Shown piece after piece: positions 1 through 64,000 of a stretch of DNA of 64,000 nt. This DNA comes from an uncultured Verrucomicrobiae bacterium (GTDB taxonomy: Bacteria; Verrucomicrobiota; Verrucomicrobiia; Chthoniobacterales; UBA10450). The position numbers and the translations under genes are program-made. Location of the stretch: contig CAVYXA010000001.1 in NCBI GenBank assembly GCA_963772365.1, positions 128,001 to 192,000 of the forward strand. The letters are read 5' to 3'. The notes beneath the pieces are model-generated. The model ran no database searches and had not been told where the DNA came from. It saw nothing but the letters and a program-made list of their open reading frames with translations. Position 1 is the first letter of the stretch. Each line of letters opens with the position of its first letter.

Positions 1-488
1 GACTCGACAAGCTGCGCAAAGAGACCTCTGCTCTGGATAGGGCCGCGACACCGCTCATCGCCGTCGTCAACGCACGTGGCTATTGGGTGAATCTGCTGGA
101 TGATCTCAATTCGCGTCTGCCGCCTGAAGATATCTGGATCACCGAGCTCATTCCGCTATCGGCTGGCAAAGCGGCGGTGGGCGTGGATGAAAAACGGCGC
201 GCCGGAATATCGGCAGCTATCGGCGTGCGCCCCGCAACATCGACAACCAAAGCAGGCACAAGCAAGGCCACGATTGACGCCGTTCTGGTGCGCGGCCTTT
301 ACATGTACAACCCGAAGCAGGAACAACTCGTTACCGAGTTTTTCCAGAAACTGACCGGCTCGCCCTATTTTTCCGTCCGCCCGGGCGATCAAGCCCGGGT
401 GATCAAATCCACAATACCAACCAATACCGAGTGGGCGTATCCCTACGAGCTCCATCTCGATTTGCATACACCATTGCCGCTCCCGTGA
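1..488 (+). CDS. C-terminal part of PilM/PilN-like pilus assembly protein (Amuc_1101-like), 5'-truncated by the window
   Basis: Reading frame enters from the window edge; 'LLDDLNSRLPPEDIWITEL' resembles PilN; stop TGA overlaps the next GTG (GTGA at 485-488); first of four co-directional genes ending in a secretin. Confidence 0.6.
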   Translation, partial: LDKLRKETSALDRAATPLIAVVNARGYWVNLLDDLNSRLPPEDIWITELIPLSAGKAAVGVDEKRRAGISAAIGVRPATSTTKAGTSKATIDAVLVRGLYMYNPKQEQLVTEFFQKLTGSPYFSVRPGDQARVIKSTIPTNTEWAYPYELHLDLHTPLPLP

Positions 489-1339
489 ATTGGTTTCGAA
501 ATAATCCCTGGCTCGGCAGATTTTTCGTCGTGTTCGGTCTCGCGACCTTGCTCGCGGTGATGTTTTTGTGGAGCGCGCACAGCGGATTTGTTGAAGCCAA
601 CGCCGGACTAACAGAATCGCTGGATGAGTACGGGCGCCTGGAGCGTCTCAACCCGTTCCCCAGCGAAAGCAATTTCGAGAAAATGAAAGTTCACCTCACT
701 AATTACCAGGCCATGCTCGAACAGATGAAAGGCAGATTGAGCAGACTCATGCTGCCGTTACCGAGGATGGCTCCGAATGAATTTCAAGCCCGGCTGCGTG
801 AGGTGACATTGGTTGCGGCGGAACGAGCGCGAGCGAACCGGGTAAAATTACCGGACAATTTTCATCTCGGCTTCGATGAATACGCCGTGCGGCTGCCTGA
901 GAGCGACGCCGCACCGCTGCTTGGGCAGGAGCTTTCCCAAATCGCGTTGCTGATGGACTACCTGATCGGCGCGCGAATCGATGCCTTGACCAGCTTGCGC
1001 CGGATGCAGTTGCCCGAAGGAACGGGAGCGCCCGCCGCCACACCGTCACCGACTCAGGGTCAGACCTTAAGCGCGGACGAAAATATCGATCGCAACATTG
1101 TCGATCTTACATTCGTGGCCGCCCCGAACGCTGCCCGCAAAGTGTTGAATGAGATCGCCAGCTCGAGCCAGCAGTTTTACATCATCCGCGCCTTGTATGT
1201 GCGCAACCAGCAGGATAAAGGACCGCCGCGGGAGGAGATCGCAAAGCCGCAGAGCCACGGATCAGCGCTTCATTTCATCGTGGGCGATGAGCACGTCGAA
1301 GTTTCCGCACGCATCGAAATGCTGCGGTTCAGGTTTTAG
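485..1339 (+). CDS. Amuc_1100-like pilus-associated protein (PilO position)
   Basis: GTG start coupled to upstream stop; one N-terminal TM helix, coiled region, 'NFHLGFDEY', C-terminal 'FIVGDEHVEVSARIEMLRF'; synteny. Confidence 0.65.
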   Translation: MNWFRNNPWLGRFFVVFGLATLLAVMFLWSAHSGFVEANAGLTESLDEYGRLERLNPFPSESNFEKMKVHLTNYQAMLEQMKGRLSRLMLPLPRMAPNEFQARLREVTLVAAERARANRVKLPDNFHLGFDEYAVRLPESDAAPLLGQELSQIALLMDYLIGARIDALTSLRRMQLPEGTGAPAATPSPTQGQTLSADENIDRNIVDLTFVAAPNAARKVLNEIASSSQQFYIIRALYVRNQQDKGPPREEIAKPQSHGSALHFIVGDEHVEVSARIEMLRFRF

Positions 1340-1341
1340 CG

Positions 1342-2304
1342 ATGGACCGGATCAAAGCATATTACGAACGGATCATCCTGATCGCGGCGGCGCTGTTTTT
1401 GTTTCTGAGCTCGCTTTCCATCTGGCGACATGCGGCTTCCTTTGCCAGTGCAATTCGCGCCCGGCAAAACGCTGTCCCGCACCGGGCACCAGGTCCGCCG
1501 GGAAAATCGCGCGATTTGACACACGCTTCAGAGGAATTGAATCAGGCCGAGCAATGGGCGTTTCGCGGCCGCTCGGGTTTGTTTGTGCCGGAAAAACATT
1601 TCATCGGGTCGGAAGGCGTGCCGGTCACACTCAAGACGTCGGAGGTTCATCCTCCAGTGCCGAACGCGTGGCTCGAAACCTACAATCTTCCGATTGCCGA
1701 TGCTGATGTTCTGGATCAGGACCAGGATGGGGACGGGTTCAACAATCTTCAGGAATGGCAGGGCCAGACCAACCCGATCGAGAAAAATTCGCATCCTGAT
1801 TATCTGAGCGATCTGAAGGTGCGCTCAATCCGGGAAGAACCGTTCCAACTGCTTTTCTCGGCCTGGCTTAAAGGCGTGGAAGGCGTCGTTACTTTTCAGA
1901 TCAATACCATAGACTTTGCGCAACCGACGCAGTTTCTAAAGCTTGGCGATACGGTGGCGGGGACGCGGTTCAAGATCACGAAGTTTACTCCCAATTACAC
2001 CAAGAACCAATACGGCACGACGATCGACATATCGGAGTTAACGCTCGAGCAGGCCGATACAGGCCAGCAACTCACGTTGGTAAAGGAAAAGGTGGCCATG
2101 TCGCCGGAATCGGTAGTGACATTCGTTTACTCCTGGCCGGCCAGCCAACCCGCCCAGGATATCGAGGTCAGAAAAGACCAACAATTTTCATTGAAACCGG
2201 AAGAGCGGGTCAAGTATAAGCTTGTGGACGCCCAACCTACCAAGGCCCTTATCGTGAATACACGAACTCCCGATGAGCGGATCGAGATCGGCATTGCCCA
2301 ATGA
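1342..2304 (+). CDS. Amuc_1099-like pilus system protein with Asp-rich Ca-binding-type motif
   Basis: N-terminal TM; 'DQDQDGDGFNNLQEW..TNP' motif; lies between the Amuc_1100-like gene and the secretin. Confidence 0.6.
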   Translation: MDRIKAYYERIILIAAALFLFLSSLSIWRHAASFASAIRARQNAVPHRAPGPPGKSRDLTHASEELNQAEQWAFRGRSGLFVPEKHFIGSEGVPVTLKTSEVHPPVPNAWLETYNLPIADADVLDQDQDGDGFNNLQEWQGQTNPIEKNSHPDYLSDLKVRSIREEPFQLLFSAWLKGVEGVVTFQINTIDFAQPTQFLKLGDTVAGTRFKITKFTPNYTKNQYGTTIDISELTLEQADTGQQLTLVKEKVAMSPESVVTFVYSWPASQPAQDIEVRKDQQFSLKPEERVKYKLVDAQPTKALIVNTRTPDERIEIGIAQ

Positions 2305-2314
2305 CCCGATGCGT

Positions 2315-5167
2315 ATGAAAAATAGAACAGGCCAAAAATTGTCGCCGTTACCATTTCGGAATTCGGCATTCGAGATTCGGATTTTCCGGTGCACCATTTC
2401 CATCGCTTTGCTGTCGATCTTCTGCCTGACTGCCGCAGCGCAGGATGCCGAGCAAATTGCGCAACAGGAAGTGGCGCGTCGTCAGGCTTCTCTGGTCCAG
2501 GGCCAGGCGGCATTGACCCGGGCGAAGGTAGCCATGAGAGAGCGAAACTTCGCTGCTGCTCACGATGAATATCGTAACGCGCTCGCCCTTTTTCCTGATG
2601 CCGTCATTTCCGACGGCGCGCATCAGGAAGCGGTAGACGGATTTTGCGAGAGCGGAGTCAAACTGGCCGAGCAGCGCATCGCCGAAGGCCGGCAGGCGGA
2701 TGCGGAATCAATCCTGCGCGAGGTGATGGATAATCGTTATGCTCCGAGCTGTGGCGGGGCGGCTCAAATGCTGGCCCGAATGGGAAATGTCGGCTCATCA
2801 AAAGAGACAGCGGGCAGTTCCAGTTACGTGAGCACAACGACCAACACGATGGGCCCGCGATTTGCCGCCAAGGTCGAAGAGGTTAAGACATTACTGGCCG
2901 ACGCGCAGCGCTACTACGATGAGGGGCGATACGATCTGGCGTTTAAGAAATACGACCAGGTCCTCGCGCTTGATCCTTACAATACGGCAGCGCGAAAAGG
3001 CCAGGAGAAGATCGATCTCACCCGATATCAATACAATCAACAGGCTTACAACGAGACCCGGGCGCGTCAGCTCTGGCAGGTTGAAAAAGGATGGGAAGAA
3101 CCGGTCAAGCAATACGGCCCGGCGGCAGGTGAAATTTACGGTCATGTCAGCGGAAACATAAGCGACACAGCGCTGATCACGAGCAAACTGAATTCAATCA
3201 TCATTCCGAAGATCGAGTTTCGTGACGCCAGCATTCGGGAAGCGATCGACTTCGTCCGGCAACAGGCTGCGGCGAATGACGAAACACCGGATGGAAAGAA
3301 AGGTGTGAACATTGTGCTTCGACTCGTTCCGCTCGGCCAGGTAGCCCCTCCAGCCGGTCCGACTGAAGCAAGGACTCTACCTTCCACCGGGACTGTAACA
3401 GCTTCCGGCGGCCCAACAGAAACGGCACCGCCAATTACGGCTCGAGCTTCTGGAGCAGCGTCAGGCTCTCCGGCCCAAGCCAGGATTACACTGTCGTTAA
3501 CCGACATCCCACTTGGTGAAGCGCTGCGATACATTGCGAATCAGGCAGGACTTAAGGTTAAAATCGAACCCTACGCGGTCATGATTATTCCGATTAGCGA
3601 ACAGAGCACCGATCTGATTACGAAGAGATATCGTGTTCCTCCGGAATTCTTCGGTGGGCCACTCGACGTCGGCTATTATCTCTCTAATGGCCTCGGCGGT
3701 GGGGAGGGGGAAGATGCAACGGCGAAAGGGGCGCAGGCGGCGCCGGTAGCGACGAACGAAGTAGAAAAAAACGCAGCTACTTTCCAGAACGCGTCGTCAC
3801 TCGGGGCCGGCACAGCGGCTTCCAGTCGATCAACTTCGGTAGAGACGACGCTGACGACCCGACAGCGCCTCGTGAATGACCGTCAACTTGTCGGCCGCGC
3901 TGACGCCAAAACTTTCCTGCAAAGCATGGGCGTTAGCTTCGCGGCGCCTGGTTCTAGTGCGACTTTCTTCCCGCATACTGGGACACTGATCGTCCGCAAC
4001 ACAGTCGACAATCTCGATGTAGTCGACGCTTTGGTCGATCAGGCGAACACTTCCGCGCCTAAACAGGTCGAAATCGAATCCAAGTTTATCGAAATCACTC
4101 AGAATAATCTAAAGGAACTTGGCTTCGATTGGTTGCTCGGACCATTCAATATCGGTAATCACAAAGTTTTTGGCGGTGGCGGAACCATCGACAATGCTTC
4201 CATCGGAACGTTTCCCTTTGTCGATGCAAATGGGAACGTAGTGGCAGGGCCAGGCACATCAATCGGCCCGAACCCTAATAGAATTGGGAGCGGCGGTGGT
4301 CCTGTCACAGCGGGTAATCGCAGCGGCGGTTTTGCCATCAGCGCAAACGCGCTGGATGCCTTGCTCTTTCCTACCGGCAGCGGAGCGGCGCCCGGTATCT
4401 TCGGTCTGGCGGGCGTTTTTACCGATCCGCAGTTCCAAGTCGTTATCCGCGCTTTGAATCAGAAAAAAGGTATCGATCTTCTTTCGGCGCCGAAGGTCAC
4501 GACCAAGAGCGGACAACGAGCCATTATCGAAGTAGTCAGAGAATTTCGTTACCCGACGGACTTCACGCCTCCTCAGGTTCCTTCAATCAGCAGCAGCTCG
4601 TCTACGGTGTTGAACGGCGTGGTTCCAGTCGTGGTAACGCCTACTACACCCAGAGACTGGGAAACCCGAAACACGGGTGTGACCTTAGAGGTTGAGCCGG
4701 TGATTGCATCGGATGGTTCGACCATCGATCTAAACCTGATCCCACAGGTCACCGAATTCGAAGGTTTCATAAATTACGGTAGCCCGATTAACGCTATTGG
4801 TGTGAACACAACAATGAATATGATCACAAGGTCGGCCCCAATCACCCTGACTGAAAACGTGATCAATCAGCCGATTTTTAGCACGCGCAAGGTGACGACG
4901 AGTGTCGCGGTCGCCGATGGTCAGACTGTCGTTCTCGGAGGATTGATGCGCGAAGACGTGCAGAAGGTTGAGGATAAGACGCCGATCATCGGTGACATCC
5001 CATTAGTGGGGCGGCTTTTCCGCAGCAATATCGATCAACACGTCAAACGAAATCTGATTATCTTCGTGACCGCGAAAAAGGTGACGGCCTACGGTGAAGT
5101 TCCGGAAGACCAGGAAGAAGAGTTGATGCCGCCGGTTTTGCCGGAGCAGGCGATGTATAAGAAATAG
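2315..5167 (+). CDS. Secretin (Amuc_1098/PilQ/GspD-like) with N-terminal TPR-like region
   Basis: Secretin motifs 'KQVEIESKFIEI', 'LLSAPKVTTKSGQ', 'NTGVTLEVEP', 'DGQTVVLGGL', 'KTPIIGDIPLVGRLF'; exact start uncertain. Confidence 0.9.
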   Translation: MKNRTGQKLSPLPFRNSAFEIRIFRCTISIALLSIFCLTAAAQDAEQIAQQEVARRQASLVQGQAALTRAKVAMRERNFAAAHDEYRNALALFPDAVISDGAHQEAVDGFCESGVKLAEQRIAEGRQADAESILREVMDNRYAPSCGGAAQMLARMGNVGSSKETAGSSSYVSTTTNTMGPRFAAKVEEVKTLLADAQRYYDEGRYDLAFKKYDQVLALDPYNTAARKGQEKIDLTRYQYNQQAYNETRARQLWQVEKGWEEPVKQYGPAAGEIYGHVSGNISDTALITSKLNSIIIPKIEFRDASIREAIDFVRQQAAANDETPDGKKGVNIVLRLVPLGQVAPPAGPTEARTLPSTGTVTASGGPTETAPPITARASGAASGSPAQARITLSLTDIPLGEALRYIANQAGLKVKIEPYAVMIIPISEQSTDLITKRYRVPPEFFGGPLDVGYYLSNGLGGGEGEDATAKGAQAAPVATNEVEKNAATFQNASSLGAGTAASSRSTSVETTLTTRQRLVNDRQLVGRADAKTFLQSMGVSFAAPGSSATFFPHTGTLIVRNTVDNLDVVDALVDQANTSAPKQVEIESKFIEITQNNLKELGFDWLLGPFNIGNHKVFGGGGTIDNASIGTFPFVDANGNVVAGPGTSIGPNPNRIGSGGGPVTAGNRSGGFAISANALDALLFPTGSGAAPGIFGLAGVFTDPQFQVVIRALNQKKGIDLLSAPKVTTKSGQRAIIEVVREFRYPTDFTPPQVPSISSSSSTVLNGVVPVVVTPTTPRDWETRNTGVTLEVEPVIASDGSTIDLNLIPQVTEFEGFINYGSPINAIGVNTTMNMITRSAPITLTENVINQPIFSTRKVTTSVAVADGQTVVLGGLMREDVQKVEDKTPIIGDIPLVGRLFRSNIDQHVKRNLIIFVTAKKVTAYGEVPEDQEEELMPPVLPEQAMYKK

Positions 5168-5213
5168 CTTGCTTTGACGCGAGTTGTCGATGGCGTGTTA
5201 AGAGCGACAAGAG

Positions 5214-5816
5214 ATGAAGCTGCTCGGGTTCTCGATCTTATTTTTGGCGTCAGTGAGCCTGGCGGACGACTTCAAAACCAACAGGGGCAAAGAATACAAG
5301 GACGCAACTGTTACGCGGGTTGAGCCCGACGGAATAGTAGTGATGACCAGCTCGGGGATTTCCAAGCTGTACTTTGCCGAGCTCCCGCCAGACGTTCAGA
5401 CGCGCTACAATTATGATCACGCGAAAGCGACCGCCTTCGCCACGCAGCAAAAAGATGACTACGCCAAACAGCAGACCGCGGCCGAGGCTGCTCAAGCCGA
5501 ACAGGAAGTCGAGAAACAACAGAGACAGAAGCTTGCCGCCGAACAACAAGCGCAGATCGCAGCCCGCCAAGCGAAGCAGAACACAATCGATGCACTAACG
5601 TTTCGGTTCCAAAATCTTCAGAGACAAGAAGACGATTTACTGGAAAGGATAGCCGAAGCCGAGCGTGCCGAAAAAGCCGCCAGTCAAATCAGAAAGCGGA
5701 ACCGCAATTACACGGACCCGTTAGAACTGGACCTGCCCAGGCTTCGATCCCATCTCGACGACGTCCGCGACGACAAAAAGGATGTGAAACGAGAACTCGC
5801 GCGCGCAAAGCACTAG
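5214..5816 (+). CDS. Secreted hypothetical protein with coiled-coil C-terminus
   Basis: Signal peptide MKLLGFSILFLASVSLA; small beta domain followed by Q/A/E-rich helix. Confidence 0.7.
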   Translation: MKLLGFSILFLASVSLADDFKTNRGKEYKDATVTRVEPDGIVVMTSSGISKLYFAELPPDVQTRYNYDHAKATAFATQQKDDYAKQQTAAEAAQAEQEVEKQQRQKLAAEQQAQIAARQAKQNTIDALTFRFQNLQRQEDDLLERIAEAERAEKAASQIRKRNRNYTDPLELDLPRLRSHLDDVRDDKKDVKRELARAKH

Positions 5817-5820
5817 AAAA

Positions 5821-5890
5821 AAAACAGAAGGAAACGAAGATAACGACGGTTTGAATTTCAAATCTTTGTTTCCTTCGTTGCCTTTTGTTT
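5821..5890. terminator. Imperfect inverted repeat between convergent genes, possible terminator
   Basis: AAAACAGAAGGAAACGAAG ... CTTTGTTTCCTTCGTTGCCTTTTGTTT. Confidence 0.4.
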
Positions 5891-6034
5891 AGAGTCTTCT
5901 GTCGATGCGCCCCTAATCACGGGTGTCATGTCGAAGGAAGAAAAGGATCAGGCTAAGTATTGACACAATCACTTCCCTTGCGCTCCGGTTTGTCGCGGAC
6001 TAGCACCGCTCGAAACTAACCGCGAGTGCGTAGG

Positions 6035-7279
6035 TTAACGAATAACGGTCGGCGTGGGAGTTGGCTTCCTACGCGTCGGGATACGTTTTGATGACTTGGG
6101 AGGTGTCGAGGTTACATTGCGATGAGTAATTGTCCCCGTTGGCCGCCTTCGCGGGGGAGTTGGCGTTTTCCGAATGTGCGGAGTCGGTGTCGCTCGAACA
6201 CCAGGAATATGCGTGCTCGGCGGCGGAGTTGGCGTTTGCCGAGGTGGCGGGGTCTGTGTTCGCCGCGGCGGTGGTGTCGGTGAACGATGCACAACACAGT
6301 GCCTGTCCGCCGCGGCGCGCGAATCGTAACATTCGCCACCTCTCTGGCGACAATCGCTCACTGGAACGTGAACGACCTGGCCTTTGATGCAGCACCAACA
6401 TAAGTCTCCGCAATGCCTGAGCGCTGCTTCTCTGGATTCGAAGCATTGACCGCCTCGCTCTTTGCATGCTGCTACGTCGGTGCGGACGATGCGACCGTCG
6501 ACGCAACACCAGCAGAGATCTCGGCAATGCCTGAGCGCTTCTTCGCGCGTTCGATAACATTCGCCTTCGCGTTCGCGGCATTGCTCCACCGTCATCTCAA
6601 TGACGTGTCCATCGACGCAGCACCAACACTTACCCGGAGGAGGAGGGAAGGTCGGTGTCGGCGTCGGTGTGTTTGTCGGTGTGCCTGTCGGCGTCGGAGT
6701 GGGCGTAGGGCGATGAATCGGTGGCGGACACGGAAGTGGGAACCGCCAGCAGGGTGGATGCTCCGGCGGACACGGCGGATGATGACCCGGAGGGCCATGC
6801 CATTTATAGCAGCCGCACCCTTCTTCCCACCACCAGCCGCCGCCGTCTTGAATCCAAACCCATTGGCAACATTGATAGTGCCACTGCCCGCCGGCGACGG
6901 CGAGAGGTGTGAGCCTGAAGGCGTGTTTATCGCCATTCTTGGTGATGCCGTCGCCGATAATCACGCAGGAATCGCTGATGGTGCGGGCGATGGTCAGTTC
7001 TTTAAAATCGGTTTGGGATAGATCACACAGCGTGTTGAGATCATACATTTGGTCGTCAACAAAAAGGAACGCGTGATCGGAGTTGTCGGCAGTGGTAGAG
7101 GAACCGACAATCATGCCGGCGGCGTTGGTGCCGTTTCCGGCCACGCTGTTGGCAGTGCTGGTGTTGCCACCGAGAGTTCCTAAATCAGTGACGATGAAGA
7201 TTGGTTCGCCGCTCACACGAAGAAGAGTGCAGATGAGAACAGCGACGGCGGTGAAACAGAGCTTGATTTGTATATTCAT
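6035..7279 (-). CDS. Secreted protein: HAF-type repeat, three 38-aa six-Cys repeats, Pro/Thr/Arg-rich tail
   Basis: Signal peptide; 'TDLGTLGG..IVGSS..HAFLF..MYDLNTL'; CWCC repeats with 114-nt periodicity. Confidence 0.75.
   Translation of the reverse strand: MNIQIKLCFTAVAVLICTLLRVSGEPIFIVTDLGTLGGNTSTANSVAGNGTNAAGMIVGSSTTADNSDHAFLFVDDQMYDLNTLCDLSQTDFKELTIARTISDSCVIIGDGITKNGDKHAFRLTPLAVAGGQWHYQCCQWVWIQDGGGWWWEEGCGCYKWHGPPGHHPPCPPEHPPCWRFPLPCPPPIHRPTPTPTPTGTPTNTPTPTPTFPPPPGKCWCCVDGHVIEMTVEQCREREGECYRTREEALRHCRDLCWCCVDGRIVRTDVAACKERGGQCFESREAALRHCGDLCWCCIKGQVVHVPVSDCRQRGGECYDSRAAADRHCVVHRSPTPPPRRTQTPPPRQTPTPPPSTHIPGVRATPTPHIRKTPTPPRRRPTGTITHRNVTSTPPKSSKRIPTRRKPTPTPTVIR
6287..6628 (-). repeat. 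Three tandem 114-nt (38-aa) coding repeats CWCCxxG-x9-CxxRxGxC-x9-C
   Basis: Units begin at 6628, 6514 and 6400 on the minus strand. Confidence 0.9.
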
Positions 7280-7507
7280 GAGAGAGTGGTCGTTGCGGAA
7301 AACTCCGGTTTATCGAAAAAAGATTTTGGCGACAAGCCCTAATTCTGTCATTGCGGCGACGAGCGATGAGAGCTCGGTCGTTCCTATGAAACGCAGCGCG
7401 CTCCGGAAATTCTCTAATCGACGAACGATGCGCTTCCGCGCGTCTTAGAACATGCAGAAGCATGTCCCTCCAAGGGAACCCAGGATTTGAAATCTCGTAA
7501 CTGTGTT

Positions 7508-7888
7508 ATGCTTGAAACGACAATGATCCAGATCCTTTCAGGATTCCCGGACACAATTCTGGCTATCTCGGGAGAAGGTGAGGTCACGGTGGATGACTTC
7601 CGCTCGGTGGTCTGGCCTGCTCTTGAAGACAAGCTCAAAACGCATAAACAACTCAACCTTTATTATCAGCTCGGGCCGAAGTTTACCGGAATGAGTTTAG
7701 GTGGGATGTGGGAGGACGCGAAGCTTGATGTCGCTCATTGGAACATCTGGCGCCGCATCGCGATGATCTCCGATGTCCCGTGGATCGCGAAGGGAATGGG
7801 ACTGATCGTGCCCCTTTTCCATCATCGCGTCCGCTTTTTCGCTAATGCCGAGGCAGATGCCGCACGCGCCTGGCTGGAGTCAGCCTAA
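7508..7888 (+). CDS. STAS/SEC14 (SpoIIAA-like) domain protein
   Basis: 'AISGEGEVTVDDF', 'WEDAKL..WRRIAMISDVPW', 'ADAARAWL'; start may be the ATG at 7523. Confidence 0.8.
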   Translation: MLETTMIQILSGFPDTILAISGEGEVTVDDFRSVVWPALEDKLKTHKQLNLYYQLGPKFTGMSLGGMWEDAKLDVAHWNIWRRIAMISDVPWIAKGMGLIVPLFHHRVRFFANAEADAARAWLESA

Positions 7889-7891
7889 CAG

Positions 7892-8569
7892 ATGATCGAG
7901 CCGAGCGAAGAATCTCAGCGACCGAGACGCCTTGTCATTTGGATTGGTGTTGCGTTGATCATGGGCCTGGCGGGACTGCCCATCGCCAGCTGGCTCGCTC
8001 CAGGTGACTCGATGACGGCGCGCGTTGCGCGCGAACTAATTTGGTTTTTGATGGGAGGCGTCGCGATCGGTTACATCGTGGCGGTCGAGCGCCGTGGGCT
8101 GGCTTCGCTCGGCTTTCGGTCCCTCAGCGTAGGGACATTTGGATGGGGATTGGCTGCCAGCATCTGCATGTTGGGAACAGTCATATTCAGCTACGCAGTG
8201 CTCTTTCCTTTACTTGGACTCTCCATGAATCGGCAGGCGGTAGCATCGGTGACGCATGTTCCACTTTCGTTGCAAACGCTCACGATGATCCGCGCCGGCG
8301 TGGTGGAAGAAATCCTCTTCCGAGGTTACCTGCTCGAACGACTTGCTACAGTGACAGGCCGGAGGTCTGTCGGGGCGACCTTATCTGCCGCCTACTTCAT
8401 CGTCGTCCATATCGGAAGCTGGGGCTACGCACAGCTGATTGTCGTCACATTCGGCGCAGTCATTCTCACTGCTCTGTATCTTTTCCGGCGTGATCTGATT
8501 TGCAACATGTTCGCGCACAGCTTCACCGATTTCATCGGATTCATGCTCGCCCGCTTGCAGGGTGCGTAG
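7892..8569 (+). CDS. CPBP/Abi family intramembrane metalloprotease
   Basis: 'EEILFRGYL', 'FIVVH', 'AHSFTD' motifs; multiple TM helices. Confidence 0.85.
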   Translation: MIEPSEESQRPRRLVIWIGVALIMGLAGLPIASWLAPGDSMTARVARELIWFLMGGVAIGYIVAVERRGLASLGFRSLSVGTFGWGLAASICMLGTVIFSYAVLFPLLGLSMNRQAVASVTHVPLSLQTLTMIRAGVVEEILFRGYLLERLATVTGRRSVGATLSAAYFIVVHIGSWGYAQLIVVTFGAVILTALYLFRRDLICNMFAHSFTDFIGFMLARLQGA

Positions 8570-8713
8570 CAGTCCGCCGGAATTCTCTTCGTCGGCGGCA
8601 CAAGGTCGCTGGCTATCCTGGTGCCGGGATACAGTTATGTGCATCAAACAGTAAGCGAGATCGACGGGGACGACTTCGCTCGTCCTTGTTCCGTTCGCCA
8701 CGCTTATGGCACA

Positions 8714-11197
8714 CTACCAATCTGTCCCAATCGGTGAACCATCGGGAATTCGCGGCGGTTTGGGTAACTCGAGAGATTTCGGGTCGCGCCGGAATTGATC
8801 GACTTGCGATAACAACCAGGCGCTTTGCGATTTCTCCGCCGGATCGTTTGTGGTGCGTGCTTTGATTTTTGTCTCGAACTCGTTGATCCGCTCCAAGGCG
8901 TAAGCGCTGACTTGCGGTTCGATGTCGTGATTCATCGATAATTGCAACAGATGAATCACGAACTGTTTCTCAAGCGCCCGCGCGATTTCCTGTTGCGCCC
9001 CGGTTTGGCGGATGTTGCGCGTTGCGGTGTTCTCGATGGCGTCGAATATCTCAGGCATCGACAGATTTTTTGACGCTGCTGCATTTACCTCGACGACTCG
9101 CGCAAGGCGCTCGGGATTTAGGAGAAGATCCAGCTCGGTCGCGATCCATGCTTCAGCCGCAGCAAGCGGATCGAACACCAAACCTGTGTGCGCGCCGAAG
9201 TTCTCCCGGTCGCGCAGGGAACCAGGCGGATGCGGGGGAAGAAGCGCAGTGATACGTGAGGGTAATTCCAGAAAGTCGGGCCGCAGGGTTTGTAACACAG
9301 CTTGAAGAGCAGCTCGCTGCTGATCCGCCGGGAGAGATTCGTTAGTGGGCTGTCCGTCGCCGCGGGTAGCATACGTGTAATTCACTCCGCCTATTAACTT
9401 GGTCGCCGCTTCCGCCTGATATCGATGCATCAAGTAAACCGGCGCAAGCACGTTCTCGAGTGTCGCCATCGGCGCGCCGACCGGAATGTTTTTCTCTCCG
9501 AAATGACTTAACGCCAGCGCGCGCACTTTGATCAGCCGGTTCAATTCATCCGTAGCCGAGCTACCGGCGTCCCAAAGATGCGCGTAAGCGTTTGCGCTCC
9601 CGGAGGGACGAGCATCGGCGTCGGTCAAATAACGGAAACCTTTGGCGATGTTTTCCTGCAAGATGCTCGCGAGTGCATCTGACTCGCCAGTCTCCGCCGG
9701 AAAATCCTGGTAACCGTAAAGAATTGTGCGCTTGTCCCACGCGCCGATCCCGGTGGCATAGGCGTGACTGAGATCGATTTGGCCATTTTTGTCGATCATC
9801 ACCAGCGGCGGCGGATAATCCATGACCGAAGCGCGATCCTGCGTACTGGCGGCAAAATTATGTTGTAAACCAAGGGTGTGACCGACTTCGTGCGCCGCGA
9901 GTTGTCGCAGCCGTGCGAGTGATAACTCGAGCAAGCGCGGATCGGGTTTCGCGCCATTGGCGTAGGCTTCCACCAATCCCTGGGCAATGAGGAAATCCTG
10001 CCGGACACGGAGCGAGCCTAACGATACGTGGCCCTTGATGATCTCGCCCGTGCGCGGATCGATAATTGAAATGCCGTAGGACCAGCCGCGAGTCGAGCGG
10101 TGGACCCATTCGATAACGTTATAGCGCAGGTCCATTGGGTCCGCTCCCTCCGGCAGAATCTTCACCTGGAAAGCATTCTTGTAACCGGCCGCTTCAAATG
10201 CCTGATTCCACCATGATGCGCCTTCCATCAACGCAGACCGGATTGGCTCTGGCGCACCGCGATCGACATAATAAACGATCGGTTCGACCGGCTCACTCAT
10301 CGTTGCCTTGGGATCCTTTTTTTGCAGTCGATGCCGCATGATAAAGCGCTTGCACAGCGGTTCCTGTATCGGCGTTGCGTAATCGGCGTAGCTCATGGCA
10401 TAATAGCCGCAGCGCGGATCGAAAACGCGCGGCCGATATTGATCGTCGGGCAGTTCGACGAAAGAATGATGTTCCCGCACTGTCACTACCTCCGGCGTGG
10501 GCGTTACAGATTTAATCCAATCGCCGCTCGGTTCGCCGGTAAAGGTGAGCGTTGTTTCAAACTCGGTGTTCTTCGGGAAATTTTTGGTCGACGGGAGATA
10601 GATGGCGGAACGGCCGTTATCGATTTTATAATCTCCCTGTTTTTTTTCCTTTAGCTTTGCCGCGACGTGATGCGCATCCTGCAAAAGGAAAGGCGTAGCA
10701 TCGACAAGGACACGATCTTTCTCTCCAGCCGCGACCTTAAAGTCCCACAACACCGAGCGGGCAAAGGCTTCTTCGACCGAGCGTTGTTCGTCCGAATTCT
10801 TTGTAACCGCTCGATACGCGAGATTTTGCTCAACGAGCAGGACCTTTGGCCCAACACGTTCAAATCTCACGACGTGCTCCGGGTTTCGTTGATCGTCGAG
10901 GTCGCCGAACTGACCACGATCCAAACCGATGTCGTTTGAGCCAATGCCGGCTGCGAGCGACGCCACGTAGAGGAAGTCCGAATCAAATCGCGAGATTTCG
11001 AGCCAAACTTTTCCGTGGCGAGCATCCCAGTAGATGTTGAAGAATCCCGGCATCGATCGCATGCCACGGATCTTTTGTGCAATAGTGGGGAGCGGCTTGC
11101 CATCATCGACGTCATTAGAGTTGCTTTTCGGCGCGGCGTCGATCTTTGGCAGGAAGAAAGCTGTGAGAACAACTAAGAAAGTGGGAGCGCGCATCAT
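8714..11197 (-). CDS. Secreted zinc-dependent metalloprotease (DUF5117/DUF4953-type)
   Basis: Signal peptide; 'HEVGHTLGLQHNF' metzincin motif and 'SVMDY' Met-turn. Confidence 0.85.
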   Translation of the reverse strand: MMRAPTFLVVLTAFFLPKIDAAPKSNSNDVDDGKPLPTIAQKIRGMRSMPGFFNIYWDARHGKVWLEISRFDSDFLYVASLAAGIGSNDIGLDRGQFGDLDDQRNPEHVVRFERVGPKVLLVEQNLAYRAVTKNSDEQRSVEEAFARSVLWDFKVAAGEKDRVLVDATPFLLQDAHHVAAKLKEKKQGDYKIDNGRSAIYLPSTKNFPKNTEFETTLTFTGEPSGDWIKSVTPTPEVVTVREHHSFVELPDDQYRPRVFDPRCGYYAMSYADYATPIQEPLCKRFIMRHRLQKKDPKATMSEPVEPIVYYVDRGAPEPIRSALMEGASWWNQAFEAAGYKNAFQVKILPEGADPMDLRYNVIEWVHRSTRGWSYGISIIDPRTGEIIKGHVSLGSLRVRQDFLIAQGLVEAYANGAKPDPRLLELSLARLRQLAAHEVGHTLGLQHNFAASTQDRASVMDYPPPLVMIDKNGQIDLSHAYATGIGAWDKRTILYGYQDFPAETGESDALASILQENIAKGFRYLTDADARPSGSANAYAHLWDAGSSATDELNRLIKVRALALSHFGEKNIPVGAPMATLENVLAPVYLMHRYQAEAATKLIGGVNYTYATRGDGQPTNESLPADQQRAALQAVLQTLRPDFLELPSRITALLPPHPPGSLRDRENFGAHTGLVFDPLAAAEAWIATELDLLLNPERLARVVEVNAAASKNLSMPEIFDAIENTATRNIRQTGAQQEIARALEKQFVIHLLQLSMNHDIEPQVSAYALERINEFETKIKARTTNDPAEKSQSAWLLSQVDQFRRDPKSLELPKPPRIPDGSPIGTDW

Positions 11198-11362
11198 GGC
11201 CGCGAGATTAGCACGTCGGGCATGAAAGGCGCGCGCAAAGTGAGTTTAATTCGGCAAGGCGCTCCAACAATTCCGATCGAGTTTCCGAGACAGCGTGAAC
11301 AATCCTCACGATGGTCACACCAGAGCTTGAGCCTGACGCTCGACCCGCTATCCTCGAAATCT

Positions 11363-12094
11363 ATGCATCGGGATTATCACCGTTGGTACTCGCAAAGACT
11401 CAATCGCGACATGGGCGTTGCGATTTACGGCAATTACGGCGCGCCCATCCTCGCTTTCCCGACGAGCGGCGGCGACGAGTGGGAAATGGAGGGTCAGGGT
11501 ATGATCAGCGCCCTCAGCGGTTACCTGGAAGACGGGCGAATCCGCATCTTCTGTATCAACAGCGTGAATAATGATTCGTTCCAAAACAAAGGCGCGCATC
11601 CTTTTCACCGGAGTTGGATGCAGGCGCAGTACGATTCTTATATTGCGAACGAGGTTTTCCCGTTTATCGATTCTCAGTGCCAGACGCCGGGCATCGGCAT
11701 CGCCACGTTAGGCGCATCACTCGGTGCCTATCACGCGGCCAATACGCTCTTCAAACATCCCGATCATGTGAAGCGATGTTATGCGCTCTCGGGCGTTTAC
11801 GACATGAAGAATTCGATGGACGGAATGTACGACGACAACTTTTACTTCAATAACCCGGTCGACTACATGTCGAACCTGAGCGATCCATGGTATTTCCATC
11901 ACTATGCGAGCTGCGACATCCGACTCGTGACCGGCTGCGGCCCGTGGGAGAACAGCGGTCCGACGTATCGAATGTCGGAAATCCTCAGGGACCGCGGCAT
12001 TGCACATCATCTGGATGATTGGGGCCCGGAGGGCGGACATGAATGGCCCTATTGGCATCACCAGATGTGGGAGTACGTGCGCCAGCATTATTAA
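11363..12094 (+). CDS. Alpha/beta-hydrolase esterase
   Basis: GASLG nucleophile elbow, 'GHEWPYW' catalytic His; ATG at 11363 gives a typical N-terminus. Confidence 0.85.
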   Translation: MHRDYHRWYSQRLNRDMGVAIYGNYGAPILAFPTSGGDEWEMEGQGMISALSGYLEDGRIRIFCINSVNNDSFQNKGAHPFHRSWMQAQYDSYIANEVFPFIDSQCQTPGIGIATLGASLGAYHAANTLFKHPDHVKRCYALSGVYDMKNSMDGMYDDNFYFNNPVDYMSNLSDPWYFHHYASCDIRLVTGCGPWENSGPTYRMSEILRDRGIAHHLDDWGPEGGHEWPYWHHQMWEYVRQHY

Positions 12095-12150
12095 GCTGGC
12101 TTTCGGGATGCGCGGCACGTGATTCGGGATTCGGGATTCGAGAATGCTTT

Positions 12151-13038
12151 TCAATCGCGCCGAATACGCAGAAACGAAGGGAACCGCGGCAGGCCTTTCG
12201 CAGTTAATCCGCGGAAACGGTACGTGATGACGGCTCCCATCGGCGGCGGCGATTCCCGCTGCGCTTCGGTAAAGCCGCTCCCGATAGAAAATTCCCTGCC
12301 ATCATCCGTTCGCACGCGAAGGGCACCGAGCTTACCGGCATATTTTCCCTTCCCCGGTTCGTGGGCGATGACGGTCGCTTCCGCATCATCATAAGGCTTG
12401 ACCTTGAGTAACGTGGGCGAGCGGCCCGCTTCGTAGGTCGACTCCGGCTGGCGCAACATTAGTCCTTCGCCCCCGAGTTTAACGACCCGATCGCGCTCGG
12501 CCAGCAACTGGGTCACACCCTGGCAGCGTTCCTGTGACACGACTCTGGCGAACTTGTTTCCTTCGGGGAATGTGTCGCGCAAGAATTGCATTCGCTGTTC
12601 GAAGCCACCTTTAGCCTGCGGGGCATCGAACACCATAAAGTGAACGCGCTTCCAACGATCGTCCGGCGTTTCGGAACGGACGATGCTGACAGTCTCTTCA
12701 AATTTTCCATGACCAACCCATAACTCGCCATCGAGAGCGACGTCGCGGGGCAACTCTGCGAGAAAATAATCAGGCGCGTGAATGAGATTTCCCTGTCGCG
12801 TCCATAACTTTTGGCCATCCCAGTAACCGCGGAGGCCGTCATATTTTTCGCTCATCCACCAGCCGGTGGGATCAATGGATGGATCCCAAACCTTCGCCAG
12901 CAGCAGCCGTGGAGCTTGCTTCTCCGCAGCTTGCGTGGCGGCAGTGAGTTCCTTCTCTTTCGCTGCAACGCTGCACGTCAGGACGATGCTTGCCGTCAAT
13001 ACCAGAAATGTCGCTCTGCATTTGAACGGGATTTTCAT
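12151..13038 (-). CDS. Minimal ATP-dependent DNA ligase with signal peptide (Lig E type)
   Basis: 'SEKYDG' motif I, 'LDGELW', 'FMVFD', 'EGLMLR', 'LLKVK', 'PRFPSF'; hydrophobic leader MKIPFKCRATFLVLTASIVLTCSVAA. Confidence 0.9.
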   Translation of the reverse strand: MKIPFKCRATFLVLTASIVLTCSVAAKEKELTAATQAAEKQAPRLLLAKVWDPSIDPTGWWMSEKYDGLRGYWDGQKLWTRQGNLIHAPDYFLAELPRDVALDGELWVGHGKFEETVSIVRSETPDDRWKRVHFMVFDAPQAKGGFEQRMQFLRDTFPEGNKFARVVSQERCQGVTQLLAERDRVVKLGGEGLMLRQPESTYEAGRSPTLLKVKPYDDAEATVIAHEPGKGKYAGKLGALRVRTDDGREFSIGSGFTEAQRESPPPMGAVITYRFRGLTAKGLPRFPSFLRIRRD

Positions 13039-13084
13039 GCCTAACAGGCTGGGAAATTCTGAAACGATCGCGGACGCAAAGCGT

Positions 13085-13492
13085 TCAACCTCCATCGGGT
13101 GAGCTTTGTGCCGGGAATGGCGTTTGACCCACAGAAAAATCTCCACTCGTCGGGCCCGATTGCGCAGAGTCCGACTGCGCTGTTGCTCGTTTCGCTGCCC
13201 ACCGGGCCTTCATCGCTGCCGCCAGTTGGGCACGGCGTTCGGGGGAAATGTTCAGTTTTCTCTTTGCTTTTTTGGCGGCGCGTTCTGGCTGCTTCGATTT
13301 CTTTGCTGGCGTCTTCTTAACCGGTTTCATACGGGCTTTACGCGCCCCGGCGGCGGATCGACGCTCTGCTTTCTTTGCCTTTTCCCTCTCCAACGCCTGG
13401 AGTTTCCGCTTCATTCTGGCCAACTTCCCCGGGCCTTCCTGCAACCGCGTCTCCAAGCGGCGAATCTTTTTCTTTAATGTTTTCAGCTTCAT
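13085..13492 (-). CDS. Lys/Arg/Ala-rich basic protein, histone-like
   Basis: Highly basic; 'ISPERRAQLAAAMKARWA' helix. Confidence 0.6.
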   Translation of the reverse strand: MKLKTLKKKIRRLETRLQEGPGKLARMKRKLQALEREKAKKAERRSAAGARKARMKPVKKTPAKKSKQPERAAKKAKRKLNISPERRAQLAAAMKARWAAKRATAQSDSAQSGPTSGDFSVGQTPFPAQSSPDGG

Positions 13493-13637
13493 GCTCTGTC
13501 CTCCCCAATTTGGAGTGATTTAGCGATTCAACTGAAAATGAATGACAATGTCACGCGATTCTTGCTGTCTAACGCTGTCAATCCCGTCCAAAAAACAGGA
13601 TTGGACGCTGCCCGTGCGGCGTTCGACGTTTGCCGCG

Positions 13638-14069
13638 ATGAACAAGGACAATATCCAGCTCACCGCCGTTGAGGATCACGACGGAATCCTAACGATTCGC
13701 GGCGGCGGCGCCCGGCGTGATTGGAATGGCATCCATTATAAACAAGGCATGTCGGGTAAAAACGTGGGCACAACCAGATTATCGGCCAATATCGCCACGA
13801 TTCCGCCAGGCGGCGTCGCGTATGCTCATATCCATGTCGATTTCGAAGTAATCCTGTACATCATTGAAGGAAAAGTGCGCCACGAATTCGGATCGGGGCT
13901 GAAACAGAAGATCGAGAACCAGGCCGGCGATTTTATTTATATCAAACCAGGTGTACCTCACGAAGTTTTCAACATGAGCGACACGGAACCGGTCGTGGCC
14001 TTCGTTGCGCGATCGTCCGCCGACGAATGGGACAACATCATTTCATACGAGCGAAACACGGCACCCTAA
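13638..14069 (+). CDS. Cupin domain protein
   Basis: 'AHIHVDFE' and 'GDFIYIKPGVPH' cupin motifs. Confidence 0.85.
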   Translation: MNKDNIQLTAVEDHDGILTIRGGGARRDWNGIHYKQGMSGKNVGTTRLSANIATIPPGGVAYAHIHVDFEVILYIIEGKVRHEFGSGLKQKIENQAGDFIYIKPGVPHEVFNMSDTEPVVAFVARSSADEWDNIISYERNTAP

Positions 14070-14077
14070 CGCGCTCG

Positions 14078-14219
14078 AGGTGGATCGGCTTCTCCGAAGA
14101 CGATGCTATGACCAATCGCCGAAGGCGCAATACTCCCATTTGAACTATCGCAAATCGAAAAAGTTTGGCGCCTCCAGCGCCTTTGCTTTACCAACGCGTT
14201 GAGACAACGCGTTCCACCT
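14078..14219. repeat. MITE/REP-like intergenic element, family A copy 1
   Basis: AGGTGGA...TCCACCT terminal inverted repeat; similar sequence at 17139 and 58661. Confidence 0.7.
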
Positions 14220-14270
14220 TCCTTCGACGTTCGCTGTTGAGCGTTCGGCGTTTGCTTCTAGCATAATTCC

Positions 14271-14798
14271 ATGCCGAAGCATCTCGTCATCAGCACCAGC
14301 GGAAATCCCGATTCGAACAGCCGCCGGATGGGCCGCGCCGCCTTTGCTCGTCTGCAAACACGAAAAGCGGATTGCGATTGGATCGACATCAGCACCATGG
14401 ACCTTCCATTGTGCGACGCGGATAAATGTTACGGAATGCCCGGCTCAAAAAAGCTCAGCAGCGCAATTGAATCGGCTGATGGGATCCTCGTCGCCGCGCC
14501 GGTATATAATTATGACGTCGCTGCGGCGGCCAAGAACATGATCGAGCTCACTGGCAGCGCTTGGAAAGACAAGATTGTAGGGTTCCTTTGCGCAGCCGGC
14601 GGCCGGTCGAGTTATATGTCGGTCATGGCTTATGCCAATAGTCTGATGCTCGATTTTCGCTGTGTCATTCTCCCCCGTTTCGTGTTCGCCACCGGCGATG
14701 CTTTTGACGGCGATAAGATCGTCGATCAACAGACCGTCTCTCGAATCGAACAAGTAGCCGACGAGCTAATCCGCTTCACCAAGGCATTGCGCGGCTGA
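14271..14798 (+). CDS. NADPH-dependent FMN reductase (SsuE-like)
   Basis: 'STSGNPDSNS', 'APVYNY..AAAKNMIE' flavodoxin-like motifs. Confidence 0.85.
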   Translation: MPKHLVISTSGNPDSNSRRMGRAAFARLQTRKADCDWIDISTMDLPLCDADKCYGMPGSKKLSSAIESADGILVAAPVYNYDVAAAAKNMIELTGSAWKDKIVGFLCAAGGRSSYMSVMAYANSLMLDFRCVILPRFVFATGDAFDGDKIVDQQTVSRIEQVADELIRFTKALRG

Positions 14799-14884
14799 GC
14801 CTGCCCGTGTGGACATTTCGTTGCCATGTCCAAATGCAAAAAGCGGCTGACACCGCCAGACCGCTTCGGTAGTTGTAATTAGAT

Positions 14885-15778
14885 ATGACATTAGTCGTCG
14901 GAGCTACGGGCTTTCTTGGCTTGGAGATTTGTCGTCGTCTCGCAGCCGCCGGTAAGCCCTTCCGGGCGATGGCGCGCAAGACGTCCGATCCGGCAAAGAA
15001 GGAAGCGCTTCAGAAGCTCGGCGCTGAGATCGTCGAAGGCGACTTGAAAGATCGACAATCACTTGATCGCGCGTGTGATGGCGTTGATGCGGTAATTTCG
15101 ACGTCAACTTCGATTTCATCAAAACAGGAGGGCGATTCGTTTCAGAGCGTCGATTTGCGAGGACAAAAGGATCTGATCGATGCTGCACATCGCGCAAATG
15201 TCAGACGCTTTGTTTTCATTTCCGTGGCGACTGATTTCGGCCTGGATGCGGGGAATCCTTTGGTCGAGGCAAAACGGGCTGTCGAAGATCACCTGCGCCA
15301 GAGCGGGATGATTTACACCATTCTTCGGCCCAGCTGCTTCATGGAGATTTGGCTGGGCCCCCATCTCGGGTTCGATCCGAAGAACGGCAAAGTGACCATT
15401 TATGGTTCGGGAAAAAACAAGGTCAGCTTCATTTCGCTGTATGATGTCGCTCAATTCGCGGCGGATGCCTTATCGAACCCAGCTGCGGCCAATACCGAGA
15501 TAAATCTCGGTGGTCCCGAGGCACTGAGTCCTCTGGAAATAGTCAGCATTTTTGAGGAACGGGCCAAACGCTCATTCGAAAAGCAGTTTGTTCCCGAAGA
15601 AAATCTCAAGGCCCGAAAAGCCGCAGCCACAAATCCGGTCGAATTAGCATTTGCCTGCCTTACTCAGGCTGTGGCTCGGGGAAACGTCATCGACATGGAC
15701 GAGACCTCGAGAAAATTCTCCTTTCATCCAAGATCGGTCCAAGAATATGCCGAGACTGTCATTCGCCCGGGGACCTGA
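14885..15778 (+). CDS. NmrA-like / atypical SDR oxidoreductase
   Basis: 'VVGATGFLG' Rossmann motif, 'TILRPSCFME'. Confidence 0.85.
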   Translation: MTLVVGATGFLGLEICRRLAAAGKPFRAMARKTSDPAKKEALQKLGAEIVEGDLKDRQSLDRACDGVDAVISTSTSISSKQEGDSFQSVDLRGQKDLIDAAHRANVRRFVFISVATDFGLDAGNPLVEAKRAVEDHLRQSGMIYTILRPSCFMEIWLGPHLGFDPKNGKVTIYGSGKNKVSFISLYDVAQFAADALSNPAAANTEINLGGPEALSPLEIVSIFEERAKRSFEKQFVPEENLKARKAAATNPVELAFACLTQAVARGNVIDMDETSRKFSFHPRSVQEYAETVIRPGT

Positions 15779-15807
15779 GCTTTCGATGCTGCAGGAAGTC
15801 TGCGCCG

Positions 15808-15996
15808 TTACCAGCTCATCGTTCCGCCCGATCGCCCTCCCGGTGCAGGCTGCAAGCTCTGCTCGCCTGGAATTTTTTCTCCGGGAACGGCGTTGTCCGT
15901 CGATTCGGAACTGGAGGACGACCCTGCAAAGTCCGATGCACAAGCGTTCAGTAGCAATGCAGCGGCGAACGCAATAATCGCAAGACGTTTGCTCAT
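15808..15996 (-). CDS. Small lipoprotein
   Basis: Signal peptide with lipobox-like LNAC. Confidence 0.6.
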   Translation of the reverse strand: MSKRLAIIAFAAALLLNACASDFAGSSSSSESTDNAVPGEKIPGEQSLQPAPGGRSGGTMSW

Positions 15997-16055
15997 GGGT
16001 CGAAGCTAATCATCCCAATGTTTGATGCAACCTGGCGAGGCCGGTAAGTTGGATT

Positions 16056-17132
16056 GTGACGCCGAAGATCGACATCAAATCGTTTTCGCTCGATGAACTG
16101 AAGGAACGGCTCAGCGAACTGGGCCAACCGCTGTATCGCGCCGACCAGATTACAGACTGGCTTTATCAAAAGCGCGTCGATGCGTTCGACAAGATGACCG
16201 ATCTGCCGCAGGCGCTGCGGACCCGGCTCTCAGAGAAATTTTCGCTTAACAAGATCGACATCGTCCGTGTACTCGGATCCAAAGACACGACGCGAAAATT
16301 CCTGTTTCGGCTGAGCGACGGAAATCTGATCGAATCGGTGTCGATTCCCGCTTCGCCTGCTCTGTACGGCGAAAAATCGGACCGTCACACCATTTGTGTC
16401 TCGACCCAGGTCGGCTGCGCTTACGGCTGTAAATTTTGCGCGAGCGGCCTGGAAGGGTTTTCGAGAAATCTGCGACCAAACGAAATTGTCGATCAATTGA
16501 TCGCGGTCGAGCGCGAAACTGGAGAGAAGATCGACAATGTCGTGTTCATGGGGATGGGTGAGCCGCTGGCGAATTTCGATAATGTGATGCGAGCGATCCG
16601 CATCATTAACGCGCCGTGGGGCCTTGGTATCGGCGCCCGTCATATCACGGTTTCAACCAGTGGACTCGCACCGCAAATCAGGAAACTTGCCAATGATCCA
16701 TTGCAAATCCGCCTCGCCGTTTCGCTCCATGGCGCAACTGATATGGTGCGAAATCAAATCATGCCGATCAATCGGCGTTACAATCTCGAGACACTTCTCG
16801 CGGCCTGTGATTATTATGCGTCGCACAAGAAACAGCGGCTCACTTTTGAATACATTTTGATCGCGGATGTAAACGATTCCTCCGACCAAGCCCAGCTGCT
16901 CGCGCTTCAGGCCAAGCGCTTATCCGCAAAAGTAAACTTCATTCCGTACAACAATGTTGAAGGGTTGCCCTGGGCTCGGCCCTCGCGAAATCGTCAGGAA
17001 AAATTTTTGTCGATCCTCCGCACGGAGGGAGTCGCGGCCACATTGCGCCGCGAGAAAGGTCACGACATTCAAGCGGCCTGTGGCCAGTTGCGGTTGCAAA
17101 CAAAACGGGAAGAGCTCAGTACTTCGCGCTGA
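16056..17132 (+). CDS. rlmN: 23S rRNA m2A2503 / tRNA methyltransferase RlmN
   Basis: 'CVSTQVGCAYGCKFCAS' radical SAM motif, 'MGMGEPL', 'AACGQL'. Confidence 0.95.
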   Translation: MTPKIDIKSFSLDELKERLSELGQPLYRADQITDWLYQKRVDAFDKMTDLPQALRTRLSEKFSLNKIDIVRVLGSKDTTRKFLFRLSDGNLIESVSIPASPALYGEKSDRHTICVSTQVGCAYGCKFCASGLEGFSRNLRPNEIVDQLIAVERETGEKIDNVVFMGMGEPLANFDNVMRAIRIINAPWGLGIGARHITVSTSGLAPQIRKLANDPLQIRLAVSLHGATDMVRNQIMPINRRYNLETLLAACDYYASHKKQRLTFEYILIADVNDSSDQAQLLALQAKRLSAKVNFIPYNNVEGLPWARPSRNRQEKFLSILRTEGVAATLRREKGHDIQAACGQLRLQTKREELSTSR

Positions 17133-17138
17133 ATACAT

Positions 17139-17282
17139 GGATGGATCGGCTTCTCCGAAGACGGTGGAAACGAATCGCCGTAGGCGCAAAATTCACACAA
17201 CAGCCGCCACCCCAAATCGACAATTTTTGGCGGAAAAGCCGCACTTACTTTACCAACGCGTTTAGGACAACGCGTTCCACCT
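17139..17282. repeat. MITE/REP-like intergenic element, family A copy 2
   Basis: TGGATCGGCTTCTCCGAAGACG ... TACCAACGCGTTTAGGACAACGCGTTCCACCT. Confidence 0.7.
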
Positions 17283-17353
17283 CGGCGGAGTAAGGCTAAT
17301 GAAGAAGCACAATTGTTTTTGCGCGCACCAAGAAGCTGGCCTTTAATTTCCTC

Positions 17354-18019
17354 ATGGCCGGCTACGAGGGCGAATCAGAGCGGACTTGGGACGAATTCGA
17401 ATGGGAGCGATTTCTCCGGGAGCAGGATGAGAAGACGGAGAAATACATGGAGCTGATGGAGCAATACATCGACGATCCGCGCCGGGACGAAATTATCGCC
17501 CGCGAGATGGGTTGGTCAGACCTGCTCGATACCGCGGATGATGAGGATGAGATCGAGGCGATGGCCAATGAGGATTGGAAGACGGACGGGGAAGACGATT
17601 CGTTAGTCGAAGATGATGCCCCGTCTTCGCTGCAAAGCTTCGAAGATCATAGCCTTTATCGTGCGGCGTTTTCTTTCACAGTCTGGATCGACCAACTTTT
17701 TGACGATCATCCTTCGCTCCAGAACGATCCGACGGCGGTGAAACTGGCAACTTATTCCGCCATGGCCAGCGCGAAATTGGCCGCAGCTTTGAGTGACGAT
17801 GATGCCGATGAAATCGGAATGACGATCGCCTATTTAAAACGGGCGCTGAAAGCGATCACCACGTCGATGGAAAGCGCGGCGCAGTTGTTCGCCCAAAAAC
17901 GAATCAGCCCCGAGCAGCACGCAATTTTGGAACAGCGGCTTTTCCAGGTGCGCGACGGAATTATTAGCCTCATGGGCGCCTATCGGGGCGAATGGCGTCG
18001 GCGTTTCGGCTCGTGCTAG
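17354..18019 (+). CDS. Acidic hypothetical protein
   Basis: 221-aa ORF, 'WDEFEWERFL', helical C-terminal half; co-directional with the sigma factor. Confidence 0.7.
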   Translation: MAGYEGESERTWDEFEWERFLREQDEKTEKYMELMEQYIDDPRRDEIIAREMGWSDLLDTADDEDEIEAMANEDWKTDGEDDSLVEDDAPSSLQSFEDHSLYRAAFSFTVWIDQLFDDHPSLQNDPTAVKLATYSAMASAKLAAALSDDDADEIGMTIAYLKRALKAITTSMESAAQLFAQKRISPEQHAILEQRLFQVRDGIISLMGAYRGEWRRRFGSC

Positions 18020-18056
18020 AGGCGATTGAATTATTTGGCCGCTCGCCCGTCCAAGA

Positions 18057-18668
18057 ATGCAAACGGAAGCGACTCTGGCTCAAACTGATGTGTCGGACCT
18101 GGAGCTGGTGAAACAATGCCAGGCCGGTCGAACCGAGGCATTCGACGAGCTGGTCAGCCGCCATCGAACCCGAGTTTTCGCCATGATCTACAATATGGTT
18201 CATAACGAGCAGGATGCCTGGGATCTGGCTCAGGACAGTTTTGTGAAGGCCTGGAAATCGATAAAACGGTTTCGCGGTCAGGCATCCTTTTTCACTTGGC
18301 TTTACCGAATCGTGATGAACGTGACGATCGATTGGCTCCGCAAAAAACAAATCAAAAGCGGAGGAGCCGAGTTTAGCGACGTGATTCAAACGGGCGAGAT
18401 CGACCCGGCAGCGCGGACGGTGCCGAAATCGGATCCGTTACCGCACCGGCAAATGGAACAACAGGAGATCCGGGCGAGGATCGATAACGCCATTGCCCAG
18501 CTTTCGCCGGAACATCGCGCTGTGATTTTGATGAAAGAAACGCAGGACATGCAATATCACGAGATCGCCGAGACGCTGGGCTGCTCGATCGGGACGGTGA
18601 TGTCGCGCCTGTTTTATGCGCGCAAAAAGCTGCAAAACCTCTTGAGAGATGTTTATGAAAACGTTTGA
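18057..18668 (+). CDS. ECF sigma-70 factor (RpoE-like)
   Basis: Region 2 'DLAQDSFVKAW..F.TWLYRI', region 4 'YHEIAETLGCSIGTVMSRL'. Confidence 0.95.
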   Translation: MQTEATLAQTDVSDLELVKQCQAGRTEAFDELVSRHRTRVFAMIYNMVHNEQDAWDLAQDSFVKAWKSIKRFRGQASFFTWLYRIVMNVTIDWLRKKQIKSGGAEFSDVIQTGEIDPAARTVPKSDPLPHRQMEQQEIRARIDNAIAQLSPEHRAVILMKETQDMQYHEIAETLGCSIGTVMSRLFYARKKLQNLLRDVYENV

Positions 18669-19173
18669 AGAAAAATGGACAGCCTGGCTCGATGATCAGT
18701 TGAGCGGCAAAGAACTAGCGGAGTTCGAAGCGTCGCTGCCGGACAAAGCGGCCGCCGAAGCGGAGAAACGCGAGGCCAGGCAACTCGGCACGCTATTAAA
18801 GGAGCAGATCGGTTCTCGCGTGTTGACTAACGAAGAATTTTTCGATCATCAACTTCGAGAACGGATTGAGCGGGAGAAAGCTGCGCCCTCGCGACGGCGA
18901 GATGTGGACGTTCCAGGATGGTGGACGATCCGGCGATTATTCTGGGCCGGCGCGACATCGCTCGCCCTATTTCTGATTTGCGCCGTTCTGATTATGCGTG
19001 ACAACAATCCGCCGGAGCAATCCCAATATCTTACCCAAATTTTGAACGCGCGTGTCGATCCTAACACCAGCCCGCATGCGACTTTGTCGGTTTTTGAAAC
19101 CAAACAGGATCGGGTGACGGTGATTTGGACCGAGGGATTACAAACACTTCCAGCAGAGTACGCGGCAAAGTAA
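18655..19173 (+). CDS. Probable transmembrane anti-sigma factor
   Basis: Overlaps the sigma gene end; 'AWLDDQLS..ELAEFE' N-terminus; single TM helix. Confidence 0.7.
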   Translation: MKTFEEKWTAWLDDQLSGKELAEFEASLPDKAAAEAEKREARQLGTLLKEQIGSRVLTNEEFFDHQLRERIEREKAAPSRRRDVDVPGWWTIRRLFWAGATSLALFLICAVLIMRDNNPPEQSQYLTQILNARVDPNTSPHATLSVFETKQDRVTVIWTEGLQTLPAEYAAK

Positions 19174-19179
19174 CGGCTG

Positions 19180-19620
19180 ATGAATATCCGGCTTTCACGT
19201 CTGGTGCTGATCAGTGCCATTCTGCTTGGCCCCACAGGTGTCTTTGCTGCCGAAAGCGTTTGGAGCGGTCTGGTGATCGCCCAAAACGTATCGCAGCCGG
19301 CCCCTATTCCTCCGGAGCTCACCCGGGTCGAACACGCCCTCAGGCGCTTGTTTGGTTACAATCAGTTTCAGGTCATTGGTCAATCGACCAAAACGTTGAA
19401 AAGCGGCCAGGAGGAATGGATGGCCAGGAGCAAATATTTTTCACTCCATGTCGATGCTCGAGGCGAGACGGAGTTGGGCTACCTTCTGAACCTGAAACTT
19501 TACAAAGAGAAGCAGCTCCTCCTCGAGACAGACACGAAACTCAGCAAGCGAAGTCCACTGGTGATCAAAGGCCCGCAAGTGGGCAGTGGACAACTGCTGC
19601 TGATACTCGTCGTTAAGTAA
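19180..19620 (+). CDS. Secreted hypothetical protein in the ECF operon
   Basis: Signal peptide; starts 6 nt after the anti-sigma stop. Confidence 0.7.
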   Translation: MNIRLSRLVLISAILLGPTGVFAAESVWSGLVIAQNVSQPAPIPPELTRVEHALRRLFGYNQFQVIGQSTKTLKSGQEEWMARSKYFSLHVDARGETELGYLLNLKLYKEKQLLLETDTKLSKRSPLVIKGPQVGSGQLLLILVVK

Positions 19621-19777
19621 CCAACGTTGCGTCCGAGCCGGACGGCAATCAGAGCAGCACCGTCTACAACGGCAAATCCCCAGGAAGACTGCAAGGCTTC
19701 GAGCGTACGGCTAACAAGCTTTGCCGCACCATGCTTGGGAACGCCTGGGGCCTGGATCGTGCTAATGAGATGCCTGG

Positions 19778-20071
19778 ATGCCAAAGAAGCCACGGCATAG
19801 GGCAATCGCAGATGCTGCCAAAAAAATCGAGATGATCGAGGGACTCCCGCTCGTTATCGAAAGAAAATATCGACGCCTGCTTAGAATGGCCGAGGCGGAA
19901 TGGCAACGCCGATTTGGGGGCAAGGAAGCAAGTGGCGCGTCGCGGAGCTCTCAGGTTGAGCCGGCCAAGGGCGTGATCAAAAGCCACGATTTGCCCAAGC
20001 GTCATTCTCGTCTAAAGCGAGGCTTAGCCCGCAAGGGTAAAAAGCGTGGGCGCCGAATCCGGCCTGATTAG
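19778..20071 (+). CDS. Possible small basic hypothetical protein
   Basis: 97-aa ATG ORF filling an intergenic gap; no recognisable motif. Confidence 0.3.
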   Translation: MPKKPRHRAIADAAKKIEMIEGLPLVIERKYRRLLRMAEAEWQRRFGGKEASGASRSSQVEPAKGVIKSHDLPKRHSRLKRGLARKGKKRGRRIRPD

Positions 20072-20160
20072 CCCGGACAGGTTTTTCCGAGGTCACCGTT
20101 GCGGCGCTATTTGGCGCGGCGACGACATGCAAAATTCGCCGCTTATTGTTTAGTCACTAC

Positions 20161-22803
20161 ATGCGCTGGCGACGTCTCTTTTCTGTTTTACTAATCCCAT
20201 CTACTTTTTCGTCGATCACCATGGCGGAAAAACCATTCGATTTTGAGACGGCACCGGGGAAACTGCCCAAGCAAGTCGTCCCGACAGAATATTCCATCCG
20301 GATCGTTCCGAACATCGACAACCTGACATTCGATGGAACGGAAACCGTAAAGCTGAATGTGCGGGCACCGGTTGATCAATTTGTTTTGAACGCGCTCGAG
20401 CTCGTTGTGACCAACGCCGCCGTTGATGGAAAATCTCTGCCGAAATCGGCAATCAAGATCGATAAGAAGGACGAGCTGCTAAGAATTGCGTTGCCAGAAA
20501 AAATCTCCGCGGGCGAACACTCAGTAGAACTCACGTTTGCCGGCAAAATCAATCAACAGGGTCAGGGACTTTTTTATGCTCGATATCAGGAAGAGGGCAC
20601 CGGTGCCAACAAAGTCATGCTTGGCACGCAATTCGAAGCGACCGATGCCCGCCGAATGTTCCCGTGTTGGGATGAACCGAGTTTTCGCGCACGTTTTCAG
20701 CTTACCGCAGTGGTGCCGCAAAACTGGCTCGCTGTTTCCAACATGCCGGTTGAAAGCGAGCACAAGATTGGTGATCGGAAAGAGGTGCGATTCGCCACCA
20801 CTCCGCCCATGGCCAGCTACTTGAATGTCTTTGTGGCCGGCGAGTTGGATTTTATCGAAACGAAGGCTGCCGGCACGCAGCTCCGGATCATCACGACGAA
20901 AGGCAAATCGGAGTTGGGTCGCTATGCATTGGAAAGCACAGCCAAGATTCTGGATTATTACAACAGTTACTTTGGCGTGCCCTATCCATTGCCGAAGCTC
21001 GATCAGATCGCGTTGCCGGGGGGTTTCGGCGGCGCGATGGAAAACTGGGGTGGTATCACCTATTACGAAGCGGTGTTGTTGTTTGATCCGGAGAAATCAT
21101 CCGAGAACACCAAGCAAAACATCTTCGAAGTGATCGCGCACGAGGTTGCCCACATGTGGTTCGGCGACTTGGTGACCATGGCTTGGTGGGACAACCTCTG
21201 GCTGAATGAGGGATTTGCTTCCTGGATGGGATCAAAATGCTCAGCCCATTTCAATCCGCAATGGGAAGTCTGGCTCCGAAGAAATTTGCCGCGCGATCCG
21301 GCTCGACGTTCCGGCATCGCCAAGGAACAGGCGATGGAAGGTGACGCAAGATCGACAACTCATCCAATCCAGCAACCGATCAAAACCGAAGCCGAAGCCA
21401 ACAGTGCGTTTGACGACATTACTTACAAGAAAGGTCAGTCGTTCCTTCGAATGCTGGAGAGTTTTCTCGGCGAAGATGTCTTTCGAAAAGGAATTCGCGA
21501 ATACATCGCCAATCACAAATTATCCAACACCACGACCTCGGATCTTTGGAATGCACTCTCGGATGCATCCGACAAACCGGTTGGCGAAATTGCGCCGTGT
21601 TGGACCGAACAGGCGGGATTTCCGGTGATTAAAGTGCGCCGGGGAAATGATGGAAACGTCTCTCTGACTCAGGAACGCTTTACTGTGCAGTTCAAAAATG
21701 CTCCGGAGCTAAGATGGCAAATTCCGCTCACCTACTCCGTGGTCGGAGCCGAAGCGGCGAAGAGCATGTTGATGAAAGATAAGATCGACGAGCTCGAGAA
21801 TATTCCCGCCGAACGAGCTTTGAAATTGAATGTCGATGGCGCGGGAAATTATCGTGTCCAATATGACGATGCATCGTGGAATCTGTTGCTGGCAGCGCTT
21901 GGAAAGCTCGATGTGCAGGACCGGGTCAATCTTTTATCGGACGCATGGGCATTTGTTCAGGCAAATCGCGCGCCTCTCTCGCTCTACTTCGGATTGATCG
22001 AAAAAATATCGCCGTCGACGGAGTTAGCCGAACGCGAACAGATCATTCAGGCATTCGATTTTATTAACCGCCTGCTGATCGGATCGCCCGAACGCGAGAA
22101 ATTCCAACGTTACGCTCGATCGATTTTGCACCCGACCTTCGACACGTTAGGGTGGGAGCCGAAACCGGGCGAACAGGTCAAAGCTGCAACGCTGCGCGCG
22201 AGTTTGATCGCTGCGCTGGGGTTTCTTGGAGACCCCGATGTCGTCGCGCGTTGCCTTGATCGGTTCCAAAAATATTTGAAAGATCCGGCCTTACTCGCGC
22301 CTGACCTTCGTCCTCCAGTTTTCGCCGTCGTAGGACGTTATGGCGATGAAGCGACGTGGAACAAACTCCACGAGCTTGGATTGAAGACAACAAGCATCGA
22401 AGAAAAACAAAACTACTACAACGCGCTCGCCAGCACGACCGACCCAAAGCTGATCAAACAAACCCTCCCGATTTCCCTCACCGATGAATTGCCTACCAGC
22501 CGTGCAGCCTTCCTTGTCACCCGGCTGGCTCGTGACAGCGAGCATCCCGATCTCGCGTGGCAATTTGCCAAAGAACACATGAAAGCATTGCTGGCCAAGT
22601 CCGACGCGCTCGCCGCGAACACTTATGCGCCGGGCCTCTTTACATTTTTCTCCGATCGAGCGCGCGCCGCCGAACTCCAAAGTTACGCAAAATCTAATCT
22701 GCCGCCGGCTAGCGAAAAGGAAGTTGCCAAAGCTGTCGATGAAATCGCGTTTCGCGCTGAATTTCGCGATCGGCTTCGCAAACAAATCGCTGCTGCGAAT
22801 TAA
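20161..22803 (+). CDS. M1 family aminopeptidase with ERAP1-like C-terminus
   Basis: 'GAMEN' and 'HEVAH-x18-E' motifs; start uncertain (20161 or 20221). Confidence 0.95.
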   Translation: MRWRRLFSVLLIPSTFSSITMAEKPFDFETAPGKLPKQVVPTEYSIRIVPNIDNLTFDGTETVKLNVRAPVDQFVLNALELVVTNAAVDGKSLPKSAIKIDKKDELLRIALPEKISAGEHSVELTFAGKINQQGQGLFYARYQEEGTGANKVMLGTQFEATDARRMFPCWDEPSFRARFQLTAVVPQNWLAVSNMPVESEHKIGDRKEVRFATTPPMASYLNVFVAGELDFIETKAAGTQLRIITTKGKSELGRYALESTAKILDYYNSYFGVPYPLPKLDQIALPGGFGGAMENWGGITYYEAVLLFDPEKSSENTKQNIFEVIAHEVAHMWFGDLVTMAWWDNLWLNEGFASWMGSKCSAHFNPQWEVWLRRNLPRDPARRSGIAKEQAMEGDARSTTHPIQQPIKTEAEANSAFDDITYKKGQSFLRMLESFLGEDVFRKGIREYIANHKLSNTTTSDLWNALSDASDKPVGEIAPCWTEQAGFPVIKVRRGNDGNVSLTQERFTVQFKNAPELRWQIPLTYSVVGAEAAKSMLMKDKIDELENIPAERALKLNVDGAGNYRVQYDDASWNLLLAALGKLDVQDRVNLLSDAWAFVQANRAPLSLYFGLIEKISPSTELAEREQIIQAFDFINRLLIGSPEREKFQRYARSILHPTFDTLGWEPKPGEQVKAATLRASLIAALGFLGDPDVVARCLDRFQKYLKDPALLAPDLRPPVFAVVGRYGDEATWNKLHELGLKTTSIEEKQNYYNALASTTDPKLIKQTLPISLTDELPTSRAAFLVTRLARDSEHPDLAWQFAKEHMKALLAKSDALAANTYAPGLFTFFSDRARAAELQSYAKSNLPPASEKEVAKAVDEIAFRAEFRDRLRKQIAAAN

Positions 22804-22814
22804 AAGTAATCGAA

Positions 22815-23294
22815 CTATAAAGTTGGCTCGCTTGGAGGAGTGACCCAAAGCCGCATGGGAATCATCGAGGATTCCACAAACCCGTGTCGGCGGAAAAATT
22901 CCTGGGCCACATTTTCTGGGCGATCGGTCAGCAGCGTGATTCGCAGGAAATTTTTCTGCTTCGCGAATTCGATGGCGTAATCCAGCAGCTTGGAACCGAA
23001 CGCCTTGCCGCGATGCTTTTTGTGAATCACCAGGTCTTCCAGCAAGATTACAAATCCGCCCTCGGCCGTGCTGATGGTGAAAAGCAAATTGATCATGCCA
23101 ACGATCGCGCCGTCGCAACGCAGCACGAAAACGCGGCCGCGATTTGGTTGTTCGAAAATCAGGCGCAGCCCGCGCAATTGTTTGTCCTTATCCGGCCGGA
23201 AATCGCTCTCCTGAGCAAATAGTTCGCCAAGCAACTCGGACAGCTCATCGAGGTCCGCTTCGGTTGCGGGCTCGATCACGACCTTTTCGCTCAT
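22815..23294 (-). CDS. GNAT N-acetyltransferase
   Basis: 'LEDLVI..HRGKAFGSKLL', 'N.AQEFFRRHGF'. Confidence 0.9.
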   Translation of the reverse strand: MSEKVVIEPATEADLDELSELLGELFAQESDFRPDKDKQLRGLRLIFEQPNRGRVFVLRCDGAIVGMINLLFTISTAEGGFVILLEDLVIHKKHRGKAFGSKLLDYAIEFAKQKNFLRITLLTDRPENVAQEFFRRHGFVESSMIPMRLWVTPPSEPTL

Positions 23295-23423
23295 TGTCGC
23301 ACCGATTATCTTCGAAACGGCTTCTCTGGCAATGACGGAATCTGCGGCCTGGCAGCATTGACAATAGTTTGCTCGTCCCTACTGTAACCGGCTCCGCTTC
23401 GGAGCGAACTATTTCGCAGTCTC

Positions 23424-23597
23424 ATGAAACGCACTTATCAGCCATCGAAACGCACTCGCAAACAGCAGCACGGTTTCCGCGCACGAATGAAGACAAAGGG
23501 CGGCCGGGCTACGCTGGCCCGACGGCGGCAACGCGGTCGCAAACGATTGCTGCCCAAAGGTGTGGAGAGACATTTCGCGCGTCACACCCAAGCCTGA
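23424..23597 (+). CDS. rpmH: 50S ribosomal protein L34 (57 aa, absent from the ORF track)
   Basis: Hand translation [57 protein letters not shown]. Confidence 0.95.
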
Positions 23598-24187
23598 TCG
23601 GAGCGACTTACACCGTTCGCTCCCGATAGAAGATCCGGTGGCTCATTCAGATTTCGGAAAAATTCCTCCTGATCTTTCTGCACAGGAACTTTCCGCAGCT
23701 TGCCTGAGCCGATGAGAATTTTCGTTACCGATTGCAAAGAAAAATCGTTTCCCGAAAGCGCTTCCACAAGATCGACAAGAGCTTTGGCCGGATAAATTGC
23801 CGCCAGCGGCTCGGCGCGCCCGTCGATCATTGGCAACACCCCGCGACCTGGTTCGATCCGATCGCAAAGTGATCGGAGATAATTCTCGCGCATGAATGGC
23901 ATATCCACCGCAAGAACGAGAAGATGTGTCGCCTGGATTCGCGCCAGCAAAGATGCAATCCCGCTCAAAGGCCCTCGCGATGGAGGATCATCCGCCACAA
24001 ATCGAACATCAGTAGAGCGCCAGACGGGATCAGTCCGCCCGGAAAGAAACAGCTCAGCCGGCTGAAGTTTTCGCAGTAGATTCAATTGGATTTCCCAGAG
24101 CGGTTTCCCACGAATAAGAATGGTCGCCTTGTCTCGGCCCATCCGGCGGGATTCGCCACCGACCAACAGTGCCGCGCTAGTTTTCAT
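23582..24187 (-). CDS. mobA: Molybdenum cofactor guanylyltransferase
   Basis: '[15 protein letters not shown]', 'GPLSGI', 'AVDMPF', 'FRNLNEP'. Confidence 0.9.
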
Positions 24188-24234
24188 CCATCGAGGCTTG
24201 GAATTCAATGCGATGATAGCATCCTATTCTCTCA

Positions 24235-25041
24235 GTGAAAACGGACGGCATCGACTCCGAACAAATCATCCGGCGCAAACCGGATGGCTCACTCGAATAC
24301 CTTCGCGATGATCTAACTGTCGAAGAACCACTCGAAATTCGCGTCGCCGGCAAAACAATCGCCACAACGATGCGAACGCCCGGCCACGATGAAGAGTTGG
24401 CGGCCGGCTTTCTCCTTTCCGAGGCGATTGTTCGATGCTGCGATGACGTGGCGAAAATTTCCGAGCCGAACACCAACGCCGTCGACGTGGAGCTTATCAC
24501 CGGTCTGAAGCGAAAGCTTGGTTCGGTGCAACGATTTGGAGCGATCTCCAGCAGTTGCGGACTTTGCGGAAAAACGAGTATCGACGCGATCCGCCAGAAT
24601 TTTTCTGCGATAAAATCAGATCTCAGGATCGAAATCGACACGTTACTATCGCTTCCGAAAAAACTTCGCGAGCAACAGGGGGAGTTCGCGCGCACGGGCG
24701 GAATTCATGCCGCGGGAATTTTCGAGGCCGAAGGAAAACTCTTTATCGTGCGCGAAGACATCGGCCGTCACAACGCTGTGGATAAAGCTATCGGCCGCGC
24801 TTTTCTGGATCGACTGCTTCCCTTGGATCGACATCTACTTCTCGTTAGCGGCCGACTATCCTTCGAGATCGTGCAAAAAGCGCTGGCCGCGGGAATCCCG
24901 ATCATCGCGGCCGTCTCAGCGCCTTCATCGCTGGCAGTCACTTTCGCCCGCAAAAGCAATCAAACACTCATTGCGTTTCTTCGTCCACCCTCTTTCAACA
25001 TTTACTCGCATGTCGAGAGGGTAATCATGGAGCCGATCTAG
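24235..25041 (+). CDS. fdhD: Formate dehydrogenase accessory sulfurtransferase
   Basis: 'EEPLEI', 'TMRTPG', 'SSCGLCG', 'TGGIHAA', 'EDIGRHNAVDK'. Confidence 0.95.
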   Translation: MKTDGIDSEQIIRRKPDGSLEYLRDDLTVEEPLEIRVAGKTIATTMRTPGHDEELAAGFLLSEAIVRCCDDVAKISEPNTNAVDVELITGLKRKLGSVQRFGAISSSCGLCGKTSIDAIRQNFSAIKSDLRIEIDTLLSLPKKLREQQGEFARTGGIHAAGIFEAEGKLFIVREDIGRHNAVDKAIGRAFLDRLLPLDRHLLLVSGRLSFEIVQKALAAGIPIIAAVSAPSSLAVTFARKSNQTLIAFLRPPSFNIYSHVERVIMEPI

Positions 25042-26006
25042 CGCTGCGACGCGAATACCGCTTCAGGATCGCACCCGGAAACCCTGCCAGCCGAAATCCA
25101 GCCGAACCGGCTGACGAGCGCGCCTAACAAGAACGATATGGCGGCAAAAGGAATCAAACCAAATCCGCGCAGCACCAAGGCAAAGGGCCCGCTTAGGATT
25201 TCTCCGGCGCGGATGAGGCAGCCCGACTTCAATTCATGTAAAGCGCGGTCGGCAGCGCCATGTCTATCGAATTCAAGCCAGATCCAAAGCAGCGTCTCCG
25301 TTCCGGCGACGAAAAAGCCAAGAGCATTCAAAGGTGCCATCGGTTGGCCGATCAATTCGAGCAGCGCCGCAGCCGACCCCAACCCTGCAATCCCAAAATG
25401 AATTGGAAGAAATACGCGATGCAAAAACCAGGCCGGAATCGCAGTCGCACCAATCAAGACGCCGGTGTATGTGGCAAGCAACATTCCCCAGAAAGCCGAA
25501 CCGATGATGAATAGAATTGCCAGGACATGGATCGCACCAGCAAGCGCACCCATGAAAAGATGAGCGCTTTCCAGCTCCAGTAAAATGAGTCCCGGCACCG
25601 CGCAGCTCCCGAAAAACGTGAGAATCCACGCGCCAACGGACATGGGCGATTGGTATTTGAAAACGCGGAGCATGTTGATGAAGAGGCGCGGCCGACCAAG
25701 ATCCATGGTCAGCAGAATCGGTGAAAGAATCGCCGCGATGGCGGCAATCCACGCTGCGTTTCGGACAACATCGACATCGTGAAAAATCAGGGCGATCAAA
25801 GCGATCACTGCAGCCATCCCGCCAAGTCCACCGACGAAAAAGTAAACCGGAATTTCCCAAGTCCAGACCGGTGGTTTAACGACAGGTTGGCCATAATAAC
25901 CCGGCTTTTGTGGAATCGGGCCGCCCGCAACATCCACGCCGGAACCTCTGACCACGCCCTTCGCACGTGCTTCCTCGCGTAGTCGATCCAGTCTCTGTTC
26001 GCTCAT
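25038..26006 (-). CDS. NrfD/PsrC-type membrane anchor
   Basis: 'KPPVWTWEIPVYFF.GG', 'DLGRP', 'SPMSVGAW', 'YTGVL'; ATGA-coupled to the beta subunit. Confidence 0.9.
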   Translation of the reverse strand: MSEQRLDRLREEARAKGVVRGSGVDVAGGPIPQKPGYYGQPVVKPPVWTWEIPVYFFVGGLGGMAAVIALIALIFHDVDVVRNAAWIAAIAAILSPILLTMDLGRPRLFINMLRVFKYQSPMSVGAWILTFFGSCAVPGLILLELESAHLFMGALAGAIHVLAILFIIGSAFWGMLLATYTGVLIGATAIPAWFLHRVFLPIHFGIAGLGSAAALLELIGQPMAPLNALGFFVAGTETLLWIWLEFDRHGAADRALHELKSGCLIRAGEILSGPFALVLRGFGLIPFAAISFLLGALVSRFGWISAGRVSGCDPEAVFASQR

Positions 26007-26881
26007 GAAAAATAAAATGCGCAAACCGTAGCGATGAACGCGCCTATTGCGGTTACGATGGCCGACCACCACGACGACTTCAGGTAAATCGTCGGCACTT
26101 CGGGTTTTGGCGGAAGCCCATAGGCTTCCGGGACGCCGAGGATCAAAAAGAAAGCGTGTAAACCATGAACAGAAGTTTCTTGCGGATCGTAGATGTGCGC
26201 GTCGTCATATCCGTTCTCTTTCAATTGCTGCACTCGATGTGTGGCGTGCGCGCGAAGATCGTCGAGCCGGCCGAACAGAATCGATTCGGTAGGGCAAACT
26301 TTGGCACACGCCGGGACCAGGCCGCTCTTTTGTCGATCGTAACAGAACGTGCACTTGAATGCGCCGCCGTGGTTGAGCAACGGTTCTGACCTACCCGCTG
26401 TAGTTTTGGGGCGGCGATCGATCACGCCGAAAGGGCAATTGACCACGCAATAACCGCAGCCATTGCAGACGTCATCCTGCACGAGAACCGAGCCAACCTC
26501 CGTACGAATAATCGAGCCGGTTGGGCACGCCTCGAGACAGCCGGCTTCTTCGCAATGTTTGCAGACATCAGAGAGAAAGATCCAGCGAAATGGATCTTCG
26601 TCGTTGCCTAACGATCCAACGATCTGATTTCCTTTTTGTTGATCCTGCTCGAGGAACAAAACATGTCGCCATGTCGAGGCTCCAAGCCTACCGGTATTAT
26701 CGTAGGAATTTCCGGACCAGGTGAACCCGTCGTCCGGCACTTCATTCCATTCTTTACACGCCACTTCGCAAGCTTTGCATCCGATGCAAACCGTCGGATC
26801 GGTGAAGAAGCCCACCGTTGCGCCATCATCGACAAACGAATGCCGGCGCTGATTGCTGCTCTGAACGCCTTCGCCGATCAT
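26003..26881 (-). CDS. Formate dehydrogenase iron-sulfur (beta) subunit, FdnH/FdoH-like
   Basis: Four Cys clusters: CIGCKAC, CKHCEEAGC, CNGCGYC, CTFC..CAKVCP. Confidence 0.92.
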   Translation of the reverse strand: MIGEGVQSSNQRRHSFVDDGATVGFFTDPTVCIGCKACEVACKEWNEVPDDGFTWSGNSYDNTGRLGASTWRHVLFLEQDQQKGNQIVGSLGNDEDPFRWIFLSDVCKHCEEAGCLEACPTGSIIRTEVGSVLVQDDVCNGCGYCVVNCPFGVIDRRPKTTAGRSEPLLNHGGAFKCTFCYDRQKSGLVPACAKVCPTESILFGRLDDLRAHATHRVQQLKENGYDDAHIYDPQETSVHGLHAFFLILGVPEAYGLPPKPEVPTIYLKSSWWSAIVTAIGAFIATVCAFYFS

Positions 26882-26896
26882 GAGGAAGAAGGAATG

Positions 26897-27026
26897 AGGA
26901 AAGCAGGAAAGCAGGAAAAAGAAGCCGATGACTCTAATCGCGAGACCGGCTCGCTCGGTTCCGAGGACGATGCCTGCAAAGCAGTGAGAAAATTCCTCTC
27001 TCCGTTTCCTGCTTTCCTGCTTTCCT
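26897..27026. repeat. Perfect 22-bp inverted repeat built from GCAGGAAA units
   Basis: AGGAAAGCAGGAAAGCAGGAAA (26897-26918) and TTTCCTGCTTTCCTGCTTTCCT (27005-27026). Confidence 0.85.
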
Positions 27027-27040
27027 GCTTCATCAATCTC

Positions 27041-30000
27041 CTAACCTGACTTTCCATGTTGCCCTTGGCCGGCGGTGAGTTTGCCTCCTTCGGGCGCTCC
27101 GGGCGGCGGTTGTTCGGGATGCAAATTCGGCGGCCCGCCCTGTGGTACTTGTTTCGCGAACCACGGATCGAAATCCGGTCCCCGCGGCAATTTTCCGGGG
27201 ATCAAGTTGCAGAGAAGCGCCTTGGTTTCCATGATCGTTACATTCGGTTCGCCCGAAATGGCCATGAGATCGTTCGCTGCATCGCCTTTGACGGGACCGG
27301 CGGTGCCGAAGTGAAACGGGATCGTTTGCCGTTCAATTGTAGCGGTCGCAAACGGCGGGTAACTAACGCCTTTACCTCAATTGCGCCGCGCATCGTGACG
27401 AGGCAAACGTCGTCGCCATTATTGACGCCTAACGACCGAGCGAGTTCGGGAGATATTTCGCCGAACATCGCCGGTTGCAGTTCGGCCAGGTGCGGGAGGA
27501 ACCGGCTCATACCGCCACCAGTGTGATGCTCGGTCAATCGATAGGTTGTCAGGATGTAGGGAAACTTTGCGTCAGCCGGCGGCGCGACGCGGTTCTCTTC
27601 CCGGGTGAACCAAAGCAACGCCGGATTTGTATTCCGGTCGTAAAGTGCGTTCTGGACTGGCGATTCGATCGGTTCGTAATGGGTCGGCATCGGACCGTCC
27701 TGCAAACCTTTCGGGACATAAAGCCAGCCAAGGCCGTCTTCATGAATGATGAACGGCGCATCGCCTGGTAGCGCATCGAGTCCTCGATCATTCCGGCCAC
27801 CCTGATAATCGGGCGGCTTTTCCGGTTTGAAATCGGGGACATCACTTCCCGTCCATTTCGATTTCTCTGGATCCCACCAGACCAGTTTCTTGCGTTCGCT
27901 CCATGGTTTTCCATCAGGCGCCGCGCTGGCGCGGTTGTAAATGATCCGGCGATCGCTCGGCCAGGCAAAGCCCCAACCGTGGCCGAGGTAATCGTTAGCC
28001 TCACGCCGGAGTGGTTTGTTTACTCCATCGCTTCCGTAGCAACCGCAATAAATCCAGCAGCCGCACGCGGTCGAGCCATCGTCTTTTAGCTCCTGATATT
28101 TATCGAGCTGCGGGCCATGGTGAGGACGACGTTGTCGATCTTCGCCGAATACGATGCTGCCGCCGTCAGCGCCCGCGGGTACAACATCTGTTTTCCAACC
28201 GTTTATCTCCGCGAGAACGGCTTCCATTTCCGGCTCGCCTTCTTTCGTTTCTGGATACCACCAATCGAGCGCGCAAAGCGGTTCGTCGTCAGGATCATTC
28301 GAGGCCTCGGCTTTTTTCTTCAGACGCAGCGCGAGCTGATGAATAAACCAGCTTTCACTTCGAGAATCGCCCGGAGGATCGACAGCTTTTTCGCGCCATT
28401 GCAAAAGTCGCTGCGTGTTAGTAAACGCGCCTTCCTTTTCTGCGTGTCCGGCGGCGGGAAAAAAGAAAACCTCCGTCTCGATTTCTTCCGTTTTGAGTTC
28501 GCCACGCTCGATCTCGGGAGAGTTCAGCCAGAACGTCGCCGGCTCGATCTCGACCATATCGCGCACGACGAACCACTTTAGTTTAGCCAGCGCTTTGCGT
28601 TGCAGGCGCGAGTTCGGGGCACCGACCGCCGGATTCTGTCCCATCAAAAACATCCCTTCGACTTTTCCGTCCAGCGTTTCGTAAAGGAAATTGAAAAATG
28701 AATGATCGCCCGTGAGCTTCGGGATCCACTGGTAGCCGTAGCCGTTTTCCTTTGTCGATCTCGCGCCGTAATAAGCTTTGAGCAGACTAACGAAATACTT
28801 CGGAAAATCGTGCCAAAGCCCGGTCGGATTCGTGTGTGTCTTGAAATAATCTTCGAGCGTGTCTTCGCCTTTCCCGGCGCGCGGCATGGCGATGTAACCG
28901 GGAAGGATATCATAGAGCGTCGGAATATCGGTCGATCCCTGGATGGAAGCGTGGCCGCGCAACGCGAGAATACCGCCACCCGGCCGGCCGATATTCCCCA
29001 ACAAGAGTTGAAGAACCGAAGCCGTGCGGATGATCTGAACCCCTTTCGAGTGCTGTGTCCAGCCGACAGCGTAGCAGATCGCCGCCGTCTTGTCCGGCCC
29101 GGATGCTTTCACCAGCGCATCGGCGACTTTTTGGAACAGGCGCGGCGGAATTCCACAAATTTTTTCCACCATTTCGGGCGTGTAGCGCGCGTAATGACGT
29201 TTCAGTTTCTGAAAAACACACCGCGGATCCTGTAGGGTGAGGTCGCGATGCGGAAAACTCAAACCTTCGCCTTCGTAGAGCCAGCTCTTGGTTTCGTAGG
29301 CGCGCTTGTCCGGGTTCCATCCGGAGAAAAAGCCATCGCGATTATCTTCGGTGTCACGGAACTCCTCGCGCAGAATGCAGGAAGCGTTTGTGTAATGCGC
29401 GACGTATTCCCGAAAGAACAGCTCGTTGTTGATAATGTATCGGATGATGGCGCCGAGGAAAACGATGTCAGTCCCGGCTCGCAACGGCACCCAAATATCG
29501 GCCAGCGCGCTCGTACGCGAGAATCGAGGATCGACATGAATGATCGTCGCGCCGTTTTCCTTCGCCTTCATGACCCAGCGAAAACCAACCGGATGCGCCT
29601 CGGCCATGGACGATCCTTCGATCAAAATGCAATCGGCATTGGCGAGATCTTGTTGCGCAGTCGTAGCTCCGCCCCGGCCGAAGGAGGTGCCCAGACCGGG
29701 CACCGTGCTGCTGTGTCATATCCGGGCCTGGTTGGAAACGCACACCATTCCCAGGCCTCCTGTAAATAATTTTTTAATGAGATAATTTTCTTCGTTGTCG
29801 AGAGTCGCGCCGCCGAGATGCGTGATTCCCGGCGTTTGATTCACAATTGAGCCTTTCGCTTCCTTAATAAATGTCCGTTTGCGCGATTCCCAGACCCGAT
29901 CGGCCACCATGTCCATCGCTCGCTCGAGCGAAATCTCTCTCCACTCCGACTCGCGTGGCGCGCGATATTTTACTTTTGTCTCGCGACGTGAATGCGTGAG

Positions 30001-30282
30001 CAGTTGATACGAAGCTGCGCCTTTCGGGCAGAGGTTCCCCTGGCTGATGGGCGATTCGGGATCGCCCTCGATTGCGATCAGTTTTCCGTTCTTATGATAA
30101 ATGAGCTGACCGCAGCCGACACCGCAGTAAGGACAAATCGACTTCGCGACCTTTGCATCATCGGTTCGCGCCCGCATCGCCCGCGTTTTCGGCGACATTG
30201 CTTCCAAGCCGGTGCCGTCCTTGCGTTCGCGAATCTGACGAACAAGGGGCCACTTCAAAATGAGACCGGTCAGACCAGACAT
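27041..30282 (-). CDS. Selenocysteine-containing formate dehydrogenase alpha subunit (FdnG/FdoG-like); in-frame UGA at 29716-29718, frameshift near 27320
   Basis: 'CPYCGVGCG..C' 4Fe-4S motif; 'SNQARI-UGA-HSSTVPGLG' continues in frame; 'ALRGHASIQG'; 'TTYRLTEHH'; C-terminus resumes in another frame as IPFHFG...ETKA. Confidence 0.92.
29686..29704 (-). promoter_or_regulatory. Bacterial SECIS hairpin
   Basis: On the minus strand: UGA, 11 nt, then GGUGCCC-GGUCU-GGGCACC. Confidence 0.85.
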
Positions 30283-30487
30283 CAGGAAATCTTATCGCAC
30301 GGGCACAAAACTTTGGTTGCGTACCTCTTCGGCAGTGTAGTGGCCGGCTCTAATTGAGCAATGCCAAACCCGGCGGGTGGCGAGCTACAACTGCGCTTGA
30401 TTTTCCGATTCAAAACTGGAAGTTCACAATTCAATTTTCGATTTGTGACTTCGGATTTCGGGAATTTAAATTTCGAATTTTAATCAA

Positions 30488-30560
30488 GCACCGTTAGCTC
30501 AATTGGCAGAGCAAGTGACTCTTAATCACTGGGTTGTAGGTTCGATTCCTACACGGTGCA
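30488..30560 (+). tRNA. tRNA-Lys (anticodon CTT), CCA not encoded
   Basis: Acceptor stem GCACCGT/ACGGTGC, D arm AGCTCAATTGGCAGAGC, anticodon arm AGTGA-CTCTTAA-TCACT, T loop GGTTCGATTCC. Confidence 0.95.
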
Positions 30561-30575
30561 AAAATTGTGCGGATG

Positions 30576-30998
30576 TCAGCTTTCTGGGCGCAGCACAATT
30601 TTCCCAAACGCGCCAGGCTGCATCACGTCTCGATGTGCCTGCGCCGCATCGACTAGCGGAAATTCCTTGCCGATTACAGGACGCAAAGTGCCATTCTCCA
30701 ATTCTGCCACGAGCGCCGCGTGAATAGTCGCCAACTCTTCCGGCGGCGTATTCGGCAAAATCATCCCGCGAACATCGACATCTCGCTGCATGGTGTCGCG
30801 TGGATCGATTTCCACCGGGCCGCGACTGCCGATCACCACGACGCGTCCATTCGTGGCGAGAATCGGAAGATCTTTCCCGAGATTCACGTTCGCGAGTAAT
30901 TCCACAATCACATCAACACCGCATCCATTGATGGCGTTCATGATTTGGTCGAAATGATCAGCCGCGCGATGATCGAACACTTCATGCGCGCCTTTCAC
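30576..30998 (-). pseudogene. C-terminal fragment of NADPH:quinone reductase (zeta-crystallin/MDR)
   Basis: 'GAHEVFDH', 'GVDVIVELL', 'GRVVVIG', 'AAQAH..GKIVL'; no N-terminal half in frame. Confidence 0.75.
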
Positions 30999-31215
30999 GC
31001 TATCGGCGTGAATCCGGTAGAGACTTACATTCGTTCGGGAAATTATGCGCGAAAGCCAGCGTTGCCGTACACACCGGGGAACGACGGCGCAGGCGTGATC
31101 GAGAAGGTTGGCGACGGTGTTTCGAAATTTGGCGCCGGCGATCGCGTTTACATAGCGGGATCAACCACCAGATCGTACGCCGAGTTTGCTTTGTGCAAAG
31201 TGGACCAGGTGCGAT
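30995..31215 (+). pseudogene. N-terminal (GroES-like) fragment of quinone reductase on the opposite strand
   Basis: '[44 protein letters not shown]'. Confidence 0.75.
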
Positions 31216-31452
31216 GTAGGACGTAAGATCGGGCAATTTGAGATCGACAATTACACGCCCCTGGTGGAGGCGGCGAAGAAGGATGAATTCACGCACGAGA
31301 GAGCGTTGTTGAAATCAATTCTCGACCAGGAAAAGCTAGCCCACGAATTGTTAGGAGCTCTCGCACGCGGCAAAGGTCCGCTTGATAAACTGGTGAAGAA
31401 AGTTGTCCTGGAACACGCCGGCGCAGATATCCCATCGACGAAAGCGGCATGA
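31215..31452 (+). pseudogene. 3' fragment of a possible ferritin-like (DUF892/YciF-like) gene
   Basis: '[29 protein letters not shown]'; no proper start. Confidence 0.35.
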
Positions 31453-31555
31453 CGGAGCGGCACACCAACCAGTGATCACAAAGTAAGGTTTGCGTCGCTG
31501 CAGCCCTGCTCCGACGGCCAAGTTCGTCTCTCCAAGCCTGAAGTTTAACGAACCA

Positions 31556-31855
31556 TCAGCCTCGCACGTAATAGCGACCGTGGATCCAATAACGATGCCC
31601 ATGACGGTGGCGCCAGTAGCCACGACGCCAAACGTGATATCTGCTCCCGACGTAGTAACCAGGTCCGTGTGTGTAGTAAGGCCGGTCGCCCACTGCGATA
31701 GACACATAACCAGTCGGGCCAGAGTAGGCGGGCGAACCGTAAGCAACTCCCGTTGCGCCGTATGGTCCATAGCAACCCTCGAGCCCAAGCCCAACTCCCA
31801 TCAGGAGCGCGACAGAAACCAAGCAAGCGATTTTGTTTTTCTTTGTTTCCCTCAT
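31556..31855 (-). CDS. Small Gly/Tyr/His/Arg-rich probable lipoprotein
   Basis: Hydrophobic leader with LEGC; 'WRRGYWRHRHGHRYWIHGRY'. Confidence 0.65.
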   Translation of the reverse strand: MRETKKNKIACLVSVALLMGVGLGLEGCYGPYGATGVAYGSPAYSGPTGYVSIAVGDRPYYTHGPGYYVGSRYHVWRRGYWRHRHGHRYWIHGRYYVRG

Positions 31856-31962
31856 TGCGTCCTCCCTCGATTGAATCTCTTTCTTTACTAGTTCGGATTT
31901 CGCAGCGTGTTTACGTGCGTGGAATTACCGCCGAGAAAGTGGAGCGGATCAGAGATTGGCGA

Positions 31963-32535
31963 CTACACAACAAACGGGATGATGCGTTTTGCCTGTCGTT
32001 GATACGCGGGATATTGATCGGGGAATTTCTTGAGCATCAGTTGCTCTTCGTCGCTCAGTTTTGTCCAAAAACCAACAAACACGAGAATGCCCCCGATCAA
32101 TCCCGCCAGATGACCGGATACAAGGATGGTTGCCCAAAACATCATCAGGAGACCGGTGTAAATTGGATGCCGCGCGACGCGGTAGGGGCCGCGCGTAACG
32201 AGCTCATGTCCTTCTTTCAGCGTAATCGTACCGCTCCAGTTGCGCCCCAGTGCCAGCCGCGCCCACAAGCAGAAGCTTAGCCCGGCGACGCACAGAAACG
32301 CTCCGGCCCAACCGATAGCGGCGGTGTGCGGAATAATGCGAACATTGAGCGGGTAACGGAGCCGATCACCTCGGAAAAGAAGAAGAGCCCCAATCGCGAT
32401 CGGTATCACGTAACGCAAGCGACTGACCCTGCTCTCGCGGTAAACCGTGTGCTTGGTAAAAATTGCGGCTAGCAGCCAAACCAAAATGAAAACCGTCCAA
32501 CAAACGTTAATAATGTCGATCTCTACCAAACCCAT
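31963..32535 (-). CDS. Isoprenylcysteine carboxylmethyltransferase family membrane protein
   Basis: 'LGRNWS', 'LVTRGPYRVARHPIYTG', 'EE..M...F..Y..Y'. Confidence 0.9.
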   Translation of the reverse strand: MGLVEIDIINVCWTVFILVWLLAAIFTKHTVYRESRVSRLRYVIPIAIGALLLFRGDRLRYPLNVRIIPHTAAIGWAGAFLCVAGLSFCLWARLALGRNWSGTITLKEGHELVTRGPYRVARHPIYTGLLMMFWATILVSGHLAGLIGGILVFVGFWTKLSDEEQLMLKKFPDQYPAYQRQAKRIIPFVV

Positions 32536-32697
32536 GCTGGAGCAAACATTATCGCGGATTCCATCGCATTACATCGACATCGTGAATCCTGAAGCGCAGC
32601 GTGGCATCTTCATCCTGATCGTGATCGAAAGCTACGGAATTTCATTGCATCGCTCTCTCATGTTGCGTGAAGGCGGTTTTGTCAGACACTTTGATTT

Positions 32698-33642
32698 ATG
32701 AAGAGCGATCACATTAATCGGCGGAAATTTGTGAGACTTGGCCTCGCAGGCACTGCGGGATTAGCCGTAAGCCGTAGGTTGTTCGGAATGGAGGGGACCA
32801 CCAGTATGAATACGACATTTAGAATCGGAAGCGATCTTGTGGTGAACCGGCTCGGGTTTGGCGCGATGCGAATAACAGGCGACGGAATCTGGGGTTGGCC
32901 GGACGATCGCGACAACGCGCTCAAAGTCCTGCGCCGGGCGATCGATCTCGGCGTCAATTTGATTGATACGGCTGATGCTTATGGTCCGGAGACAAGCGAG
33001 CTTCTCATTGCCGAAGCGCTTCATCCATATCCCAAAGGATTAGTAATAGCGACTAAGGGCGGTCTGACCCGACCCGGTCCGGGACAGTGGTCTCCGAATG
33101 GCAAGCCGCAGTATCTAAAACAATGCGTGGAAAAAAGTTTGAAGCGGCTTCGGTTGGAGCGAATCGATTTGTATCAGTTGCATCGGATCGATCCGAAGGT
33201 GCCGATGGCTGAGTCGTTAGGGGCACTCAAGGAGATGCAGGACGCAGGCAAGATCCGTCATCTTGGATTGTCTGAGGTGTCGCCAGAAGAGATCGCGGAG
33301 GCCCGAAAGATCGTGCCGATCGTGACGGTTCAAAATCAGTACAATATCGCGGACAGGAAATGGGACGATGTCGTTGGGTATTGCGAAAAGGAAGGACTTG
33401 GTTTCATGCCGTGGTCGCCCGTGGGCGGGAACCACGGGTTAAAATTAACGGAACTGCAAGCCGCCGCGAAAGCGCACAGTGCGACCGTTTATCAACTGGC
33501 GATTGCCTGGTTGTTGCAACGCTCTTCGGTCATGTTGCCAATTCCCGGGACGTCATCCGTTCCGCATCTGGAGGAAAACATGGCCGCGGCGAAACTGAAG
33601 TTGAGCGCAGAAGAATGGAAAAAGCTGGCTACGGAGGTTTGA
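32698..33642 (+). CDS. Aldo/keto reductase with Tat-like leader
   Basis: 'LGFGAMR', 'DTADAYG', 'IATKGG', 'DLYQLH', 'IPGTSS..HLEEN'; leader NRRKFVRLG. Confidence 0.9.
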   Translation: MKSDHINRRKFVRLGLAGTAGLAVSRRLFGMEGTTSMNTTFRIGSDLVVNRLGFGAMRITGDGIWGWPDDRDNALKVLRRAIDLGVNLIDTADAYGPETSELLIAEALHPYPKGLVIATKGGLTRPGPGQWSPNGKPQYLKQCVEKSLKRLRLERIDLYQLHRIDPKVPMAESLGALKEMQDAGKIRHLGLSEVSPEEIAEARKIVPIVTVQNQYNIADRKWDDVVGYCEKEGLGFMPWSPVGGNHGLKLTELQAAAKAHSATVYQLAIAWLLQRSSVMLPIPGTSSVPHLEENMAAAKLKLSAEEWKKLATEV

Positions 33643-33666
33643 CCGCAGCGTCGCCAGAAGGTTTCG

Positions 33667-35295
33667 CTAATCGACATACTTCTGCGCGATCGGCATGCGG
33701 CGGCCCAGACCGAAAGCGCGGCTGGTGACCTTCAACCCCGGCGGTGCTTGCTCGCGCTTGTATTCATTGCGATCGACGCGCCGTTGCACCCAGCGGACCG
33801 TTTTCTCGTCAAATCCGTGGGCGATAATGTCCCGCGCACTTAAGTTTTCTTCGATGTAGAGCCGCAGAATTTCGTCCAGGACGTCGTAGGGCGGAAGTGT
33901 ATCCTGATCGGTTTGATTCGGCTTCAACTCTGCGCTAGGCGGTTTCTCGATTGTCGATCTGGGAATGACTTCACGCTTGGCATTGATCCAGCGCGCCAAT
34001 TCATAAACCATGGTCTTGGGCACATCGCTGATTAGCGCCAACCCTCCCGCCATGTCGCCATAGATGGTGCAGTAGCCGACGGCGAGCTCGCTTTTGTTCC
34101 CGGTGGAAAGCACGAGATGGCCGAACTTGTTCGACAGAGCCATCAACGTCATCGCCCGCAAACGCGGTTGCATGTTTTCTTCGGTCTCATTCTCCGGCAT
34201 TCCTTTGAAGATTTCCTTGAATTGCGCCTTGAACACTTTGAACGCCTCAGTGATTGGCATCTCAAGAAATTTGATTCCAAGATTTCGGGCAAGCGAGCGC
34301 GCGTCGTCGATGCTACCCCGGGACGAGTACTGGCTCGGCATCGAAACACCGGTCACATTTTCTGGGCCCAAAGCATCGGCAGCGATAACCGCCGCGACTG
34401 CGGAATCGATTCCACCGCTCAAACCGAGTACGGCCGACTGGAAGTTGCATTTGTGAAAATAATCGCGAACGCCGAGCGACAGCGCGGCAAAAAGAACCTC
34501 CGGAATTGTTCCCTCGCGAAATTCCAGTGACGAAACTGTCTCAGTGTCGATGATCGATTCATCCTCAAGGAACCCGGCCAGCTGCGCGATCAGATTGCCG
34601 TTCGCATTCACTGCAATGGAATTGCCGTCAAAGATCAGCTGGTCGTTGCCGCCAACGGTGTTGCAATAGAAAATCGGGCATCGATACGTCCGGGCAAGTG
34701 ATGCGACCATTTCATATCGGATCGCCGGTTTGTGCAGTGTGAATGGCGACGCGCTTAAATTTACGATGATCTCGGCGCCCTGGTCGATGAGACCGCGAAC
34801 CGGTTCGACGTCATAAAGCGGCCGCGGAAGATAATGTTCTGTCCAGATATCCTCACAAATGGTCACGCCGATCTTCTTTCCAGAAACCTCGAATGCTTCG
34901 ACGCAGCTGGCCGGCTCGAAATAGCGGTCTTCATCGAAAACGTCGTAAGTAGGCAGGAGTGATTTGGAAGTTTTGCGAATCGGTCTGCCTTTCTCCAAAA
35001 TGGCGGCGGCATTGTGAAATGGTTTGCCTTTGCCGGGATTTCGATCGACGAAACCGACGAGTAACGGCGTGTGACTGACGCGAGAGTGGAGCTGATTGAC
35101 GATCTCGAGGTTTTGCGGAACGAACCGAGATTTGAAAACAAGGTCCTGCGGCGGATATCCGGGCACGACCAACTCCGGAGTGAGCACGAGCTCCGCGCCG
35201 GCTGCAACCAGCCGCTCGTAGGCGCGCACAATTAATTCAAAATTGCCCCTCAAATCTCCAACGGTGGGATTGAGTTGGGCAAAGCCGATCTTCAT
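33667..35295 (-). CDS. nadE: Glutamine-dependent NAD+ synthetase
   Basis: Nitrilase domain (PEL, K, ICED) plus 'LGLSGGIDS', 'TGNKSE', 'PPSAEL..Q.DQD.LP'. Confidence 0.95.
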   Translation of the reverse strand: MKIGFAQLNPTVGDLRGNFELIVRAYERLVAAGAELVLTPELVVPGYPPQDLVFKSRFVPQNLEIVNQLHSRVSHTPLLVGFVDRNPGKGKPFHNAAAILEKGRPIRKTSKSLLPTYDVFDEDRYFEPASCVEAFEVSGKKIGVTICEDIWTEHYLPRPLYDVEPVRGLIDQGAEIIVNLSASPFTLHKPAIRYEMVASLARTYRCPIFYCNTVGGNDQLIFDGNSIAVNANGNLIAQLAGFLEDESIIDTETVSSLEFREGTIPEVLFAALSLGVRDYFHKCNFQSAVLGLSGGIDSAVAAVIAADALGPENVTGVSMPSQYSSRGSIDDARSLARNLGIKFLEMPITEAFKVFKAQFKEIFKGMPENETEENMQPRLRAMTLMALSNKFGHLVLSTGNKSELAVGYCTIYGDMAGGLALISDVPKTMVYELARWINAKREVIPRSTIEKPPSAELKPNQTDQDTLPPYDVLDEILRLYIEENLSARDIIAHGFDEKTVRWVQRRVDRNEYKREQAPPGLKVTSRAFGLGRRMPIAQKYVD

Positions 35296-35586
35296 TCTGC
35301 TCGAGCCAGATTATGCGCAACCGAGCGGTCGGCAATGTCTTTCGGTCCAAACCGGCTTCGAAAAACACTCAGTTAACGATCTGGATCAGGGCTTCTCCGA
35401 TCCCAGGACCGCGTGGTGCTGATAGCCCTTATTCAGCGCGTCGTCCGCGCCTTCGATGAATGTTTTTGCCCATTCAATGACCGACGCCGCCAGAAATCCG
35501 GCAAAGGCACAGATGATGACTTTTTGAATAAAGGTTGAGTGCATCTGTCTTTTTGTGAGCAGGGGTGATGCCACCAGATGGCCTGC

Positions 35587-36261
35587 TTACCAAAATCCCC
35601 ATTGCTTGGTTTTCATGATCCAGAGACCGAGCAGCAGATTTGTGATTGCATGAGTCACAACACACGATGAAAGGCTTTTCGTCCGATACGCGGTGATATT
35701 GTAGATGGCACCGGTCAGCACTCCGGCCGGCCAATCCGCCATGGAATGGGAAAAACCGAAGACCAGCGCGACGATTGAGAAGGATGGCCACGAAAAAGTC
35801 CCGAACGGAACGCGGTCGAAATCTTCGTTAATGAAATATCGCAAAAGAAAGCCGCGCCAGAAGATTTCTTCGACCAATGGGACGACAACAACCAGCCGAA
35901 GAAACCGAAATGCGACCGTGACCCAATAGGCCGTCGGATTGGCTGCAAAAATCTCAGGGTTAAATCCCACTGCTCGCGCCTGGAATCCCAAGAATGTCTG
36001 AGGCGAAATCCAAAGCGCGAAAACCAGGATTCCGATCACGACAGTAAAAACGGGCGAGCGAACCCCGTGGAAAGAGTATTCGCGCCAAAACCACATTACG
36101 ATCAGCCCGCAGACGATCGTCTGAACCGGATAGATCCAGTAGGCAGCTGCGCTAAGGAAAAAATAATGACCGGCGCTCGGCAGAATGCTGGACAACCCGA
36201 GCAAAAGTACAAACACCACAAAGGGGATTGTGTAGGCGAGGAATTTTCGTTTGTTGGGCAT
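35587..36261 (-). CDS. CAAX prenyl protease-related (CPBP) membrane protein
   Basis: 'VVVPLVEEIFWRGFL', 'FGFSH', 'HAITN'. Confidence 0.85.
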   Translation of the reverse strand: MPNKRKFLAYTIPFVVFVLLLGLSSILPSAGHYFFLSAAAYWIYPVQTIVCGLIVMWFWREYSFHGVRSPVFTVVIGILVFALWISPQTFLGFQARAVGFNPEIFAANPTAYWVTVAFRFLRLVVVVPLVEEIFWRGFLLRYFINEDFDRVPFGTFSWPSFSIVALVFGFSHSMADWPAGVLTGAIYNITAYRTKSLSSCVVTHAITNLLLGLWIMKTKQWGFW

Positions 36262-36284
36262 ATTATTTGCAGCCCTTTCTTTTG

Positions 36285-36548
36285 ATGATTCCTGAGAGTT
36301 CCGGCAAGATTGAATCAGCAAAAAATGAAGCGGACGAGCTTAGTCGACTGTTGGAACTCGAGCTTCAGGAGAAGCGCGCAGCTTGGCAGCGGGCCAGCGG
36401 CCGCTATCACGCGATCAAAATGTTTAGCTTTCTTTTTTTGTTCCTGGTCGTCGTTGGTGCGATTGCCGCTTCTTTCATGCTCTTCACGCGCTTGAACGAG
36501 CGGCGTGGAGCTCCGTCGAACGCCGAGCCTGTTACGGAGACTCGGTGA
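36285..36548 (+). CDS. Small single-TM hypothetical protein
   Basis: 'LLELELQEKRAAW' followed by a hydrophobic helix. Confidence 0.6.
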   Translation: MIPESSGKIESAKNEADELSRLLELELQEKRAAWQRASGRYHAIKMFSFLFLFLVVVGAIAASFMLFTRLNERRGAPSNAEPVTETR

Positions 36549-36565
36549 GTGATCTGGACGTTGGA

Positions 36566-37880
36566 TCAGCGCTGATAAGTCACACGCCAGATGGTGCCAT
36601 TGCCATCCTCACTGAAAAGCAGACTGCCATCCCTGGCCACCGTTACCCCCACGGGTCTTCCCCAAACCGTCGAGTCCGGGTTTACGAACCCGGTGACGAA
36701 ATCCTCGTATTCGCCAAGCACTTTGCCGGTTGAGTGATCGAAAGGGACGCGCGCGATTTTGTAGCCCGTTCGCTTCATCCGGTTCCATGAACCATGGAAC
36801 GCCGCGAAAATATCGCCGCGATGTTCGGCGGGAAATTGGTCGCCGTTGTAGAAGCACAGGTTCAACGAAGCCGAATGCGCCTGGACCAGCACATCCGGCA
36901 CGATCACTTTGTCAGCAAGATCGACATGTTCTCCCTTGTGCCTGGGATCGACATGATTTCCGATGTAGAACCAGGGCAACCCATAAAATCCGCCCGGCTT
37001 CACGCTGCTGATGTAGTCCGGCGGCAAATCCGCGCCGAGCTCGTCTCGCTCGTTTGTGCTCATCCATAGCTCGTTCGTCCCCGGGCGAAATGTGATTCCG
37101 ACTGCATTCCGAATTCCCCATGCGTAAACCTTTCGATTGCTGCCGTCCGGATCGAACTCGAAGATTCGAGCACGATTCCCTTCCGCGCGATTATCGGAGT
37201 CATTCGAGCGCGAGCCGACAGACACATACATTTTTTTGCCATCAGGTGAGAAAACGATGTCGCGCGTCCAATGTCCGCCGCCGATCAAAAAGCCGCCGCC
37301 GCTGGAAAGTTTCGCACCCAATCTTTCGGGTTTGCCTCGCGCTTTCAGATCGCCATTACGATAAGGAAAACGGATTACTCCATTGGTATTCGCTACGTAA
37401 AGATACTGCGGATCTTTGCCGGGTGGATAAAAGGCAAGCCCGAATGGTTTGTTTAAATCTTCTTCCGTGAACAATTGGGTGATGTCAGGCTTATCGGAAT
37501 TTTTGCTGTCTCGCAGGACCTTGATCTGGTTCTCCCGGCTTTCGGTTACGAAAATGTCCCCGTTGGGGGCGGTGAGCAAAAACCGCGGATCATCGAAGCC
37601 GCTGGCATACAATTCCACCTGAAATCCGGCCGGCGTGCAAAGTTGCGCTCCCGCCGGGCGATGGACGACGTGCGGCGGATTGATGGCGAGCGCGTTTGAC
37701 CCGGGCGGAGGCAAATCATTGACTGTGATTTTCCGCAGGACGCCCGGCGCGTCGCTCTTCCAGTCTGCCATCGCGGCTTTTCCTGTCAGGACCTCGCCCG
37801 TCCTGCGCAAGGCTAACTGATAAGCTAATCCAAAAAGCGCAGAGGATCGCACCAATTAACGTCGCGGGTCGCGCGTGCAT
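36566..37880 (-). CDS. PQQ-dependent sugar/sorbosone dehydrogenase family protein; frameshift near 37800 separates the signal peptide
   Basis: 'HWTRDI.FSPDG..MYVSVGS', 'GIRNAVG', 'NERD', 'FHGSWNR', 'GRPVGV'; leader MHARPATLIGAILCAFWISLSVSLAQ is in another frame. Confidence 0.85.
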
Positions 37881-37897
37881 TTGGAGAGTTGACCCTG

Positions 37898-38767
37898 TTA
37901 CTCTCGAGCTACCGATCTTGGCGGCTTCGGCATCTGCGCGACGGAAATTGCTTCCTTTCGGGCATTGATCACGAACGTATTGTTGTCGCCGACCTGTGAC
38001 CACGGCCCGCGCGGCACGTCGCTGAAATCGACAAATTTCCAATCAGTCACGTCCGTGCCGTCCAGACCGAGAAAATCGCGCACTGCCGGCGAGACATCGA
38101 GACCCGCGCCTTTGTTAAGATTGGGTTTCGGGCGCTCGTTGCCGAACACGTATTGCCAATGATCGGTGCGGAATGGCCCGGCGTCCTCCCATTGCGCATA
38201 CGCCACTCGATTCCCTTTTCGAATCGCCACCCAATGTCCTTTGCAGGTCGAGGCACCCGGTCCCTGATACGCTTCCCGGAACCAGGGCACCACGCGAGCT
38301 GCTTCGGGCCGATGACCTTCTCGTGCCTTATCGTTATAGGGCAATGCACAGTAAAATGGATTTTGCTGCGGCGTAAAATTGGCCGGCATGTAATTGCTGC
38401 GGTGGGCCGGATTCGGATCGTCATAGCCGCCATAGCTCTTCGCCCAATTCTTGTCCCACGAGCTAGAGCGATTCGGAACGGGGTTATTCTCGCTCGGCTT
38501 TTCTCCAATCCAGAAAACTGTGGTTACAATATTTTTCTTCCACGGATAACGTTCTCCTCTGGTGCGCGGCGGGGGCGAGAGTTGACGCGGAGCGAAGACC
38601 AGCGAATCGATACTCACCACCGAATCGTCGGATATCCTGTCGGATTTTTTACTTAGCTTTACGTTTGCCGTTTCCGTTTTTGCCGGAGTCGAATGGGCGA
38701 ACAAAGAGGAGATCGAAGAGAGCAGTGCCGCGATCGTGTGAGTAATAGTTCCACGTTTGATTTTCAT
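37898..38767 (-). CDS. Secreted protein with probable double-psi beta-barrel (RlpA/expansin-like) domain
   Basis: Signal-like N-terminus; 'FYCALP', 'WVAIRKG..AYAQWEDAGP', 'GLDVSPAV'. Confidence 0.55.
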   Translation of the reverse strand: MKIKRGTITHTIAALLSSISSLFAHSTPAKTETANVKLSKKSDRISDDSVVSIDSLVFAPRQLSPPPRTRGERYPWKKNIVTTVFWIGEKPSENNPVPNRSSSWDKNWAKSYGGYDDPNPAHRSNYMPANFTPQQNPFYCALPYNDKAREGHRPEAARVVPWFREAYQGPGASTCKGHWVAIRKGNRVAYAQWEDAGPFRTDHWQYVFGNERPKPNLNKGAGLDVSPAVRDFLGLDGTDVTDWKFVDFSDVPRGPWSQVGDNNTFVINARKEAISVAQMPKPPRSVARE

Positions 38768-38925
38768 AACCACTTTCGTTCGGAAACGACTGATGCCGAA
38801 GGCGAACGCGCTTCTCTATTGGGTTCGTTCTGGGGATGAGTAATGCGCGTCCATCATCCAGAAATTTTTTCCGCGCACTGGCCTGACTAAAATCTGACAG
38901 GCCCGAAAATTGCCTGTTCAATTTA

Positions 38926-40311
38926 TCAACCGAGAAATTTCCCTGGATTCAAAATTCCATCAGGATCGAGAGCACGCTTGAGCGCCACATGGACTTCTCG
39001 CGAAACCTCGCTGGCAGCTTGCGGCCACCAGCGTTCTTTGGCCAAGCCGATCCCATGCTCGCCCGTGATGACGCCGCCCCACTCCAGGATGCGCGCGAAC
39101 AGTTGATCAAGCGCTGCTTGGACCTTTTGTCGCACAGCTGCCTCGCGATTGTATCGGTCCGCCATGATATTGACATGAATATTGCCGTCGCCCGCATGAC
39201 CGAAACATGCGATCGGAAATCCATGCCTGGCCTGAAGCTGTTCGGCGAACTCCACAAGATCGACAATTCGACTTCGGGGAACGACAACATCCTGGTTTAG
39301 TTTTGTCAGGCCTGTAGCCCGCAGCGAATTGCTAAACTCGCGCCGGAGCGCCCACAACTTCTCGCACTCGCTTTCGCTGCTTGCCATTTCCAGCGCATTC
39401 GCCTTCTTCGCCGCCAGTAATTCACGAATCGTGATTGCTTCACTGCGCACGCTTTCGACCTGTCCATCAAGATCGACAAGCAAATGTGCGTTCCCGGAAG
39501 GGACAATCGATTTGCCAAGATCTTTTCTGGCAGCTTCCAGCGTAAAGCTGTCAGCGATTTCGAGCGATGACGGCAGAAACCCGGCTGCGAAAATTTCATG
39601 CACAGCCGCGGCCGCCTCCGACATCGTCGGAAAAGCGGCGGAGATCGTGGCGCGGGCCGGCGCCAATGGCAGCAAGCGAAGCGTAATCTCGGTCACGATT
39701 CCAAGCATTCCTTCCGAGCCCACGAAAAGTCCGATCAAATCAAAACCGGTCTTATTTTTGTGAACGCGTCCACCGGTCCGCAAAATCTCGCCATTGGCGA
39801 GGACGACCTCAAGGCCGATCACGTAATTGCGCGTCACGCCGTATTTCAGACAGCGCGGCCCACCGGCGTTCGTGGCGACGTTTCCACCGATGGTGCAATT
39901 TTTCATGCTGGCCGGATCGGGCGGATAAAACAACTTTTGCGCGCGCGCGGCTGTTTTGAGATCGGCGGTGAACACACCTGGCTCCACGATTGCGACGGCG
40001 TCGGCAAAATTTATCTCTTTGATTCGATTCATCCGCGCCATCGAGAGAGCAATTCCGCCGCGGACTGGCACGCAACTGCCGACGTAACCGTAACCGCCGC
40101 CGCGCGCAGTGACCGGAATTTTCTCACGCGATGCGAATTCCAGAAGCGTGCATACATTCGCTGTCGATCTTGCAAACACGACTGCGTCAGGCGCGTGCGA
40201 AGCGAACCATTTATCGCCGCCGTGCGCAGCGAGTGTTGGTTCATCATCCGCAACGGCTTCGTTGCCGAGCAATTCCCGCAGCCGTTCCGCTAAAGTCATG
40301 CTCTTGCTCAT
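38926..40311 (-). CDS. FAD-linked oxidase (GlcD/D-lactate dehydrogenase family)
   Basis: 'YPPDPAS', 'GGNVATNAGG', 'GSEGMLG', 'GHAGDGNIH', 'GEHGIG', 'LNPGK'. Confidence 0.92.
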   Translation of the reverse strand: MSKSMTLAERLRELLGNEAVADDEPTLAAHGGDKWFASHAPDAVVFARSTANVCTLLEFASREKIPVTARGGGYGYVGSCVPVRGGIALSMARMNRIKEINFADAVAIVEPGVFTADLKTAARAQKLFYPPDPASMKNCTIGGNVATNAGGPRCLKYGVTRNYVIGLEVVLANGEILRTGGRVHKNKTGFDLIGLFVGSEGMLGIVTEITLRLLPLAPARATISAAFPTMSEAAAAVHEIFAAGFLPSSLEIADSFTLEAARKDLGKSIVPSGNAHLLVDLDGQVESVRSEAITIRELLAAKKANALEMASSESECEKLWALRREFSNSLRATGLTKLNQDVVVPRSRIVDLVEFAEQLQARHGFPIACFGHAGDGNIHVNIMADRYNREAAVRQKVQAALDQLFARILEWGGVITGEHGIGLAKERWWPQAASEVSREVHVALKRALDPDGILNPGKFLG

Positions 40312-40369
40312 GCTCGTAATCGTAATCGATTTTCTTTTATTTCGATCACGAGCAAGAGCACGATTACGA
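40299..40369. repeat. Imperfect inverted repeat of 6-nt units between fabI and the glcD-like gene
   Basis: TGCTCTTGCTCATGCTCGTAATCGTAATCGA and TCGATCACGAGCAAGAGCACGATTACGA. Confidence 0.65.
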
Positions 40370-40377
40370 CGACGGAA

Positions 40378-41154
40378 TCACATGCCCATGATTTCGTAGC
40401 CGCCATCGACGTAAATCACCTGACCGGTGATGGCGGCGGCGCCGTCGCTAGCCAGAAACACACCGGTTTCGCCAAGCTCAGCCGGATCACAACTGCGCTT
40501 GAGCGGCGCGCGCTCCTGATAATGTTTCAACATTTGAGTGAATCCGCTGATGCCTCGGGCAGCGAGTGTTTGGACCGGACCAGCCGAAATACAATTCGCC
40601 CGGATTTTTTTTGGACCGAGATCGTAGGCCAGATATCGAGTGCTCGCTTCGAGGCTAGCTTTGGCCACGCCCATGACGTTGTAATGCGGCACAACCTTTT
40701 CCGAACCGTAATAGGTCATTGCGAGAATCGAACCGCCGTTCGTCATCATCGGCGCAGCCGCGCGCGAGAGCGCAACCAGCGAATACGCGCTGATGTCATG
40801 CGCGGTACGGAATGCTTCTCGCGTCGTGCTCACAAAATCGCCTTCCAAAGCTTCCTTCGGAGCGAACGCAATCGAATGCAGCAGAAGATCGACACGGTCG
40901 GTTTCGCCCCGCACCTTGTCGAAAAACGACGTGATCTCTGAATCGCTCGAGACATCGCACGGAAACATCGGTGTCTTTTCCCCAAACTCCCCCACGAGTT
41001 CTTCGAGATTTTCCTTCAAGCGCTCACCTTGATAATTAAAAATCAGTTTTGCGCCCGCTGCGGCCCAGGCTTTTGCAATCGCCCAGGCGATGCTGCGTTT
41101 GTTAGCCACTCCGAAAACAACGCCAATTTTGCCGGCTAGAACTTGTTGCTGCAT
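40378..41154 (-). CDS. fabI: Enoyl-ACP reductase
   Basis: 'GVANKRSIAW', 'HSIAFA', 'YNVMGVAKASLE', 'ISAGP..TLAA'. Confidence 0.95.
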   Translation of the reverse strand: MQQQVLAGKIGVVFGVANKRSIAWAIAKAWAAAGAKLIFNYQGERLKENLEELVGEFGEKTPMFPCDVSSDSEITSFFDKVRGETDRVDLLLHSIAFAPKEALEGDFVSTTREAFRTAHDISAYSLVALSRAAAPMMTNGGSILAMTYYGSEKVVPHYNVMGVAKASLEASTRYLAYDLGPKKIRANCISAGPVQTLAARGISGFTQMLKHYQERAPLKRSCDPAELGETGVFLASDGAAAITGQVIYVDGGYEIMGM

Positions 41155-41223
41155 GGCCAATCACAATACGCAGGATTGATGCACGGCAAATATTCCCTGG
41201 GGCGCCCGCGCCGTTGGCGCACG

Positions 41224-44200
41224 CTATGCCGATTTCAAGATGTGTCTGATTCCGCGAACGGGAATGACCACCCAATCGGGTCGATTGTTGAGCTCGTAGC
41301 CGATTTCGTAAACCGCTTTGTCGAGCAGATAGGCCTCCAGCATGATTTGAAGATCGTCGCTGTTTTTTGGAATGAATCCGGCGCCAAGCGTCGCTTTCAA
41401 ATAGCTTTGCAAAAACATGCTGCTCATGTGCCGATACCAGAGATCAGCCCAGCGCTCGAGAAATGGCACGTCTTCGGAACGCATCGCCGGCTGCCAAAGC
41501 GCCGTGTAGGCGGCATATTGAAAAGAACGCATCATCCCCGCCACATCCCGCAGAGCCGATCGCTTCAATTTTCGCTCGCTTAACGGCCGTGCCGGCTCGC
41601 CTTCGAAATCGAGAATGATGAAATCCTTCCCAGTGTAAAGAGCCTGACCGAGATGATAATCGCCATGGATCCGAATTTTTGCAGCACCCGTCCTCCGATT
41701 AAGCAAAAGTTTTTCACGCTGGTGAATTTCTTCTTCAGCGGCAAACACCTGTTCGGCTTCCTCGCGAAAAGTTTCCGGCAGATCTGAGATCTTTTTTTGC
41801 AGGAGATCAAAGTTACGCCGCAACAAGGCACGCATGTTTTGATAGGCGGAGCGCTGAGACATGGTATTGAATGGCTCCGGCGCGAAAGCAACATCGTCGT
41901 CCACCGAGGCCAGGGCCAGGTGCAATTCACCGGTCCGCTGTCCAAGCAACGTAGCTTTCTCCGGATAAATGCCTCCGATCAATTCGTCGAGAAGCGCACC
42001 CGGTGGCGCGGTTTGATTCTGCAAATCGGCTTTTCGCCCCAGAACGCGATCGTAGTATCGACCAACCGCGTCGAGCGTCAGGCTCCAGGCATCAGATTCG
42101 GCCGTAACCGCGCTCTGCATCAAACAGACGACCGTTGGCTCAGATTTCGGGCGACAATATTCGAGTGCACCTTGAAAAGCGGGAACGTTCGGGAAATTTG
42201 TCCGCTCGGTGAGAAAACGCGTAATTTCCACGTCGGGATTCAGGCCATCTTCTAGTTTGCGGTAGAGTTTCAGGAAATATTTGTTTTCGAAAAGCATCGA
42301 CGAATTGCTCTGTTCAGCCCGCAGCACTTGTGATGAAGGAATTGCGGAAGCATCCTCGCCCGAAAGCGCGCTGCTTGGGCTTCCCGTCAAAGTTCCGCGT
42401 TGTCCTTTCAAATTCCCGGCGCCAGCGATCGTTCGAAACAATTGGGAGCGGAAGTGCGAATCCCAGATCGCATCATGCAGAATCGTTTCCTCGGACTCCT
42501 TAAACCTGGCAATGATTGCGCCGGGTACTGCCTGAGCAATCGTGCGAGCCGCGTCGCCGGTCGAGATTTGGACAGGAAACGCGTAAGTCTCTATCGGCCC
42601 GTCCAGGTAATCGATCTGGAGAAACCAGATCTGGGCCGAGTGTGGTTCGCTGGAAATGGGCATGCGTTCGATCACGCGTAGCTCTCGCAAAATGCGTGCT
42701 TTGGAGCCAAACCAGCGGCAGGTCTTAATATAATCGGGCAATATTTTCCGTTCGATTGCCGCGAGCTGATTGTTGGATAACAGAGCTGCCAGACTCGGTT
42801 CCGCGTCGATGATCGGAACCCGTTTTTTCTGTGCGGCCCGCGCGGCTGCCGCTTGTGCGCGCACCACAAACCAATAACAGGTGTGCGGGCCGAGCATTAT
42901 TGAATACGGCGCTTTCTTGATTCGCGGGAAGTAATTCTGGCTAAAGACCTCCATCAGTCCCGACCCTGAAAACCGCGAGAGATTGAGCTCGGTCGACTGC
43001 GAAAAGCGAGAGAGATTAACAACTACGAGGACCGTTTCGTCTTCGTACCGTCTGAGAAAAGCGATGATCCGTCCGTTTTCTGGATAAAGAAACTCAATCG
43101 ACCCGCGCGAGAAAGCTTTGAAATTCTTGCGCATCGCGATGATGCGCCGGGTCCACCAGAGTAACGAAGAGAGATTCTTTTGCTGATTCTCCACATTGAT
43201 CGCCTCGTAATGATATTCCGGATCGATGATGATCGGGAGGTGAAGCTGTTGCGGATTTGCTTTGGAAAATCCGGCGTTGCGGTCTGGACTCCATTGCATG
43301 GGAGTGCGACAGCCATTGCGATCCCCCAGGTAAATATTGTCGCCCATCCCAATCTCGTCGCCGTAATAAATGATGGGTGTACCGGGCAACGACAGGAGCA
43401 TCGTGTTGAGTAGCTCGATCTTGCGCCTGCTATTGCCTATCAGAGGCGCCAGCCGGCGGCGTATGCCGAGATTGATCCGGGCGTGGGGATCGTTCGCGTA
43501 AACGCGCCACATGTAATCGCGTTCCTCGTCCGTTACCATTTCGAGCGTCAATTCGTCGTGATTGCGGAGGAACATGGCCCATTGGCAGTTGTCCGGTACC
43601 GGCGGCGTTTGATCGAGAATGTCGATGATTGGAAATCGATCCTCCATCTGCAACGACATGAACATCCGCGGCATGAGCGGAAAGTGGAAATTCATGTGTG
43701 ATTCGTCCCCGTTGCCGAAGTAAACCACGGCGTCCTCGGGCCATTGGTTCGCCTCCGCCAGCAGCATTCGGCCGGGGAATTTTGCATCGACATGCGCTCG
43801 CAGCTTTTTCAAGTAGACATGCGTCTCGGGAAGATTTTCGCAACTGGTTCCCTCCCGCTCGTAGAGATAGGGCACGGCATCGAGCCGAAGACCATCCACT
43901 CCCATTCCCAGCCAAAAGTCCACCACTCGCTCGACTGCTTCGTGAACTGATCGATTGTCAAAATTCAAATCCGGCTGGTGCGAGTAAAAGCGATGCCAAT
44001 AATATGCCTTTGCCACCGGATCCCAGGACCAGTTCGAAGTCTCGAAATCTTTAAAAATGATTCGAGCGTCCGCGTATTTTTCTGGCGTATCGCTCCAGAC
44101 ATAGAATTCGCGCTCATTCGAACCCAGCGGCGATTTTCTCGATTTTTGAAACCACGGATTCTGATCGGAAGTATGATTGATCACGAGCTCGGTAATCACG

Positions 44201-44499
44201 CGCAGCCCGCGCCCGTGCGCTGCATCGAGGAAGGCGCGGAAGTCCTCCAACGTGCCATAGCGCGGATTCACATTGAAATAATCGGCAATGTCGTAGCCGT
44301 CATCGCGCAGCGGCGAAGGATAGAACGGCAGGAGCCAGATCGCGGTGATCCCGAGCTCCTGAAGATAATCGAGCTTTTCGATCAGACCGCGAAAATCGCC
44401 CATCCCATCGCCATCGCTGTCGTGGAATGTTTTGACGTGCAATTCATAAATGACTGCATCTTTGTACCACAACGGATCGAGCGCGGTTTCCGCCACCAT
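41224..44499 (-). CDS. treS: Trehalose synthase fused to maltokinase (TreS-Mak)
   Basis: 'WYKDAVIYE', 'RLDAVPYL', 'AEANQW', '[11 protein letters not shown]'; C-terminal kinase 'EQSNSS', '[10 protein letters not shown]', 'DFEGEP'. Confidence 0.95.
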
Positions 44500-44555
44500 G
44501 CGACAACCTTTGCCGCACAAATCTCATCATGCAACGCGGCAATCGAAACCAAATA

Positions 44556-44586
44556 CGGCAGCCCCGAAAAAATTCCGGGGCTGCCG
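44556..44586 (-). terminator. Intrinsic terminator-like hairpin
   Basis: CGGCAGCCCCG/CGGGGCTGCCG 11-bp stem followed by a U-rich tract on the minus strand, downstream of the gene ending at 44633. Confidence 0.65.
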
Positions 44587-44632
44587 CGAAAATCTTTTCC
44601 AATCTGATTTAGAAAAAAGTGAGTCGGCTACC

Positions 44633-45289
44633 TTATTTCGTGGCCAGGTTTGCCTGACTGGCGACACACTTCCAGGAGCCATTTTGCTTCACCCATGTAT
44701 CGGTGAACAGAAAAGTGCGGTCGAAAGCTTTGCCGTCTTTGCCGGTGCCCTTTTCACGATACTTGCCCACGACAACGGCAACATCATTGCTGTATCTGTG
44801 AACATCGAGCTTTTCGTTCTTTCCGTACGTGTAAGTGTCCTTATCTCTTTTCATCTCAGCCAACATGCCGCGACGATTCTGAATTTTACCCCTTGAACTT
44901 ACGCCGACGAAATCATCGGCCACCATCGCTTCGACCGCGGGCAAGCCCTGCTTTCCGTGAGCCTGGGCCCAGCGGTTTTCGTTATCCTTGAGCGCAGCTT
45001 CCACGCTCATTTTCTTTCCAGATGCCATCGCCGTCGGAGAAGCTGTCTTGGTGGTTTTGGTGGATGCGGCGCTCTTGGTCGGTGTTGCTGCGGGAGACGC
45101 GGTGGCGGAAGGGGTCGGAGACATCGCGGGGCTGGCTGTGGTTTCCACCTCAGGCGCAGCTGCGGGGGTTTCCGCGGCAGTCGTGGATGGAGTCTCCTCC
45201 ATTGGTGTAGCGCTGGGTTGCTCTCCTTGTCCAAAGACCGAGGCAAGCCCCAGTGTTATCGCTGCGATGAATGGTGTAAGTGATTTCAT
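44633..45289 (-). CDS. Secreted NTF2-like (DUF4440) protein with Pro/Thr/Ala linker
   Basis: Signal peptide, low-complexity linker, 'ADDFVGV..G', 'FTDTWVKQNGSWKCVASQ'. Confidence 0.85.
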   Translation of the reverse strand: MKSLTPFIAAITLGLASVFGQGEQPSATPMEETPSTTAAETPAAAPEVETTASPAMSPTPSATASPAATPTKSAASTKTTKTASPTAMASGKKMSVEAALKDNENRWAQAHGKQGLPAVEAMVADDFVGVSSRGKIQNRRGMLAEMKRDKDTYTYGKNEKLDVHRYSNDVAVVVGKYREKGTGKDGKAFDRTFLFTDTWVKQNGSWKCVASQANLATK

Positions 45290-45481
45290 TTCAATTTCCT
45301 TTCAGGGTTAGCTTTCGAACGCTGGATCGCGCAGCGGCCTTTGCCCCACTCTGGCGGTCACGACTCGAGCTATTTCGGAGTCATTTGGCGTTGTCAAAAG
45401 CGAGCGTATTGGGAACGGCGCGAAACGGTCAAGGTTTTATTGCAATCCTTAAAACGCGCGCTCGAGACGCCAGGCAGTTTG

Positions 45482-45522
45482 GTAAACGCTTGACCGATCG
45501 AGGAAGAAAGCCTCAAATCATA
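45482..45522 (+). promoter_or_regulatory. Shared upstream motif copy 1 (TTGACC-containing, promoter-like)
   Basis: GTAAACGCTTGACCGATCGAGGAAGAAAGCCTCAAATCATA, similar to 50293-50332. Confidence 0.5.
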
Positions 45523-45539
45523 AACTAAGATCAGGGGAT

Positions 45540-46343
45540 ATGGATCGCTATGCTTATCGTATCGTGTTTTTCCTAGCCATATGGTGGCTGGGAAATAGTG
45601 GATTTGGATCGACAGTTCGTGCGGCTTCCACTGATGGCGTCGCTCGCATTACACAACGCTCCGGCATCGTGCAATCGATCAAACCGGCCGGTCGGGCTGG
45701 TGCGGCCGCATTGCGCGACACCATCGAAGAGGGATCTGTGTTGCGAACCGGAAAAGATGGACAGGCTGAATTAACTTTTGACGATCAAACTGTCGTTCGG
45801 CTTGCGTCCGACACCGTCTTTTCCTTTCGCAATGGGGCTTGCGATCTCAACCTGAGCGAGGGCGCCGTATTGGTGGAATCGCCCAAGAGCGGACTAGCCG
45901 CAAAAATTGAGGCCGGAGAAATCTCGGCTGCGATCAGCGGAACGACGTCCGTCTTCGAATATCGCCACGGCGTTTGTAAATTTTTGGTTCTCGAAGGCAA
46001 AGGGCGATTGTATCGGCCGCGCCATGTGGGCGATTCGGTCTTGGTCGGCCCGGGTCAGATGGTCTTCGGCAATGCAAAGGATCCCCTGAGTGATCCAGTC
46101 GACTTCGATATCGCCCGTTTCATTCGGACCAGTCATCTTATTGTCGATCTTCCGCCTTTGCGGACTCAGGGAGCAATCGCGGCCGCGGCTCGGGCGCAGG
46201 ATGGTAAGAAATCAAAAAAGACATTAATGGAAACGAACCTTGTCATCCACGGCGGCGGCACTGTCGTTTCACTCGTCAACCCGGACGCACCGAAAGCCTC
46301 AAAAGCAGCGAGTCGCCAGTCGAGATCGAAAATAAAAAGATAG
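45540..46343 (+). CDS. Secreted stand-alone FecR-domain protein
   Basis: Signal peptide; 'LRTGKDGQAELTFDDQTVVRLASDTVF', 'AAISGT', 'VLEG'. Confidence 0.85.
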   Translation: MDRYAYRIVFFLAIWWLGNSGFGSTVRAASTDGVARITQRSGIVQSIKPAGRAGAAALRDTIEEGSVLRTGKDGQAELTFDDQTVVRLASDTVFSFRNGACDLNLSEGAVLVESPKSGLAAKIEAGEISAAISGTTSVFEYRHGVCKFLVLEGKGRLYRPRHVGDSVLVGPGQMVFGNAKDPLSDPVDFDIARFIRTSHLIVDLPPLRTQGAIAAAARAQDGKKSKKTLMETNLVIHGGGTVVSLVNPDAPKASKAASRQSRSKIKR

Positions 46344-46372
46344 CCAAGCAGAAATTATCCGGGCAAAAATTA

Positions 46373-49300
46373 ATGAAGAGAAAAATTTCTATCAAAAGGT
46401 CAGATCGAGTCACAACCGCGGTCTTCGCTCTAATCTGCGGAGCGGTGGCTCTAAATAGAATTGTCGATGCTGCGCCCCTCAACTCTGCGCGGGTCTCCCA
46501 GGTGATCCAGGATGTGCGCCTGTTAAAGCCAAGCGCGCCGCCGCGTCCCGCCGTCGTAAACGATATGGTTACCCGCGAATCGGCAGTGCGTACCGGAGTT
46601 GAATCGCGAGCCGAACTAACGTTTCCCGATTTGACCATTACTCGACTCGGGCAGAACACAATCTTCACCCTGTCCCGAGGCGCTCGCGAGATCCATTTGG
46701 ATTCGGGTTCCCTTCTTCTGCAAATCCCGCCAAACGCTCCGGAGGCGAGAATCATAAGCCCCGGGGTCACCGCTGGAATTGCTGGCGCTACTGCTCTTTT
46801 TGCAGTCGGCCCGCCAAGGAAGTTCATGGTCCTGGAAGGCAACGGATTTCTCTTTCCAACCGGACATCCGGAACGCGCTGTTCATCTCCAAGCCGGAGAA
46901 ATGGTGATGATGACTGCTGATGGACGCATCACGCCGGTAATGACATTTAACGTCGGGCTCGTCCTCAGCACATCTCATTTGATCACCGATTTTCCCGAGT
47001 TGGCTAATCTGACGTTGATTTTGAATATCGTTAACCAGCAGGGAGCAGGCTTTGGCGAGTCGCCCGGGCCGCCTCCATACAGGGACATTATTGAAGTTGC
47101 CGATCAACGATTTGCCGCATTGCCAACTCTCACGCCAAGCGCAACACCTACCCCCACGACGACGCCGTCCCCTACGCCGAGCAAGTTTGGCACGCCATTA
47201 GTGATCAGTTCGCCCGTGCCCTACATCATTACTTCGGGAACGACGATCACGACCGACCCCTCCATCACCACTAACGGTGTGACTGCCTACGGAACAATTT
47301 ATCGCGGGCCCACCGCCGACGGGCCATTCACAATGTGGGCCTTTGGATCGACAAGACCTTTCGACACGGCGCTGAATCTTGATAGCGAATTCTTTTCTGA
47401 CTCAGCCAATCTGCCGATTGCCGTTTTTAAATTTCAAAGCTTGTCGCTGACCGGCAATCCAACGATCGACACAAGCAACGGCGGAGTCACACGCCTCGGC
47501 TTGATCGGTGTGAGTGGTATCACGTCTGGGCCGCCCGGCGGCCCGTTAACGTTTAGTGGCCTGGACGGGCTTTATCTCGGGACAGTCAATGGCTCGATCA
47601 ATCTTAGCTCTGACATTTCTTTTGCGAACCTTGACACGCTGGCGATTTATGCCCGTGGAAGCGGCTCTAGCCTAACGATCAACTCGCCAATTTCAAATAT
47701 CGCTAATCTCAAGCTTGCTGCCGAGGGATCGCTTCAGCTTACCAACTCCGGGAGCATGAGCGTCGGAAGCTTTGGCTCGACGGCCGGCGGAAATCTGAAT
47801 GTACAAATCCACGGCTCGCTATCGTTAGACGGTCAATTTCGCCTGGACACTCTGGTCTTGCCGGGAACGAGCGTACCCAATGGGGCCAATGTCACATTAA
47901 CTGTCGGCAACGATTTTACGAACAGCTCGGCTGACGATATTTCCCAGTTGCGAGTGAAGAACGAAAACGGCCATATCGGAAGGGGCGGAAATATTTCGAT
48001 GAACGTCGGGGGGGATCTGATGACCGCGGGCGATTTCGAAATGACGGTTCAAAACACCTCCGGTCAGATCGACAACGGCGGCAACATCGCACTGACGACT
48101 TCCGGCAGTGTCTCTACCGGCGGAGCGTTTAGTGTTCTCGTTGAGAACTATGATTTCAGTGGCAACGCTGCAGGGCACATCGGTACGGGCGGAAATATTT
48201 CCGTCGCGACGGGAGGAGATCTCTCCGCGCAATCGATCATCGCGCTTGTTAATAATCGTAGTGGCGGCCAAATTGATTCGCCGGTTAGCCTTACTTTGAA
48301 CGTCGGCGGCGCGTTGACGACTTCCGGCGAAAGCACCGATCCATTTGGATTTCCAGAAAGCCTCTCGGTTACTATTTCGACCAGGTTTGACAACATGAGC
48401 GGCCCGGCGCTCGCTTCAACCATCGACGGCAATGCGACTTTGACGATTAACGCAGGCACCGCTTCAATTGGCGGCCGGCTCTCCACCATCATCAGCAACA
48501 CTGGCAGCACTCTCAATGGGAGTGCGCTCATGAATCTTGGCATCACCAACGGCGTGTCCATTGATGGCGAGGCTGACTTAGAGATTTTGAATGACGCCGA
48601 CATCGCCAGCCCTCTCGGCGGCGTACTCCATGGCAGCGCGACTCTGCAGGTGCTCTCAAATAACTTCACGGCCAACGCGTTATTCGCCCAGATCGATAAC
48701 CGGGATGGCGCGTTGATCGATTCGAATGCTGCCATTGCTTTTGATTTGACAGGAAGCTTTGCCATACCTGGGACGAACCCCGGCAATTCAGGTTTCGATG
48801 CGACCGTGCCGGGCGAGGCGGATATTCTTATTGATAACCAAAAACGTGGTGTCAGCCAGGACAACGCTACAAGCGGCGGCACGATTGGGGGAAGCGCGTT
48901 GATTCAGTTGAGCGCCGCCAGCGCTTCCATCGCGGGTCTATTCGACGTTGAGATCGACAATTTCAACAGTGACAGCGGCGTCAGCGGTGGAAGTATCGGA
49001 AGCAATGCCGCGATCGACTTCAACATCACTAGCAGCCTCCAGGTTGTAGGCGACGCGGACTTTCAAATCTTGAACGAAAGCCGGGCTACCCGTTCGGCCG
49101 GTGGAACAATCGGCGGAGATGCCACGATAGACGTAAGCGCGGCCAGCATTTCTGCGAACTCTTTGCTTACCCAAATCAACAATAGCAATTTCGGCAGCAT
49201 CGGCGGAAACGCCACGATCGACGTAACTGTCCCTAACATTTCCATTGGTGGGAACCTGTTTAATCAAATTGACAATTCGAATGGCGGCACGATCGGCAAT

Positions 49301-50206
49301 GCCGCAACGATCAACATGAATGTTTCCGCCACTGCCACGGTGACCAATGACGCACAGTTCAATATTTTCGGCAGTAATGGGGCCTCGTCCGCCGCCATCA
49401 ATTTCAATGGCGGCAACTATAGTGTCGGAGGCATGTTTCGGAGTACCATTTCCGATGACGGTGCAATCGCCTTTAACAATGCCACGGTGCAGGCCGATGT
49501 GCTCAAAGCCGGTGTTTTCGGTCCGAATGGCGTGCTCAACGTTGGGGGCGGGATGCTTAGTGGCAACACAGAGTTCAAGCTCTACGCTTCTGGCAGCAAC
49601 GGTTCCATCAACTTTCTAACTGATGTAACTTTGTCAGGGCAAACGGCTGCGCCGATTATCGCTGCCAATACCGTAACCATCTTCGACGGCGTCGTAGTTA
49701 CCATCACCGGGCAATCAGGCATGGCCATGGTTTTTGCCAATGTGCCGAACTATTCTGGCTCCGGGGGCAATGGTAGTACTACAGGGACGTTCGGTGGGAA
49801 TGGAGCCCAGACCCAGTCTCTCTCTTCAGCGCCGCCATTTGATGGCCCGATTCTCGCACCGGAAACCATCGAGCCCAGCGGCGGGGCAACCTCACATCAC
49901 GGGACTGACACAACATCCGCAGCCGCGCCCCGAAATGCCGAAAGAGCTGATGATTTCAGAGAACCTCGCGCGAGAACGGCTGCTGCCACGATTAACATTA
50001 GAAACAGCTCTCAATTGCTGGCACTCCTTGACGATGCGGTTCCACGACCCCGAGGCAAGATCTCAAGTGCAGCGGGACATAAAACCGCCGGGGCAAAAGA
50101 TTCGAGTAGGATCGACATGGCCGACCGCCTGAAGAACGTTCGCATAAATTTAGACAGCCATCGCAACGGCGAGCACGAAAGGCCCGGCCTTCTGGCCAGG
50201 CAATGA
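46373..50206 (+). CDS. Large secreted protein: FecR domain, PT linker, Gly/Asn/Ser-rich beta-solenoid repeats
   Basis: 'VRTGVESRAELTFPDLTITRLGQNTIF'; repeats such as GGTIGGDATIDVSAASIS..QINN; 1277 aa. Confidence 0.85.
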   Translation: MKRKISIKRSDRVTTAVFALICGAVALNRIVDAAPLNSARVSQVIQDVRLLKPSAPPRPAVVNDMVTRESAVRTGVESRAELTFPDLTITRLGQNTIFTLSRGAREIHLDSGSLLLQIPPNAPEARIISPGVTAGIAGATALFAVGPPRKFMVLEGNGFLFPTGHPERAVHLQAGEMVMMTADGRITPVMTFNVGLVLSTSHLITDFPELANLTLILNIVNQQGAGFGESPGPPPYRDIIEVADQRFAALPTLTPSATPTPTTTPSPTPSKFGTPLVISSPVPYIITSGTTITTDPSITTNGVTAYGTIYRGPTADGPFTMWAFGSTRPFDTALNLDSEFFSDSANLPIAVFKFQSLSLTGNPTIDTSNGGVTRLGLIGVSGITSGPPGGPLTFSGLDGLYLGTVNGSINLSSDISFANLDTLAIYARGSGSSLTINSPISNIANLKLAAEGSLQLTNSGSMSVGSFGSTAGGNLNVQIHGSLSLDGQFRLDTLVLPGTSVPNGANVTLTVGNDFTNSSADDISQLRVKNENGHIGRGGNISMNVGGDLMTAGDFEMTVQNTSGQIDNGGNIALTTSGSVSTGGAFSVLVENYDFSGNAAGHIGTGGNISVATGGDLSAQSIIALVNNRSGGQIDSPVSLTLNVGGALTTSGESTDPFGFPESLSVTISTRFDNMSGPALASTIDGNATLTINAGTASIGGRLSTIISNTGSTLNGSALMNLGITNGVSIDGEADLEILNDADIASPLGGVLHGSATLQVLSNNFTANALFAQIDNRDGALIDSNAAIAFDLTGSFAIPGTNPGNSGFDATVPGEADILIDNQKRGVSQDNATSGGTIGGSALIQLSAASASIAGLFDVEIDNFNSDSGVSGGSIGSNAAIDFNITSSLQVVGDADFQILNESRATRSAGGTIGGDATIDVSAASISANSLLTQINNSNFGSIGGNATIDVTVPNISIGGNLFNQIDNSNGGTIGNAATINMNVSATATVTNDAQFNIFGSNGASSAAINFNGGNYSVGGMFRSTISDDGAIAFNNATVQADVLKAGVFGPNGVLNVGGGMLSGNTEFKLYASGSNGSINFLTDVTLSGQTAAPIIAANTVTIFDGVVVTITGQSGMAMVFANVPNYSGSGGNGSTTGTFGGNGAQTQSLSSAPPFDGPILAPETIEPSGGATSHHGTDTTSAAAPRNAERADDFREPRARTAAATINIRNSSQLLALLDDAVPRPRGKISSAAGHKTAGAKDSSRIDMADRLKNVRINLDSHRNGEHERPGLLARQ

Positions 50207-50292
50207 CATTTCATGCGCTACAAATCGCGCCATTTTTATGCTAAGTGCCGATGCGCTGATAACATTTTTGACTATCTCGGCCGATCCTCGCA

Positions 50293-50332
50293 GTAAAAGC
50301 TTGACCCAGTAGGCGGAAAGCCTCAAAACGTA
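50293..50332 (+). promoter_or_regulatory. Shared upstream motif copy 2
   Basis: GTAAAAGCTTGACCCAGTAGGCGGAAAGCCTCAAAACGTA. Confidence 0.5.
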
Positions 50333-50396
50333 GCCTTTTCCCGTGGGACCGGGAACTCGGGCTAAAGCGACAGGCGGCTTTTCGCAACGATAACCA

Positions 50397-53300
50397 ATGA
50401 AAAGAAAGACTTCCGTCAAAAAATCGGATCGAACCACGATGGCAGTATGCGCCCTTATCTGCGGTGGCGTGGCCCTCGTTCATATTGTCGATGCTGCGCC
50501 ATTCGAGTCGGCGCGGGTTTCACGAGTGATTCAGGATGTGCGGTTACTGAAACCGAGTGCCCCGCCGCGGCCGGCCGTAGTAAACGACACCGTCACGCAG
50601 CAAACGGCGGTGCGAACAGGAGTTGAATCGCGCGTCGAACTAACATTTCCCGACTTAACTATCACACGCCTTGGGCAGAACACGGTGTTTAGTATGGTTC
50701 AAGGGTCCCGGGAAGTTCGCTTGGATTCCGGTTCCATTCTGTTGCAGGTGCCGCCAAACAGTCCGGCAGCAAGCATCAAAACCGGGGCAGTGACCGCTTC
50801 CATCTCGGGTGGGACTGCTCTGTTTGCGGTGGGGCCACCCGTGAAATTTATGGTGCTGGAAGGAATAGGCACATTCTTTCCGACCGGACATCGGGAGGAC
50901 GCGGTGACGCTTCATGGCGGTGATATGGTCATGAGGACTGCCGCTGGTCGCATCACCACACCGATGAAGTTTGACGTCTCACTCGTTCTGAAAACCTCCC
51001 ACCTGATCAGTGATTTTCCCGAGCTCGCCAATGTACCGCTAATTTTGAATGTAGTGAACCTGCAAGGAGGCGTTGGCGAACAGCCCGGCCCGCCGCCATT
51101 TAGAGACATTATTGAAGTTGCCGACCAACGATTTGCTGCATCGGAGACTCCCACACCGACTCCAAGTGCGACGCCAACACCAACCGTAACTCCGACTGCA
51201 ACTCCATCTGCTACGGCAACTCCAACCGCGACGCCGAGTGCCACGCCCACGCCCACCGCTACACCAAGTCCGACCGCCACTCCATCTGCTACGCCAAGCA
51301 AATACGGTACTCCATCTGTGATCAGTTCCCCGATTCCCTACACAATCACGTCGGGCACAGTTATAAACACTGACCCAGCCATCACCACCAATGGAGTTAC
51401 GGACTATGGAAAGATCTATCGCGGCCAACCTGATGGCCCATTCACAACCTGGGCGTTCGGTTCCACATCGCCATTTGATGTCGCCTTAAATATCGACACC
51501 GAATTTTTTGCCGATCCAAACCATTTGCCGATTGCGGTATTCAAGTTCCAGAGCCTTTCCTTGAATGGCAATCCTACGATCGACACGACAAATGGCGTCA
51601 CCCATCTGGGATTGGTGGGCGTAGATGGAATTACTTCCGGATCTCCTGGCGGTACGCTGACGTTCTCGGGGCTGGATGTGCTGCTATTGGCTACGGTGAA
51701 TGGTCCGATCAATCTGAGCTCCAATGTCTCATTCGCCAATCTTCCGCTGCTCGCCATGTATGCCCGTGGCACCGGCTCCGATCTCACGATTAATTCTCCG
51801 CTTTTAAATATTGGCGATCTGCGATTGGCGGCGGAGGGCTCCATCCACCTGATGAGAACTGGCAGCATGAGCACTGGCGCGATTCAGGCTACGGCTGGTC
51901 GCAGCATTGGTATGAATATAAGCGGCTCGTTGACGCTAAACGGCGTCGCCAGTTTTGAAACCTTGGTCCTCCCGGGGACAGCGGTATCAGGAGACATGAA
52001 TCTCAGCCTCGACATCGGCGGCAATTTCGTGAACAACTCGGCAGCCGATTTGACGCGGTTCCGAATCAGCAACGACGGCACTACAATCAATGGAAATGCC
52101 TCGATTCAAACTTCGGCCAACAACGTTTCGCTCGGAAATTCGCTTTTCGCCCTAATCGACAATCCGGGCGGACATATCACTGGAAGCGCAGACATCGGTT
52201 TTTTATCGCCCAATTTGACAACCGGCGGTGACGCAAGTTTCGACATCCGGAATCCCGCTTCGGGGAGCCCAGGGGGAATTATCGACGGCAACGGCGAAAT
52301 TCAGGTAACTGCATCGACGATTTCGACGGCCGGCCTTTTCGATGCAGAGATCGATAATTCCGGTCCTGTCGCGCCGATGGGTGCTAGCGCCGGCGGCACG
52401 ATCCTTGGTATTGCCGCGGTAAACGTATCCGCAACGAATCTTTCCAGCGGAGATTTGTCCGCGGCAATACTGAACCGTGGCGGCGGCACGATCGGCAGCC
52501 AGGCGCTAGTGAGTATTGGAGTCACCGATAGCCTGATGAGCAGTAATCTTTACACCCTCATCGATAACCGCGGGGGACAGATTGGTTCCGACGCTCTGAT
52601 CGATTTCTCCGGCAATGGAACGCTCAGCTCGCAAGGCGGCATGTGGTTCCAGATCTTAAATAACCCGTATCGGGAGGAGCGGGTGGCGTAATAAACGGCA
52701 TGGCGCTAATTGACATCGGTGCCTCCGGTCTCAACGCGGGCTCGCTTCTGGCGGAGATTGATAACACTTCTGGTCAGATTTCCGGCGCTATGGCCATCTT
52801 TTTCAATCTGTCGGGCAATGCCACGATAGACGGCGACGCAACCTTTGCTATTTATGGGAGGGATAGTCTCGGATCCGCAGAACCTGTAAGCGAAGGAGAT
52901 GGGTTGGCTCCTGTCGCACAGATTGGGATCAACGGCGGTAATTACGATGCGGGCGGGACATTTCTTGCCTCCATCAACCAGGATGGGGCGATCACGTTCG
53001 ACGGTTCAAGTGTTCACGCAGATGTGCTCAAGGCCGGAGTGTTCGGTTCAAATGGCACCATCACCATCGGCGGCGGCGGTACGCTCTCGGCTGATTCTAC
53101 CCTGAAGCTGTATGCCCCCGGTGGTAACGGACAGATTAATTTTATTTCGGATGTCACCCTTGGCGGCAGCGGCGCAAAGATTCTTGCCGCGAATTCGGTC
53201 ACCATCTCCGACGATGTCGTCGTCACAGTCGGCGGACCAGCGCCTGTTGATGTTTATACGAACAATGCCAATTACTCGGGTTTCGGCGGCAACGGAACCA

Positions 53301-53710
53301 CGAGTGGTATTTTTGACGGCCAGGGTGCAAATAATCCCCAGCCGCTGTCCAGTGCGCCTCCATTTAATGATCCACCAGGCGGCGAATCGACAACTGCCGG
53401 GGCCCAGAGCACTCATAATGGAAGCATTCCGCGAATTGTCGCTCGACACGGTGGAGATGGCTCGGTTCAAGATGGCGCCGCAAAAGGCGATGCATTGCAC
53501 GTTCGCAACAGCGACGAATTACTCGCTCTGCTGGATGATGCCGCTCCAAATCATGCCGGGAAAATTGTGGTCCCCCGTGGGAGAAACGCCGCCGGCTCGA
53601 AAAATCGGAATGGCCTGAACGAAGTTCGAGTGGAGAAAAGAACGCAACTCGATCGCGATCTTCAACGCCTGCGCGACCGACGACAACCGCACGTTGTCAT
53701 GGCGCAATAA
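50397..53710 (+). CDS. Paralogue of 46373-50206 (FecR plus beta-solenoid), split by one frameshift near 52670
   Basis: Both termini align by eye with the upstream paralogue; the alternative frame GGAGGVING reads into ORF 52700. Confidence 0.8.
51147..51299 (+). repeat. Pro/Thr-rich coding repeat (TPSA/TPTA/TPTP) linker
   Basis: About 50 aa here versus about 19 aa in the paralogue. Confidence 0.8.
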
Positions 53711-53715
53711 CTTCC

Positions 53716-54684
53716 ATGCGATATCAATCGCCGGTTGATTTTCAGTTAATTTGCGCGCTGCTCCTTGCTCCTTGGATCATTGTGGCGCAGACAAGCTTCG
53801 CGCAGACTGTTCAAACCGATCAACGCGAGTTGGTGCGAGGACAGGCGCCGTCGCCCTTTGCTCCCAATGTTCCGCCTGCCGGCACGGAAGCGGGGAATGC
53901 GGAGCCGATCGCGAGTGATGTCGATCTGGGCGAACAACAAATCTTAAAACGAGTCGAGGAATATCAACCGTTTACGGCATCGGTCGGCGTGCCGTTTTAC
54001 TGGACCTCAAATGTGGCTCTCACCTCCAGTGGCGAACAGGATGATTTCGTTGTGGCCCCGGCCGCGGCGGTGTTTTACGAGCCCCGAGTAAATCAAAACC
54101 TCTATGAGTTCCTCGGCGTTCGTCAGCAGTTTTTTTATTACGATCGGTTTGATTACTTTAATTTTGGCAGCTTCGACCTCGAAGTCGGCTTTCGATACCT
54201 AATCCCACACTGCCATAATCTGGTTTTGCGTTTTGAGTACCGATTTCAATCGGCTCACTGAAAAGGACAGCGCCGAAGCGTTTTATTCGGATCATCTCTT
54301 CATCGCCAATGCGGAAATTCCAATTCGCATTGGCCGCGCCCAAGCAGATCACTATTGGGAGTCAACGAAATTATCAGCGCCGCGGCTTGTCCGGAGACCC
54401 CGCGTCGCAACGATTACGAAGTGTACGCCGGTTACATTCGCAAATGTAAGTCGCGGGCTTTTAGCGTCAATGTGGCGGGCGCATTGTCCTGCGCGATTAT
54501 TACCACGAGGATTCGCGTGTCGATGTTAGCGAAATTCTTGCCTTGGGCGCGAACTATCGGGTAACGAGATATTTCACAGCCAGTGCCGTCGCTACTCTTG
54601 CCTCAAGCCGATCGAATCACAGCGTATTCGATTACGACGTGGCGAATTTGGGCGGCGTTGTATCCTTTTGCGATGCGATTCTAA
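53716..54684 (+). CDS. Probable outer-membrane beta-barrel protein (several frameshifts)
   Basis: Signal peptide; 'FYWTSNVAL..EQDDF' and alternating aromatic strands; reconstructed C-terminus ..GGVVSFAMRF* ends in Phe. Confidence 0.65.
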
Positions 54685-54829
54685 TCTCGAGGTAGAGATT
54701 GGCGGGTGATACAGTAAGGGCGCGTCTTTCAGTCTTTCCGTTGCTCTTCCACGTGGGAGAGACGGACGGACAGCGCCAGTGAGGGCAAAGGACTGGGTTT
54801 GGGAGAGGCAGATAGGGCGGGCAATACGC

Positions 54830-55767
54830 TGGAGCATCCGTGAGCTACTCGCGCCGCTCTCGTCGAGATATCCAGCGCCGAGCGACCAGTAGCGACGCGA
54901 GAGTCGCGAATGGTATGGGATCGAACGGCGCAGGGGGAAGATCGACAATTCCATTCCCGTCCATGCGTGCAGGTTGTCCACATAACGCCCATGCCTCGGC
55001 GCCGAAATCTTTCCGCAAATGCCTTCCATTCGACGTGGCAGATCACTCTTCGAAATTGGAATACCGTGACCACAACCAATAACGTTAGGCCGTAATTTGC
55101 GCGAGTGCGATCGATCGAGGAGCGCGCCGCATCCCAATCCAGGGTGAACGGTGCGGGCGGACGGTGACAATTGTTGCCGTCCGGTGAACAATCCCGCTCC
55201 ACGAATCCATATCTACCGATGGCAATTGCATCGCCAGCAATAAGGACTCCATCGGAAGGCCTGAAAAAATGAAATGTGACCGGGCGAATGACCGGGAGAT
55301 TCGGATCGATTCCCAGCCGGTCAGGCCGGGCAGTTCTCCATCCGGCAATTCTCGAACCGTTTCCCAAATCACTCGGGCGCGAGGGAGAAAACGCGACAGA
55401 AAAGCGAGAGCACCGCCCACGGTCGGATCGGCGGAGGATAATTCGATTTGCCGGTGAGATAGGGCAATTCCAGCCGATGAGCGTAGATCGTCACGTCCCA
55501 TTGTTCTGCTAATTCAATGCTGAGCCGGCATGATCCGAGTGACCATGCGTCAAAAAATAGCCTCCGGCCGTGAACCGTCGCCAAAGTGTGCTTCCGCTGC
55601 TTCAACAATCTCCATTGCCCGACCAGGAAAACCGGCATCGACCAAGTACCCATTTTCCGCCGGGTCGTCCGAGAAAATAAACATTGGCAAAGCTCACTGG
55701 CAGCCAGCCCACTTCCGGAGCGATGTCCGCATTGATCTCGTCCTTTCCGTCGGCCACTGATTTTCAT
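54830..55767 (-). CDS. MBL-fold metallo-hydrolase (several frameshifts; 3' end approximate)
   Basis: Hand translation 'WVLVDAG', 'IFLTHGHSDHAGS', 'LIAGDAI'. Confidence 0.75.
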
Positions 55768-56441
55768 GGGATGAACAAGCTTTGCCCGACCTTCAATTTC
55801 TCGGGATCGTCGATGTTTTTTTGTTAGCATCGAGAATCGCTTTCCAGTGAGGCGGCGTCTTGTAAAATTTTCGCGAGATCGATGCCAGCGTGTCTCCCGA
55901 TCGGCACGATGTAGGTCTGTCCTCCAGCTTTTTTAAAGCCTCCTGGCCGAATCGGACGGCGCCTGATTTTCTGGCACGCCCCGCGACGCGAGTTGAACGT
56001 TCTTCCAATTCCTTGCGCAACGCCAGATTCTCGTTTCGCAAGCGCGCGGCCTCGGCACGCGTGAGGACCGAATCGCCCGACAAGTCGTGAGCAACATCAC
56101 CTCATCGTGTTTCATGAGATGTTTCACCTCGTTTGCATGAGGGCCATCGGGACTAACGACGAGATAACGTTTGAAGTGATGCAGCGCATTGAGCGGATCT
56201 TTCATTTTGTCGTCATACACATCCGCCAGCTTATAATGAACTTCCGCGCAATGCGGGCTGTCGTCCAAGCGCCGCTTCATACAGATTGATCGCCCGCAAA
56301 AAATCACCCTGCGATGATTTTGCGATTGGCGTCTTTGACGAGTTGCGCATGCCGCGATGTCATCATGCGATTGCATCCAGCGAACAGCCCAGGCAGAATA
56401 AAACCCAGAGCGAAGATCGACAACTTGTCAGCGCGGTTCAT
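55764..56441 (-). CDS. TPR plus LysM lipoprotein (frameshifted)
   Basis: Lipobox FAGC; 'AEVHYKLA.VY..ALHHFKRYL'; LysM 'GDTLASISRKFY..W.AI.DAN..LKVGQSLFIP*'; ATGA-coupled to the MBL gene. Confidence 0.75.
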
Positions 56442-56459
56442 CTCGGCAATCTGCTCAAT

Positions 56460-57025
56460 TGTGAGACGTTACGCGCATTTCAATTTTTCGCGTGCCTCAT
56501 AGTCCTTTTTACAACGGGACATCGTCGATGGCCGCCAGTTCACCGTTGGCCAAGACTATCGGATCAAGTTCGTCGATCTCGATGGTAACACGATAGTCAC
56601 GAATGACGGCCACGTCAGCATCATTGTCCTGACCACTCGCCCGAATTGGCCGAAGACCAGGAGGTGGGAGATCGCGATTCCGGATTTTTATCTGGGTAAA
56701 CCCGATTATCGGTTGATCGCGGTCGTGGATTTTGGCGAACATAGCGCTCCCGTCCGTGCACTTGCTCAAAGCCGGTGCCCATTTTCGTCTGAACAGCTGC
56801 AGCACGACGAGCTCAGCCGCAGATATGATCGATAGAAAATATCTCGCGATCCGCGGTGAGAATATTTTCGCAGTCGCGGATTTTGACGGAACGGCGATCT
56901 CTCAATTTGGTTTTGAACTGGCGAGGGCTCTTTTCGGGTCTCTGTGTTCGATGGAAAAGGCGAACTGCGGGCGAAATGGAACGATGTGCCCGGGGCGCAG
57001 GAATGAGCTGCAAAAGCTCTCAAAT
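56460..57025 (+). CDS. Hypothetical protein (frameshifted; boundaries approximate)
   Basis: Protein-like segments in shifting frames: 'YRIKFVDLDGNTI..GHVSIIVLTT', 'IFAVADFDG'. Confidence 0.35.
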
Positions 57026-57030
57026 CAGCC

Positions 57031-58160
57031 TCAATATCTCGGCACGCTGGGATCGATCTTTTCCGACCAAGCGTCGATCCCGCCCTCGAGATTGAAAACA
57101 TTCCCCAGATCCACGTTCGCGGAGTAATCGCACTGCGGCTGCGCTCCGTTGGCCGCTGTGACAATGGACAATGATCGGTTGATCCTTTTTGAATTCGTCG
57201 CGCGGTTGGCCGATCTCCCGAAGCGGGATCAGTTTCGCTCCATCGATCCTCGCGATCTCGTGTTCGAATGCTTCCCGCACATCGATCAACTGGAATGATT
57301 CGCCGCATCCATTCTTTCGTTTCAATTCATGAACTGAAATTGCCGGTATCGAATCCTGCTTGCGCGGAATTCCGCAGAAGATTTCGTAATCAATCGGCTC
57401 AAAATTGTCGGGCTGTCGCCGCAAACAGGACAGTCCGGATCCCGCCGCAGATTCAATTCGCGGAACTTCATTTTCAAAGCGTCGAAATGCAACAGCCGCC
57501 CGACTAGCGGTTCGCCTGCGCCGAGAACCAGTTTGATCGCCTCGATCGCCTGCGATCAAACCGATGATCCCCGGCAATACACCCAGCACGCCCGCTTCCG
57601 CGCAATTGGGAACGCTGCCCGGGTCTGGCGGCTCGGGAAAAAGACAGCGATAGCACGGACCGCCCAAGTGCGGCGCGAAAACAGTGGCCTGTCCTTCGAA
57701 GCGAAAACGGAGCCATAGACATTTGGCTTGCGGGCGAACACACACACGTCGCTCGACAAATACCGCGTCGGAAAGTTATCGGAACCATCGACACTCACGT
57801 CGTATTGCTCGACCAGGCCTGAGAGCGTTCTGGCTGGTGAACCGGCATTCATGCAGTTCGAGATCGATGTTGGGATTGAGATCGTGCAACCGATCGCGGG
57901 CCGATTCCAATTTGCTTCGCCCTACGTCTTTTGTTCCGTGAAGGATTTGCCGCTGCAAATTGGTAAGATCGACATCGTCGAAATCGACCAGCCCAATCGT
58001 GCCTATGCCCGCTGCTGCCAGATATAGTGCCGCAGGTGAGCCGAGCCCGCCCGCGCCGACGCAGAGAACGCGCGCCGCTTTCAAGCGGCCTTGGCCTTCC
58101 GATTCCGACTTCCGGCATGATCAGATGCCGCGAATAACGAATCCGTTCGTCATCCGTCAT
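57031..58160 (-). CDS. moeB: MoeB/MoeZ-type adenylyltransferase with C-terminal rhodanese domain (several frameshifts)
   Basis: 'RYSRHLIMPEVG', 'VGAGGLGSP', 'NLQRQ', 'DGSDNFPTRY', 'PCYRC', 'LIDVRE', 'HCHSGQRS', '..IDPSVPRY*'. Confidence 0.9.
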
Positions 58161-58448
58161 TGTGAGTTTACCAGGTTCCATTTGATTCCCACGATCCGCT
58201 TGTTCTCGAATCGCTTCAACGATTTTGGAAAAATCAGATAACTGGCTGCTTTCGTTTTCTTTAAAGCCAACAATCCCAAATTCCGTTCCACTATCGCTTT
58301 TCTGAATCGTCATTACGTGATGATTCCTGATCGCCGGTTGGAGATGTCGATCCTGCGCCGGTTTTTGCCAAAGTGTGTAAGCTTCCGGTTTGCCCGCTTT
58401 TTCAACGGCTTCACTGAATCGTGCTGTCTTAACCTTGAGAAGTTTCAC
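58157..58448 (-). CDS. Hypothetical protein (frameshifted), coupled to moeB
   Basis: 'KTARFSEAVEKAGKPE.YTLW..' ending IVGIKWNLVNSQ* with ATGA overlap. Confidence 0.5.
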
Positions 58449-58517
58449 TGGTAGGGACCGACCGCCGGGCGGTCCTGGATTCAGGTGTTCGGCGCGCCCG
58501 GCGGTCGTGCCCTACCA
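58449..58517. repeat. GTAG-type REP doublet (REPIN-like)
   Basis: TGGTAGGGACCGACCGCCGGGCGGTCC ... GGCGCGCCCGGCGGTCGTGCCCTACCA. Confidence 0.7.
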
Positions 58518-58660
58518 ACAATCGCACTGCAAAAGTCCGCCAGGGAGCTACGGCAAGGAGGATCAAACTACCGTTGCTGCATTCCTGCCCTGGCGGGGTT
58601 CGTAAGTCCTCAATCCATAGCCCCTGACGGAAAGAAAGAGTCGCGCAACATCAACATCGT

Positions 58661-58762
58661 GCAAATGACGACAGAAATTTGGCGCCTCCGGCGCTTTTTT
58701 TACCAACGCGTTGCGGAGAACGCGTTGCACCTGCCATCGCAACGGTGGGATCGGCTTCTCCG
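58661..58762. repeat. Family A element copy 3 (right half followed by a left end)
   Basis: TTTGGCGCCTCCGGCGC..TACCAACGCGTTGCGGAGAACGCGTTGCACCT then GGTGGGATCGGCTTCTCCG. Confidence 0.6.
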
Positions 58763-58810
58763 ATATGCCAGTCCGGCTCGGACCGATGCTAATCAATCGG
58801 CAAAGTCGCT

Positions 58811-59021
58811 CTAGCCGTAACGGCAGGTTCGACTTAATTCGCGCCACATCCGTTTCGTGAACAAGTGCGGCTTTCCCCAACTGCCGTTTCCGTTTCGCAC
58901 GCTTGGAAGAAAGCAGATGCCGGCGCGAAGAATGCGCTCGTAAAACCTTGCCGCCCGCCGTGATCTTGAATCGTTTGGCAACGGCTTTTCTCGTTTTACT
59001 GCGGGCAATTGCTTTCGGCAT
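58811..59021 (-). CDS. rpmI: 50S ribosomal protein L35 (apparent 1-nt insertion just before the stop)
   Basis: MPK..KTRKAVAKRFKITAGGKV..HLLSSK..KRKRQL..; CCG T TAC GGC TAG would end the protein PYG*. Confidence 0.92.
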
Positions 59022-59147
59022 AGGGCGACAAAGATAGCACAGTTAGTGATTTGGCGAATTAAAGATTTCCCGATTAGACGGGGTGATTGAATGTAAGGAC
59101 GAATGCAGGCAAGAAATCGTTGAATTACTAAATCATTCAGTCGTTAA

Positions 59148-60419
59148 ATGAACACACGACCTCATGTCGTTATCGTGGGTGCTGGATTCGGCGGGCTTGA
59201 GGCCGCGAAAAAGCTCGCCTGCGAGGATGTCGATCTAACCATCATCGACCGGACTAATTATCACCTATTCCAGCCATTGCTTTATCAAGTGGCGACCGCT
59301 GCCCTATCGCCAGCCGATATCGCCGCGCCGATCCGGGCCGTGCTAAGCAAATGTAAAAATCTCGAGGTCGTTCTGGCTGAGGTCCAATCAGTCGATGTAG
59401 AGACGCGAAAATTGAAAATCGCCGATGGCGGCGAAGTCAGTTACGATTTCTTGATCCTTGCCACCGGCGCGCGGCATTCCTATTTCGGTCACAATGAATG
59501 GGAAAAAGTCGCACCCGGATTAAAAAGTCTCGAGGACGCGATCGAAATCCGCCGTCGTTTGCTCATGGCATTCGAATATGCAGAGAGAATCAAAGACGAA
59601 GCTGCGCGGAAAGCGGCGATGACTTTCGTAATAATTGGCGGCGGACCGACCGGAGTCGAATTAGCTGGCGCCATTGCCGAGATCGCCCGACACACTTTGG
59701 CGAAGGATTTTCGTCACATCGATCCATCACAGGCGCGAGTCATACTTGTCGAAGGCGAACCGCTCGTGCTCGCAGCTTATCCGGAAGATTTGCGGATCAG
59801 AGCAATGAAACAACTCGCGGATCTTGGCGTCGAAGTGCGGACTGGAATTCACGCTACGAATCTCACCGAGGCCGGTTTGCAGGTGGGTGACGAGTTTATT
59901 CCATGCCGGGTGAAAATTTGGGCAGCGGGCAATAACGCGTCATTTCTCGGCAAGACTCTCGGTGTGCCGGTTGACCGCGTCGGTCGGGTCGTAGTGAACG
60001 ACGACCTGACCATCCCCGGTCATCCTGAAGTGCAGGTCATCGGCGATCTGGCGAATTTTTCACATCAAACCGGGCAACCTCTCCCCGGGGTTTCGCCGGT
60101 GGCGATGCAACAAGGTCGTCATGCAGCGCAGAATGTTATGACGATCATCAGAGGCAACCCGCCAGAGCCATTCAGTTATTTCGACAAAGGCAGCATGGCC
60201 ACCATTGGCCGAAACAAAGCCGTCGCTGATTTGCGGTTCATTCATCTGAGCGGCCTGCTCGCCTGGTTAGCTTGGCTTTTTGTGCACATCATTTTCCTGG
60301 TCGGATTTCGGAACCGGCTGGCCGTGCTGTTTCAATGGGCCTGGGCTTATTTTTCCTTCAGCAAAGGAGCCCGCCTGATCACGCGCAATTTTCAGGCCGA
60401 ACATAGACCGCCGATGTAA
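59148..60419 (+). CDS. ndh: Type II NADH dehydrogenase family oxidoreductase
   Basis: 'GAGFGG', 'FQPLLYQVAT', 'GGGPTGVELAG', 'WAAG', 'IGD', 'A.QQG', 'DKGSMATIGR'. Confidence 0.9.
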   Translation: MNTRPHVVIVGAGFGGLEAAKKLACEDVDLTIIDRTNYHLFQPLLYQVATAALSPADIAAPIRAVLSKCKNLEVVLAEVQSVDVETRKLKIADGGEVSYDFLILATGARHSYFGHNEWEKVAPGLKSLEDAIEIRRRLLMAFEYAERIKDEAARKAAMTFVIIGGGPTGVELAGAIAEIARHTLAKDFRHIDPSQARVILVEGEPLVLAAYPEDLRIRAMKQLADLGVEVRTGIHATNLTEAGLQVGDEFIPCRVKIWAAGNNASFLGKTLGVPVDRVGRVVVNDDLTIPGHPEVQVIGDLANFSHQTGQPLPGVSPVAMQQGRHAAQNVMTIIRGNPPEPFSYFDKGSMATIGRNKAVADLRFIHLSGLLAWLAWLFVHIIFLVGFRNRLAVLFQWAWAYFSFSKGARLITRNFQAEHRPPM

Positions 60420-60421
60420 GC

Positions 60422-60515
60422 TTGTCATGTTGAGCGAAGCGAAACATCTCTCGCTTTTGTTTTCGCTTGGCGGACGAAAATGAAGTGAGATTCTTCGCTG
60501 CGCTCAGAATGACAA
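60422..60515. repeat. TGTCAT...ATGACA palindromic element, family B copy 1
   Basis: TTGTCATGTTGAGCGAAGCGAAACATCTC ... GAGATTCTTCGCTGCGCTCAGAATGACAA. Confidence 0.8.
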
Positions 60516-60970
60516 TCGATACATTGGTCGGTAAAATCCGTGTCCGAAATCTTCAGCGAACCATTCGGGTAAAGATTGTCGATCTTGGAAAGTTCGCCGA
60601 TCGCGCGCTGGAACAGTGCCTGAAGTTGCTGCCACCAGGGCCGAGCAGGCTAAAGCAATTGACGGAAGTTTTCGTGCTGCTGATTTCCGACCGCCGAATG
60701 GCACGATTGCATCGACAATTCCGCTACGAGCCTGTCCCCACCGATGTGCTGACGTTCGACCACGGCGAAATTTTCATCAGCGTTGAAACAGCGCGGCGAA
60801 ATGCCCGCCGATTCGGAACCTCGACCATTCAGGAAGTTCGGTTGTACATGGTACATGGCTTGCTTCACCTGCATGGATTCGACGATCGGACCAAATCCGG
60901 CGCTCAAAAAATGGAGCAGCAACAGAAAAAGATTCTGCTCGAAATCGGGCGGCTGGAGGGTTTGAACTGA
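60509..60970 (+). CDS. ybeY: rRNA maturation endoribonuclease YbeY
   Basis: 'PTDVLTF', 'GEIFIS', 'HGLLHLHGFDD'; start uncertain. Confidence 0.9.
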   Translation: MTIDTLVGKIRVRNLQRTIRVKIVDLGKFADRALEQCLKLLPPGPSRLKQLTEVFVLLISDRRMARLHRQFRYEPVPTDVLTFDHGEIFISVETARRNARRFGTSTIQEVRLYMVHGLLHLHGFDDRTKSGAQKMEQQQKKILLEIGRLEGLN

Positions 60971-61017
60971 ATGCCGCGTATGTTAGCCTTCTCCTGATGA
61001 CTGGCGAGCGACGGTTG

Positions 61018-61338
61018 ATGGCGCAGCAAGTTGTAGCCGATGCCGGCACCGAAACGATTGAGCAACCCGGCACGATCCAGGAAACGCGCTCGAAGGAAGA
61101 GCTCGATTCTCCCTGGCTGGTCGTCGTTCATAACGATCCGGTAAATCTGATGACTTACGTGACGATGGTTTTTCAGCGAGTATTTGGTTATCCCCGGGAA
61201 AAAGCCGAGCACCACATGCTGGAAGTGCATAACAACGGCCGCTCGGTTTTGTGGAGTGGAATGCGCGAGCGGGCCGAGCTTTACGTGCAGCAGTTACATG
61301 GGTATCTCCTGCTCGCCACTCTGGAGAAGGCGGCTTGA
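61018..61338 (+). CDS. clpS: ATP-dependent Clp protease adaptor ClpS
   Basis: 'WLVVVHNDPVNLMTYV..VF..A...MLEVH..GR'. Confidence 0.92.
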   Translation: MAQQVVADAGTETIEQPGTIQETRSKEELDSPWLVVVHNDPVNLMTYVTMVFQRVFGYPREKAEHHMLEVHNNGRSVLWSGMRERAELYVQQLHGYLLLATLEKAA

Positions 61339-61339
61339 T

Positions 61340-61852
61340 ATGGAGATTTGCCGGCGAGACGATAGTATCGAAATATCCGATCTCGATCCCTTCCTGGCCG
61401 AGCTACTTCGCCAGATACCGACCAGCGCCGATCCGCAGGGCGTCCCGGCGGCGGAAAAACGTCTCTTTAGTCGTCCGGCCGATTCTGCTGAAAAAGAGGC
61501 TTGCAAGGAGTGGAAAATATACGTCGAACCCGAGTTGCGACGCCTTTTTCGATCCGCGACCGAAACAGTAGCAGCGGACTTAAAACAGCTTGGAGGCGAT
61601 GAAAAGAAATTTACGAATCGCACCCTGCGCATTCCGAAAAAAAATGCCGATGCCTGGTTGAATGCGCTGAATCAGGCGCGCCTCGCTCTGGCGGCGAAAT
61701 ATGAGTTCACCGACGGCGAATTGTGCGATCACTACCGCTCACCGGTCGCGTCCCGACGCGATCTAAGTTTGTTTCAGGTGAATTTCTACGGCTTTATCCA
61801 GGAATTTATCTTGCGCAGCGTCTACGGCGACGAGACGGAAACCGAACAATAA
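61340..61852 (+). CDS. DUF2017-like protein downstream of clpS
   Basis: 'AWLNALNQARLAL', 'FYGFIQE'; 1 nt after the clpS stop, an arrangement known from Actinobacteria. Confidence 0.65.
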   Translation: MEICRRDDSIEISDLDPFLAELLRQIPTSADPQGVPAAEKRLFSRPADSAEKEACKEWKIYVEPELRRLFRSATETVAADLKQLGGDEKKFTNRTLRIPKKNADAWLNALNQARLALAAKYEFTDGELCDHYRSPVASRRDLSLFQVNFYGFIQEFILRSVYGDETETEQ

Positions 61853-61860
61853 ACCGCGGT

Positions 61861-61938
61861 TGTAGCGTCCGCTGTCCTCAGCGGAACTTTAGCCGCCAGT
61901 AACGCGGGAGGGATGCGCTCAGGAGAGCGCGCTCTACA
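61861..61938. repeat. GTAG-type REP doublet between convergent genes
   Basis: TGTAGCGTCCGCTGTCCTCAGCGGA ... GCGCTCAGGAGAGCGCGCTCTACA. Confidence 0.6.
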
Positions 61939-61949
61939 CATTTCAACTT

Positions 61950-62186
61950 CTAGCTCTGTTTTCGTTCCCGCACCATGGCTATGAGGCGATCTTTAATCGC
62001 AGCCGAGGACTTTGCGGGTTGCAAACTCAGCGCAAATGCCTCATGCAAATTATAGCACTCCGTGATGAGGTTTTCGGCTTTCTTGCCGAATTTCCGGCGG
62101 GCCTTTTCAAATTCTCGAGCCTCCGCTGGCTCGAGCGCGCCGATGACATAGAGCCGGGCCTGCTTCTGAAATTCCTCAAAGCTCAT
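61950..62186 (-). CDS. Small soluble anti-sigma-like protein
   Basis: 'LYVIGALEPAEAREFE' and 'P...IKDRL' resemble RskA/ChrR N-terminal domains; overlaps the sigma gene stop. Confidence 0.65.
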   Translation of the reverse strand: MSFEEFQKQARLYVIGALEPAEAREFEKARRKFGKKAENLITECYNLHEAFALSLQPAKSSAAIKDRLIAMVRERKQS

Positions 62187-62919
62187 CTTTCAGCTCCTTG
62201 AGTCCGTCATAAATTTTTTTCAAACCTAGTTCAAGCCGCGTCTTGACTGTTCCTAATGGCGTATTCGTTTTTGCCGCGATTTCGCGCTGGCTCATGCCCT
62301 TAAAAAATGCCAGCTCAATGGCCTGCCGCTGGGCGGGCGGGATTCGGCCAATCATCTTTCGCACCAACGTGCGGGTATCGCTGAATTCGATCGCTTCGGC
62401 GGTTGTGTTCTGGACCCAGGCGTCGGGTTGTTGTTCGGTCTCAGCCTGCAATCGCTCTTCGGCCCGTTCGTAAGCCTGCTTTTTGCGCAAGCCATCAATC
62501 GCCCGGCGCCGGGCCAGAGTGACCATCCAGCCCAGCGGCTTACCTTTTTGCGGCGAAAAATTTTTCGCCTGGTTCCAGATTTCCATGAAAATCTCTTGCA
62601 GCAGATCGTCTGCCTCGGCTTCGTTGTGGACCACACGCAGAATCAGCGCTTTTAGAATTCCGTTATAACGATCATAAAGTTGGGAGAGCGCATCTGCGTC
62701 CTCTTTCTGAATGCCTAGCATCAAGTCGAGGTCGCTTGGTCCTTCCGTCTCCGGCTTGGAAACAATTGTCGATGATACCGGTGTCGCCGAGTTGCGCCCG
62801 GATCTGTTTGGTCCTGGGCGAGCGCGCATCGGGCGACGCTTTCGTAAAGCTTTTCCCGGTGTGACAATTTTCTTTCTTGCCCGAGACCGAGCGGTGGACG
62901 GGTGAGGCATCCGCCTCAT
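62176..62919 (-). CDS. ECF sigma-70 factor (SigK-like) with basic N-terminal extension
   Basis: 'ALSQLYDRY', 'DDLLQEIFMEIW', 'RRAIDGLR', 'SQREIA..PLGTVKTRL'; start uncertain. Confidence 0.92.
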   Translation of the reverse strand: MRRMPHPSTARSRARKKIVTPGKALRKRRPMRARPGPNRSGRNSATPVSSTIVSKPETEGPSDLDLMLGIQKEDADALSQLYDRYNGILKALILRVVHNEAEADDLLQEIFMEIWNQAKNFSPQKGKPLGWMVTLARRRAIDGLRKKQAYERAEERLQAETEQQPDAWVQNTTAEAIEFSDTRTLVRKMIGRIPPAQRQAIELAFFKGMSQREIAAKTNTPLGTVKTRLELGLKKIYDGLKELKDEL

Positions 62920-62985
62920 CTAGTCTGGCGCAGTAATTTCGTCCAACGCTTTCAATCGCTTATAGGGTTCGAAGCAAAGTTACAA

Positions 62986-63090
62986 CTGTCATTCTGAGCA
63001 AAGCGAAGAATCTCCATTCATTTCTGGAATACAATGCCCGGAAAAATAGAGGGAGATGTTTCTCCCGCGCCTGCGCGATTAACATGACAG
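62986..63090. repeat. Family B palindromic element copy 2 (inverted relative to copy 1)
   Basis: CTGTCATTCTGAGCAAAGCGAAGAATCTC ... GAGATGTTTC..AACATGACAG. Confidence 0.75.
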
Positions 63091-63171
63091 GCCTAAAGAG
63101 CTGCCTGAATGTAATATTGATGTTTTGAATTTCCCTCGCGCTTGGATATTGGAGCTTGAGTCTTTTCAAAA

Positions 63172-63765
63172 ATGCCTTCCATCGGAATCACGGGTGGAGT
63201 CGCCACCGGAAAATCGAGCTTCGTGAATTGCCTGCGAGAACTGCTTCCCGCAGCAAGATTCTTTAATGCGGATGTGGCAGCGCGTGAAATTGTCGATCTT
63301 CCGGAAGTGAAACAGGAGTTGGTTGAACCCTTCGGCCAGGAGATTTTTTCCAGCACGGGCGACTTGAATCGGGAGATGCTTCGGGCCATAATCTTTGCTG
63401 ACGCAGCGAAAAAACGCGCGCTCGAACAAATTCTCCATCCGCGGATTCGACAGCAATGGAGCGCTTTGGCGGAAACCCATCGTAATTCTCCGGATTTTTT
63501 CTTTGCCGATATTCCTCTCCTGTATGAAACCGGTGGCGAAAGCTTGTGCGATCGAGTCGTGGTCGTGGCCTGCTCGCCGAAAATCCAGCTAGCCCGTCTG
63601 ATCGAAAGAATGTCAATCAAACAACCCGACGCCGAGGAAATGATCCATTGGCAAATGCCTTTGCCCGAAAAAATCCGACGAGCCGATCACGTAGTTTGGA
63701 ATAATGGAGATCAAACGGGATTGGTGGAACAGGCCCGCCTTCTTCTGAGTTTGTGGCGAACGTAA
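63172..63765 (+). CDS. coaE: Dephospho-CoA kinase
   Basis: 'IGITGGVATGKS', 'LEQILHPRI', 'DIPLLYE', 'QMPL.EK...AD.V..N.G'. Confidence 0.95.
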   Translation: MPSIGITGGVATGKSSFVNCLRELLPAARFFNADVAAREIVDLPEVKQELVEPFGQEIFSSTGDLNREMLRAIIFADAAKKRALEQILHPRIRQQWSALAETHRNSPDFFFADIPLLYETGGESLCDRVVVVACSPKIQLARLIERMSIKQPDAEEMIHWQMPLPEKIRRADHVVWNNGDQTGLVEQARLLLSLWRT

Positions 63766-63828
63766 CGACAATGACGGCTCGCAGGCCGTCCGGCGCGCTC
63801 TGCGATTGCGCCCTTACCAAATTTTGAA

Positions 63829-64000
63829 ATGGACGAAGAGATAACGAAACAAGAAACAGCTGAAACTGAAGCTCAGCTGGAGTCTGCTGTCGGCGAGACG
63901 CAAGCCCCAGAGCCTCTGACTGAGGAATTCACTTCGCAGACAACGGCGAATCAACCGCCGCCGCTTGCAAATCTGGATTTGAACGAACTGCAAAATTTTT
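63829..64000 (+). CDS. 5' part of a gene, possibly transcription termination factor Rho
   Basis: Acidic disordered N-terminus then 'LDLNELQ', resembling the start of Rho's N-terminal domain; truncated by the window. Confidence 0.4.
   Translation, partial: MDEEITKQETAETEAQLESAVGETQAPEPLTEEFTSQTTANQPPPLANLDLNELQNF

Follow-up and report, generated by a model that had tools for sequence, protein, structure and literature searches.

The locus described here raises the question of what three FecR-like proteins and an outer-membrane barrel encoded directly behind them do together. The window analysed is a stretch of 64,000 nt, and its source genome (G000) was compared within a survey of 151 genomes of the order. 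On balance, we think that the locus encodes the outer half of a system of three parts that spans the envelope and serves display and sensing, for which we infer export and binding. Its parts would be the barrel, the FecR-headed proteins with or without a rod, and an unlinked CHASE2 cyclase. This reading is proposed because the barrel-head pair travels with a predicted cAMP-making sensor in relatives.

The four genes are co-directional on the + strand, as the preliminary description had it. P1 (45540-46343, +) encodes 267 aa with a signal peptide, a CJM-type FecR-like head containing a Gly-Thr motif, a helical extension, a TNLVIxGxGT motif and a short basic tail. P2 (46373-50206, +; 1277 aa) has a signal peptide, a FecR-like head (46472-47047), a disordered Pro/Thr linker (47048-47170), a predicted beta-solenoid rod (about 47190-49820) and a low-complexity basic tail. 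P3 (50397-53710, +) is a P2 paralogue with a 73% identical head and a longer Pro/Thr linker, a single gene split by a frame change. The outer-membrane barrel gene (53716-54684, +) contains four frame changes as assembled; its ATG lies 5 nt past the P3 stop. A promoter-like element (45489..45517, +; TTGACC, 17 nt spacer, TCAAAT) is located 5' of P1, and a near copy of it (50298..50327, +) is located 5' of P3. The two are putative promoters without a match in Rfam, and the 12-mer common to them occurs in three copies in the 3.35 Mb genome, all within this locus. The flanking ORFs scanned matched DUF4440, an alpha-amylase/maltokinase-type protein or no family. Among these ORFs, which cover a part of the broken ones downstream, neither an ECF sigma factor nor a TonB-dependent receptor was seen, in agreement with the earlier remark that neither is adjacent.

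As assembled, P3 forms two ORFs (764 aa and 336 aa) with a frame switch near 52660-52680, and both frames were matched by 116 of 120 long homologues. The barrel is read in pieces, and its terminal Phe (54679-54681) comes into frame only past the last frame change; the start and the terminal residue given in the preliminary description are both present. Multi-frame matches were also found in 8/81 further genes tested from the same assembly, and the frame changes in P3 and the barrel are therefore probably assembly errors. The density of the changes, four in a barrel gene of about 1 kb plus a single one in P3, when 8/81 other genes have any at all, would suit a system that is real in relatives and decaying in this organism, with the barrel and P3 as pseudogenes. 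We regard such decay as very unlikely: the barrel pieces are still 46-79% identical to an intact homologue, breaks of the same kind affect unrelated genes directly behind the locus (55-58.5 kb), the barrel of the same-genus genome G001 is whole, and P1, P2 and the CHASE2 cyclase of the source genome are unbroken.

PF04773 (FecR) was detected above the Pfam cut-off in P1 (E 3e-11), P2 (6e-7) and P3 (4e-9), which are the sole three FecR matches in the whole genome. In all three genes and in aligned relatives the head begins ~30 residues into the reading frame, preceded by a signal-peptide-like stretch; signal peptides were assigned by visual inspection, from a positive n-region, a hydrophobic stretch, an ending of the Ala-x-Ala type and the lack of a lipobox. 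As judged from sequence, P1, P2 and P3 are likely exported. The signal peptide and FecR-like domain previously noticed at the start of all three proteins are thus present, and the shared extension motif reported with them reads exactly as described in all three translations. No Pfam match was obtained on the extensions and tails of the FecR-headed proteins, and FecR was the one family above cut-off in P2, in P3 and in those long relatives that were scanned. The AlphaFold model of P2 consists of a PupR-like head, three helices, the disordered Pro/Thr linker and a solenoid. The head aligns with the CJM subdomain of PupR only (6OVM: Z 16.5, rmsd 2.4, 136 residues), and the alignment ends at residue 251, the start of STN by the boundary given in PMC7186176.

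The FecIRA/PupIRB systems share with this locus a head with the CJM fold and, as a role inferred here, signalling across the envelope; the output here would be cAMP or a kinase. As an assignment for the locus they were rejected, as no cytoplasmic anti-sigma domain, membrane anchor or STN was found, nor an ECF sigma or TonB-dependent receptor among the flanking ORFs scanned. The signal-peptide-like start, the missing STN and the lack of an ECF sigma or TonB-dependent receptor nearby support the view, already expressed earlier, that the FecR-headed proteins are not anti-sigma factors. The proposed anchoring role of the head agrees with a weak resemblance to the periplasmic adhesin anchoring domain 5IX9 (prob 1.00, TMt 0.70, rmsd 1.7 over 61 columns, E 0.1). 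The head also matched retention_LapA NF033682 far below threshold (E 0.016, 15.4 bits, cut-off 50), and the NCBIfam matches of P1 (Lsa33, Lsa19, retention_LapA) were all weak and far under cut-off. The TNLVIxGxGT motif occurs in P1 and is absent from P2 and P3, and at least one such head was present at 16 of 18 mapped family loci. P1 is likely a periplasmic relay or adaptor; the adaptor role suggested before for the short paralogue gains indirect support from this distribution.

The preliminary description had two paralogues continue through a PT linker into Gly/Asn/Ser/Thr-rich repeats and took them for beta-solenoids. P2 and P3 have this organization, and the fold is supported by the AlphaFold model of P2, in which a beta-solenoid of ~870 residues has a mean pLDDT of 89.3, and by structure searches, in which the rods resemble the curli CsgA, Vag8, HxuA and EtpA solenoids. 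In a whole-protein comparison the C-terminal part of the rod protein aligned to beta-helices, with no Pfam match there. The repeat region is Cys-free and rich in Gly/Asn/Ser/Thr/Ala, and both ends of the rod are conserved; the conserved C-terminal end is as good a candidate for the targeting signal as the head. P2-like rods were found at 8 fetched loci that also hold a CHASE2 gene. Rod genes adjoin the barrel gene at most loci with rods and vary several-fold in length. Barrel-adjacent head proteins span about 240 to >2,400 residues, a range that would be easier to reconcile with a fibre on the surface than with a fixed strut in the periplasm.

Intact barrel homologues measure about 315-340 aa and have a signal peptide, a poorly ordered N-terminal segment of ~55 aa and a terminal Phe. 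The model of a 314-aa intact homologue has 12 strands with a pLDDT of about 95 over the barrel and no periplasmic folded domain. Its nearest folds include 12-strand barrels that pass polypeptides, namely autotransporter translocators (Z 22-17; AaaA: Z 22.0, rmsd 3.2, 267 aligned; NalP: Z 19.9; 7-13% identity) and FapF (Z 17.7). The small-molecule channel COG4313 is also close in fold (Z 19.9). BBP2_2 (PF10082; EpsL/Wzi-like barrels) matched 11 of 21 barrels in part, mostly in the C-terminal third, with two matches above cut-off. No Pfam match to ShlB/POTRA or PF03797 was found on the barrels scanned, and PF04575 or TPR was detected at E<=0.05 in 0/21 intact barrels. PF04575 had no match in the source genome either; control genomes likewise gave none. 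A weak similarity to TPR-Slam barrels was seen over the last ~100 barrel columns (hhalign probability 29.7, E 5.6e-4, 103 columns, 4-sequence profile), and an Atlas cluster named Slam-family ranked 26 with a score of 0.96 against the barrel. The profile scans and the 12-strand model agree that the barrel is none of TpsB, the Pfam autotransporter or the Pfam Slam.

Barrel and head were found together in 72 of the 151 genomes, with barrel only in 1, head only in 2 and neither in 76, and a same-strand FecR-like gene lay within 10 kb of 82/89 barrel matches. The co-occurrence and the dedicated partnership proposed earlier both hold in this survey. Homologue labels pointed to Chthoniobacterales, Candidatus Udaeobacter among them; the latter is highly abundant in soil, and little is known of the biology of its surface. 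A third partner, which the preliminary description does not mention, is a transmembrane CHASE2 protein, either an adenylate cyclase or a kinase; it was located within 5 kb of 47/89 barrels (41/65 outside the family of the source genome, 6/24 inside); the barrel-linked genes combine CHASE2 with Guanylate_cyc or with a histidine kinase. A CHASE2 match was present in 72/73 barrel genomes versus 24/78 others, and all 18 genomes of the family in the survey have barrel, heads and CHASE2. The exceptions are G058, with barrel and rod and no CHASE2 match, and G004 and G161, with two barrels each and one CHASE2 match.

The only CHASE2 cyclase of the source genome is encoded 470 kb away (G000:C1, about 650.4-652.5 kb). 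CHASE2 is unlinked in this genome and at 18/24 family barrels, an observation that counts against display and sensing as one system, as does the broken state of the barrel in this assembly. The cyclase falls in a family clade of 17 rows (SH-aLRT 99) nested among barrel-linked CHASE2 proteins, and the matching barrel clade has 18 rows (support 100). In this genome, CHASE2 is thus associated with the barrel by phylogeny, not by linkage. In the clade the metal-binding and substrate motifs are kept in 16/17 and the transition-state motif in 14/17, and the enzyme is predicted to be an adenylate cyclase; the genome has five cNMP-binding matches.

Barrel and CHASE2 distances were correlated at 0.77 over 50 pairs. 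In seven genomes with two systems, the barrel-CHASE2 pairing defined by linkage scored highest among 128 swaps (0.768, against 0.728 for the runner-up and 0.469 for the lowest). Head and CHASE2 distances were correlated at 0.43 over 49 pairs, and the best-of-128 margin was thin (0.434 vs 0.425). In these mirror trees related genomes are not independent, and the same pattern arises when genes are inherited together or move horizontally as one block. As far as sequence comparison goes, the CHASE2 cyclase or kinase counts as a third component of the system, conserved and co-diverging.

This bears on the model of the preliminary description, a two-partner-like export and display system on its own, in which the head serves only for targeting or retention and CHASE2 is at most a co-inherited gene regulator. 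Barrel and heads do sit in one tight operon, and the CHASE2 gene is often divergent from it or unlinked; the autotransporter- and FapF-like barrel fold, the solenoid folds of the rods and the weak retention-domain match of the head all suit such export and display. However, 88 of 136 heads in the order lie in frames <600 aa and a long head is present in only 35 of 74 genomes, so that many genomes with a short head only would have little to display. CHASE2 paralogues follow barrel paralogues even once unlinked. Pairs of FecR-domain and CHASE2 genes are also known with other anchors, reported as LysM in Burkholderia (PMC5192318) and as TPR proteins in Campylobacterota (PMC9239204). Export plus adhesion alone is thus not supported as an account of the system, and we consider it unlikely.

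Short heads, the commonest form, and the equally close fold of COG4313-type channels would also fit a relay without threading. Here the barrel would be an NsrA-like receptor or gated channel for a signal from outside, the heads would relay this signal to CHASE2 in the periplasm, and the rods would be periplasmic or exported by type II secretion. A type II-like secretin and ATPase are encoded 3-6 kb from the cyclase gene, and NsrA has been described as a protein-signal receptor (PMC7529298). Against this relay, rod genes of such variable length adjoin the barrel at most rod loci, and a long disordered linker lies exactly at the head/rod junction. The Cys-free, Gly/Asn/Ser-rich composition of the rods is typical of extracellular passengers. 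We think this account quite improbable. Two observations weigh against our favoured reading: the 12-strand fold also suits small-molecule channels, and the type II-like secretin and ATPase could export the rods instead.

The favoured reading builds on what sequence and computation give directly, namely the anatomy of the genes, the predicted folds, the adjacency of barrel and head, CHASE2 linkage and co-divergence, and intact cyclase motifs; the sequence of events is proposed. In the favoured display-and-sensing system, Sec would take all parts across the inner membrane and BAM would insert the barrel by its terminal Phe. The P2 or P3 rod would thread through the barrel with its C-terminus first, the disordered Pro/Thr linker would remain in the pore, and the folded head would stay periplasmic. 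Since the folded head would be too large for the pore, the rod would be held on the surface, as by the retention module of RTX adhesins. A periplasmic head, most likely of the P1 type, would touch the CHASE2 domain; rod binding or load, or barrel occupancy, would alter cyclase activity, and Crp-family proteins would read the cAMP. In the family of the source genome the rods would have expanded into variable paralogue arrays sharing one barrel and one cyclase. More tentatively, the TPR-less 12-strand barrel might be a stand-alone secretion and anchoring pore for separate solenoid fibres of up to 2,400 residues, with the periplasmic FecR-like head as a plug and signal arm driving the cognate CHASE2 cyclase. 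If true, types I-XI would be joined by a further secretion route that doubles as a touch or adhesion sensor, CHASE2 domains would gain a protein ligand, and FecR heads and adhesin retention modules would be linked as one ancestral device.

NsrA carries FecR and TPR domains and has ~1200 aa, with a barrel part of ~600 aa; here the barrel is a separate TPR-less 12-strand protein of ~320 aa and, unlike in NsrA, the heads are separate genes, sometimes with solenoid rods. In S. meliloti, NsrA is required for CHASE2 cyclase signalling (PMC7529298, PMC13001267). The likeness to NsrA - CyaK/CyaD1/CyaD2 - Clr is that an outer-membrane barrel goes with CHASE2 adenylate cyclases in the inner membrane that yield cAMP (same sources), the cAMP output here being predicted. 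SMc02177, a FecR-domain protein, belongs to the Clr regulon (PMC5498481). In the accounts consulted, the NsrA-CyaK pathway, the one tested barrel-CHASE2 pathway, has no described periplasm-crossing step, and the sensing target of CHASE2 was stated as unknown in 2016 (PMC5192318). The present locus would offer a small pathway of the NsrA-CyaK kind whose three parts, the barrel (320 aa), the head (220 aa) and a single cyclase, can be handled separately, and its natural paralogue pairs suit specificity swaps. This brings two questions within direct reach of a test: is the head the ligand of CHASE2, and are the rods exported and anchored by the barrel?

Several secretion systems resemble the locus in part. 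A type Va autotransporter, which shares the 12-strand translocator fold, was rejected, as passenger and barrel are separate genes with their own signal-peptide-like starts (intact relatives) and PF03797 gave no match. Type Vb two-partner secretion shares beta-solenoid passengers in separate genes and was rejected, as POTRA and Haemagg_act on the cargo gave no Pfam match and the modelled barrel is not the 16-strand TpsB. In LapA/MpIBP RTX adhesins a folded domain at the N-terminus keeps a long adhesin tethered within an outer-membrane pore (10.1101/198937), and the head resembles this domain weakly in sequence (E 0.016) and fold. These adhesins lack a signal peptide and leave by type I secretion via a TolC-like pore, whereas signal peptides and a monomeric-type barrel are found here. 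Type 11 secretion/Slam (DUF560, PF04575) likewise combines a Sec-dependent barrel with adjacent cargo genes. A Slam barrel with N-terminal TPR was rejected, as PF04575 and TPR were not matched in the 21 barrels scanned and 12 strands are predicted instead of the 14 reported for Slam (PMC8406197). T11SS cargo is defined by a C-terminal 8-strand barrel (10.1101/2023.03.15.532718), whereas the rods here end in a predicted solenoid and gave no Pfam match for the 8-strand cargo barrel. A TPR-less, solenoid-bearing version of this system was not found in the literature searched. Elsewhere in the order, L092 has a FecR-TPR-barrel fusion next to a CHASE2 cyclase; a profile comparison of that fusion with the present barrel gave no similarity (probability 0.2). 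In other Verrucomicrobiota, a FecR-domain gene follows 4/4 TPR-Slam genes examined, and a CHASE2-like ORF is present at 3/3 of their loci.

The four genes of the locus, all on the + strand, were found at the positions called in the preliminary description: P1 (45540–46343, 267 aa), P2 (46373–50206, 1277 aa), P3 (50397–53710) and the barrel gene (53716–54684). As that description had stated, P1, P2 and P3 each open with what looks by eye like a signal peptide, and a FecR domain scoring above the Pfam cut-off comes immediately after it. These were the only FecR matches in the 3.35-Mb genome. P3 is a single gene with a frame change near 52660–52680, and both frames were matched by 116 of 120 long homologues. 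Only 5 nt separate P3 from the start of the barrel gene, in which four frame changes precede the terminal Phe at 54679–54681. Because the barrel pieces were 46–79% identical to an intact homologue, and multi-frame matches were obtained for 8 of 81 other genes tested in the same assembly, consensus error is the likelier cause of the frame changes in the barrel and P3. The locus is real and conserved. At 54700–58500, several minus-strand genes are broken up by frame changes, one of them presumably MoeB/rhodanese-like, suggesting a locally poor consensus.

A promoter-like element with a common 12-mer core lies at 45489–45517 and 50298–50327, and also at 46281–46303 inside the 3′ end of P1. The core occurs three times genome-wide, every time in this locus. 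In relatives, a looser form of the pattern precedes 3 of 58 head or barrel genes, among them the P1 orthologue of G001, a genome of the same genus. Rfam gave no match over 45200–55000, and therefore no known riboswitch was found there.

Residues 34–1161 of P2 were modelled from a 91-sequence alignment with a mean pLDDT of 89.3. In the model, a beta head that also has three helices is joined through a disordered Pro/Thr linker to a rod, which is all beta and about 870 residues long. The head aligned to PupR, which is an anti-sigma factor, and weakly to 5IX9, the anchoring domain of an RTX adhesin. The PupR alignment (Z 16.5, rmsd 2.4) covered the CJM subdomain and ended at the start of the STN subdomain, with boundaries taken from excerpts of PMC7186176. 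When the head profile was searched against the sequences of solved structures, the best match had an E value of 0.067 and PupR one of 0.99. The rod had been described as a beta-solenoid, and in a wide structural search its model did align to solved beta-solenoids: curli CsgA (Z 18.1, rmsd 9.3), Vag8 (16.0), an ice-binding beta-helix (15.9), HxuA (15.1) and EtpA (13.4). Foldseek with the P2 model listed no beta-helix, whereas the wide search listed some; ESM Atlas leads for the rod were all below 0.9. A solenoid fold in common does not name the ligand of the rod. After the rod, the sequences of P2 (49940–50203) and P3 (53462–53707) carry a conserved short motif (ELLALLD-like) within a low-complexity basic tail. 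No Pfam family matched this tail, and its motif is a candidate signal for export or capping. A likeness of the motif to STN domains was considered and set aside, having no Pfam support.

The barrel was modelled on an intact homologue, P0089, from a 102-sequence alignment (mean pLDDT 84.3), giving a signal peptide, a poorly ordered segment of ∼55 residues and 12 strands. Its nearest solved folds, with which it shares 7–13% sequence identity, were those of autotransporter translocators, with Z scores of 22.0 to 17, of the COG4313 channel (19.9) and of FapF, a barrel that secretes amyloid (17.7). Among 21 barrels scanned with Pfam, one of them from the unpublished genome G008, BBP2_2 matched 11 partially, 2 above the cut-off, and the Slam, TPR, POTRA and autotransporter families matched none. 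The barrel profile found no match among the sequences of solved structures, and no Slam or TbpB structure was among the best 50 rows of the wide structural search with either the barrel or P2.

Two kinds of head were distinguished. In P1 the helical extension is followed by the motif TNLVIxGxGT, and Gly-Thr is retained at the FecR position that we take to correspond to the FoxR site. P2 and P3 have no TNLVIxGxGT, and the Gly-Thr position is Gly-Ala in P2 and Gly-Gly in P3. At least one motif-bearing head, short or rod-fused, was present in 16 of the 18 family loci mapped. This split suggests a core relay head with accessory rod-bearing paralogues, which is near the earlier idea that the short paralogue acts as an adaptor. 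Gly-Thr/Ser was kept in 69 of 95 heads. Autocleavage at this position as a release mechanism for P2 and P3 is disfavoured, since both proteins and 49 of 91 P2-like homologues lack Gly-Thr/Ser.

The proposed co-occurrence of barrel and head was borne out across the order: of 151 Chthoniobacterales genomes, the barrel was present in 73 and the head in 74, with 72 having the two together. In one of the two head-only genomes a divergent barrel lies beside a head (L090). These counts rest on whole-genome profile searches, used in place of a pattern-based search; the P2-head pattern had returned one weak unrelated locus from 185,579 species genomes. Barrel homologues were present in 28 of the 41 nearest genomes, G008 included. 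With fragments of one gene merged before counting, a same-strand head was found within 10 kb of 82 of 89 barrel matches, directly downstream in 68, and for 106 of 136 heads a barrel lay no more than 12 kb away. Most heads have no long passenger: 88 of the 136 are in frames shorter than 600 aa, and a head in a long frame occurs in 35 of 74 genomes. A sample drawn from the whole phylum gave matches in 20 of 201 genomes; outside the order the match was strong and full-length in only 2, the others being mostly partial. Weak barrel matches in other Verrucomicrobiota (frames of about 400–500 aa) were excluded as members after nine loci were checked. A head or CHASE2 gene was within 1.5 kb only at L162–L164 (barrel frames 343–385 aa), and L165 has both in the wider stretch.

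Several variants were seen in the survey. In L072 (2756–5950, 1065 aa) and L057 (2797–4530, 578 aa) the barrel domain ends a longer frame whose N-terminal part has no Pfam match; the L072 frame may be an artefact because it overlaps an opposite-strand CHASE2 gene. A second set of FecR-headed proteins of 300–460 aa (L078–L085, e.g. G041:C11, G020:C4, G016:C14) occurs in the family at sites away from barrels, and a class II tRNA synthetase gene lies close to two of these proteins' genes; the set was not found in the genome of the window. Another off-barrel gene, L086:1431–15896 (G044:C15), encodes a FecR-headed protein of 4,822 aa whose body did not match the P2 rod profiles.

A gene of ∼700 aa recurrent beside the barrel in other families encodes a CHASE2 transmembrane adenylate/guanylate cyclase, replaced at two loci by a CHASE2 histidine kinase. 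Outside the family of the window genome, 41 of 65 barrel matches had CHASE2 no more than 5 kb away, compared with 6 of 24 inside it, and CHASE2 was encoded in 72 of 73 barrel genomes versus 24 of 78 others. The exceptions are G058, with no CHASE2 match, and G004 and G161, each with two barrels and one CHASE2 match. In G058 (L071, contig C1), the sole barrel genome of this kind, the barrel and a rod-bearing head adjoin a TPR-CHAT protease-like gene. P2-homologous rods were found in 8 fetched loci that also have a CHASE2 gene, 7 of which match the C-terminal rod profile too; these loci had been chosen for a long head gene or a position outside the order. The only CHASE2 protein of the window genome is a cyclase of 710 aa, encoded about 470 kb from the locus. 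Its gene, in the stretch L179 (G000:C1:636000–656000), has a GspD/GspE-type secretin and ATPase 3–6 kb away. A RES/Xre toxin-antitoxin pair and a Mur ligase are encoded in the gap, and mreBC-pbp lies beyond.

A quick IQ-TREE search was run on 55 CHASE2 proteins, left from 61 loci after a filter removed 6 as too distant. The window genome's protein fell in a 17-row family clade (support 99) within a 39-row group rich in barrel-linked proteins, and the only retained CHASE2 of a barrel-less genome had a very long branch. The clades of a 53-row FastTree barrel tree, in which G001 stands in for the broken window barrel, match the CHASE2 clades, also in that the two systems of several genomes fall into different clades. 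The barrel–CHASE2 distance correlation was 0.77 (50 pairs) and 0.56 for 25 linked pairs, and the pairing given by linkage ranked first of 128 swaps in 7 two-system genomes. For the unlinked pairs in G016, G149 and G155 the CHASE2 copy nearest to the clade was chosen, which favours the overall correlation and not the swap test. Head–CHASE2 distances correlated at 0.43 (49 pairs), again first of 128 swaps, by a thin margin. Since related genomes are not independent, these sequence-based figures indicate co-inheritance and not physical contact.

On balance we favour a three-part envelope-spanning device, a reading under which every part is accounted for. The barrel would pass the rod C-terminus first, with the linker held within; this step is proposed on four grounds: where the linker sits, how much the rod varies in length, how the barrel folds, and the analogy with LapA (10.1101/198937). 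The folded head would remain periplasmic as a plug touching the CHASE2 domain, and cAMP would report what state the surface part is in. This relay is proposed from co-divergence and from published gene clusters that, with other anchors, pair a FecR-domain protein with a CHASE2 enzyme (PMC5192318; PMC9239204; in excerpt). Within the CHASE2 clade of the window genome the cyclase motifs are intact, and the genome encodes cNMP-binding proteins. Pure export we consider unlikely, and a receptor-relay that dispenses with threading slightly more so; the genome also encodes a type II-like secretin and ATPase.

Tests of defining features set the system apart from Slam, autotransporters, two-partner secretion and anti-sigma factors. 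Its layout resembles type 11 secretion. The words "cyclase" and "CHASE" are absent from the main text of two T11SS surveys (PMC8406197; 10.1101/2024.09.26.615229). Closest in working, from excerpts of PMC7529298, PMC13001267 and PMC5498481, is NsrA-CyaK of S. meliloti. The literature searched, mainly open-access papers, yielded no account of FecR-headed solenoids together with a TPR-less barrel, and FecR and CHASE2 were mentioned together in four of its papers; in this form the system is not previously described there, and its kind is partly known. Elsewhere in Verrucomicrobiota, the TPR-Slam gene had a FecR-domain gene directly downstream in all four cases (L171, L172, L173 and L178; genomes G230, G242 and G265), and a CHASE2-like ORF lay downstream in the same stretch at 3 of 3 loci. 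Because TPR-Slam genes there keep these neighbours, the window system looks like one branch of a wider barrel–FecR–CHASE2 architecture, a branch that has solenoids and a 12-strand barrel and lacks TPR. Within the order of the window genome, L092:6910–13308 (G080:C1, about 3.431–3.437 Mb) encodes a 1093-aa fusion of FecR, TPR and a weak barrel, an NsrA-like architecture, near a divergent CHASE2 cyclase.
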